Origin: Escherichia coli
GTDB taxonomy: Bacteria > Pseudomonadota > Gammaproteobacteria > Enterobacterales > Enterobacteriaceae
Assembly: GCF_013122565.1 (NCBI RefSeq)
Contig: NZ_CP053258.1
Reading direction: 5' to 3' (one strand)
Length of the DNA: 64,000 bases
In this document: positions 1-64,000 of the stretch, in pieces
Layout of the letters: every line of letters begins with the position of its first letter
Numbering within the stretch: position 1 is the stretch's first letter
The notes under the pieces: model-generated
Database searches by the model: none
The model's input: the letters and a program-made list of their open reading frames with translations, nothing else
Told to the model about the DNA's origin: nothing
Made by a program: the position numbers and the translations under genes

Positions 1-9990: not shown

Positions 9991-11678
9991 AAATTGTTTA
10001 TACACCTGATCGATCCTGGAGAGAAATCCCACCAGCAAAACCAGAACTTGGTGATGTTTTATCTCTGAGCAGTAATAATTGGGATGACTATGGATATAAA
10101 ACTACTCTAAACGCAAAAATATACATTAAGAATCAATCTATTTCATTTGATTTTTCAATTAAATTATTAATTGAAAATATCGATAACACGGCAATAAAGC
10201 TAGATGAATTATGTAAAGATGGATGGGATGGAATATTCCCCATCCCTAATACTAACTATATAGCTCTTCCATCTGATATTGATTTTTATCAAATACTCAT
10301 ATCTAAAATAGGTGAGGAATCAACAGTCAATCTTCTGAATGATCTGAACGATGCAGGTTTCAATAAAAATGTTTACCATAATGAAATATCTAACAGACTC
10401 ATAGAACAAGATGCCTTTAAAACGTCATTACTCCGAGAAAGTGGAGCAAATAAAGCCTATCTAGACGGTTATCTGATATTCCAAAATATTCACGCAGAAA
10501 TAAGAAACTTTCAGTTAAATATTTTAACGAAAAAAGGAGGTGTAAATAAGATACCATTTAAATTTGAATCTAATTTATTGCCTTATGATATTAATGTTAT
10601 TATTGGCCCGAATGGGATTGGTAAATCTCATTGCCTGAAATCACTTGTTGAATATTGGTTGCAAATAGGAATGGGGGAACAACGATTACTTGAAAAGAAT
10701 AAGCATACTCCATTTGATGAACGACCTAACATAAGTAAGCTTGTTCTTGTTTCTTATAGCCCTTTTGAAGAGTTCAGCCTAGATCTAGAAAAAGACAATT
10801 TACAAGATAAAAAGGCATATCAATATTTTGGTTTCAGGCAAATGAGAGATAATGGGACAATTGGTATCAGTCGAAACTTACCAGCTTTAAATTCAAGTGA
10901 GTCATTACTTGAAATGATATCTGATGATAAGAAATACCAATTCATTGAAAATCGAATAAATAAGCTCAACTCTGTCGATTCTGCACTCAAATCTGCTATT
11001 AGCTATGATTATTGTGTTCTAAGATTATCTCCAGAAGATAACTCATCTTATCTCGGGAAAGATATTGTCATAATTGATGGCGAAAAATATCTCCCTGCAG
11101 TAAATATTGTAAAATGGGCTGATCATTTAGATTTAATAAGGGATTCTATACTACTCAATGATGGTGTAATCTTTGTTAAAGATGGGGAAATTGTAAATCT
11201 TAGTTCTGGCCAACGATTATTTGTATATATAGCTATTAATGTTGTCGGTGCAATGAAAGAAAATAGCTTAATTGTGATTGATGAACCTGAATTATTTTTA
11301 CATCCTAACCTTGAAATAGAATTCATTGGGCTACTAAAAAAATTACTTAAATCATTTCGCTCTAAAGCTATTCTAGCTACTCATTCCCTATCTATCACAC
11401 GTGAAGTACCGTCAAAATGTGTACATATATTCCGCTACAAGGATGACGAATTTGAAATAGTCCCCCCGCCATTTGAAACATTTGGCGGTAATGTTCAGAG
11501 AATTTCTTCTTATGTTTTCGGCGATAAATCGATCTCTAAGCCTTTTGATGAATGGCTTGAGATGCAGCTTCAAGCTATTAAAGATCCTGAAAAATTAATT
11601 GAAATGCTAAATGAAGAAATTAATGAAGAAATAATCATGAAAATCATGAGTTTAGGGAAAAAGTATCATGGTCACTAA
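9987..11678 (+). CDS. ABC/SMC-like ATPase with ~200-aa N-terminal extension (PtuA-like; candidate defence ATPase, 563 aa)
   Basis: Walker A GPNGIGKS (aa 207-214, nt ~10604-10627); ABC signature-like LSSGQR (aa 405-410); Walker B LIVIDEPELFLHP (aa 428-440); H-loop ATHS; start overlaps hsdS stop; AT-rich. Confidence 0.75.
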   Translation: MKIVYTPDRSWREIPPAKPELGDVLSLSSNNWDDYGYKTTLNAKIYIKNQSISFDFSIKLLIENIDNTAIKLDELCKDGWDGIFPIPNTNYIALPSDIDFYQILISKIGEESTVNLLNDLNDAGFNKNVYHNEISNRLIEQDAFKTSLLRESGANKAYLDGYLIFQNIHAEIRNFQLNILTKKGGVNKIPFKFESNLLPYDINVIIGPNGIGKSHCLKSLVEYWLQIGMGEQRLLEKNKHTPFDERPNISKLVLVSYSPFEEFSLDLEKDNLQDKKAYQYFGFRQMRDNGTIGISRNLPALNSSESLLEMISDDKKYQFIENRINKLNSVDSALKSAISYDYCVLRLSPEDNSSYLGKDIVIIDGEKYLPAVNIVKWADHLDLIRDSILLNDGVIFVKDGEIVNLSSGQRLFVYIAINVVGAMKENSLIVIDEPELFLHPNLEIEFIGLLKKLLKSFRSKAILATHSLSITREVPSKCVHIFRYKDDEFEIVPPPFETFGGNVQRISSYVFGDKSISKPFDEWLEMQLQAIKDPEKLIEMLNEEINEEIIMKIMSLGKKYHGH

Positions 11679-12594
11679 GTTACAACTTCCCGAATATGAC
11701 TCTATTAAGGTACTCCGAACCATCATTTCAGAAAGAGAGAGATATAAAGATTTCTATGATAGCTTATCGAATGATTGGATAGCACATGTAGAAAGCTATT
11801 TGGAACATCATGGTGATCCACGCTTTATTACACCTCTCGACCTCTCTCTGTATATTTCAGAAGAATTAGTACAAAATGAAGAAGAGAAAACAACTGATGC
11901 CAATAGGCATATATCGGCGCAAGAAAGACTGACGCAAAAAAGGAAACAAACTCTAATTAATTTATACTCTCCTGCTGAGGGGAAAACTCCCTACGATATT
12001 CTTGATACTTTAAGACGAGGACATGGCCTGTTATTTTGCCCATGTTGTGGGGAACCAGGAAAGCCGACAACGTTAGACCATTATTTGCCTAAAACTATCT
12101 ATCCTGAATTAGCTATAATTATTGCTAACTTAACGCCGATGTGTAATGAATGTCAGCAGAATAAAAGTTCTGATTATTTTGATGAGGATGGTAACAAAAT
12201 TTACATACATCCTTATTTTGATCCTATTGAACAAGTTAATTTAATCATTGATATAGAAGAACCCTATGCTACTCCAACATTCAGGCTAAACATTACTGAG
12301 GATGGTGATGATAATGAGATTTATGAATTGCTAAGGCGACATATAAATGGTGTTAAATTTTTAGAGCGATTCGATGAGTTTTGTCGAAATGAATATATGG
12401 CATTATTGCGCACAATGTCATTAGAACGTCAAGATGCTCAACCGGATAGAGCGTCAAGAATAATTTGTCGATTCAAACGCCAATATGAGGGTCAGTCTCC
12501 AAATAGATGGGAGGCTATTTTCTATAGAGGGATATTGAATAATGCCGACCTACTTAATTATCTAGATCATGGAAACTTGCCTGATTTTACATAA
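11668..12594 (+). CDS. HNH-family nuclease (PtuB-like; candidate defence effector, 308 aa)
   Basis: HNH/zinc-finger pattern CPCC (aa 124-127), DH (137-138), N154, CNEC (159-162); start overlaps the upstream ATPase gene by 11 nt. Confidence 0.75.
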   Translation: MVTKLQLPEYDSIKVLRTIISERERYKDFYDSLSNDWIAHVESYLEHHGDPRFITPLDLSLYISEELVQNEEEKTTDANRHISAQERLTQKRKQTLINLYSPAEGKTPYDILDTLRRGHGLLFCPCCGEPGKPTTLDHYLPKTIYPELAIIIANLTPMCNECQQNKSSDYFDEDGNKIYIHPYFDPIEQVNLIIDIEEPYATPTFRLNITEDGDDNEIYELLRRHINGVKFLERFDEFCRNEYMALLRTMSLERQDAQPDRASRIICRFKRQYEGQSPNRWEAIFYRGILNNADLLNYLDHGNLPDFT

Positions 12595-12842
12595 GAGTTA
12601 AATATATTACATCAATCAAAAATTGATAACGATTTCATAATGATAAAATTAAAACAAAGGCATTTACTGTTATTTTAATTATATATATAAGACAGATACA
12701 ATGCCTTTTAATTTCTATAAGACTGTTTTTCTCATAAAAATCACTTTATATAGATTAAAAACACCATCCAATAAAGCATCATTCTACTTTCATAGATACT
12801 ATAATAACAAAATTAACATTATTTCATGTTTTTTAAGCAAGC

Positions 12843-13847
12843 TTAATAATAATTATAGTATAACCGTTTAATTGCCTTGTTTAATATAGTTTCATACTCA
12901 TTTTCTGACATATTCAACCAAGCAGTTATACTTTTTAATCCACTAGACTGATAATCTATAAACTCGCGCATTTTATTATAATCAATACTTACCTGCGTGT
13001 TTGTATCAGCTATAACTTTAGGTTCCCCATTACACCACCCTAAAATAAGAAAACTACTCATTGTGCTTGACATGTCACAAAAGAAAAAAAGATCGGGTAT
13101 TATTTTACCTAATTGCTTTGCATAACTGACTACCTCAGGTATTTCAAGCAACTCTCTGGGGTCATCATCATACCCCCCAAATAATATTTCAACCTTACCC
13201 TGTTGACTATAAGCAAATTCCTTTGTCACTTTTAGTCTTTTAAAAATGCTAATGACAAAACCAAAATCAAATCTTAAAACATCTTCTTTAGGAATAATTA
13301 GGCGAGTGATATCTATATTCTCATTAAATATTTTGTTTACACACCAAAACATTTCAAACTCAGAGTAATAATCAACTTCTTCAGGAAGAAGTGCCAATAT
13401 CTCATCTCTACTATCAATCAATTGACGTTTTGGAATATTAATCTTCCATGATTTTTTTGTTCTTTCAATTTTGATAGGATCAAAATATTCCCAAAACACT
13501 TCTTTTTTTTCAGGATTGCAAAGCAAAATCAAAACAGGTATTGGGCAGTTGGATAAATAATTAAAGTGCTTATTTTCACCTCTGTAAACATATCCCCACC
13601 GATTTTCTTCCGAAAAAAATGAAGCTCCACATTTGATTTGTACAGCAAGCATTTTCCCCGTTACGGCTCCATCTTCTCGTACTATTTCGATATAACCATC
13701 GATACCGAAATCCATTTCTTGATGGTTTATCTTAAAAATCCATCCAAGATTTTCATTAATTACTGATTTTACTATATTTACTCCAAGCTCACCTAATTGA
13801 GCTTCTTTTTGGTATTTTGGGAATTTATCTATCATAAAAAACCTCAA
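12843..13847 (-). CDS. hypothetical protein with DUF4365-like / PD-(D/E)xK nuclease-like N-terminal domain (334 aa)
   Basis: N-terminal segment DFGIDGYIEIV...LAVQIKCG fits a D...E.K nuclease core as I recall DUF4365; C-terminal half unassigned; strongly AT-rich; convergent with the ATPase-HNH operon. Confidence 0.5.
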   Translation of the reverse strand: MRFFMIDKFPKYQKEAQLGELGVNIVKSVINENLGWIFKINHQEMDFGIDGYIEIVREDGAVTGKMLAVQIKCGASFFSEENRWGYVYRGENKHFNYLSNCPIPVLILLCNPEKKEVFWEYFDPIKIERTKKSWKINIPKRQLIDSRDEILALLPEEVDYYSEFEMFWCVNKIFNENIDITRLIIPKEDVLRFDFGFVISIFKRLKVTKEFAYSQQGKVEILFGGYDDDPRELLEIPEVVSYAKQLGKIIPDLFFFCDMSSTMSSFLILGWCNGEPKVIADTNTQVSIDYNKMREFIDYQSSGLKSITAWLNMSENEYETILNKAIKRLYYNYY

Positions 13848-14079
13848 ATTTCAAAAAATATATTAACCGTAACTATCCATTTTAACTAGTTGGCATTTTT
13901 AGCGCCTGAATTTATCTCATGTATATATCTCGCAATGAACATTACAGTGATTAAGCATTAAAAATTATTAAACGAGAATGTTCATAATGATATTTATGTT
14001 TTAGACATTATTGTAAACATCCTTATATTCTACTCCATCCGTACTAGTAGAAGGTATTATAATAACAATAGTACTCAAC

Positions 14080-14109
14080 GACCAACTAGCCCTCTTGGGC
14101 TAGTTGGTC
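14080..14109. other. Perfect 13-bp inverted repeat with 4-nt loop just downstream of the integrase stop
   Basis: gaccaactagccc-tctt-gggctagttggtc read directly; possible int terminator or protein-binding site. Confidence 0.5.
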
Positions 14110-14150
14110 ATCATGATATTACAATCAACCAAAAAATAAAGGCATTCAAG

Positions 14151-15419
14151 TCACTCGCCATTACCCCGATTGATCTTCGCATAGTCAAACGGCGTAATCG
14201 CTCTCTCCCGATTGGCATCCAGAAAATCAGCCCACCACTGCAACATCAGCTTGCGTTCATCCAGGTGTTCCGCTTTATGGATATACGCCGCCCTCACTGA
14301 ATTGCGTTCCATATGGCTCATCTGCCTTTCCACCGCATCCTTCGACCATAGTCCTGACTCAATTAGCGAACTACAGGCCATTGTGCGGAAACCGTGACCA
14401 CAAACTTCAACCTTAGTGTCATAGCCCATCACCCGTAGCGCACTGTTTACGGTGTTCTCGCTCATGGGCTTACGCGGATCGTGATCGCCAATAAAAATCA
14501 GCTCATGCTCACCACAGAACTGCTTTATCTGCTTCAGGATCGCCAACGCCTGCTTTGAAAGTGGCACCAGATGCGGTGTACGCATCTTTGATCCTCGCTG
14601 AGAATGTTTAACATCAGGAATGGGTTCACGTTCCGGTGGAATCGTCCACATCGACGTGTCGAAATCTATCTCCGACCAGCGGGCAAAACGTAGCTCGCTG
14701 GATCGAATAAAGATAAGCAGGGTAAGTTCGGTTGCCCAACGGGTTAATCGCCTTCCAGTATAGCTGTCTATTTTCTGAAGCAGTTCTGGAATACGCTTTA
14801 ACTCCAGAGCCGGGCGATGCTGTCGCTTGCCAGAAGCAACGGCTCCCGCCATCTCTTGAGCCGGGTTATAATCAATCAGTCCACTTTGCACAGCATAACG
14901 CATGATAGCCGTGGTACGTTGTTGGAGACGGGAAGCCACCTCAAGACGTCCAGATATCTCTACGGCTTTAATGGGAAGTAACAAATCACGGGTACTCAAT
15001 TCAGCAATATTACGTGTCCCAATCGCCGGAAAGACATTATCCTCCAGACTCTTTTTTACACGATTAGCATGATCTTCCGACCATTTTTGGTTGGTCACGA
15101 GCCACTCTCTGGCAACCTTCTCGAAAGTAATAATCTCTTTCGCCTGCTCTTCTTTCACAACACGCTTATGTTCGCGTGGATCGATACCAGCAGCTACCAG
15201 CTTTCTGGCCTCCTCCCTTTTCTTCCTGGCATCTGCCAGTGAAATTTCGGGGTAAACACCAAACGCCATCACATGCTGCTTGCCACCAAAACGAAAACGA
15301 AATCGCCAATATTTGGAGCCATTAGCATGTACCAGTAAAAACAGGCCATCACCATCAGATAGCGGGTTTGCATTATCTTCAGATTTTGCCGAACGGACTT
15401 TAGTATCAGTCAGAGCCAT
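14151..15419 (-). CDS. P4-family tyrosine integrase (422 aa), apparently intact
   Basis: C-terminal catalytic region with HGFR and RAAYIH (His-x-x-Arg and Tyr motifs); N-terminus typical of P4-like integrases; adjacent to the tRNA 3' end. Confidence 0.9.
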   Translation of the reverse strand: MALTDTKVRSAKSEDNANPLSDGDGLFLLVHANGSKYWRFRFRFGGKQHVMAFGVYPEISLADARKKREEARKLVAAGIDPREHKRVVKEEQAKEIITFEKVAREWLVTNQKWSEDHANRVKKSLEDNVFPAIGTRNIAELSTRDLLLPIKAVEISGRLEVASRLQQRTTAIMRYAVQSGLIDYNPAQEMAGAVASGKRQHRPALELKRIPELLQKIDSYTGRRLTRWATELTLLIFIRSSELRFARWSEIDFDTSMWTIPPEREPIPDVKHSQRGSKMRTPHLVPLSKQALAILKQIKQFCGEHELIFIGDHDPRKPMSENTVNSALRVMGYDTKVEVCGHGFRTMACSSLIESGLWSKDAVERQMSHMERNSVRAAYIHKAEHLDERKLMLQWWADFLDANRERAITPFDYAKINRGNGE

Positions 15420-15618
15420 GATACTTCTCCTTCCATGTACCGCCGTGAGTATACAAACATTATCGAATCAGCATATATACTCAGTTATATACTCACAAGC
15501 GACTTGATGTGGGTTGACCCAGGTTGACTTCAGTTGAGGGGAAAATCGAGGAAAGCCTTGTGTAGCGCGGGTTTCAGGCATAAAAAAAGACCTCAGTTGA
15601 GGTCTATTTACATACTTT

Positions 15619-15703
15619 TGGTGCCGAAGGCCGGACTCGAACCGGCACGTATTTCTACGGTTGATTTTGAATCAACTGCGTCTACCGATTTCGCCACTTC
15701 GGC
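15619..15703 (-). tRNA. leuX: tRNA-Leu (anticodon CAA)
   Basis: Reverse complement reads GCCGAAGTGGCGAAATCGGTAGACGCAGTTGATTCAAAATCAACC...GGTTCGAGTCCGGCCTTCGGCACCA with CAA in the anticodon loop and 3' CCA. Confidence 0.9.
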
Positions 15704-15898
15704 ACTGAAGAGGTATGCGGAAAACGTTGTGGATTATACCTGTCGCACGCCACCATGCAAGCGCCAGCTTGCTCGCACCTCGCTAAGTGCTGAAATTTTC
15801 AGCATTGCATACAGCGATGTGTAACCTTTGTCACACTCCAGGCACCCCGCCCTGCCATGCTCTACACTTCCCAGACAACACCAGAGAAGGACCAAAAA

Positions 15899-16918
15899 AT
15901 GTCGATGATAAAAAGCTATGCCGCAAAAGAAGCGGGCGGCGAACTGGAAGTTTATGAGTACGATCCCGGTGAACTGAAGCCACAAGATGTTGAAGTGCAG
16001 GTGGATTACTGCGGGATCTGCCATTCCGATCTGTCGATGATCGATAACGAATGGGGATTGTCACAATATCCGCTGGTTGCCGGGCATGAGGTGATTGGGC
16101 GCGTGGTGGCACTCGGGAGCGCCGCGCAGGATAAAGGTTTGCAGGTCGGTCAGCGTGTCGGGATTGGCTGGACGGCACGCAGCTGCGGGCATTGCGATGC
16201 CTGTATTAGCGGTAATCAGATCAACTGCGAGCAAGGTTCGGTGCCAACAATTATGAATCGCGGCGGTTTTGCCGAGAAGTTGCGTGCGGACTGGCAATGG
16301 GTGATTCCACTGCCAGAAAATATCGACATTGAATCTGCTGGGCCGCTGTTGTGCGGCGGTATCACGGTCTTTAAACCACTGTTGATGCACCATATCACTG
16401 CCACCAGCCGCGTTGGGGTAATTGGTATTGGCGGGCTGGGGCATATTGCCATAAAGCTTCTGCACGCGATGGGATGCGAGGTGACAGCCTTTAGTTCTAA
16501 TCCAGCGAAAGAGCAGGAAGTGCTGGCGATGGGTGCCGATAAAGTGGTGAATAGCCGCGATCCGCAGGCACTGAAAGCTCTGGCGGGCCAGTTTGATCTC
16601 ATTATCAACACCGTCAACGTCAGCCTCGACTGGCAGCCTTATTTTGAAGCGCTGACCTATGGCGGTAATTTCCATACGGTCGGAGCGGTTCTCACGCCGC
16701 TGTCTGTTCCGGCCTTTACGTTAATTGCGGGCGACCGCAGCGTCTCTGGTTCTGCTACCGGCACGCCTTATGAGCTGCGTAAGCTGATGCGTTTTGCCGC
16801 CCGCAGCAAGGTTGCGCCGACCACCGAACTGTTCCCGATGTCGAAAATAAACGACGCCATCCAGCATGTGCGCAACGGTAAGGCGCGTTACCGCGTGGTT
16901 CTGAAAGCCGACTTCTGA
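15899..16918 (+). CDS. ahr: NADPH-dependent aldehyde reductase Ahr (zinc-type alcohol dehydrogenase)
   Basis: Translation [21 protein letters not shown]...GICHSD; RBS GAGAAGG upstream of ATG 15899; ORF-track start 15857 judged too far upstream. Confidence 0.9.
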
Positions 16919-17047
16919 TCCCTTTGCCGGGTGCCTGTCGCCCGGCACTTAAATCTCTTTGGAAGGCGTCTCGCAATCTGCTGAATTTAGCGGTGAAGAG
17001 TGCGCAGCCGTTGCCTATACTCCAGGCAGGAAACTGGAGGAAATCTC

Positions 17048-18550
17048 ATGAGCGAACCCCTGTTAATTGCCCGCACGCCGGACACAGAACTGCTTTTATT
17101 GCCGGGAATGGCGAATCGTCACGGGCTGATTACTGGCGCAACGGGTACGGGTAAAACCGTTACGCTGCAAAAACTGGCGGAGTCTCTATCGGAAATCGGT
17201 GTTCCGGTGTTTATGGCCGATGTGAAAGGCGATCTGACCGGCGTCGCGCAGGCAGGAACGGCGTCGGAAAAACTGCTCGCAAGGCTTAAAAATATCGGTG
17301 TCAACGACTGGCAACCGCATGCCAATCCGGTGGTGGTGTGGGATATCTTTGGCGAGAAAGGCCATCCGGTGCGGGCGACGGTTTCAGACCTGGGGCCGCT
17401 GTTGCTGGCGCGGCTGTTGAATCTCAACGATGTGCAGTCTGGCGTGCTAAATATCATCTTCCGTATTGCTGACGATCAGGGGCTGTTACTGCTCGACTTT
17501 AAAGATCTGCGGGCGATTACCCAGTACATCGGCGATAACGCCAAATCCTTCCAGAATCAGTACGGAAATATCAGTAGCGCATCGGTTGGTGCCATCCAGC
17601 GCGGATTACTGTCGCTGGAGCAACAAGGTGCGGCGCATTTCTTTGGCGAGCCGATGCTGGATATCAAAGACTGGATGCGCACCGATGCTAACGGTAAAGG
17701 CGTTATCAATATCCTCAGCGCCGAAAAGCTTTATCAGATGCCTAAACTGTACGCCGCCAGCCTGCTGTGGATGCTCTCGGAGTTGTATGAACAATTGCCG
17801 GAAGCGGGCGATCTGGAGAAACCAAAACTGGTGTTTTTCTTCGACGAGGCACATCTGCTGTTTAACGATACCCCGCAGGTACTGCTGGATAAGATTGAGC
17901 AGGTGATAAGGCTTATCCGCTCAAAAGGCGTGGGCGTCTGGTTCGTTTCGCAAAACCCGTCTGATATTCCGGATAACGTGCTCGGGCAGCTCGGTAATCG
18001 CGTTCAACACGCTTTGCGTGCTTTTACGCCTAAAGATCAGAAAGCAGTGAAGGCAGCAGCGCAAACCATGCGGGCCAATCCGGCGTTTGATACCGAAAAG
18101 GCGATTCAGGAACTGGGCACCGGCGAGGCGTTAATCTCGTTTCTTGATGTGAAAGGAAGTCCTTCAGTGGTGGAGCGGGCGATGGTGATTGCGCCTTGTT
18201 CGCGAATGGGGCCGGTGAAGGAAGATGAGCGCAATGGCTTGATTAATCACTCTCCGGTGTATGGCAAGTACGAGGATGAGGTGGACCGGGAATCCGCCTA
18301 TGAGATGTTGCAAAAAGGCTTTCAGGCCAGTACCGAGCAGCAAAATAATCCCCCCGCGAAAGGGAAAGAGGTGGCGGTGGATGACGGTATTCTTGGTGGA
18401 TTGAAGGATATTTTGTTTGGCACTATCGGACCACGCGGCGGGAAGAAAGATGGTGTGGTGCAAACAATGGCGAAAAGCGCCGCCCGCCAGGTGACGAATC
18501 AGATTGTGCGTGGAATGTTGGGGAGTTTGCTGGGGGGGAGAAAAAGGTAA
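17048..18550 (+). CDS. yjgR: P-loop NTPase YjgR (DUF853)
   Basis: Translation [17 protein letters not shown]... with Walker A GATGTGKT; 500 aa from ATG at 17048. Confidence 0.85.
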
Positions 18551-18571
18551 GCCAGGTGCGATTTGTCTTTG

Positions 18572-18610
18572 CCTGATGCGACGCTGGCGCGTCTTATCAT
18601 GCCTACACCA
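18572..18610. repeat. REP-like element
   Basis: gcctgatgcgacgctggcgcgtcttatcatgcctac matches the enterobacterial REP pattern. Confidence 0.5.
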
Positions 18611-18701
18611 CTGCAATATATTGGATTTTCATGATTTTTCAGGCATGAACGAAGCACACTTTGCTAATAATAATAAAGGGAGCTTTCGCTCCCTTGCTTG
18701 G

Positions 18702-32994: not shown

Positions 32995-33708
32995 ATGGGC
33001 GCTTTTACAGGTAAGACAGTTCTCATCCTCGGTGGCAGTCGTGGTATCGGTGCCGCTATCGTACGTCGTTTCGTCACCGATGGGGCCAATGTACGATTCA
33101 CCTATGCGGGGTCGAAAGATGCCGCTGAACGCCTGGCACAAGAGACTGGAGCGACAGCAGTATTCACAGATAGTGCTGACAGAGACGCTGTCATTGATGT
33201 CGTTCGTAAGAGCGGCGCATTGGATATCCTGGTGGTAAATGCAGGTATTGGCGTCTTTGGCGATGCCCTGGAATTAAATGCCGACGATATTGATCGCCTT
33301 TTCAAAATCAATATTCATGCTCCTTATCATGCCTCTGTTGAAGCCGCCCGGCAGATGCCCGAAGGCGGGCGCATCTTAATCATCGGCTCCGTGAATGGCG
33401 ATCGTATGCCTGTTACAGGCATGGCTGCTTATGCCGCCAGTAAATCTGCCCTGCAAGGCATGGCGCGCGGGCTGGCCCGTGATTTTGGACCGCGTGGGAT
33501 CACCATCAACGTCGTCCAGCCAGGGCCAATTGATACCGACGCTAATCCCGCCAACGGGCCAATGCGCGATATGTTGCATGGTTTTATGGCCATCAAAAGA
33601 CATGGGCAACCGGAAGAGGTCGCTGGTATGGTCGCATGGTTAGCAGGGCCAGAAGCCAGTTTTGTTACCGGCGCGATGCATACCATTGATGGCGCGTTTG
33701 GCGCATAA
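32995..33708 (+). CDS. bdcA: Short-chain dehydrogenase / c-di-GMP-binding protein BdcA
   Basis: Translation MGAFTGKTVLILGGSRGIGAAI... (Rossmann GxxxGxG); RBS AAGGAG upstream of ATG 32995. Confidence 0.9.
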   Translation: MGAFTGKTVLILGGSRGIGAAIVRRFVTDGANVRFTYAGSKDAAERLAQETGATAVFTDSADRDAVIDVVRKSGALDILVVNAGIGVFGDALELNADDIDRLFKINIHAPYHASVEAARQMPEGGRILIIGSVNGDRMPVTGMAAYAASKSALQGMARGLARDFGPRGITINVVQPGPIDTDANPANGPMRDMLHGFMAIKRHGQPEEVAGMVAWLAGPEASFVTGAMHTIDGAFGA

Positions 33709-33838
33709 CCGACTACGCTCAATTAAGCCCAGCCATTTCCCATGATGTCTGGGTTTTGTTTACTCACGTCGTCCGCTAAAAGCGGCTCCTGGTAAATATA
33801 AATCTTCTGTTCATGTCGTAAATCTTGAGGATAACCAA

Positions 33839-34234
33839 ATGGTAGAAAGAACCGCTGTTTTCCCTGCTGGCCGACATTCACTGTATGCTGAACATCGTTA
33901 TTCTGCGGCTATTCGTTCCGGCGATTTGCTGTTTGTTTCCGGGCAAGTAGGAAGTCGAGAGGACGGAACACCAGAACCCGATTTTCAGCAACAAGTCAGA
34001 CTGGCATTTGATAATTTGCATGCGACCCTGGCAGCTGCGGGATGCACTTTTGACGATATCATTGATGTTACGAGCTTTCATACCGATCCAGAAAAACAAT
34101 TTGAAGACATCATGACGGTGAAAAATGAAATATTTAGCGCGCCACCTTATCCAACCTGGACGGCGGTGGGCGTTACATGGCTGGCAGGCTTTGATTTTGA
34201 AATTAAAGTGATAGCGCGCATCCCTGAGCTGTAA
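33839..34234 (+). CDS. yjgH: RidA-family protein YjgH
   Basis: 131-aa translation MVERTAVFPAGRHSLYAEHRYSAAIRSGDLLFVSGQ... Confidence 0.85.
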   Translation: MVERTAVFPAGRHSLYAEHRYSAAIRSGDLLFVSGQVGSREDGTPEPDFQQQVRLAFDNLHATLAAAGCTFDDIIDVTSFHTDPEKQFEDIMTVKNEIFSAPPYPTWTAVGVTWLAGFDFEIKVIARIPEL

Positions 34235-34514
34235 GCAATAGTGCTAGCCGTTCGTTTTCACACTCCGCCCTATAAGTCGGATGAATGGAATAAAATGCAT
34301 ATCTGATTGCGTGAAAGTGAAAAAGAAAAAAGCAGGAAATGTCTGCAATTATTGATACCGAACGACAGTTCCCCTCCAGAATCACAGTAAATAAAAATGC
34401 ATATATTTTGACTTTAAATTCAAATAAACCGTTTGCGCTGACAAAATATTGCATCAAATGCTTGCACCGCTTCTGACGATGAGTATAATGCCGGACAATT
34501 TGCCGGGAGGATGT

Positions 34515-34649
34515 ATGGTTCAGTGTGTTCGACATTTTGTCTTACCGCGTCTGAAAAAAGACGCTGGCCTGCCGTTTTTCTTCCCGTTGATCACCCATTC
34601 CCAGCCCCTCAATCGAGGGGCTTTTTTTTGCCCAGGCGTCAGGAGATAA
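34515..34649 (+). CDS. pyrL: pyrBI operon leader peptide
   Basis: 44-aa translation MVQCVRHFVLPRLKKDAGLPFFFPLITHSQPLNRGAFFCPGVRR; RBS GGGAGG upstream. Confidence 0.9.
   Translation: MVQCVRHFVLPRLKKDAGLPFFFPLITHSQPLNRGAFFCPGVRR
34604..34630 (+). terminator. pyrBI attenuator (rho-independent terminator within the leader)
   Basis: cccctc-aat-cgagggg hairpin followed by an 8-T run. Confidence 0.85.
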
Positions 34650-34652
34650 AAG

Positions 34653-35588
34653 ATGGCTAATCCGCTATATCAGAAACATATCATTTCCATAAACGACCTT
34701 AGTCGCGATGACCTTAATCTGGTGCTGGCGACAGCGGCGAAACTGAAAGCAAACCCGCAACCAGAGCTGTTGAAGCACAAAGTCATTGCCAGCTGTTTCT
34801 TCGAAGCCTCGACCCGTACCCGCCTCTCTTTCGAAACTTCCATGCACCGCCTGGGTGCCAGCGTGGTGGGCTTCTCCGACAGCGCCAATACATCACTGGG
34901 TAAAAAGGGCGAAACGCTGGCCGATACCATTTCGGTTATCAGCACTTACGTCGATGCGATAGTGATGCGTCATCCGCAGGAAGGTGCGGCGCGCCTGGCT
35001 ACCGAGTTTTCCGGCAATGTACCGGTACTGAATGCCGGTGATGGCTCCAACCAACATCCGACGCAAACCTTGCTGGACTTATTCACTATTCAGGAAACCC
35101 AAGGGCGTCTGGACAATCTCCACGTCGCAATGGTTGGTGACCTGAAATATGGCCGCACCGTTCACTCCCTGACTCAGGCGTTAGCGAAGTTCGACGGCAA
35201 CCGTTTTTACTTCATCGCGCCGGACGCGCTGGCAATGCCGCAATACATTCTGGATATGCTTGATGAAAAAGGGATCGCCTGGAGTCTGCACAGCTCTATT
35301 GAAGAAGTGATGGCGGAAGTAGACATCCTGTATATGACCCGCGTGCAAAAAGAGCGCCTGGACCCATCCGAATACGCCAACGTGAAAGCGCAGTTTGTTC
35401 TTCGCGCCAGCGATCTCCACAACGCCAAAGCCAATATGAAAGTGCTGCATCCGCTGCCGCGTGTTGATGAGATTGCGACGGATGTTGATAAAACGCCACA
35501 CGCCTGGTACTTCCAGCAGGCAGGCAACGGGATTTTCGCTCGCCAGGCGTTACTGGCACTGGTTCTGAATCGCGATCTGGTACTGTAA
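34653..35588 (+). CDS. pyrB: Aspartate carbamoyltransferase catalytic subunit
   Basis: 311 aa; STRTR and HPLP motifs. Confidence 0.97.
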
Positions 35589-35600
35589 GGGGAAATAGAG

Positions 35601-36062
35601 ATGACACACGATAATAAATTGCAGGTTGAAGCTATTAAACGCGGCACGGTAATTGACCATATCCCCGCCCAGATCGGTTTTAAGCTGTTGAGTCTGTTCA
35701 AGCTGACCGAAACGGATCAGCGCATCACCATTGGTCTGAACCTGCCTTCTGGCGAGATGGGCCGCAAAGATCTGATCAAAATCGAAAATACCTTTTTGAG
35801 TGAAGATCAGGTAGATCAACTGGCATTGTATGCGCCGCAAGCCACGGTTAACCGTATCGACAACTATGAAGTGGTGGGTAAATCGCGCCCCAGTCTGCCG
35901 GAGCGCATCGACAATGTGCTGGTCTGCCCGAACAGCAACTGTATCAGCCATGCCGAACCGGTTTCTTCCAGCTTTGCCGTGCGAAAACGCGCCAATGATA
36001 TCGCGCTCAAATGCAAATACTGTGAAAAAGAGTTTTCCCATAATGTGGTGCTGGCCAATTAA
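35601..36062 (+). CDS. pyrI: Aspartate carbamoyltransferase regulatory subunit
   Basis: 153 aa; C-terminal zinc-binding cysteines (CPNSNC ... CKYCEK). Confidence 0.97.
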
Positions 36063-36079
36063 TTGCGGTTGGTAATAAA

Positions 36080-36112
36080 AGTCTGGCTCCCTATAATGAG
36101 CCAGACTTTTTA
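36080..36112 (+). terminator. pyrBI terminator hairpin (overlaps likely ridA promoter -10)
   Basis: agtctggctc-cctataat-gagccagact followed by tttt. Confidence 0.65.
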
Positions 36113-36134
36113 CCGCTGTAATAAAGGAGAAATC

Positions 36135-36521
36135 ATGAGCAAAACTATCGCGACGGAAAATGCACCGGCAGCTATCGGTCCTTACGTACAGGGCGTTGAT
36201 CTGGGCAATATGATCATCACCTCCGGTCAGATCCCGGTAAATCCGAAAACGGGCGAAGTACCGGCAGACGTCGCTGCACAGGCACGTCAGTCGCTGGATA
36301 ACGTAAAAGCGATCGTCGAAGCCGCTGGCCTGAAAGTGGGCGACATCGTTAAAACTACCGTGTTTGTAAAAGATCTGAACGACTTCGCAACCGTAAACGC
36401 CACTTACGAAGCCTTCTTCACCGAACACAACGCCACCTTCCCGGCACGTTCTTGCGTTGAAGTAGCCCGTCTGCCGAAAGACGTGAAGATTGAGATCGAA
36501 GCGATCGCTGTTCGTCGCTAA
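36135..36521 (+). CDS. ridA: Enamine/imine deaminase RidA (YjgF)
   Basis: Translation MSKTIATENAPAAIGPYVQG...; 128 aa; RBS AAGGAGA. Confidence 0.95.
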   Translation: MSKTIATENAPAAIGPYVQGVDLGNMIITSGQIPVNPKTGEVPADVAAQARQSLDNVKAIVEAAGLKVGDIVKTTVFVKDLNDFATVNATYEAFFTEHNATFPARSCVEVARLPKDVKIEIEAIAVRR

Positions 36522-36570
36522 TCTTGATGGAAATCCGGGCTATCATGCCCGGATTAAGTCTGATGATAAA

Positions 36571-36660
36571 CGCAAAATCGCCTGATGCGCTACGCTTATC
36601 AGGCCTACGTGATTCCTGCAATTTATTGAATTTGTTGGCCGGATAAGGCATTTACGCCGC
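36571..36660. repeat. REP elements
   Basis: gcctgatgcgctacgcttatcaggcctac and ggccggataaggcatttacgccgcatccggc motifs. Confidence 0.75.
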
Positions 36661-36726
36661 ATCCGGCATGAACAAAGCTTACTTTGTCTGCAATCTGAAT
36701 CGGGGCTATCGTGCCCAGTTTATTCT

Positions 36727-39423
36727 TTATTGCCAGCCGTAACGTCGGCTATAGAACCCTTTCACCAACTGGGTTAATGTCATATACCCTGCCAGAATCG
36801 CAACCAGCCACGGGAAATAGCTTAACGGCAGCGCCTGCAGCTGCAGATAACTGGCCAGCGGTGAAAACGGCAATGCGATCCCGACAATCATCACGATCAC
36901 GGTCATGATCATTAACGGCCACGATGCACAGCTCTGAATAAACGGCACACGACGGGTGCGGATCATATGCACAATCAGCGTTTGTGACAGCAAGCCCACC
37001 ACAAACCATCCCGACTGGAACAGCGTTTGCGTTTCCGGCGTGTTGGCATGGAATACCCACCACATCAGGCAAAACGTCAGAATATCGAAGATCGAGCTGA
37101 TCGGTCCGAAGAAGATCATAAAGCGCCCCAGATCCGCCGGATTCCAACGCTGCGGCTTTTGAATTTGCTCGTCGTCGACGTTATCAAACGGGATCGCCAC
37201 CTGTGACACATCGTACAGCAGGTTCTGAATAAGCAAGTGTAACGGCAACATCGGCAGGAAGGGCAAGAAAGCACTCGCCACCAGCACGCTGAACACATTA
37301 CCGAAGTTAGAGCTCGCCGTCATTTTGATGTATTTCAGCATGTTGGCGAAAGTGCGACGTCCCTCAATAACCCCCTCTTCCAGCACCATCAGGCTTTTTT
37401 CCAGCAGGATGATATCAGCCGCTTCACGGGCAATATCTACCGCGCCGTCCACAGAAATGCCGATATCCGCAGCGCGTAAGGCGGGCGCATCATTAATACC
37501 ATCGCCCATAAAGCCAACCACATGCCCTTCGCGCTTCAGTAAGGTCACAATGCGTTCTTTATGCATCGGCGTCAGGCGGGCAAACAGCGTGGTGCGCTGT
37601 GCGAGATTTGCCAGTTCGTCGTCAGATAGCGTTTCAATATCACTACCAATGACCACCTCTCCCGCGTCCAGCCCCACTTCATGGCACACTTTCGCTGCAA
37701 CTAACTCACTGTCGCCAGTAAGGATTTTTACGGTAATTCCACTCGCTTTTAATGCCTTCAGTGCCGGAGCGGTTGTCTCTTTTGGCGGATCAAGGAAAGC
37801 AATATATCCTTCGAGGATCAGGTCGGATTCATCCGCCCGCTGGTAATCTCCTTCACGCGCTGGCAGGTATTTCGTCGCCACCGCAACCACGCGCAACCCC
37901 TGACGATTCAGCGTATCAGTAACCCGCTTAATCTTACGCAGCATGGTGTCATCGAGCGGTACTATCTCGCCATTGTGACGCACCTGCGAACACACATTGA
38001 GGATTTCCTGCAATGCACCTTTGCAAACCAGCTGATGGTGCTCGGTATTTTCTGCCACTACCACCGACATCCGGCGACGCTCGAAATCAAACGGAATCTC
38101 ATCAATTTTTTGCCAACGGCTGGCCAGCGAGCGCGCTGACTCTTCATCCGTACCTTCGAGCACCGCTGTATCGAGCAGGTTTTTAAGTCCGGTCTGATAA
38201 TGACTGTTCAACCACGCGCTATGCAGCACGCGTTCGCTGGTTTTACCGGAGATATCGGTATGATTCTCCAGCACAATTTTGTCCTGTGTCAGGGTGCCGG
38301 TTTTATCAGTGCACAGAATATCCATTGCGCCAAAGTTCTGAATAGCATCCAGATGTTTGACGATCACTTTCTGTTTCGACAGCTTTACTGCGCCGCGCGC
38401 CAACGTCGAGGTAACAATCATCGGCAACATTTCCGGCGTTAGGCCTACCGCGACCGAAAGCGCAAACAGCGCCGCTTCCCACCAGTCGCCTTTGGTGTAG
38501 CCATTGATTAACAGCACCACCGGTGCCATCACCAGCATAAAGCGAATCAGCAGCATACTGACGCGGCTGATCCCTTGCTGAAAGGCATTCGGCTCGCTTT
38601 CCTGCTCACTAACACGCCCCGCCAGTTGACCAAACCAGGTATTGGCACCTGTAGCAATCACCATTGCTTGTGCCGTGCCGCTCACCACGGTGGTGCCCAT
38701 AAAACACAGCGTGTCGCACTCCAGCGGATTGCTGTGCTCCGGCTGGCGAGTGGTAGCGGCTTTTTCCACGGGCAGAGACTCACCGGTTAACGACGCCTGA
38801 GCGACGAACAGATCCCGCGCCTGCAAGATACGTAAATCTGCCGGGATCATATCCCCCGCCGCCAGTTTTATAATATCGCCGGGCACCAGCTGGTCGATCG
38901 GGATCTCCAGCCAGCCATTTTCGCCTTTGTCGTTAATTACGCGCAGCACCGTCGCAGTATTGCTGACCATCGCTTTCAGGGCATCTGCCGCTTTAGTGGA
39001 ACGTGCTTCCTGAATAAAGTTCAGCAACGTTGAAATAGCGACCATTAGCGCGATAACGCCCGCGGCAAATAAATCTTCCGTGGCGTAAGAAATAGCGCCG
39101 AGAATGGTGAGTAAAATATTAAATGGGTTGCGATAGCAGACCCATAAATGTACCCACCACGGCGACGGTTGTTGTGCGGGTAATTTATTTTCACCATGTT
39201 GTTCGCGGGCAGATTCCACTTCCGCCTGATTTAACCCTTCCGGATGGGTGTCGAACGTTTTCCACAATTCTTCTTCGGGCATCACCGCCATTTTCAGGCA
39301 ATGCGCACTTAAGGACGGCGGGACCACCGTATTCACTGTCTGCTGCGCGCCAGGCAATGGATCACGATGAACCAGACGGGAAGGTAAATGGCGAATGAGC
39401 CGGGTAAAAATTTCTTTAAACAT
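36727..39423 (-). CDS. mgtA: Mg2+-importing P-type ATPase MgtA
   Basis: 898 aa; phosphorylation motif DKTGTLT and hinge MTGDGINDAPAL present in translation. Confidence 0.97.
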   Translation of the reverse strand: MFKEIFTRLIRHLPSRLVHRDPLPGAQQTVNTVVPPSLSAHCLKMAVMPEEELWKTFDTHPEGLNQAEVESAREQHGENKLPAQQPSPWWVHLWVCYRNPFNILLTILGAISYATEDLFAAGVIALMVAISTLLNFIQEARSTKAADALKAMVSNTATVLRVINDKGENGWLEIPIDQLVPGDIIKLAAGDMIPADLRILQARDLFVAQASLTGESLPVEKAATTRQPEHSNPLECDTLCFMGTTVVSGTAQAMVIATGANTWFGQLAGRVSEQESEPNAFQQGISRVSMLLIRFMLVMAPVVLLINGYTKGDWWEAALFALSVAVGLTPEMLPMIVTSTLARGAVKLSKQKVIVKHLDAIQNFGAMDILCTDKTGTLTQDKIVLENHTDISGKTSERVLHSAWLNSHYQTGLKNLLDTAVLEGTDEESARSLASRWQKIDEIPFDFERRRMSVVVAENTEHHQLVCKGALQEILNVCSQVRHNGEIVPLDDTMLRKIKRVTDTLNRQGLRVVAVATKYLPAREGDYQRADESDLILEGYIAFLDPPKETTAPALKALKASGITVKILTGDSELVAAKVCHEVGLDAGEVVIGSDIETLSDDELANLAQRTTLFARLTPMHKERIVTLLKREGHVVGFMGDGINDAPALRAADIGISVDGAVDIAREAADIILLEKSLMVLEEGVIEGRRTFANMLKYIKMTASSNFGNVFSVLVASAFLPFLPMLPLHLLIQNLLYDVSQVAIPFDNVDDEQIQKPQRWNPADLGRFMIFFGPISSIFDILTFCLMWWVFHANTPETQTLFQSGWFVVGLLSQTLIVHMIRTRRVPFIQSCASWPLMIMTVIVMIVGIALPFSPLASYLQLQALPLSYFPWLVAILAGYMTLTQLVKGFYSRRYGWQ

Positions 39424-39690
39424 AAGGAGTCCCTCCGCACTGTCTGAAACAGTACAGAAATGTCTTCAGGCGTGGCGAAGCCTTACCTGAAGGTAATAAA
39501 GCTGAGCAGGGACGTTAAAACGTCACGGCCTTACGCATCCGGTAACGCCGTGAAAAGACGGGCTTACCGGAAAAGTTTTAATCTCCGTCGAGGGAGAGGC
39601 GTGGGATCAGGTTCCATATAACCTCCGGTAAGTGAAAAAAGCGCCGCAAATAATAAGGAGAATCCAATAATATTCGTAGCATCTATGGCG
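39424..39690 (-). promoter_or_regulatory. mgtA 5' leader region (Mg2+/proline-responsive leader containing mgtL)
   Basis: Known long regulatory leader upstream of mgtA; mgtL ORF identified within; extent approximate. Confidence 0.55.
39564..39617 (-). CDS. mgtL: mgtA leader peptide MgtL (17 aa)
   Basis: Translation [17 protein letters not shown] with upstream GGAGG RBS; the longer track ORF 39564..39905 is an artefactual upstream extension. Confidence 0.8.
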
Positions 39691-39801
39691 ATATAATACC
39701 TGCTGGCAACTAAACCAACGATAAACCAGACTTTACCCATTGCTGAATGCACGGGTAAAGTTAGGCTCAAATAATTAAACAACACGTTACAGGACAACAG
39801 G

Positions 39802-40749
39802 ATGCAAAATCGGCTGACCATCAAAGACATCGCGCGCTTAAGCGGCGTGGGGAAATCTACAGTTTCCCGGGTGCTGAATAACGAAAGCGGCGTGAGCCAG
39901 CGCACCCGCGAGCGTGTTGAAGCAGTGATGAATCAGCATGGATTTTCCCCTTCCCGCTCTGCGCGCGCTATGCGTGGGCAAAGCGATAAAGTGGTCGCCA
40001 TCATTGTTACCCGTCTGGATTCGTTGTCAGAAAATCTCGCCGTTCAAACCATGCTGCCAGCGTTTTATGAACAAGGTTACGACCCAATCATGATGGAAAG
40101 TCAGTTTTCCCCGCAATTAGTTGCCGAACATTTGGGGGTGCTGAAACGGCGTAATATCGACGGCGTAGTGCTGTTCGGTTTTACCGGCATAACAGAAGAA
40201 ATGTTAGCCCACTGGCAGTCATCGCTGGTTCTGCTGGCGCGTGACGCAAAAGGCTTTGCTTCGGTCTGTTATGACGACGAAGGGGCAATCAAGATCCTGA
40301 TGCAACGGCTGTATGACCAGGGGCATCGTAATATCAGTTATCTCGGCGTGCCGCACAGTGACGTGACAACCGGTAAGCGACGTCACGAAGCCTACCTGGC
40401 GTTCTGCAAAGCGCATAAACTGCATCCCGTTGCCGCCCTGCCAGGGCTTGCTATGAAGCAAGGCTATGAGAACGTAGCAAAAGTGATTACGCCTGAAACT
40501 ACCGCCTTACTGTGCGCAACCGACACGCTAGCACTTGGTGCAAGTAAATACCTGCAAGAGCAACGCATCGACACCTTGCAACTGGCGAGCGTCGGTAATA
40601 CGCCGTTAATGAAATTCCTCCATCCGGAGATCGTCACCGTAGATCCCGGTTACGCCGAAGCTGGCCGCCAGGCGGCCTGCCAGTTGATCGCACAGGTAAC
40701 CGGACGCAGCGAACCGCAACAAATCATCATCCCCGCCACCCTGTCCTGA
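39802..40749 (+). CDS. treR: Trehalose operon repressor (LacI family)
   Basis: 315 aa; N-terminal HTH LTIKDIARLSGVGKSTVSRVLNN. Confidence 0.95.
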   Translation: MQNRLTIKDIARLSGVGKSTVSRVLNNESGVSQRTRERVEAVMNQHGFSPSRSARAMRGQSDKVVAIIVTRLDSLSENLAVQTMLPAFYEQGYDPIMMESQFSPQLVAEHLGVLKRRNIDGVVLFGFTGITEEMLAHWQSSLVLLARDAKGFASVCYDDEGAIKILMQRLYDQGHRNISYLGVPHSDVTTGKRRHEAYLAFCKAHKLHPVAALPGLAMKQGYENVAKVITPETTALLCATDTLALGASKYLQEQRIDTLQLASVGNTPLMKFLHPEIVTVDPGYAEAGRQAACQLIAQVTGRSEPQQIIIPATLS

Positions 40750-40867
40750 TCGTTTCCTGAACGATAAATTGTGATCTTCGCTGCGCTTCGGGAACGTTCC
40801 CGTTTTTAAATTTTTCCGCGCAATATATTCTGCAGCCAACCAAAAATGTCATCTGCCATGGGGCTTT

Positions 40868-42289
40868 ATGATGAGCAAAATAAACCAAACGGATATCGAT
40901 CGGTTGATTGAACTGGTCGGCGGGCGCGGCAATATTGCGACGGTGAGCCACTGTATTACTCGCCTGCGCTTTGTCCTCAACCAACCGGCCAATGCCAGAC
41001 CGAAAGAAATTGAGCAACTCCCCATGGTGAAAGGCTGTTTCACCAATGCCGGGCAATTTCAGGTGGTGATTGGCACCAACGTGGGTGATTACTATCAAGC
41101 ACTGATAGCGTCAACCGGACAGGCGCAGGTTGATAAAGAGCAGGTAAAAAAAGCCGCCCGGCAGAATATGAAATGGCATGAGCAGTTGATCTCTCATTTC
41201 GCGGAGATCTTCTTCCCGTTGCTGCCCGCGTTGATCAGCGGCGGTTTGATCCTCGGTTTTCGCAATGTGATCGGCGATTTGCCCATGAGCAACGGTCAAA
41301 CGCTGGCGCAAATGTACCCTTCCCTGCAAACGATCTACGATTTTCTGTGGTTGATCGGTGAAGCGATCTTCTTCTACCTGCCGGTCGGTATTTGCTGGTC
41401 AGCGGTGAAAAAAATGGGCGGCACGCCGATCCTTGGTATCGTGCTTGGCGTGACACTGGTTTCTCCCCAGCTGATGAACGCTTATCTGCTCGGGCAGCAG
41501 CTGCCGGAAGTGTGGGACTTTGGCATGTTCAGCATCGCCAAAGTGGGCTATCAGGCACAGGTGATCCCGGCACTGTTAGCCGGGCTAGCACTGGGCGTTA
41601 TTGAAACTCGCCTTAAACGCATCGTGCCAGATTACCTCTATCTGGTGGTGGTGCCCGTCTGTTCGCTGATCCTCGCGGTGTTCCTCGCCCATGCGCTGAT
41701 TGGTCCATTTGGTCGCATGATTGGTGATGGCGTTGCCTTTGCGGTACGTCACCTGATGACCGGTAGCTTTGCTCCGATTGGTGCGGCATTGTTTGGCTTC
41801 CTGTACGCGCCGCTGGTGATCACCGGCGTACACCAGACCACCCTTGCTATTGATTTGCAGATGATTCAAAGCATGGGTGGCACGCCAGTGTGGCCGCTGA
41901 TTGCGCTGTCGAATATCGCTCAGGGCTCCGCCGTGATAGGCATTATCATTTCCAGCCGCAAGCACAATGAACGCGAGATCTCCGTGCCTGCCGCTATCTC
42001 CGCCTGGCTTGGGGTCACTGAGCCTGCAATGTACGGCATCAACCTGAAATATCGCTTCCCGATGCTGTGCGCGATGATTGGTTCTGGTCTGGCAGGATTG
42101 CTATGCGGCCTGAACGGCGTTATGGCGAATGGTATCGGCGTAGGGGGCCTGCCGGGAATTCTCTCGATTCAACCGAGCTACTGGCAGGTATTTGCGCTGG
42201 CAATGGCTATCGCCATCATCATCCCGATTGTACTCACCTCGTTTATCTACCAGCGGAAATACCGCCTGGGCACGCTGGACATTGTTTAA
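40868..42289 (+). CDS. treB: PTS trehalose-specific EIIBC component
   Basis: 473 aa; EIIB cysteine motif in N-terminus, polytopic EIIC. Confidence 0.95.
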   Translation: MMSKINQTDIDRLIELVGGRGNIATVSHCITRLRFVLNQPANARPKEIEQLPMVKGCFTNAGQFQVVIGTNVGDYYQALIASTGQAQVDKEQVKKAARQNMKWHEQLISHFAEIFFPLLPALISGGLILGFRNVIGDLPMSNGQTLAQMYPSLQTIYDFLWLIGEAIFFYLPVGICWSAVKKMGGTPILGIVLGVTLVSPQLMNAYLLGQQLPEVWDFGMFSIAKVGYQAQVIPALLAGLALGVIETRLKRIVPDYLYLVVVPVCSLILAVFLAHALIGPFGRMIGDGVAFAVRHLMTGSFAPIGAALFGFLYAPLVITGVHQTTLAIDLQMIQSMGGTPVWPLIALSNIAQGSAVIGIIISSRKHNEREISVPAAISAWLGVTEPAMYGINLKYRFPMLCAMIGSGLAGLLCGLNGVMANGIGVGGLPGILSIQPSYWQVFALAMAIAIIIPIVLTSFIYQRKYRLGTLDIV

Positions 42290-42338
42290 TTTTCTTCGGG
42301 GCGCAATTGCGCCCCCTCGCATTTGCAGGAATAACGTA

Positions 42339-43994
42339 ATGACTAATCTTCCCCACTGGTGGCAAAACGGCGTTATCTACCAGATTTATCCAAAGAGTTT
42401 TCAGGACACCACGGGTAGCGGCACCGGCGATTTACGTGGCGTTATCCAACGCCTGGACTATCTGCATAAACTGGGCGTTGATGCCATCTGGCTAACCCCC
42501 TTTTATGTCTCTCCCCAGGTCGATAACGGTTACGACGTAGCGAACTATACGGCGATTGATCCCACCTACGGCACGCTGGACGATTTTGACGAACTGGTGA
42601 CGCAGGCAAAATCGCGCGGAATTCGTATCATTCTCGATATGGTGTTTAACCATACCTCTACCCAACATGCCTGGTTTCGCGAGGCGCTGAACAAAGAAAG
42701 CCCTTACCGCCAGTTTTATATCTGGCGCGATGGCGAACCAGAAACGCCACCGAACAACTGGCGTTCAAAATTTGGCGGTAGTGCGTGGCGCTGGCATGCG
42801 GAAAGCGAACAGTACTATTTGCATCTCTTTGCACCAGAACAGGCGGATCTCAACTGGGAGAATCCAGCGGTACGCGCAGAGCTGAAAAAAGTCTGTGAGT
42901 TCTGGGCCGATCGTGGGGTCGACGGGTTGCGCCTGGATGTGGTGAATCTGATCTCCAAAGACCCGCGTTTCCCTGAAGACCTGGACGGCGACGGGCGTCG
43001 CTTCTACACCGACGGGCCACGAGCACACGAGTTTTTGCACGAGATGAACCGCGATGTGTTTACGCCACGCGGGTTAATGACCGTAGGTGAAATGTCCTCC
43101 ACCAGCCTTGAGCATTGCCAGCGATACGCGGCTCTGACAGGCAGTGAATTGTCGATGACCTTTAATTTTCATCACCTGAAGGTCGATTATCCCGGTGGTG
43201 AAAAATGGACGCTGGCTAAACCTGACTTTGTGGCGTTGAAAACATTGTTCCGCCACTGGCAACAAGGAATGCACAACGTGGCATGGAATGCCTTGTTCTG
43301 GTGTAACCACGATCAGCCGCGCATTGTTTCTCGCTTTGGTGATGAAGGTGAATACCGCGTGCCTGCGGCAAAAATGCTGGCGATGGTGCTGCATGGCATG
43401 CAGGGAACGCCGTATATCTACCAGGGCGAAGAGATTGGCATGACCAACCCGCATTTCACGCGCATTACTGACTATCGCGACGTAGAGAGCCTCAATATGT
43501 TTGCCGAGCTGCGCAACGATGGTCGTGATGCCGACGAGTTATTGGCAATCCTCGCCAGTAAATCCCGTGACAACAGTCGCACGCCCATGCAATGGAGCAA
43601 CGGCGATAATGCCGGGTTTACGGCTGGCGAACCATGGATTAGCATGGGCGATAACTATCAACAAATCAACGTAGAAGCCGCGCTGGCCGATGAGTCCTCG
43701 GTGTTTTACACCTACCAAAAGTTAATCGCACTACGTAAGCAAGAAGCCGTTCTGACATGGGGCAATTACCAGGATCTGCTGCCAAACAGCCCTGTATTGT
43801 GGTGCTATCGCCGTGAATGGAAGGGGCAAACCTTGCTGGTCATTGCCAACCTTAGCCGTGAGATCCAACCCTGGCAGCCAGAGCAAATGCGCGGCAACTG
43901 GCAGCTTGTGATGCATAACTACGAAGAAGCCTCACCACAACCCTGTGCCATGACTTTACGGCCTTTTGAGGCTGTCTGGTGGTTACAGAAGTAA
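42339..43994 (+). CDS. treC: Trehalose-6-phosphate hydrolase
   Basis: Translation MTNLPHWWQNGVIYQIYPKSF... (GH13); 551 aa from ATG 42339; track ORF start 42192 overlaps treB and is rejected. Confidence 0.95.
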   Translation: MTNLPHWWQNGVIYQIYPKSFQDTTGSGTGDLRGVIQRLDYLHKLGVDAIWLTPFYVSPQVDNGYDVANYTAIDPTYGTLDDFDELVTQAKSRGIRIILDMVFNHTSTQHAWFREALNKESPYRQFYIWRDGEPETPPNNWRSKFGGSAWRWHAESEQYYLHLFAPEQADLNWENPAVRAELKKVCEFWADRGVDGLRLDVVNLISKDPRFPEDLDGDGRRFYTDGPRAHEFLHEMNRDVFTPRGLMTVGEMSSTSLEHCQRYAALTGSELSMTFNFHHLKVDYPGGEKWTLAKPDFVALKTLFRHWQQGMHNVAWNALFWCNHDQPRIVSRFGDEGEYRVPAAKMLAMVLHGMQGTPYIYQGEEIGMTNPHFTRITDYRDVESLNMFAELRNDGRDADELLAILASKSRDNSRTPMQWSNGDNAGFTAGEPWISMGDNYQQINVEAALADESSVFYTYQKLIALRKQEAVLTWGNYQDLLPNSPVLWCYRREWKGQTLLVIANLSREIQPWQPEQMRGNWQLVMHNYEEASPQPCAMTLRPFEAVWWLQK

Positions 43995-44006
43995 ATCTTC
44001 ACTAAG

Positions 44007-44038
44007 CCCCGGTAATGCCTGTCATTCCGGGGTTTTGT
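44007..44038 (+). terminator. Rho-independent terminator after treC
   Basis: ccccgg...ccgggg hairpin followed by ttttgt. Confidence 0.7.
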
Positions 44039-44387
44039 CTGTCAGCATGTTGTTTTTGTTGATTTTTCAACCAGCAAATTCATTAAAAAATTTACATATC
44101 GCTGTAGCGCCCGTCATCCGTACGCTCTGCTTTTTACTTTGAGCTACATCAAAAAAAGTTCAAACATCCTTGATGCAAAGCACTATATATAGACTTTAAA
44201 ATGCGTCCCAACCCAATATGTTGTATTAATCGACTATAATTGCTACTACAGCTCCCCACGAAAAAGGTGCGGCGTTGTGGATAAGCGGATGGCGATTGCG
44301 GAAAGCACCGGAAAACGAAACGAAAAAACCGGAAAACGCCTTTCACAATTTCTGTGGATAACCTGTTCTTAAAAATATGGAGCGATC

Positions 44388-46526
44388 ATGACACCGCATG
44401 TGATGAAACGAGACGGCTGCAAAGTGCCGTTTAAATCAGAGCGCATCAAAGAAGCAATTCTGCGTGCAGCTAAAGCAGCGGAAGTCGATGATGCCGATTA
44501 TTGCGCCACTGTTGCCGCGGTTGTCAGCGAGCAGATGCATGGCCGCAACCAGGTGGATATCAACGAGATCCAGACCGCAGTTGAAAACCAGCTGATGTCG
44601 GGTCCATACAAACAACTGGCTCGTGCTTACATCGAGTACCGTCACGATCGCGACATTGAACGTGAAAAACGCGGTCGCCTGAACCAGGAGATCCGTGGTC
44701 TGGTCGAGCAGACCAACGCCTCGTTACTCAACGAAAACGCCAACAAAGACAGCAAGGTGATTCCAACCCAGCGCGACCTGCTGGCCGGGATCGTGGCTAA
44801 ACACTATGCACGTCAGCACCTGCTGCCGCGTGACGTGGTGCAGGCACATGAGCGTGGCGATATTCACTATCACGATCTCGATTACTCGCCGTTCTTCCCG
44901 ATGTTCAACTGCATGTTGATCGACCTGAAAGGCATGCTGACCCAGGGCTTTAAAATGGGGAACGCCGAGATTGAACCGCCGAAGTCGATCTCTACGGCAA
45001 CCGCGGTAACTGCGCAGATTATTGCTCAGGTTGCCAGCCATATTTATGGCGGCACCACCATTAACCGTATCGATGAAGTGCTGGCACCGTTTGTCACCGC
45101 CAGCTACAACAAACATCGCAAGACCGCAGAAGAGTGGAACATCCCGGACGCCGAAGGCTACGCTAACTCTCGTACCATTAAAGAGTGCTACGATGCCTTC
45201 CAGTCGCTGGAGTACGAAGTAAACACTCTGCACACCGCCAACGGTCAGACGCCGTTTGTAACCTTTGGTTTTGGTCTGGGCACCAGCTGGGAGTCGCGCC
45301 TGATTCAGGAATCTATCCTGCGTAACCGTATCGCAGGCCTCGGTAAAAACCGTAAAACTGCGGTGTTTCCGAAACTGGTGTTTGCGATTCGCGATGGCCT
45401 GAACCATAAAAAAGGCGATCCGAACTACGACATCAAACAGCTGGCGCTGGAGTGCGCAAGCAAGCGCATGTATCCGGATATCCTGAACTACGATCAGGTA
45501 GTGAAAGTCACCGGTTCGTTTAAAACTCCGATGGGCTGCCGCAGCTTCCTCGGCGTGTGGGAAAATGAAAACGGCGAGCAGATCCACGATGGTCGTAACA
45601 ACCTCGGCGTGATCAGCCTGAACCTGCCGCGTATTGCTCTGGAAGCAAAAGGCGATGAAGCCACCTTCTGGAAGCTGCTGGATGAACGTCTGGTGCTGGC
45701 ACGTAAGGCGCTGATGACCCGTATCGCTCGTCTCGAAGGCGTGAAAGCGCGCGTGGCCCCGATCCTCTATATGGAAGGTGCTTGTGGCGTGCGTCTGAAT
45801 GCTGACGATGATGTTTCTGAAATCTTCAAAAACGGTCGTGCGTCTATTTCGCTGGGTTACATCGGCATCCACGAAACCATTAACGCGCTGTTCGGCGGCG
45901 AGCATGTTTACGACAACGAGCAGCTTCGCGCGAAAGGTATCGCCATTGTTGAACGTCTGCGTCAGGCAGTGGATCAGTGGAAAGAAGAAACGGGTTATGG
46001 TTTCAGTCTCTACAGCACGCCGAGTGAAAACCTGTGCGACCGCTTCTGCCGTCTCGATACTGCTGAGTTTGGCGTGGTGCCGGGCGTGACCGATAAAGGT
46101 TACTACACCAACAGTTTCCACCTCGATGTGGAGAAGAAGGTGAACCCGTACGACAAGATCGACTTTGAAGCGCCTTACCCGCCGCTGGCGAACGGTGGTT
46201 TCATTTGCTACGGCGAGTATCCAAACATTCAGCACAACCTGAAGGCGCTGGAAGATGTCTGGGATTACAGCTATCAGCATGTACCGTATTACGGCACCAA
46301 TACGCCGATCGATGAGTGCTACGAGTGTGGCTTTACCGGTGAGTTCGAGTGCACCAGCAAAGGCTTCACTTGCCCGAAATGTGGTAACCATGACGCCTCC
46401 CGTGTGTCGGTAACTCGCCGCGTGTGCGGATATTTAGGTAGCCCGGATGCACGTCCGTTTAACGCTGGTAAGCAGGAAGAAGTTAAGCGCCGCGTTAAAC
46501 ATTTGGGGAATGGGCAGATAGGTTAA
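44388..46526 (+). CDS. nrdD: Anaerobic ribonucleoside-triphosphate reductase
   Basis: 712 aa; C-terminal glycyl-radical region and zinc-ribbon CxxC...CxxC. Confidence 0.97.
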   Translation: MTPHVMKRDGCKVPFKSERIKEAILRAAKAAEVDDADYCATVAAVVSEQMHGRNQVDINEIQTAVENQLMSGPYKQLARAYIEYRHDRDIEREKRGRLNQEIRGLVEQTNASLLNENANKDSKVIPTQRDLLAGIVAKHYARQHLLPRDVVQAHERGDIHYHDLDYSPFFPMFNCMLIDLKGMLTQGFKMGNAEIEPPKSISTATAVTAQIIAQVASHIYGGTTINRIDEVLAPFVTASYNKHRKTAEEWNIPDAEGYANSRTIKECYDAFQSLEYEVNTLHTANGQTPFVTFGFGLGTSWESRLIQESILRNRIAGLGKNRKTAVFPKLVFAIRDGLNHKKGDPNYDIKQLALECASKRMYPDILNYDQVVKVTGSFKTPMGCRSFLGVWENENGEQIHDGRNNLGVISLNLPRIALEAKGDEATFWKLLDERLVLARKALMTRIARLEGVKARVAPILYMEGACGVRLNADDDVSEIFKNGRASISLGYIGIHETINALFGGEHVYDNEQLRAKGIAIVERLRQAVDQWKEETGYGFSLYSTPSENLCDRFCRLDTAEFGVVPGVTDKGYYTNSFHLDVEKKVNPYDKIDFEAPYPPLANGGFICYGEYPNIQHNLKALEDVWDYSYQHVPYYGTNTPIDECYECGFTGEFECTSKGFTCPKCGNHDASRVSVTRRVCGYLGSPDARPFNAGKQEEVKRRVKHLGNGQIG

Positions 46527-46548
46527 TCTTCACTCTGCGCTAAGCAAA

Positions 46549-46675
<127 letters not shown>

Positions 46676-46683
46676 GCGAAATA

Positions 46684-47148
46684 ATGAATTATCATCAGTA
46701 CTATCCTGTCGACATCGTCAACGGCCCCGGCACTCGCTGCACCCTGTTTGTCTCCGGGTGTGTTCATGAATGCCCCGGTTGCTATAACAAAAGCACATGG
46801 CGGGTAAATTCTGGTCAGCCATTTACCAAAGCAATGGAAGACCAGATCATTAACGATCTGAATGACACTCGTATCAAACGCCAGGGTATTTCCCTCTCCG
46901 GCGGCGATCCGCTGCATCCGCAAAACGTGCCGGATATTCTGAAACTGGTACAACGCATCCGCGCCGAGTGTCCGGGTAAAGACATCTGGGTGTGGACAGG
47001 CTATAAACTCGACGAACTCAACGCTGCGCAAATGCAGGTTGTTGATTTGATTAACGTGCTGGTCGACGGCAAATTTGTGCAGGATTTAAAAGACCCTTCC
47101 CTGATCTGGCGCGGCAGCAGCAATCAGGTGGTGCATCATTTGCGTTAA
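46684..47148 (+). CDS. nrdG: Anaerobic ribonucleotide reductase activating protein (radical SAM)
   Basis: 154 aa; cysteine cluster CTLFVSGCVHECPGC. Confidence 0.95.
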   Translation: MNYHQYYPVDIVNGPGTRCTLFVSGCVHECPGCYNKSTWRVNSGQPFTKAMEDQIINDLNDTRIKRQGISLSGGDPLHPQNVPDILKLVQRIRAECPGKDIWVWTGYKLDELNAAQMQVVDLINVLVDGKFVQDLKDPSLIWRGSSNQVVHHLR

Positions 47149-47439
47149 TCACTCATCCAGTCGTTTAGTCGCGTCTTCATAAACGGCTGAGTTCTCTCTC
47201 TTACCAATAGATATCACCAACACGAGCAACTCTTTATCGTTAACCTGATAAACCAGGCGATATCCCAGTGTGCGCAGCTTAATTTTGTAGCAGTCCGGTA
47301 AATCCCGCAGTTTAGCCGATGGATTGCGCGGCCTTTTTAGCAAATCCTCAAGCTTTTTTTTAAATTGTTCCCGGACTGTCACGCCCAGTTTTTGCCACTC
47401 TTTCAGCGCCCGCGGATCAAAAGCCAGCTCATAGTTCAT
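47149..47439 (-). CDS. RelE-family mRNA interferase toxin (RelE paralogue)
   Basis: Translation from MNYELAFDPRALKEWQKLG...DCYKIKLR..GYRLVYQV closely resembles E. coli RelE as I recall it; track ORF extends further upstream (to 47517), internal ATG chosen. Confidence 0.8.
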   Translation of the reverse strand: MNYELAFDPRALKEWQKLGVTVREQFKKKLEDLLKRPRNPSAKLRDLPDCYKIKLRTLGYRLVYQVNDKELLVLVISIGKRENSAVYEDATKRLDE

Positions 47440-47671
47440 CCAGTCGGACCTTAATGGCCTCTTGTGGGTTGGCCAGTCGTTCCCTGACAGTGCGTAACAA
47501 GGCTTCTTCACTATCACTGACAGTGAGCGTTTTTACCGGCATTCGTCCATTTTCCGCAACGTACTGAAACAGCAGCCGCACTGCTTCAGTAGGCGTGATA
47601 TTTAATTTTTCCAGCACCGCATAAGCCTCATTTTTCAGTTTGTCATCCAGGCGGACGTTAAGTGTGGCCAT
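47429..47671 (-). CDS. RelB/DinJ-family antitoxin
   Basis: 80-aa translation MATLNVRLDDKLKNEAYAVLEKLNITPTEA... resembles RelB; overlaps toxin start by 11 nt. Confidence 0.8.
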   Translation of the reverse strand: MATLNVRLDDKLKNEAYAVLEKLNITPTEAVRLLFQYVAENGRMPVKTLTVSDSEEALLRTVRERLANPQEAIKVRLDEL

Positions 47672-47689
47672 TATGCCTCCGGTAATTAT

Positions 47690-47735
47690 GAAAAGTGTAA
47701 TGCATTATAGCATTACATATGCATTACATTCATTT
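47690..47735 (-). promoter_or_regulatory. Putative RelB-type operator repeats in the TA promoter
   Basis: Repeated TGTAATGCATTA / GCATTACAT motifs immediately upstream of the antitoxin gene. Confidence 0.45.
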
Positions 47736-47861
47736 CTGGAAAACGCCTCGCAAAAATGGCGTCGACACGCAGAAATATGCCGTAGTGAAGAGAGATTTGG
47801 CGGTGATTTTACGAGGGGTAAGAAAGCGTTGGGCGGTAACGTTTCACCGCCCAATAAGGAA

Positions 47862-48251
<390 letters not shown>

Positions 48252-48430
48252 TCACTTCCTTTTTTATTTACACTTCATCCTTCACACTGCCTCATCGACG
48301 GCTACGCTCATTCGACCGGGTCACGTACTACGAGTACGCTCCCCGGCTCTCATTCACTTTCCGTCTCGATGCAGCGCGAATGATTTTGTGTAATTTTTTA
48401 GTTTATGGCGCGGCAGGTCGCGCCAGTTTT

Positions 48431-49783
48431 TTACTGCCCGGCGATTTTCATCTCCGGCAACAGCACAGAACCACACTGTATATTACTGCGTGTTTCAATA
48501 TCGTTACCGACGGTGACAATATTGCGCCACATATCTTTTAAATTACCTGCGATGGTGATTTCGCTCACCGGATACTGAATTTCGCCATTCTCTACCCAGA
48601 AGCCCGCTGCACCACGGGAATAATCACCGGTAATGGCACTCACGCCCTGACCCATCAGCTCCGTCACCACCAGCCCGGTGCCCATCTCTTTAAGCATTTG
48701 TTCGAAGCTTAGCCCTTGTCCGGCAATCCGCCAGTTGTGAATACCGCCCGCATGTCCGGTGCTTTTCAGCCCCAGTTTCCGCGCCGAGTAGCTGGTCAGC
48801 AACCACTGCGTCAGGATGCCATCTTTAATAATATCGCGACGCTCGGTGCGCACACCTTCGCTGTCGAAAGGCGTCGACGCCAGCCCTTTCAGCAGATGCG
48901 GATGCTCTTCAATGGTCAGCCAGTCCGGCAGAATTTGTTTACCCAGCGAATCCAGCAGGAAGGTGGATTTACGGTAAACCGATCCACCCGCTATCGCCCC
49001 AACCAGATGCCCAAAGAGCCCGGTTGCCACTTCATTGACAAAAATGACCGGCGCTTTCATGGTGGAGAGTTTACGCGGTGACAGGCGCGATAAAGTGCGG
49101 CGAGCACAGTCGGCCCCGACCCACTCTGGCGTTTGCAGATCGCTCATTGCACGACCAATGGTGTAGGCGTAATCACGCTCCATATCGCCATTTTCTTCAG
49201 CAATTACACAGCTGGAGAGCGAATGACGCGTAGAGCAGTAACCCTGCAACATGCCGTGGCTGTTGCCAAAAACTTTGACACCGTAGTGGCTGTTAAAGCT
49301 GCCGCCTTCGGTATTAGTAATACGTTTGTCCGCCTGCAATGCCGCCTGTTCTGCGCGGGCCGCCAGTTCAATGGCTTCATCCGGGGAAACTTCCGCGGGG
49401 TGGAACAAGTCGAGATCTGGTGCGTCAAAGGCCAGCAGCTCTTTGTCTGCCACGCCGGCACAGGGATCTGGCGAGGTATAACGGGCAATATCCAGCGCCG
49501 CCTGTACAGTACGGGCAATGGCCTGCGGGCTTAAATCGGTGGATGATGCGCTACCTTTGCGGTTCTGGTGATAAACAGTGATCCCCAGCGCGCCATCGCT
49601 ATTGAATTCAACATTCTCCACTTCACCATAACGCGTGCTTACGCTAATGCCGGTGGTCTTGCTGACGGCAACTTCCGCACCGTCCGATTTGCCTGAGGCC
49701 AACTCCAGCGCAGTGGAAACTGCTTCTTCCAGAATCTTGCGCTGCGCTTCAACTTGAGAGATTACTTTCATTGCAAGTGCCAT
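48431..49783 (-). CDS. pmbA: Metalloprotease PmbA (TldE)
   Basis: 450-aa translation [29 protein letters not shown]... Confidence 0.95.
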
Positions 49784-49876
49784 AATGTAGAGAGTTTCTC
49801 TGAAGTCTAACAGAGAACCGTTTTTCAGTGCGCATCTTAACTGGTAACATTAGCCTCTTTTTTTAAGGAGCCTGAG

Positions 49877-50428
49877 ATGACTAAGCAGCCCGAAGACTGG
49901 CTCGACGACGTTCCCGGTGATGACATCGAAGACGAAGACGATGAAATTATCTGGGTCAGTAAAAGTGAAATTAAACGCGATGCCGAGGAGCTAAAACGCC
50001 TTGGCGCGGAAATTGTTGATCTGGGGAAAAACGCGCTGGATAAGATCCCGTTAGATGCGGATCTGCGCGCGGCTATTGAGCTCGCCCAGCGTATTAAGAT
50101 GGAAGGTCGCCGCCGCCAGTTGCAGCTCATCGGTAAGATGCTGCGCCAGCGCGATGTTGAACCGATCCGTCAGGCGCTGGATAAGCTGAAAAACCGTCAC
50201 AACCAGCAGGTGGTACTGTTCCATAAACTGGAAAACCTGCGCGATCGTCTGATCGATCAAGGTGATGACGCCATCGCTGAAGTATTGAATCTGTGGCCCG
50301 ATGCCGATCGTCAGCAACTGCGTACTCTGATCCGCAACGCGAAGAAAGAGAAAGAAGGGAATAAGCCGCCGAAATCCGCACGCCAGATTTTCCAGTATCT
50401 GCGCGAGTTAGCGGAGAACGAAGGGTAA
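49877..50428 (+). CDS. yjgA: Ribosome-associated protein YjgA (DUF615)
   Basis: 183-aa translation [40 protein letters not shown]... Confidence 0.9.
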
Positions 50429-50453
50429 TTTTCGTTGTTGATGTGAGTATGGT

Positions 50454-50500
50454 TTGCCGGATGCGGCGTAAACGCCTTATCCGGCAATGCTTTATCAGGC
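50454..50500. repeat. REP element
   Basis: gccggatgcggcgtaaacgccttatccggc palindromic motif. Confidence 0.7.
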
Positions 50501-50510
50501 TGAAGCCGAA

Positions 50511-51884
50511 TTACTGCGCAGCTTCCGCCTTCTTCGCCAGACCATCCAGCAGTTTCTGATGGATCCCACCAAAACCGCCGTTGCTCATCACCAGAATATG
50601 GTCGCCAGGCTGAGCGGTTTTCACCACCATATCTGCCAGCGTATCCACATCGCCACTCCAGTGTGCAGGCTGAACGCAGGCTTCTGCCACTTCTGCCACC
50701 TGCCACGGAATATGCGCCGGTTGCAGCAGGAAGACTTCATCGGCACGACCTAATGAAGGTGCCAAATCGTCTTTGCAGATCCCCATTTTCATGGTATTCG
50801 AGCGCGGTTCCAGCACAGCAATAATGCGCGCCGTACCACCAACTTTGCCACGCAGCGCCGCAAGCGTTGCCAGAATCGCCGTCGGGTGATGGGCAAAATC
50901 GTCATATACCGTGACGCCATTGGCTTCACCACGCAGTTCCAGACGGCGACGAGCGTTAATAAACGAACCCAGCGCGTTAGCGGCATCTGCCGGCGCTACA
51001 CCAACATGGCGAGCCGCCGCAATCGCCATCAGGCCATTGTGCATATTATGTTCGCCTACCAGCGACCATTTCACTTCGCCCACTTTTTCGCCATCCAGCA
51101 AGACTTCCCATTCAGAAGCGTCAGTGGTCAGCTTTTTCGCCTGCCAGTGACCTTGCTCGCCCACCAGCTCCTGCTCGCTCCAGCAGCCCATCGCCATGGT
51201 CTGTTTCAGGTTGATGTCGTTTTCCGGCCAGATAATACGGCCCTGCCCCGGAACGATACGCACCAGATGGTGGAACTGTTTCTGGATCGCTTTCAGGTCG
51301 TCAAAGATATCGGCGTGATCGAACTCAAGGTTGTTGAGGATCAGCGTACGCGGGCAGTAATGAACAAATTTAGAACGTTTGTCGAAGAAGGCGCAGTCAT
51401 ACTCATCCGCTTCGATAACAAAGAAGTCGCTTTCGCCCAGACGCGCCGAAACCTCAAAGTTCCCCGGCACACCGCCGATCACAAATCCCGGTTTGTAACC
51501 GCACTGTTCCAGAATCCAGGTCGCCATTCCCGCCGTGGTGGTTTTGCCGTGTGTACCAGCAACGGCCAGCACCCAGCGGTCGCGCAGCACAAAATCGTGC
51601 AGCCACTGTGGACCTGACATATAAGGGATGTTTTTTTCCAGTACCGCTTCCACACACGGATTTCCACGGGTCATGGCGTTGCCAATAATCACCAGATCCG
51701 GCTGCGGCTCGAGCTGGCTGGCATCGTAACCCTGAATCAGCTCAATGCCTTGCTTCTCAAGTAAGGTGCTCATCGGCGGATACACATTGGCGTCCGAACC
51801 CGTTACTTCATGGCCTAACTGGCGCGCCAGCATCGCCAGACCGCCCATAAACGTGCCACAAATTCCTAAAATATGAATGCGCAT
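50511..51884 (-). CDS. mpl: UDP-N-acetylmuramate:L-alanyl-gamma-D-glutamyl-meso-DAP ligase
   Basis: 457 aa; Mur ligase N-terminus MRIHILGICGTFMGGLA. Confidence 0.95.
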   Translation of the reverse strand: MRIHILGICGTFMGGLAMLARQLGHEVTGSDANVYPPMSTLLEKQGIELIQGYDASQLEPQPDLVIIGNAMTRGNPCVEAVLEKNIPYMSGPQWLHDFVLRDRWVLAVAGTHGKTTTAGMATWILEQCGYKPGFVIGGVPGNFEVSARLGESDFFVIEADEYDCAFFDKRSKFVHYCPRTLILNNLEFDHADIFDDLKAIQKQFHHLVRIVPGQGRIIWPENDINLKQTMAMGCWSEQELVGEQGHWQAKKLTTDASEWEVLLDGEKVGEVKWSLVGEHNMHNGLMAIAAARHVGVAPADAANALGSFINARRRLELRGEANGVTVYDDFAHHPTAILATLAALRGKVGGTARIIAVLEPRSNTMKMGICKDDLAPSLGRADEVFLLQPAHIPWQVAEVAEACVQPAHWSGDVDTLADMVVKTAQPGDHILVMSNGGFGGIHQKLLDGLAKKAEAAQ

Positions 51885-52059
51885 ACGTCACTATCCTTTT
51901 TTAATCTGCCGCTCATTTTACGCATATGTCGGGCAAGTGAGAAACGCATTTCAGGATAATCCGTAATTTGCTGGCGCGATTCACCTGAGCGCAACATTCC
52001 GATTATTTGTTAAGATTGTTACGGTCGCTTTACTCCATAAACATTGCAGGGAAAGTTTT

Positions 52060-53058
52060 ATGAAAACGTTAGGTGAATTTATTGTCGAAAAGCAGCACGA
52101 GTTTTCTCATGCTACCGGTGAGCTCACTGCTTTGCTGTCGGCAATAAAACTGGGCGCCAAGATTATCCATCGCGATATCAACAAAGCAGGACTGGTTGAT
52201 ATCCTGGGTGCCAGCGGTGCTGAGAACGTGCAGGGCGAGGTTCAGCAGAAACTCGACTTGTTCGCTAATGAAAAACTGAAAGCCGCACTGAAAGCACGCG
52301 ATATCGTTGCGGGCATTGCCTCTGAAGAAGAAGATGAGATTGTCGTCTTTGAAGGCTGTGAACACGCAAAATACGTGGTGCTGATGGACCCCCTGGATGG
52401 CTCGTCCAACATCGATGTTAACGTCTCTGTCGGTACCATTTTCTCCATCTACCGCCGCGTTACGCCTGTCGGCACGCCGGTAACGGAAGAAGATTTCCTC
52501 CAGCCTGGTAACAAACAGGTTGCGGCAGGTTACGTGGTATACGGCTCCTCTACCATGCTGGTTTACACCACCGGATGCGGTGTTCACGCCTTTACTTACG
52601 ATCCTTCGCTCGGCGTTTTCTGCCTGTGCCAGGAACGGATGCGCTTCCCGGAGAAAGGCAAAACCTACTCCATCAACGAAGGAAACTACATTAAGTTTCC
52701 GAACGGGGTGAAGAAGTACATTAAATTCTGCCAGGAAGAAGATAAATCCACCAACCGCCCGTATACCTCACGTTATATCGGTTCACTGGTCGCGGATTTC
52801 CACCGTAACCTGCTGAAAGGCGGTATTTATCTCTACCCAAGCACCGCCAGCCACCCGGACGGTAAACTGCGTTTACTGTATGAGTGCAACCCGATGGCAT
52901 TCCTGGCGGAACAAGCGGGCGGTAAAGCGAGCGATGGCAAAGAGCGTATTCTGGATATCATCCCGGAAACCCTGCACCAGCGCCGTTCATTCTTTGTCGG
53001 CAACGACCATATGGTTGAAGATGTCGAACGCTTTATCCGTGAGTTCCCGGACGCGTAA
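52060..53058 (+). CDS. fbp: Fructose-1,6-bisphosphatase class 1
   Basis: 332-aa translation [32 protein letters not shown]... Confidence 0.95.
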
Positions 53059-53066
53059 TCTCCTGC

Positions 53067-53094
53067 GCCTCTCCACACGGAGAGGCGTTTTTAT
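53067..53094. terminator. Bidirectional terminator between fbp and yjfF
   Basis: gcctctcc-acac-ggagaggc hairpin followed by gttttt. Confidence 0.7.
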
Positions 53095-54086
53095 TGCTGC
53101 GCAATGTTGACTCTTGTCACAGGCGAACTCTGACGATTCTCCCACAGCACCGTTAATCCACGCTGTAATGCTATAAAAATAAACAACAAAATACCGATGG
53201 CGATTTTCGTCCACCATGAGCTCAGCGTGCCATCAAAGTTTATGTAAGTCTGAATCAGTCCCTGAATCGCCACGCCAAAAAGCGTCCCTAATACCGTTCC
53301 AACGCCACCGCTCAAAAGCGTACCGCCAATCACCACCGACGCGATAGCGTCCAGTTCCACACCTACGCCCGCCAGCGCATATCCAGCCTGGGTATAAATC
53401 GAGAAGACTATCCCCGCCAGCGTTGCCAGTCCGGTGGAAAGCATATAAATGCGAATAGTGGTGCTGCGAGTGGAAATCCCCATCAGGTTCGCCGACGTTG
53501 CGTTGCCGCCAATGGCGTATACCTGATTACCAAAACGGGTACGATGCGCGAGGAATATGCCGATAACCACCACCGCCAGCATCAGCAGTCCCATCGCACT
53601 TAAGCGACCGCCGCCGGGGATTTTCCACGCAAGGCTTGAGAGCGTGTCATAAATGGGATGGTTTATCGGGATCGACTCTTCCGAAACGAGATAGCTGACG
53701 CCGCGCAAAAAGAACATTCCCGCAAGCGTAATGATAAATGCCGGGATCTTCAGGGCGTCGATCAGAAGCCCCATAAATGCGCCGAAGGCACAGCCCATCA
53801 CCAGCACCAGTGGAAACGCCAGCAGCGGCGAGAGGCCAAAATCGCCAATCACTTTTGCCAGAAACACGCCGGTAAAGGCGATCACCGAACCGACGGAGAG
53901 ATCGATCCCACCGGAGAGGATCACAAAGGTCATGCCAACGGCGATTATCCCAAGAAAGGCATTATCGGTCAGAATATTGCAGATCACTCTTGTGGAAGCA
54001 AAACCGGGAAACTGGGTCAGGCAGTAAAGATAACCCAACACAAAGACGCCGATGGTGATCATCAGTGGCAAATTACGTTTTATCAC
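53091..54086 (-). CDS. yjfF: Galactofuranose ABC transporter permease YjfF
   Basis: 331-aa polytopic membrane protein; last gene of the ytfQRT-yjfF operon. Confidence 0.9.
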   Translation of the reverse strand: MIKRNLPLMITIGVFVLGYLYCLTQFPGFASTRVICNILTDNAFLGIIAVGMTFVILSGGIDLSVGSVIAFTGVFLAKVIGDFGLSPLLAFPLVLVMGCAFGAFMGLLIDALKIPAFIITLAGMFFLRGVSYLVSEESIPINHPIYDTLSSLAWKIPGGGRLSAMGLLMLAVVVIGIFLAHRTRFGNQVYAIGGNATSANLMGISTRSTTIRIYMLSTGLATLAGIVFSIYTQAGYALAGVGVELDAIASVVIGGTLLSGGVGTVLGTLFGVAIQGLIQTYINFDGTLSSWWTKIAIGILLFIFIALQRGLTVLWENRQSSPVTRVNIAQQ

Positions 54087-55095
54087 GGTTACGTACTCCT
54101 TTAATCAGACTGATAAAGCGTTGCGACTGAACAATCAGCACACAAAGCACCACCACCGCTTTTACGACCTGGTTCATCTCCGGCGGAAAGCCAGAAAGTA
54201 AAATTCCGGTATTCATTCCCTGAATAATCAGCGCCCCCACCACCGAAAGTAGCAGGTTAAAGCGCCCGCCCATCAGCGAACCACCGCCAATCACCACCGC
54301 GAGAATGGCGTCCAGCTCCAGCCATAACCCGGCGTTGTTGGCATCGGCACCGCGAATATCCGCCGCCACGATAATGCCCGCAATCGCCGCACATAGCCCG
54401 CTCAACACGTAGGTGAGCATGACGATGATTCGCGTGTTTACCCCGGCATTTTTTGCCGCCCGAATGTTGATACCAACGGCTTCGATAAACATCCCCAGTG
54501 CCGTTTTGCGGGTCAACAGCCAGAACAGGAGAAGCGTCAGCACCGCAATAATGACTGGCGTTGGCAGGAACAACAGCGATCCACTGCCAAACCATGAGAG
54601 ATCCGGTGAGTTAAACGTGACGATCTGTCCGGAGGTGATCAGTTGCGCCACGCCGCGCCCGGCGACCATCAGGATCAGGGTGGCGACAAACGGCTGAATT
54701 TTGAGGATCGCTACCAGTATGCCGTTCCACAATCCCGCCAGGATGCCAGTGCCCAGGGCGCTTAACAAAACAATCGGCAGGCTGAATCCCGCGACCGTCA
54801 TCGCAGCCGTTGTGGCTCCGGCGATAGCCATCACCGCCCCCACAGAGAGATCAATCCCACCGGTGGCGATCACCAGCGTCATGCCAATCGCCAGTAACGC
54901 CACGGGAGCTGCACGGTTAAGAATGTCGATAGGGCTACCGAACAAACGCCCATCCTGAAGCACCACCTGCCAGAAATGCGGGGCCACCAGGCTGTCGACC
55001 AGCAGCACCAGCAATAGCGCTACCAGCTGCGGCATCCCCGTCGGCCAGCGAAAGCGCCTTTTTGGCGGCGTGGTGTCCGGGAGAGATTGAGGCAT
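54073..55095 (-). CDS. ytfT: Galactofuranose ABC transporter permease YtfT
   Basis: Translation MPQSLPDTTPPKRRFRWPTGMPQLVALL...; ATG at 55095 has an AGGAG RBS; the track ORF start 55119 is a TTG further upstream. Confidence 0.85.
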   Translation of the reverse strand: MPQSLPDTTPPKRRFRWPTGMPQLVALLLVLLVDSLVAPHFWQVVLQDGRLFGSPIDILNRAAPVALLAIGMTLVIATGGIDLSVGAVMAIAGATTAAMTVAGFSLPIVLLSALGTGILAGLWNGILVAILKIQPFVATLILMVAGRGVAQLITSGQIVTFNSPDLSWFGSGSLLFLPTPVIIAVLTLLLFWLLTRKTALGMFIEAVGINIRAAKNAGVNTRIIVMLTYVLSGLCAAIAGIIVAADIRGADANNAGLWLELDAILAVVIGGGSLMGGRFNLLLSVVGALIIQGMNTGILLSGFPPEMNQVVKAVVVLCVLIVQSQRFISLIKGVRNRDKT

Positions 55096-55108
55096 CACAC
55101 TGTTCTCC

Positions 55109-64000: not shown

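Follow-up and report, generated by a model that had tools for sequence, protein, structure and literature searches.

The gene on the complementary strand at 12843..13835 of the 64,000-nucleotide stretch of Escherichia coli DNA analysed here (contig NZ_CP053258.1, assembly GCF_013122565.1; hereafter the window) probably specifies an anti-phage nuclease of the Divona type that is complete in a single polypeptide and would bring about phage-triggered growth arrest through oligomerisation, the gene itself being cargo of the leuX integrative island; this reading is drawn by analogy with published systems. The family to which the protein belongs is already named and partly characterised, and copies close to integrases in E. 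coli have already been published; no mechanism has been published for the Divona-type family. The original prediction for this gene, that of a single-gene defence or abortive-infection function, agrees with the published experiments on Divona and on a further family member, EAT16.

Extent of the gene and its E. coli alleles

The signals, domains and motifs of the gene were placed as follows, all on the complementary (-) strand.

13857..13885 (-): candidate sigma-70-type promoter of the gene's own, TTAAAA-17-TATATT, 9/12 (consensus scan)
13842..13845 (-): Shine-Dalgarno-like GAGG, 6 nt upstream of the ATG (read from the sequence)
13395..13835 (-): DUF4365 / DREN-like PD-(D/E)xK nuclease domain, aa 1-147 (Pfam, PDB sequence matches, Foldseek, AF2)
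13632..13712 (-): predicted catalytic motif D42-x-G-x-D46 ... Q66-x-K68, with E40 just upstream (homologue alignment)
13503..13510 (-): A8 homopolymer at codon ~109, intact here (alignments)
12864..13370 (-): Crr6/DUF1817-like domain, aa 156-324 (Pfam Crr6 (PF08847), AF2, AFDB matches)
13173..13178 (-): G6 homopolymer at codons 220-221, intact here (protein and DNA alignments)
13152..13175 (-): signature motif G221-Y-D-D-D-P-R-E228 (alignments)

The coding sequence comprises 330 codons and a stop, with its ATG at 13833-13835. The open reading frame list gave 12843..13847, which yields 334 aa when begun at TTG 13847, and it was this longer protein that had been described at first; the reading frame is indeed there, but translation almost certainly begins 12 nt further downstream, at ATG 13835, as judged from the GAGG upstream of it, the 330-aa length of the PGAP calls in relatives and the exact match to WP_250880431.1. 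The PGAP coding sequences in relatives have the same extent as the gene described here, whilst an exact look-up found the 330-aa protein to be identical to WP_250880431.1, which PGAP names a "DUF4365 and DUF1817 domain-containing protein". The TTG chosen by the ORF caller overlaps the Shine-Dalgarno-like GAGG.

With a GC content of 0.315 the gene differs markedly from the core part of the window (0.515), and an open reading frame of 1 kb in DNA of 31% GC which also carries a Pfam match at E=1e-35 allows a chance origin to be excluded on sequence grounds. Expression signals are harder to place in such DNA. The promoter consensus scan returned 15 sites against 10.7 expected in shuffles and was thus not above background, and because the region is AT-rich the candidate promoter is weakly supported; the terminator scan near the gene was likewise not above background in AT-rich DNA.

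The gene was found in 51 of 5426 complete E. coli genomes, and 48 of these 51 carry frameshifted copies. The common truncated allele of 234 aa results from a net -1 frameshift at the G6 run (13173..13178), and split alleles, for example that in NZ_CP035832, contain a +1 frameshift at 13503..13510 (A8 to A9). Such frequent pseudogenisation could be counted as a sign of the cost of the gene or, alternatively, of its little use in E. coli. Since frameshifts at these two homopolymer runs disrupt the majority of sequenced E. coli copies, the intact copy in the window represents a rare allele and hence the one worth cloning.

Two domains in one polypeptide

The N-terminal part of the protein matches Pfam DUF4365 (PF14280) with E=1e-35 and 123 bits over model positions 2-130 of 139, corresponding to residues 20-147 in the 334-aa numbering. 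The AF2 model of this domain has a pLDDT of 91.5 and, when used as a Foldseek query, recovered the SPARDA DREN structures 9qcc, 9jt2 and 9vx6 (E=1e-10, probability 1.0), followed by I-Ssp6803I, a tRNA-splicing endonuclease, Hjc and RecU. A PDB sequence search also matched SPARDA DREN-APAZ proteins, the matches ending at about residue 126. E40, D42, D46, Q66 and K68 do not vary among 36 aligned homologues. By profile, fold and motif, these comparisons show the DUF4365 domain to be a nuclease domain of the Mrr/Hjc-type PD-(D/E)xK class in which the predicted catalytic residues are all intact. The assignment of the N-terminus made in the original prediction is therefore upheld, and the peptide quoted for it (DFGIDGYIEIV...LAVQIKCG) is present in the ORF.

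The C-terminal ~190 aa had been left unassigned, but ~185 aa can now be attributed to a Crr6/DUF1817-like domain on the basis of Pfam and the PGAP name. With the single sequence the match to Pfam Crr6 (PF08847) is weak (E=0.0019 with the full-length protein, 0.00059 with the domain alone; model positions 3-77 of 150); when the model was compared with 47 aligned family sequences, 27 of the 47 scored E<=1e-3 and 42 scored E<=0.1, the best value being 4.6e-9. The AF2 model of the domain is of high confidence (pLDDT 92.6, pTM 0.84). There is no solved structural relative of the domain in the PDB, and its fold matches in AFDB are to the same domain inside other fusions. Within the signature motif, G221, Y222, D225, R227 and E228 are unchanged in the alignment of 36 homologues, and across standalone and fused C-domains the Y is invariant and the G, D, R and E are at least 90% conserved.

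The same C-domain is also found as a tandem duplicate and alone, as a protein of ~160 aa. One such standalone gene has an HNH gene at a distance of 1 kb, an anecdotal observation; other standalone copies, together with a copy on a Xanthomonas plasmid, lie on short contigs or beside hypothetical genes. Fusions to NucS-like (PD-(D/E)xK) nucleases and to probable HNH nucleases were found as well. The latter, proteins of ~430 aa, are considered probable HNH nucleases because of an invariant CxxC...EH...CxxCNN pattern and their UniProt name; Pfam HNH_5 matched one member only (E=9e-3), and PADLOC, NCBIfam and PDB searches with these fusions returned nothing. This survey of partner domains offers a lead on the role of the C-domain, which is joined to at least two, and probably three, nuclease folds and whose loss is tolerated.

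Position in the leuX island and distribution of the family

The surroundings of the gene contain the following features.

9987..12594 (+): PADLOC candidate PDC-M01 (ATPase + HNH), convergent with the gene (E=5e-239 and 1e-107)
14080..14109 (-): perfect hairpin of 13 bp beyond the integrase stop (read from the sequence)
14151..15419 (-): tyrosine integrase of the leuX island (ORF list, annotation of relatives)
15619..15703 (-): tRNA-Leu(CAA) (leuX), the integration site of the island (ARAGORN)

The open reading frames in 1-20000 comprise WYL, GTPase, hsdRMS, ATPase, HNH, integrase and core genes. The AT-rich gene and the HNH gene, whose end is at 12594, point towards each other, and 315 bp separate the former from the integrase gene, a setting that had been recognised correctly from the outset. 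Between the two genes, the 13-bp hairpin is likely to serve as a transcriptional insulator of the gene from int; the terminator scan did not score it as a canonical terminator since it is without a T-run. The far end of the island should be marked by a repeat of the leuX 3' end, and no such repeat was found in the window. The island is also present in ETEC H10407 and ST131 lineages, the gene arrangement around the gene is the same in all E. coli copies examined, and E. coli lineages retain PDC-M01 and the island while the gene itself is frameshifted.

The description of the gene as an orphan holds in so far as it is monocistronic, but the DUF4365 + DUF1817 family has hundreds of members across many phyla. 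When the ORFs lying up to 3.5 kb away on either side at 36 species loci were compared all against all, the most widespread neighbour family was present in 3 loci, and since no neighbouring gene is conserved across the 36 species, comparative sequence analysis shows the gene to be an autonomous single-gene unit. Its homologues occur in mobile elements, as island or ICE cargo and as integron cassettes, and the Burkholderia cenocepacia homologue is a lone insertion among housekeeping genes. No full-length copy was detected by tblastn against phages and one only against plasmids, in Pseudanabaena, whilst a PHROGs search with the protein gave nothing meaningful; the gene is thus neither a phage structural gene nor a typical plasmid gene, and the phage structural alternative, against which the original prediction was to be checked, received no support.

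Known relatives and proposed mode of action

Divona is a cassette, situated downstream of VCA0373, of the sedentary chromosomal integron (SCI) of V. cholerae N16961 (Darracq et al., bioRxiv 10.1101/2024.07.02.601686) which combines DUF4365 with Crr6 (PF08847) and, as a single cassette, is active against phage 24 (bioRxiv 10.1101/2024.07.02.601686). The systems active in V. cholerae caused arrest or lysis at an MOI of 10 with one named exception, which is not Divona, and this phenotype is given for the tested set collectively, not for Divona singly; at low MOI, cultures with these systems survive. The same authors, taking blastp hits of E<1e-5 with at least 50% coverage as homologues, reported E. 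coli homologues of Divona less than 20 kb from integrases (bioRxiv 10.1101/2024.07.02.601686), and the window gene is placed in the same way, at 315 bp. Its product, like Divona, is a single chain in which DUF4365 precedes Crr6, and both genes are single-gene units on a mobile or exchangeable platform. However, Divona is a promoterless attC cassette, whereas the window gene is cargo of an integrase island at leuX and has an upstream region of its own. The likeness to the N16961 protein was judged by architecture, by the SCI homologue P0474, by a fold match in strain MO10 and by the authors' remark on E. coli. Divergence in sequence is large: P0474, a VCR-flanked SCI cassette protein from non-pandemic V. 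cholerae, is 34% identical to the window protein (E=4e-47, 82% coverage) and contains both domains; the 345-aa DUF4365 protein A0A0X1L232 of V. cholerae MO10 has a common C-domain fold (TM 0.78) at ~22% C-domain identity.

A full-length relative, P0305, is WP_082303719.1, which is EAT16 of Photorhabdus aegyptia (43% identity over 330 aa, E=4e-101). Both domains are shared, and D42, D46, Q66 and K68 align, with identical numbering, with the residues mutated in EAT16. That protein is toxic in E. coli BL21, the toxicity being lost in three of four motif mutants (Mol Syst Biol 2024, PMC11297309); it was selected as a classifier-predicted eCIS-associated toxin and is read by its authors as a secreted eCIS toxin (PMC11297309).

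The third relevant system is SPARDA (PDB 9jsb/9jt2 and 9qbq/9qcc; PMC12205087, PMC10810196), whose isolated DREN is monomeric and inactive until tetramerisation turns on a collateral nuclease (PMC12205087). DREN is the only characterised DUF4365 nuclease and is non-specific (PMC12205087). The window protein shares with it DUF4365, by HMM and by fold, and a D...QxK active site, and by analogy probably works in a similar manner, as a non-specific nuclease that needs assembly for activity. Unlike SPARDA, it has no APAZ, no Argonaute partner and no guide-RNA sensing, its C-terminus being Crr6-like instead, and no Argonaute-like gene was found among the ORFs in 1-20000. Membership of SPARDA was therefore rejected: the DREN domain is present, but the APAZ fusion and the adjacent short Argonaute gene are missing. 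Two further PADLOC profiles gave partial matches, Aga_REase-PNTD1-PNTD2, a pAgo-associated REase (E=5e-23, residues 11-142 against profile positions 4-128 of 429), and PDC-M02 subunit A (E=1.5e-6, nuclease domain only, residues 41-116); the remainder of those proteins and their partners is missing here.

Extrapolating from SPARDA and from the modularity of the domains, we infer the following course of events, in which oligomerisation, trigger and sensing by the C-domain are all drawn from these two sources. In uninfected cells the protein would be a latent monomer, as is the isolated DREN. A cue arising from infection would be sensed through, or relayed by, the Crr6-like domain, a module of the protein-binding type, and would lead the nuclease domains to associate with one another. 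Once assembled, these would degrade DNA, and possibly RNA, indiscriminately, such that both the infected cell and the phage are stopped.

The protein might instead be a direct-acting, restriction-like nuclease (type IV or Mrr-like) which cuts phage DNA specifically, for instance modified DNA, and leaves the host unharmed, so that defence is non-abortive. The placing of DUF4365 in the Mrr/Hjc branch of PD-(D/E)xK enzymes, the restriction-type systems beside the gene and the survival of V. cholerae cultures at low MOI are all compatible with this. However, over-expressed EAT16 kills phage-free E. coli through its catalytic residues, V. cholerae systems other than one exception, which is not Divona, arrest or lyse at high MOI, DREN is non-specific, and neither Pfam nor structure searches found a recognisable DNA-reading domain in the 330-aa protein; we consider such direct restriction unlikely.

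The resemblance of the fold to Holliday-junction resolvases, the adjoining integrase and the toxicity of over-expressed EAT16 would also suit a nuclease without any role in phage defence, concerned with maintenance of the island in an addiction-like manner or with resolvase-like DNA processing. This appears improbable, as homologues are found on elements with quite different mobility machinery and, in B. cenocepacia, as a lone insertion, the same architecture is anti-phage in Divona, and the gene is often lost by frameshift while the island is kept.

Tight linkage within one AT-rich block, common to all E. coli copies examined, could be taken to mean that the gene works as a third component, either with the ATPase and HNH genes of PDC-M01 or with the type I R-M operon. 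Nevertheless, it is oriented oppositely and has its own Shine-Dalgarno and upstream region; homologues in Pseudomonas, Burkholderia, Citrobacter, V. cholerae and the 36 species-representative genomes are without ATPase/HNH neighbours; Divona works as a single cassette; and PDC-M01 is kept in E. coli lineages in which the gene is frameshifted. A component role is hence very unlikely, and dependence on PDC-M01 was rejected.

EAT16 has been proposed to be exported against other cells, through a contractile injection system or some other means of secretion; it is a classifier-predicted eCIS toxin encoded 685 bp from the Photorhabdus PVC payload region (CNF1, CIF, Pvc16, AAA ATPase, CIS_TMP). The EAT16 gene nevertheless lies on the strand opposite to the PVC operon, and the Photorhabdus copy alone adjoins an eCIS locus, no eCIS genes being found in the window or around the other homologues examined. 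Members of the family are, moreover, integron cassettes or part of the cargo of islands and ICEs, and the window protein has no signal peptide or known eCIS-targeting feature, its N-terminus being the nuclease core. The chance that the protein is exported in this way seems slight, and an eCIS toxin role at the window locus was rejected.

Finally, a housekeeping-type role as a CRR6-type assembly factor maturing an NdhI/NuoI-like Fe-S subunit was rejected as barely credible: the C-domain is a distant sequence relative of CRR6 / slr1097, the NdhI maturation factor of chloroplasts and cyanobacteria, but it matches Pfam Crr6 only over the first half of the model and the NCBIfam equivalog CRR6_slr1097 (NF038024) at 19.7 bits, below the 125-bit cut-off, it is fused to a nuclease on a mobile island present in so few complete E. 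coli genomes (51 of 5426), and no evidence of a role in the assembly of respiration complexes was found.

The Divona-type reading thus annotates, by analogy, a "DUF/DUF" gene as a probable abortive-infection nuclease, on an E. coli island that is clinically common. It also joins two separate literatures, since the eCIS toxin of the one (EAT16) and the integron defence cassette of the other (Divona) belong to one protein family, which argues for reading EAT16 anew as a defence gene. More tentatively, the Crr6/DUF1817-like domain might be a portable sensing or activation module for nucleases which keeps its G-Y-D-x-D-x-R-E signature whatever its fusion partner. If this were true, the Divona-type proteins would belong, as one branch, to a wider and hitherto undescribed group of single-chain 'Crr6-gated' nucleases acting by abortive infection, and the CRR6 assembly factor of plants and cyanobacteria would be related to a domain of prokaryotic conflict systems.

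The gene in the leuX island

The island features which bear on the gene are:

595-1380, minus strand: secreted hypothetical protein, left part of the island
1393-2406, minus strand: GTPase-family protein, left part of the island
2446-3216, minus strand: WYL-domain regulator, left part of the island
3704-12594, plus strand: five genes, hsdR, hsdM and hsdS (type I restriction-modification) and PDC-M01, a PADLOC candidate system
9987-11678, plus strand: PDC-M01 ATPase (PADLOC; E=5e-239 and 1e-107 for the pair)
11668-12594, plus strand: PDC-M01 HNH (PADLOC)
12843-13835, minus strand: CDS of the gene, ATG at 13835, 330 aa (as called, 12843-13847, 334 aa from TTG)
13857-13885: sigma-70-like site from a consensus scan, such matches being not above background in AT-rich DNA
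14080-14109, minus strand: perfect hairpin read from the DNA, 13-bp stem and 4-nt loop (GACCAACTAGCCC-AAGA-GGGCTAGTTGGTC)
14151-15419: tyrosine integrase
15619-15703: tRNA-Leu(CAA), leuX, abutting the integrase

The ORF of the original prediction, 334 aa in length, is present but its start has to be moved: the DNA reads GAGG at 13842-13845 with an ATG six bases on, the 330-aa product from this ATG is identical to RefSeq WP_250880431.1, annotated as "DUF4365 and DUF1817 domain-containing protein", and PGAP calls a CDS of the same extent in close relatives, so the CDS is placed at 12843-13835. The other claims made for its setting hold, in that the gene is very AT-rich (31.5% GC vs 49% in the integrase and 51.5% in the core part of the window), is convergent with the ATPase/HNH pair, which ends at 12594, and lies 315 bp from the integrase. 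The hairpin is found 42 nt downstream of the integrase stop codon, between the integrase and the upstream region of the gene; having no T-run, it was not scored as a canonical terminator.

The five genes from hsdR to HNH look like a single transcription unit, since there is a 4-nt overlap of the hsdS stop with the ATPase start and one of 11 nt between ATPase and HNH, whilst the fall in GC from ~0.51 in hsdR and hsdM to 0.32-0.36 from hsdS onwards suggests a mosaic origin for the block. The island reaches the left edge of the window (1-3216, minus strand), and as the leuX 3' end occurs only once within the window, the far boundary of the island lies outside. A second low-GC patch (~0.30) holds a 590-aa ORF with tandem QKLNN/QELNN repeats (29839-31611, minus strand), flanked by an ornithine-carbamoyltransferase-like gene (28778-29782) and a small gene (31734-32195).

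Domain composition and the relationship to Divona and EAT16

The N-terminal domain was matched to DUF4365 (Pfam PF14280, E=1e-35), the family named in the original prediction, and the top PDB sequence matches were DREN-APAZ subunits of the short pAgo system SPARDA (9qbq, 9qbp, 9jsb), DREN being its DUF4365 nuclease domain. An AlphaFold2 model built from a 36-sequence alignment was confident (pLDDT 91.5), and the closest Foldseek match of its N-terminal domain was the DREN of SPARDA filaments (E=1e-10), followed by the PD-(D/E)xK enzymes I-Ssp6803I, tRNA-splicing endonuclease, Hjc and RecU, bearing out the PD-(D/E)xK-like core proposed earlier. Residues E40, D42, D46, Q66 and K68 occur without exception in the family alignment.

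The C-terminal ~190 aa, previously left unassigned, are Crr6-like (PF08847, formerly DUF1817). The single-sequence Pfam match is weak (E=0.0019 full-length, 0.00059 for the domain alone) and covers model positions 3-77 of 150, but when the members of the C-domain alignment were compared with Pfam Crr6, 27 of the 47 matched at E<=1e-3 and 42 at E<=0.1. The domain is a distant relative rather than an orthologue of the NdhI maturation factor CRR6, as it scores 19.7 bits against the NCBIfam CRR6 equivalog, far short of the cut-off of 125. A CRR6-type housekeeping role was rejected on this score, and the mobile-element context is also against it.

The same invariant G-Y-D-x-D-x-R-E...E signature is found in C-domains fused to ~700-aa NucS-type nucleases (P0152 and P0160; Pfam NucS_C 6.6e-8, NCBIfam NucS 8e-10) and in ~430-aa proteins (P0177, P0184, P0201, P0222) which, from an invariant CxxC...EH...CxxCNN pattern, are probably HNH nucleases. 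The domain is also fused to a ~330-aa N-terminal region of no identified family (P0167, P0270), and occurs as a tandem duplicate (P0144) and alone in ~160-aa proteins. Such a range of architectures is what a module that regulates nucleases, or senses on their behalf, would show.

Divona is one named hit from a screen of the chromosomal integron cassettes of V. cholerae N16961, and consists of DUF4365 fused to a Crr6 (PF08847) domain; the cassette, placed beside the Pc promoter, gave defence against phage 24, and at an MOI of 10 the V. cholerae-active systems, with one named exception which is not Divona, led to lysis or growth arrest with no phage amplification (Darracq et al., bioRxiv 10.1101/2024.07.02.601686). 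The authors describe homologues "less than 20 kb away from integrases ... Divona in E. coli", a description which the window locus fits. In the literature searched, DUF1817 was not mentioned and Crr6 was linked to defence in this preprint only.

Membership of the Divona family is very probable, by way of two V. cholerae proxies. The first, a "DUF4365 and DUF1817" protein (P0474), was recovered with a divergent-subfamily profile, matches the window protein over both domains (34% identity, E=4e-47, 82% coverage) and forms a ~1.17-kb cassette with 127-nt VCR repeats at both ends and DUF645 cassettes adjacent. The second, a 345-aa DUF4365 protein of strain MO10, was found by an AFDB search with the C-domain model (E=1.7e-8, TM 0.78); MO10 belongs to the seventh-pandemic lineage.

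Induction of EAT16, a two-domain DUF4365 protein of Photorhabdus aegyptia, kills E. coli, and this toxicity is lost on mutating three of D42, D46, Q66 and K68 (Danov et al., PMC11297309). EAT16 (WP_082303719.1) was found among the homologues, shares 43% identity with the window protein along its full length (E=4e-101) and has these residues at identical positions. The results support the gene as an intact E. coli member of the Divona/EAT16 family of DUF4365-Crr6 single-gene defence nucleases and, by analogy, the original reading of a single-gene defence function.

Distribution and inactivation

Full-length homologues (326-345 aa) number in the hundreds and range over the Gamma-, Beta-, Alpha- and Deltaproteobacteria, Bacteroidota, Cyanobacteria, Planctomycetota, Verrucomicrobiota, Acidobacteriota and Nitrospirota. 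When every ORF up to 3.5 kb away from the gene was compared across 36 species-representative loci, the commonest neighbour family occurred at only three of them. The Pseudomonas copy is in a prophage/relaxase region, that of Burkholderia cenocepacia is a lone insertion between GST and MarR genes, that of Citrobacter is on an ICE adjoining a type IIG restriction-modification gene, and that of V. cholerae is a VCR-bounded integron cassette; nearly no full-length copies were found on plasmids and none in the phage collection, which also speaks against a phage structural protein. The gene forms a self-contained single-gene unit, carried on chromosomal mobile platforms.

Among 5426 complete E. coli genomes the gene was carried by 51, on the chromosome every time, and was annotated intact in three and frameshifted in 48, including ETEC H10407 and one ST131 strain. 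The disrupted copies have a net -1 change at a G6 run (codons 220-221, window 13173-13178), resulting in a 234-aa truncated protein which ends inside the GYDDDPRE motif, and some additionally have A8->A9 at 13503-13510; locus L002 (12529-13234) belongs with these homopolymer-run frameshift alleles. In a wider collection the 234-aa allele was found on 609 contigs, vs 97 for the commonest intact 330-aa form. The window allele is intact at both runs. Inactivation is not restricted to E. coli, as the gene is disrupted or truncated at four of the 36 species-representative loci (L030, L032, L042 and L043; ORFs of 100-218 aa). Such recurrent inactivation is to be expected where a defence gene carries a cost and may damage its own cell, and is also compatible with simple disuse.

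Proposed mechanism and alternative readings

In SPARDA, isolated DREN is monomeric and inactive, and becomes a collateral, non-specific nuclease only once filament formation forces an I-Ssp6803I-like D2 tetramer (PMC12205087). From its sequence, the DREN-type core of the window protein is intact. A Divona-type protein may be a latent monomer in which an infection cue would lead to self-association through, or controlled by, the Crr6-like domain; once assembled, the nuclease domains would degrade nucleic acids indiscriminately, and growth arrest or lysis would follow. The toxicity of over-expressed EAT16 would fit concentration-driven assembly. E. coli frequently carries, and evidently tolerates, copies cut short within the signature motif, which argues for a role of the C-domain in activation rather than a purely auto-inhibitory one.

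A restriction-like, non-abortive nuclease is possible, although both EAT16 toxicity and the non-specificity of DREN oppose it. Delivery as an eCIS toxin could apply at most to the Photorhabdus copy: EAT16 (L055 483-1502) lies 685 bp from a PVC payload region (L055 2187-11502: CNF1, CIF, Pvc16, AAA, CIS_TMP), but on the opposite strand, and the window holds nothing of the kind. That the gene depends on PDC-M01 or on the type I restriction-modification system is contradicted by their lack of co-occurrence with the gene elsewhere, the ATPase/HNH pair not accompanying its homologues.

EAT16 entered the literature as an eCIS-associated toxin; it belongs to the Divona type over its full length, and its classification as an injected toxin may need re-examination. 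The Crr6-like domain may act as a sensor that gates the nuclease, and may mark a wider class of "Crr6-gated" nucleases.

Follow-up and report, generated by a model that had tools for sequence, protein, structure and literature searches.

The closest described system is the nrdDG promoter of Escherichia coli K-12, for which binding of both NrdR and FNR has been published. The nrdDG promoter contains two NrdR boxes with a 15-bp spacer, and EcoNrdR in the presence of ATP plus dATP binds a 57-mer from it with a KD of 160 ± 37 nM (Bimai, Rozman Grinberg et al., FEBS J 2025, PMC12176259); with ATP alone, binding of EcoNrdR to the nrdDG probe was undetected (PMC12176259). The spacer optimum measured for EcoNrdR is 15–18 bp, that is, the box centers are an integer number of helical turns apart. 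In Salmonella Typhimurium LT2, mutation of either NrdR box strongly derepresses nrdDG.

FNR has two sites at the same promoter. The SAXS study of FNR–DNA (JBC 2023) described the complex on a 54-mer with both sites occupied, and mutagenesis of the sites has also been published. As quoted there from Roca et al. 2008, site 1 is centered at −33.5 and site 2 at −64.5. Site 2 is of high affinity and is reported to be essential for activation, and site 1 is auxiliary and weaker. An FNR ChIP-seq peak at nrdD was described by Myers 2013, with a motif, TTGATGTAGCTCAA, that is among the best-scoring ones of the table, and a supplementary expression table gives ratios of 0.36 for nrdD and 0.27 for nrdG. 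In addition, a DnaA ChIP-seq peak indicating in vivo occupancy has been reported at nrdD, for which tTTAAGAACAggTTATCCACAg is listed as a "double DnaA box" (PMC11317965).

NrdR and FNR sites between treC and nrdD

The window analyzed here is a stretch of E. coli DNA of 64,000 nucleotides (64 kb), in which treC, nrdD, and nrdG follow one another in this order. The intergenic region, 393 bp long, runs from the treC stop (43994) to the nrdD ATG (44388). The regulated gene, nrdD (44388–46526, + strand), is an ORF of 712 aa whose product is the anaerobic (class III) ribonucleoside-triphosphate reductase, and RefSeq names it nrdD in 5,425 genomes. The second gene of the operon, nrdG (46684–47148, + strand; 154-aa ORF), codes for the activating enzyme, and the K-12 annotation places it immediately 3' of nrdD. 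By megablast, the segment 43950–44450 is matched in 5,425 of 5,426 complete E. coli genomes, annotated treC / nrdD in every case, and the 111 bp at 44135–44245 show at least 99% identity in 5,007 of these 5,425. Near the upstream end of the intergenic region, a hairpin at 44001–44041 (−18.2 kcal/mol, z = −4.6) begins 7 nt past the treC stop codon and is followed by UUUUGU; it was missed by a simple terminator scan and is likely an intrinsic terminator insulating nrdDG from treBC.

The original prediction had drawn attention to a perfect 10-bp palindrome and a second, A/T-rich partial palindrome about 150–200 bp upstream of nrdD, and had proposed them as possible NrdR or FNR control sites. Both are where they were described. 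CTATATATAG, at 44183–44192, is a perfect 10-bp palindrome lying 205–196 bp 5' of the nrdD ATG, and CAATATGTTG, at 44214–44223, is an imperfect one with 8 of 10 positions self-complementary, 174–165 bp 5' of the ATG, so that the distances are close to those predicted. An inverted-repeat search returns none for these contiguous palindromes without a loop, and they were checked directly instead. The palindrome at 44183 is the sole perfect 10-bp one within the treC–nrdD intergenic region.

Each palindrome forms the core of an NrdR box. Box 1 (44180–44195, + strand; GCACTATATATAGACT) holds CTATATATAG and corresponds to positions 6–21 of the published NrdR probe, and box 2 (44211–44226, + strand; ACCCAATATGTTGTAT) holds CAATATGTTG and corresponds to positions 37–52. 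The boxes are located 162–208 bp 5' of nrdD, on both sides of a conserved −10 hexamer, with their centers 31 bp apart and a linker of 15 bp (44196–44210), which is the canonical spacing and falls inside the optimum of EcoNrdR. The segment 44175–44231 is identical, with 0 mismatches, to the published 57-bp nrdDG probe. We therefore consider it very probable (roughly 95%) that the palindromes are NrdR boxes 1 and 2 in the core nrdDG promoter, where inputs from NrdR, FNR, and DnaA converge. The proposal of NrdR control sites thus stands on the exact probe match, the 15-bp spacer, the matrix score and the conservation in Enterobacterales presented below, and the derepressed box mutants of Salmonella; no evidence contradicting the assignment to an NrdR- and FNR-controlled nrdDG promoter was found.

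The two FNR sites lie on the upstream side. FNR site 2 (44139–44152, + strand; TTGAGCTACATCAA) was located by consensus search; it matches TTGAT-N4-ATCAA at 9 of 10 positions, is centered at −64.5, and is the sequence of which the ChIP-seq motif TTGATGTAGCTCAA is the reverse complement. FNR site 1 (44170–44183, + strand; TTGATGCAAAGCAC), placed from the published probe and offsets, matches at 8 of 10 positions, is centered at −33.5, and overlaps NrdR box 1 by 4 bp (44180–44183). The published 54-bp FNR probe matches 44135–44188 with a single mismatch; this C-to-T change, at 44159, falls in the stretch separating the sites. Nowhere else in the window do two FNR-like sites stand 31 bp apart, and none of 300 shuffles yields such a pair.

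Promoter geometry, conservation and the nrdD leader

The FNR centers, at 44176.5 and 44145.5, allow the transcription start to be deduced by simple arithmetic: the offsets of −33.5 and −64.5, as they are quoted, place +1 at 44210 (+ strand; K-12 coordinate 4462838) and give a leader of 178 nt. Relative to this deduced start, box 1 occupies −30 to −15 and box 2 +2 to +17, and the hexamer TAAAAT at 44197–44202 (+ strand), in the linker between the boxes, occupies −13 to −8 and would serve as the −10 element. The deduced start is thus compatible with the proposed control sites, which come to lie over the core promoter. With these offsets, both FNR centers are off the canonical class I (near −61.5) and class II (near −41.5) positions. 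A site at −33.5 is an unusual position for FNR as an activator.

Genome-wide TSS supplements (Kim 2012, Ettwiller 2016, Conway 2014, Kroger 2012) gave no independent support for the nrdDG start site. A generic scan for sigma-70 promoters and terminators did not recover the nrdDG promoter and returned only a chance match on the minus strand (1 vs 0.8 expected); such a miss is expected because the promoter is activator-dependent and has no −35 element.

Conservation was examined in 108 species-representative loci, collected with a degenerate DNA pattern that encodes KRDGCKVPF, from the N-terminus of NrdD, of which 98 have upstream sequence long enough for analysis. An NrdR-box tandem of at least 19.7 bits is present in 96 of these 98 Enterobacterales species; the two exceptions are Ewingella, in which the boxes are visible in a slightly different register or spacing. 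The spacing of the boxes is 31 bp in 92 of the 98 species and 32 bp in the other 6. In the 85 regions of Enterobacteriaceae type, box 1 lies 197–220 bp from the ATG. An FNR-like site is found 41 bp 5' of box 1, the offset of FNR site 2, in 77 of the 85, and 10 bp 5' of box 1, the offset of FNR site 1, in 79 of the 85. The linker hexamer is kept in all 85 (TAAAAT in 64 and TAGAAT in 21).

A column-wise footprint built from 86 distinct sequences shows the same elements as islands of conservation: 87% for FNR site 2, 98% for FNR site 1, 90% for box 1, 96% for the −10 hexamer, 87% for box 2, and more than 99% for the DnaA boxes of the leader, against 58–61% elsewhere in the leader. The spacer between the FNR sites (44152–44169) is also conserved, with an A-tract (ATCAAAAAAA or ATCAATAAAA) and a block CAAACAT, which in many genera is a perfect 12-bp palindrome, CAAACATGTTTG, abutting FNR site 1; this spacer might be an alpha-CTD/UP-like contact or the site of another factor.

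In the more distant genera Pantoea, Tatumella, Limnobaculum, Pragia, Leminorella, and Affinibrenneria, the order of one FNR site, box 1, a −10-like hexamer, and box 2 is kept, and the single FNR site is recognizable in most of the six. In Pantoea (loci L019 and L028) and Tatumella (L024 and L051), only 6–12 nt separate the end of box 2 from the nrdD start, and DnaA boxes are absent. This short distance between box 2 and the ATG speaks for the linker −10 being the ancestral promoter, and it follows that the DnaA-box leader of about 180 nt is specific to a lineage, namely Enterobacteriaceae, with a variant form in Budviciaceae. In Budviciaceae and Affinibrenneria, the DnaA boxes come directly after NrdR box 2 and are differently arranged. 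By this footprint, the order of FNR site, NrdR box, −10, and NrdR box is ancient, and leaders with DnaA boxes are widespread.

Pattern search in the leader of the window yielded a perfect DnaA box, TTATCCACA, on the − strand at 44276–44284 (+67 to +75; column conservation 99.9%), and a double DnaA box on the same strand at 44353–44372, which consists of a second perfect TTATCCACA at 44353–44361 and an adjacent weak TTAAGAACA at 44364–44372. The latter is the published double box, tTTAAGAACAggTTATCCACAg. The two perfect boxes, 77 bp apart, compare with a chance expectation of 0.39 in 64 kb. Of the 85 Enterobacteriaceae species, 82 keep both without change, and the published DnaA peak at nrdD falls between the two boxes.

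A riboswitch or structured leader was also considered and is unsupported: the folding of the 178-nt leader RNA is not significant (z = −1.1), and an Rfam scan of 43950–44450 gave only chance matches below threshold, so that the leader holds no known RNA element. The middle of the leader is rich in purines and poorly conserved between genera (30–60% per column); an 11-bp direct repeat, ACCGGAAAACG, occurs there at 44307–44317 and 44328–44338, 21 bp apart.

Just 3' of NrdR box 2, a further block, TAATCGACTATAAT at 44227–44241, is conserved and contains the hexamer TATAAT at 44235–44240, which corresponds to +26 to +31 of the transcript as published. In Enterobacteriaceae, its T, A, A, and T are 90–100% conserved and the middle positions are variable, which is a −10-like signature; the variants found elsewhere are TATTAT, TACTAT, TACAAT, and TATCAT (TAYWAT-like). 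The presence of a conserved second −10-like hexamer means that the exact geometry of the promoter could be more complex than that published. We tentatively suggest, at rather low odds, that TAnnAT at 44235–44240 serves a second nrdDG promoter, so far unannotated, as its −10, or else is a promoter-proximal pause element of the leader that depends on sigma-70. The literature on the nrdDG promoter that we examined mentions neither at this position, and the hexamer is the only lead at this promoter that goes beyond the textbook.

The alternative that survives best carries this suggestion further and holds that transcription depends on a promoter other than the published one, with TATAAT at 44235–44240 as its −10 and a start near 44247, so that the operators are the same and their geometry is different. 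In such an arrangement, box 2 would sit over the −35 region, box 1 at −67 to −52, and the FNR sites at the class-I-like positions −70.5 and −101.5. The conservation of TAnnAT in Enterobacteriaceae speaks for a start near 44247, as do the center at −70.5, nearer to canonical class I than −33.5 is to class II, and the report that a construct ending at the published start site is "too weak". On the other side, the published mapping, as cited, puts the start immediately 3' of the FNR sites, and there is no −35-like hexamer 17 bp 5' of TATAAT. The linker hexamer, TAAAAT or TAGAAT, is invariably present in the 85 species, and in Pantoea and Tatumella, where box 2 ends so close to the ATG, only a linker −10 is possible. 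Weighing these points, we regard replacement of the published promoter by one starting near 44247 as improbable, and the −10 in the linker between the NrdR boxes is retained below.

Assignment of the palindromes to NrdR

That FNR acts at this promoter is clear, and its weaker site at 44170–44183 overlaps the first 4 bp of box 1, so it might be asked whether the palindromes themselves are FNR operators. The evidence is against such a reading, which we consider highly improbable. CTATATATAG and CAATATGTTG are unlike TTGAT-N4-ATCAA, no FNR-like site with two or fewer mismatches starts within 44184–44226, and the published FNR sites are 44139–44152 and 44170–44183, whereas the palindromes fit the NrdR matrix. 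The FNR part of the original prediction, which covered 44170–44245, therefore holds for the region, with site 1 (TTGAT) at the very start of that interval, and fails for the palindromes; the essential FNR site 2 lies just outside it.

The sole perfect FNR consensus in the window is elsewhere, at 10279–10292 (TTGATTTTTATCAA). The accessory segment around it is AT-rich, carries the annotation AAA family ATPase / type I restriction subunit S, and is present in just 63 of 5,426 complete E. coli genomes. The site is probably a chance match in AT-rich DNA.

The assignment to NrdR was examined with a 16-bp matrix derived from only four boxes, those of nrdAB and nrdHIEF (probe sequences from PMC12176259), with which the whole window was scanned. 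Box 2 scores 14.5 bits and ranks first, and box 1 scores 13.6 bits and ranks second, among 63,985 positions. As a tandem at 31-bp spacing they reach 28.1 bits, against 9.25 bits for the runner-up pair in the window, a score attained in none of 100 dinucleotide shuffles (shuffle maximum 16.2). The NrdR sites that had been predicted by eye are thus significant in a matrix scan. The score of box 1 by itself is reached in 19 of the 100 shuffles and is borderline, and it is for this reason the tandem, not the single box, that gives significance. Single NrdR-like boxes at 3321 (13.4 bits) and 18611 (11.5 bits) have no partner and were set aside as chance level.

A perfect 10-bp palindrome alone is not unusual: the window contains 58, compared with 62.5 expected. 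The notion that both palindromes arose by chance, or are generic AT-rich DNA (H-NS binding, core promoter elements), with no specific operator function, to which this chance rate, the shuffles matching a single box, and the reported binding of H-NS to nrdDG (PMC12176259) lend something, has next to no probability and is already refuted by the published NrdR binding to the identical sequence, along with the derepression of box mutants, a 31-bp tandem never reached in shuffles, and boxes conserved in about 100 species in which the flanking leader is not.

With the palindromes read as NrdR boxes, the following mechanism may be proposed. In the presence of ATP plus dATP, an NrdR tetramer binds both boxes, as published on the identical sequence; the box centers are 31 bp, or about three helical turns, apart, and both boxes are therefore on the same face of the DNA. 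Since boxes at −30 to −15 and +2 to +17 bracket the −10, bound NrdR would be expected to block RNA polymerase at high dATP, an occlusion suggested by this geometry and by the derepressed box mutants. Under anoxia, the [4Fe-4S] FNR dimer occupies site 2 (−64.5, essential) and site 1 (−33.5, auxiliary), and is published as required for anaerobic induction. Site 1 shares 4 bp with box 1, and FNR and NrdR therefore probably compete there. Promoter occlusion and competition between activator and repressor have likewise been put forward for Salmonella (PMC2892513). DnaA, which by published ChIP-seq occupies the two perfect boxes of the 178-nt leader in vivo, is a candidate third input.

Comparison with known nrd promoters

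As a discovery, the region offers little that is new: a textbook regulatory region has been re-identified from raw sequence. It couples the synthesis of the anaerobic ribonucleotide reductase to oxygen through FNR, to the dATP/ATP pool through NrdR, and to the replication initiator DnaA, and its use lies in a clean comparative promoter footprint over about 100 Enterobacterales species.

The region does not just resemble the K-12 nrdDG promoter but is that promoter, a system already described. No difference from K-12 is seen in the four operators, the −10, the spacing, or the DnaA boxes of the leader, and the comparison with the characterized K-12 promoter, with matches of 57/57 to the NrdR probe and 53/54 to the FNR probe, bears out the original prediction. 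Compared with K-12 MG1655, the intergenic region has five SNPs (44001, 44020, 44046, 44159, and 44345), none within any box; neither the C-to-T change at 44159 nor the four others are expected to make a functional difference.

Salmonella enterica subsp. arizonae and diarizonae have the same architecture, with box 1 at −208, a spacing of 31 bp, FNR sites offset from box 1 by −41 and −10 as found here, and two DnaA boxes. The Salmonella nrdDG boxes carry a few substitutions relative to those of the window (TCACTACATATAGACT), and FNR site 1 is nearer to the consensus in Salmonella (TTGATGCAAATCAC, 9/10) than it is here.

Within E. coli, the operators of nrdHIEF and nrdAB likewise consist of 16-bp palindromic boxes with a central AT and a 15-bp linker, likewise overlap the RNA polymerase binding site, and are bound with similar KD values of 113–160 nM (PMC12176259). 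The likeness is close enough that a matrix made from the nrdHIEF and nrdAB boxes returns those of nrdDG as its top matches. The three promoters differ in their co-regulators, which are DnaA, Fis, and IciA at nrdAB, Fur and IscR at nrdHIEF, and FNR at nrdDG, and only at nrdDG, compared with nrdAB and nrdHIEF, does an activator site overlap NrdR box 1.

Follow-up and report, generated by a model that had tools for sequence, protein, structure and literature searches.

Positions 47149-47755 of the window, the 64,000-nucleotide stretch of Escherichia coli DNA analyzed here, most probably (probability roughly 0.78) hold an intact RelBE-family operon, a chromosomal type II toxin-antitoxin module that is an old neighbor of nrdG, inherited vertically and not recently inserted. 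The pair is a standard RelBE module, and RefSeq annotation of it already exists at the family level. The original prediction had described an overlapping RelBE-like pair between nrdG and cybC, which profile and solved-structure matches bear out, and had read it as a strain-specific insertion, a view that comparison with other genera does not support. A literature search on the E. coli nrdG-cybC toxin-antitoxin locus found no paper that mentions it, and the locus is not named in a 2023 survey of E. coli toxin-antitoxin systems.

A RelBE-type pair between nrdG and cybC

The relB-like antitoxin gene was located at 47429-47671 on the minus strand, where its ORF and its profile and structure matches predict a protein of 80 aa with an N-terminal RelB domain of the ribbon-helix-helix type. 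The protein matched RelB in Pfam (6e-16) and the RelB/DinJ equivalog PRK11235 in NCBIfam (2.5e-38, 130 bits against a cut-off of 96), and the NCBIfam RelB_ParD model scored 30 bits, below its cut-off of 60. Its closest solved structure was RelB 4fxe (E=1.2e-20), aligned end to end. The sequence GGAGG at 47676-47680 (minus strand), conserved across genera and ending 4 nt before the ATG, reads as the relB Shine-Dalgarno element. The antitoxin ORF lies upstream of the toxin ORF and overlaps it by 11 nt, suggesting translational coupling, and both ORFs are full length in the window.

The relE-like toxin gene, recognized by homology to solved RelE and by its catalytic residues, occupies 47149-47439 on the minus strand and encodes 96 aa (MNYELAFD...KRLDE). 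The program-made ORF list gives it as 47149-47517, beginning at an upstream GTG; homology to M1 of RelE and PGAP calls in other strains indicate that the true start is the ATG at 47439, which yields the 96-aa protein. The exact protein was matched in the protein collection as WP_171459922.1, recorded from a single E. coli contig. E. coli RelE 4v7k was the nearest solved structure (E=4.5e-35, end to end, 64% identity), in agreement with the predicted closeness to E. coli RelE, as 64% is also the identity to K-12 RelE. Four of the 5 significant solved-structure matches were E. coli RelE, the remaining 1 being a weak, unnamed toxin-like protein; none of YafQ, YoeB, and HigB was found at E<=0.001 among the solved structures, against ~1e-35 for RelE. 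K52, K54, R61, R81, and Y87 (E. coli RelE numbering) are all identical in the toxin in a gap-free alignment, and R61 is a residue that we take to be functional in RelE. The roles of K52/K54, R81, and Y87 in RelE are described in PMC5027501. Residue 83 is N in the E. coli locus, R in K-12 RelE, and K or R in other genera.

Family membership, alignment, and catalytic residues together indicate a RelE-type toxin. The best Pfam families, PF05016 ParE_toxin (the ParE_toxin/RelE superfamily, 1.4e-14) and PF15781 ParE-like_toxin, would by their names suggest a ParE-type gyrase poison in place of a RelE-type mRNase, but PF05016 spans the whole RelE/ParE superfamily, the NCBIfam assignment is RelE_StbE (above the model cut-off), and the partner antitoxin belongs to the RelB family and not to ParD. 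Taken with the full-length structural matches to RelE and the conserved RelE catalytic residues, these points make a gyrase poison extremely improbable.

The toxin gene is convergent (tail to tail) with nrdG, the anaerobic ribonucleotide reductase activase gene at 46684-47148 on the plus strand, whose ORF product is 99-100% identical to annotated NrdG. As predicted, the 2 stops abut: the nrdG TAA lies at 47146-47148 and the toxin stop (TCA on the plus strand) at 47149-47151, a gap of 0 nt. Upstream of the operon, an Escherichia-specific spacer (47756-47828) shows the greatest variation among E. coli alleles (86-93% identity) and has no homology detected in Salmonella; it is followed by a hairpin, TTGGGCGGTGAAACGTTACCGCCCAA (47829-47854, minus strand), that is likely the cybC terminator and is unlike the hairpin of the empty allele. 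Between 47756 and 47861, no homology to the sequence downstream of Salmonella cybC was detected. The cytochrome b562 gene cybC itself (47862-48248, minus strand) encodes 128 aa, the length annotated in other E. coli, and so is full length, as had been noted from the sequence. No second RelE-like gene was found in the 64-kb window. An Rfam scan of 46400-48500 returned nothing in the toxin-antitoxin interval; it did give sub-threshold matches to a REP element (naRNA4) between nrdD and nrdG.

Promoter, putative operator, and predicted mode of action

The promoter/leader region (47672-47755, minus strand, ~83 bp) is homologous across genera, and it is here that the homology to Salmonella, Citrobacter, and Enterobacter starts. 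In blastn comparisons it was 91-95% identical over 60-67 nt to Salmonella and Citrobacter; for Enterobacter and Kosakonia, the identity was 79-82% over 84 nt. No match was obtained upstream of the leader. An extended -10 element, TGCTATAAT, was read from the sequence at 47704-47712 (minus strand), with a TGCTAxAxT core conserved across genera. No good -35 was seen at the relB promoter, and a sigma-70 consensus scan that required a -35 gave nothing; the promoter is thus called by eye as an extended -10 promoter, a call backed by conservation.

Three copies of the 8-mer TGTAATGC bracket TGCTATAAT upstream of relB, at 47696-47703 (plus strand), 47710-47717 (minus strand), and 47721-47728 (minus strand). 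On the coding strand this putative operator (47696-47728, minus strand), recognized by repeat clustering, cross-genus conservation, and a theme resembling relO, reads TGTAATGC-ATA-TGTAATGC-TATAAT-GCATTACA, with 2 half-sites in direct orientation at an 11-bp spacing and the third in inverted orientation on the other side of the -10 hexamer. Seven matches to TGTAATGC occur in the 64-kb window, where 2.8 are expected, and 3 of the 7 fall inside 33 bp, so the clustering exceeds chance. Across 13 loci representing 5 genera, the operator block hardly changes, while the bases next to it vary. Repeated operator motifs had been proposed from the sequence alone; the repeats are real, but the repeated unit is the 8-mer TGTAATGC and not the motif that was named.

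By homology with E. coli RelBE, the extended -10 promoter would drive relB and then relE, with the 2 genes coupled through their 11-nt overlap. The antitoxin is predicted to dimerize via its N-terminal ribbon-helix-helix, to bind the 3 TGTAATGC half-sites around the -10, and to repress its own operon, and its C-terminal tail would wrap and neutralize the toxin. The toxin is expected to be a ribosome-dependent endonuclease that cuts mRNA in the ribosomal A site, so that free toxin would halt translation when the labile antitoxin has been broken down or its synthesis has stopped.

Distribution, origin, and decay of the pair

Among 5426 complete E. coli genomes, the full pair was identified in 390 (7.2%) and remnants in 64, with nothing in the rest (~92%), and all 456 E. 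coli matches (456/456) were chromosomal. None of the complete E. coli genomes compared exceeded 99.2% identity to the left flank in the window or 98.5% to the right flank. Comparison of the nrdG-cybC interval across E. coli therefore makes the pair accessory, not core, within the species. K-12 MG1655 has an empty site, with only a 44-bp nrdG-cybC spacer, which agrees with the predicted absence of the pair from K-12, and its cybC is a pseudogene. A clean excision does not connect the empty and occupied alleles: ~39 nt are peculiar to the empty allele, and both its hairpin and its nrdG stop codon differ from those of the occupied allele. The polarity of the change within E. coli consequently rests on outgroup comparison, with no deletion scar visible.

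Outside E. coli, relB-relE lies tail to tail with nrdG in Citrobacter, Enterobacter, Kosakonia, Salmonella, and Klebsiella (at least 5 genera besides Escherichia), and the nrdG-abutting pair was also found in E. albertii and in loci carrying E. marmotae- and E. fergusonii-named proteins. Compared with antitoxins linked to nrdG in other genera, the antitoxin of the window shows 80-91% identity. For the same genus pairs, dS is 1.1-1.9 for relB and 0.9-1.3 for nrdG, and the between-genus dN/dS of relB is 0.03-0.08; the relE ratios are 0.04-0.14 between genera and 0.13 among E. coli alleles. These ratios indicate that both genes are under purifying selection, with non-synonymous change 2-4 times faster in the toxin than in the antitoxin. 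Divergence from other genera is much greater in the toxin gene than in its flanking genes, and dS of the toxin gene is saturated, so some chance of an allele replacement in the toxin gene is left.

A mobile RelBE cassette that had recently entered between 2 core genes would account for the absence of the pair from K-12 and ~92% of complete E. coli, and for occupied and empty alleles that differ by block replacement and not by a scar. We nevertheless regard such a strain-specific insertion as very unlikely, given that the same module abuts nrdG across the genera listed above, that relB and nrdG have similar dS, that the operator is conserved, and that the E. coli alleles of the pair differ by 2-4%, as core genes do. 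Neither an integrase nor a transposase nor an insertion sequence (IS) element was found among the ORFs of the nrdG-cybC interval, and no target-site duplication was seen at the junctions between occupied and empty sequence. Likewise, plasmids and phages yielded no close copy apart from 2 chromosome-like records of 4.9-5.4 Mb labeled plasmids and 1 Salmonella record at ~72% identity; the sole "phage" match to the pair was a 501-kb Salmonella record. Because of the nrdG synteny across genera, the agreement of relB and nrdG dS, the conserved operator, the lack of close mobile copies, and the decay intermediates described below, the pair was probably present ancestrally, then retained in a minority of E. 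coli and lost from most of them, which would make the insertion reading backwards. The locus thus cautions that "absent from K-12" need not mean "inserted."

The sugar-utilization operon that separates the pair from cybC in other genera appears to have been deleted in Escherichia. A remnant of the gene for a PRD regulator upstream of relB, which would have proved this deletion, was considered and rejected: the Salmonella homology begins only ~7 nt before the stop codon of the PRD-regulator gene (window ~47755), and there is therefore no usable remnant.

Alleles at successive stages of decay were identified in Escherichia. An 11-bp direct repeat, TCATCCAGTCG, is present at 47153-47163, where it encodes the toxin C-terminus RLDE, and at 47436-47446, where it encodes the antitoxin C-terminal RLDE. 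Recombination between the 2 copies would delete 283 bp and, with them, the toxin gene, so that an antitoxin of 79 aa abuts nrdG; this product matches the orphan-antitoxin allele of E. coli N32 (L086) exactly. An A8 run in toxin codons 27-29 (47354-47361, minus strand; T8 on the plus strand), present in Escherichia only, is the site of -1 frameshifts in E. albertii and E. marmotae-type toxin alleles. In E. coli E69, a -2 frameshift in the (GA)n run of toxin codons 80-83 (47193-47201, minus strand) eliminates Y87. In E. albertii and E. coli SCPM-O-B-9504, the toxin is frameshifted and most of relB is deleted. An orphan antitoxin with an intact promoter is carried by ~60 E. coli genomes, a figure estimated from the coverage and identity classes of the E. 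coli matches, and by E. marmotae-type loci. Strain IAI39 is one carrier of the orphan allele. Judging from these alleles, toxin loss has occurred repeatedly in Escherichia, and the module itself is being lost there. One locus thus presents every stage of decay, from the intact pair through toxins frameshifted at homopolymer or dinucleotide runs, toxins excised between 11-bp repeats, and antitoxins lost after toxin inactivation to the empty site, an order that agrees with the prediction of addiction logic; its value as an evolutionary example is modest.

The same lesions could be taken to mean that the pair in the window, intact as it is, is decaying in function, with an attenuated or inert toxin and a locus kept by drift or for a useful antitoxin. 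The many independent toxin lesions in Escherichia, the loss of the pair from most E. coli, the faster non-synonymous evolution of the toxin, N83 in place of R/K83, and the retention of orphan antitoxins with intact promoters all lean that way. So does the presumed Salmonella counterpart of the toxin, STM4450, which reportedly attenuates growth only slightly in E. coli, although this is the sole report of toxicity that we found and the paper has been retracted. Against functional decay, both ORFs are full length and all 5 RelE catalytic residues are kept, the relE dN/dS values point to purifying selection within E. coli and between genera, and a pattern in which the toxin is lost first and the antitoxin kept is what an active toxin would be expected to leave. 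On balance, we consider functional decay unlikely.

We also entertain, as a speculative and unlikely proposition, that nrdG-linked RelBE is more than a generic addiction module, with expression coupled to anaerobic dNTP supply, a toxin-independent role for RelB, or both. In at least 6 genera, relE converges on nrdG with 0-9 nt between the stops, too little for a terminator, and the gap falls in this range in all loci compared except one. Hairpin plus T-run candidates for ending the convergent relE and nrdG transcripts are weak and unconvincing and lie in antisense to these genes, ~200 nt into relE and ~360 nt into nrdG. Given this terminator-less abutment, FNR-driven anaerobic transcripts of nrdDG could continue across relE and relB in antisense, or those of relBE could extend into nrdG; if so, read-through in either direction would tie expression of the toxin-antitoxin pair to the anaerobic supply of dNTPs. 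Conservation is consistently stronger in the antitoxin than in the toxin, and this, together with the survival of the antitoxin as an orphan, suggests a toxin-independent role for RelB, for example, as a regulator or as a shield against RelE toxins arriving from outside. Both the stronger conservation of the antitoxin and the conserved abutment with nrdG could reveal regulation beyond the textbook model.

Comparison with known systems

The pair adds one more RelBE paralogue to the accessory toxin-antitoxin repertoire of E. coli, which by itself matters little. DinJ-YafQ and other E. coli modules of the RelE superfamily resemble it in that its antitoxin matches RelB/DinJ models and its toxin falls in the RelE/ParE superfamily. 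YafQ, YoeB, and HigB are without the Lys/Arg catalytic residues used by RelE (PMC5027501), unlike the toxin described here, which has the RelE catalytic set; all 5 residues checked for the original prediction were present.

K-12 RelBE (relB b1564/relE b1563, in the Qin cryptic prophage) is alike in gene order and sizes, with a RelB of 79 aa versus 80 aa here and a RelE of 95 aa versus 96 aa here. The toxins are 64% identical and the antitoxins 48% identical (full length) at the amino acid level, with DNA identity of 62%. A recent duplication of the chromosomal K-12 relBE, put forward as a possibility to be checked, is ruled out at these identities. The K-12 operator relO also consists of TGTAAT/ATTACA repeats overlapping the promoter, but the architecture differs, being TTGTAATGACATTTGTAATTACAA in K-12 and 2 direct 8-mers 11 bp apart plus 1 inverted across TATAAT here. 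The genes overlap by 1 nt in K-12 relBE versus 11 nt here, and the K-12 genes lie in prophage Qin, whereas the present pair lies in the 3' flank of nrdG.

The Salmonella enterica pair holds the same position on the chromosome, where its relB-relE genes converge on nrdG-nrdD and abut them. This nrdG-adjacent pair presumably corresponds to STM4449-STM4450, catalogued as relBE, an equation based on locus-tag numbering and synteny; the LT2 numbering is consistent with it, as STM4452 is nrdD and STM4449-4450 are listed as a relBE module. The Salmonella antitoxin is 89% and the toxin 71-72% identical to those of the window, and the operator is almost identical. The Salmonella toxin is 94 aa long and its gene stops 9 nt from nrdG, compared with 96 aa and a 0-nt gap here, and in Salmonella a sugar-utilization operon (PRD regulator or DUF remnants), gone in Escherichia, lies between the pair and cybC.

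Identity of the pair between nrdG and cybC

We identified a RelB-type antitoxin ORF (47429-47671, minus strand; 80 aa, MATLNVRLDD...VRLDEL) and, 3' of it, a RelE-type toxin ORF (47149-47439, minus strand; 96 aa, MNYELAFD...KRLDE), sharing an 11-nt overlap and located between nrdG (46684-47148, plus strand) and cybC (47862-48248, minus strand). The overlapping pair proposed at 47149-47735 was confirmed, with this span taking in toxin, antitoxin, and operator. The mechanical ORF listing starts the toxin at GTG 47517, and the ATG at 47439 was taken from homology and PGAP calls in other strains. The abutment with nrdG was borne out as well: the nrdG stop TAA (47146-47148) directly adjoins TCA (47149-47151), the complement of the toxin stop, leaving a gap of zero between the convergent genes. 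As predicted, cybC is full length (128 aa), which is also the case for most E. coli; the K-12 MG1655 copy is annotated as a pseudogene. The exact toxin (WP_171459922.1, E. coli) was recorded on a single 4.82-Mb E. coli contig and differs from the common toxin allele by V33L; the exact antitoxin protein was present on at least 1000 contigs.

The antitoxin hit Pfam RelB at 6e-16 and scored 130 bits with the NCBIfam RelB/DinJ equivalog PRK11235 (cut-off 96); solved RelB (4fxe, E=1.2e-20) aligned with it along its entire length. For the toxin, the models hit were PF05016 of the RelE/ParE superfamily (1.4e-14) and RelE_StbE of NCBIfam. Its resemblance to RelE was upheld, with 64% protein identity to K-12 RelE and E. 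coli RelE making up 4 of the 5 significant matches among all solved structures (4v7k, E=4.5e-35). The alignment with 4v7k is gap-free over residues 1-94, and the RelE catalytic residues are all present, with K52, K54, R61, R81, and Y87 identical. In RelE, the general base is K52 or K54 and the general acid R81, with Y87 positioning the substrate (PMC5027501). The non-toxic forms of RelE deposited in the PDB are R81A (4fxe) and R81A/R83A (2kc8) mutants; the window toxin retains R81 and has N83. A ParE-type gyrase-poison toxin was rejected on the RelE structure matches, the RelE catalytic residues, and the RelB-family partner. Judged by its sequence, the pair is a standard RelBE module. No other RelE-like gene was found in the 64-kb window; a toxin tblastn match at 28875-28958 (28 aa, 43% identity, E=0.027) was judged to be chance.

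Retention or insertion at the nrdG site

The original prediction regarded the pair as a strain-specific insertion absent from K-12, and the absence was verified, as the MG1655 interval between nrdG and the cybC pseudogene is a 44-bp spacer with a hairpin. With an interval-spanning query, the full pair was identified in 390 of 5426 complete E. coli genomes (7.2%). An insert-only query of the same genomes found any trace in 454 (390 with at least 80% coverage and 64 partial), with all 456 matching places chromosomal. The core flanks of the locus (42000-53000) had best identities of 99.2% (left) and 98.5% (right) against these genomes, which, together with the toxin protein recorded on one contig, points to an E. 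coli lineage that has been sparsely sampled.

Scanning GTDB species, each represented by one genome, with the toxin and then running tblastn with the window neighbors, we found relB-relE directly downstream of nrdG-nrdD, in convergent orientation, in Citrobacter amalonaticus, 4 Enterobacter genomes, 3 Kosakonia species, and a soil MAG, and as a remnant at nrdG in E. albertii. Looking up Salmonella-named toxins gave the order pmbA-cybC-[DUF/PRD sugar operon]-relB-relE-><-nrdG-nrdD in S. enterica, an arrangement also present on a Klebsiella pneumoniae chromosome, and loci with E. marmotae- or E. fergusonii-named antitoxins have the window order pmbA-cybC-relB-relE-nrdG. The stop codons of nrdG and relE lie 0-9 nt apart in every one of six genera (loci L006-L010, L017, L021, L090, L093, and L096), with one Enterobacter toxin ORF entering nrdG by 63 nt. 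Homology with the other genera starts ~83 bp 5' of the relB ATG (~47755), at the 3' end of their PRD-regulator gene; in Escherichia, the PRD operon is absent and the cybC terminator hairpin lies in a distinct 106-bp spacer.

Between the window and other genera, relB dS was 1.1-1.9 (dN/dS 0.03-0.06) and that of the adjacent nrdG 0.9-1.3, and the low dS of a recent transfer was seen in no pair compared. Close plasmid or phage copies were not found: the nearest "plasmid" matches are chromosome-like (4.9-5.4 Mb), and the sole "phage" match is a 501-kb Salmonella record. Two of the PLSDB records, CP125156.1 (5.37 Mb, L096) and NZ_CP134663.1 (4.90 Mb, L097), have the size of chromosomes and contain the nrdDG region; their "plasmid" label is likely wrong and swells the plasmid match count. 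Synteny in several genera, relB dS close to that of nrdG, and the lack of a close mobile copy speak against a strain-specific insertion, and most likely that reading has to be inverted: these comparisons lead us to conclude that the module probably occupied the nrdG site before the genus Escherichia arose and has since been lost from most E. coli.

Allele states and unequal decay

Four states were defined from the sampled loci: an empty interval (O157:H7, strain 2013C-3342, K-12); the full pair (O8:H28, SMS-3-5, the window); an orphan 79-aa antitoxin that adjoins nrdG in the absence of a toxin gene (O145 RM11626-C1, N32, IAI39, CE10, and others); and a frameshifted toxin gene whose promoter and most of relB are deleted (E. 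coli SCPM-O-B-9504, E. albertii). The empty allele (L003/L004/L089) has ~39 nt of its own sequence, including the hairpin TTCCCTGTT...AACAGGGAA, and its nrdG ends in CGA TGA versus CGT TAA in occupied alleles, so plain excision from any of the occupied alleles compared would not produce it. Empty and occupied alleles are alternative blocks and not insertion or excision products of each other.

The 11-bp direct repeat TCATCCAGTCG encodes the C-terminal RLDE of both the toxin (47153-47163) and the antitoxin (47436-47446). Removing in silico the 283 bp between the copies reproduced the exact nrdG/relB junction of N32 and the observed 79-aa antitoxin, terminated by the toxin's own stop codon. This orphan-antitoxin allele (L085, L086) was seen in E. 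coli N32, IAI39, CE10, O145, and others. Further toxin lesions arose independently: in E. coli E69, a -2 frameshift in a (GA)n run at toxin codons 80-83 (47193-47201) removes Y87, and E. albertii, E. coli SCPM-O-B-9504, and E. marmotae-type loci carry a -1 frameshift in an A8 run at codons 27-29 (47354-47361). Only Escherichia has the A8 run, with other genera encoding the KKK/RKK/KNK stretch by interrupted codons; both the A8 and the (GA)n run are slippage-prone and may speed toxin inactivation. In every case, either the toxin was broken with the antitoxin intact or the antitoxin was missing only where the toxin was already broken, an order that an active toxin would be expected to give.

At nrdG-linked loci (window versus L006-L010, L017, L021, L032, L037, L090, and L093), antitoxins shared 76-95% protein identity and toxins 58-91%, with the antitoxin always higher, the reverse of the pattern expected for toxin-antitoxin pairs. 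Against other genera, sliding-window DNA identity was 52-72% over toxin codons ~22-92 and 75-92% on either side; between the window and SMS-3-5, the relE 3' half was 87-95% identical and relB and nrdG 98-100%. relE dN was 2-4 times that of relB, yet relE is under purifying selection (dN/dS 0.04-0.14). Its dS was often above the flanks and saturated against Escherichia; relB dS tracked nrdG dS. A toxin-independent role of RelB and relE allele exchange are candidate explanations for the slower antitoxin.

Transcription and comparison with known relBE loci

The coding strand 5' of relB reads ...GAA TGTAATGC ATA TGTAATGC TATAAT GCATTACA CTTTTCATAATTACC GGAGG CATA ATG. Two direct copies of the 8-mer TGTAATGC (47710-47717 and 47721-47728, minus strand) are spaced 11 bp, about one helical turn, and a third (47696-47703, plus strand) is inverted across TATAAT; 3 of the 7 matches in 64 kb sit within 33 bp, with 2.8 expected for the whole window. 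The perfect TATAAT is preceded by TGC, forming an extended -10. A good -35 was not found upstream of relB, and the consensus promoter scan was empty for this reason. In an alignment of 13 loci (Escherichia, Salmonella, Citrobacter, Enterobacter, Kosakonia), the operator/promoter block is nearly invariant and neighboring bases vary, which we take as phylogenetic footprinting favoring a functional operator and promoter. The operator motifs of the original prediction stand as repeats, namely three copies conserved in 5 genera, and are presumably bound by RelB.

At the other end of the pair, a gap of 0-9 nt leaves no room for a terminator, making convergent read-through likely, and the hairpin plus T-run candidates ~200 nt into relE antisense, at the T8 run 47354-47361, are only weak. 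Read-through antisense transcription is therefore plausible. The nrdD-nrdG intergenic region (46513-46664) contains 2-3 REP-type palindromes, with Rfam naRNA4 at 34-42 bits (gathering 59.5).

By analogy with RelBE biology, RelB dimers would repress the operon by binding the operator via their RHH domains, and the RelB C-terminus would neutralize RelE; on loss of the labile antitoxin, freed RelE would cleave mRNA in the ribosomal A-site and arrest translation.

Hundreds of E. coli genomes already have a family-level RefSeq annotation of the pair, and we found no paper describing the E. coli locus, its conserved nrdG linkage, or its decay series. The Salmonella positional counterpart is already catalogued as relBE and is STM4449-4450 by locus-tag numbering (STM4452 being nrdD); a retracted paper reported slight growth attenuation in E. 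coli for this presumed counterpart. K-12 relBE, in contrast, sits in the Qin prophage, and a recent duplication of it is contradicted by the identities (64% toxin and 48% antitoxin protein, 62% DNA), which make the window pair an old paralogue. K-12 relO has TGTAAT/ATTACA hexads as in the window operator, but in another arrangement.
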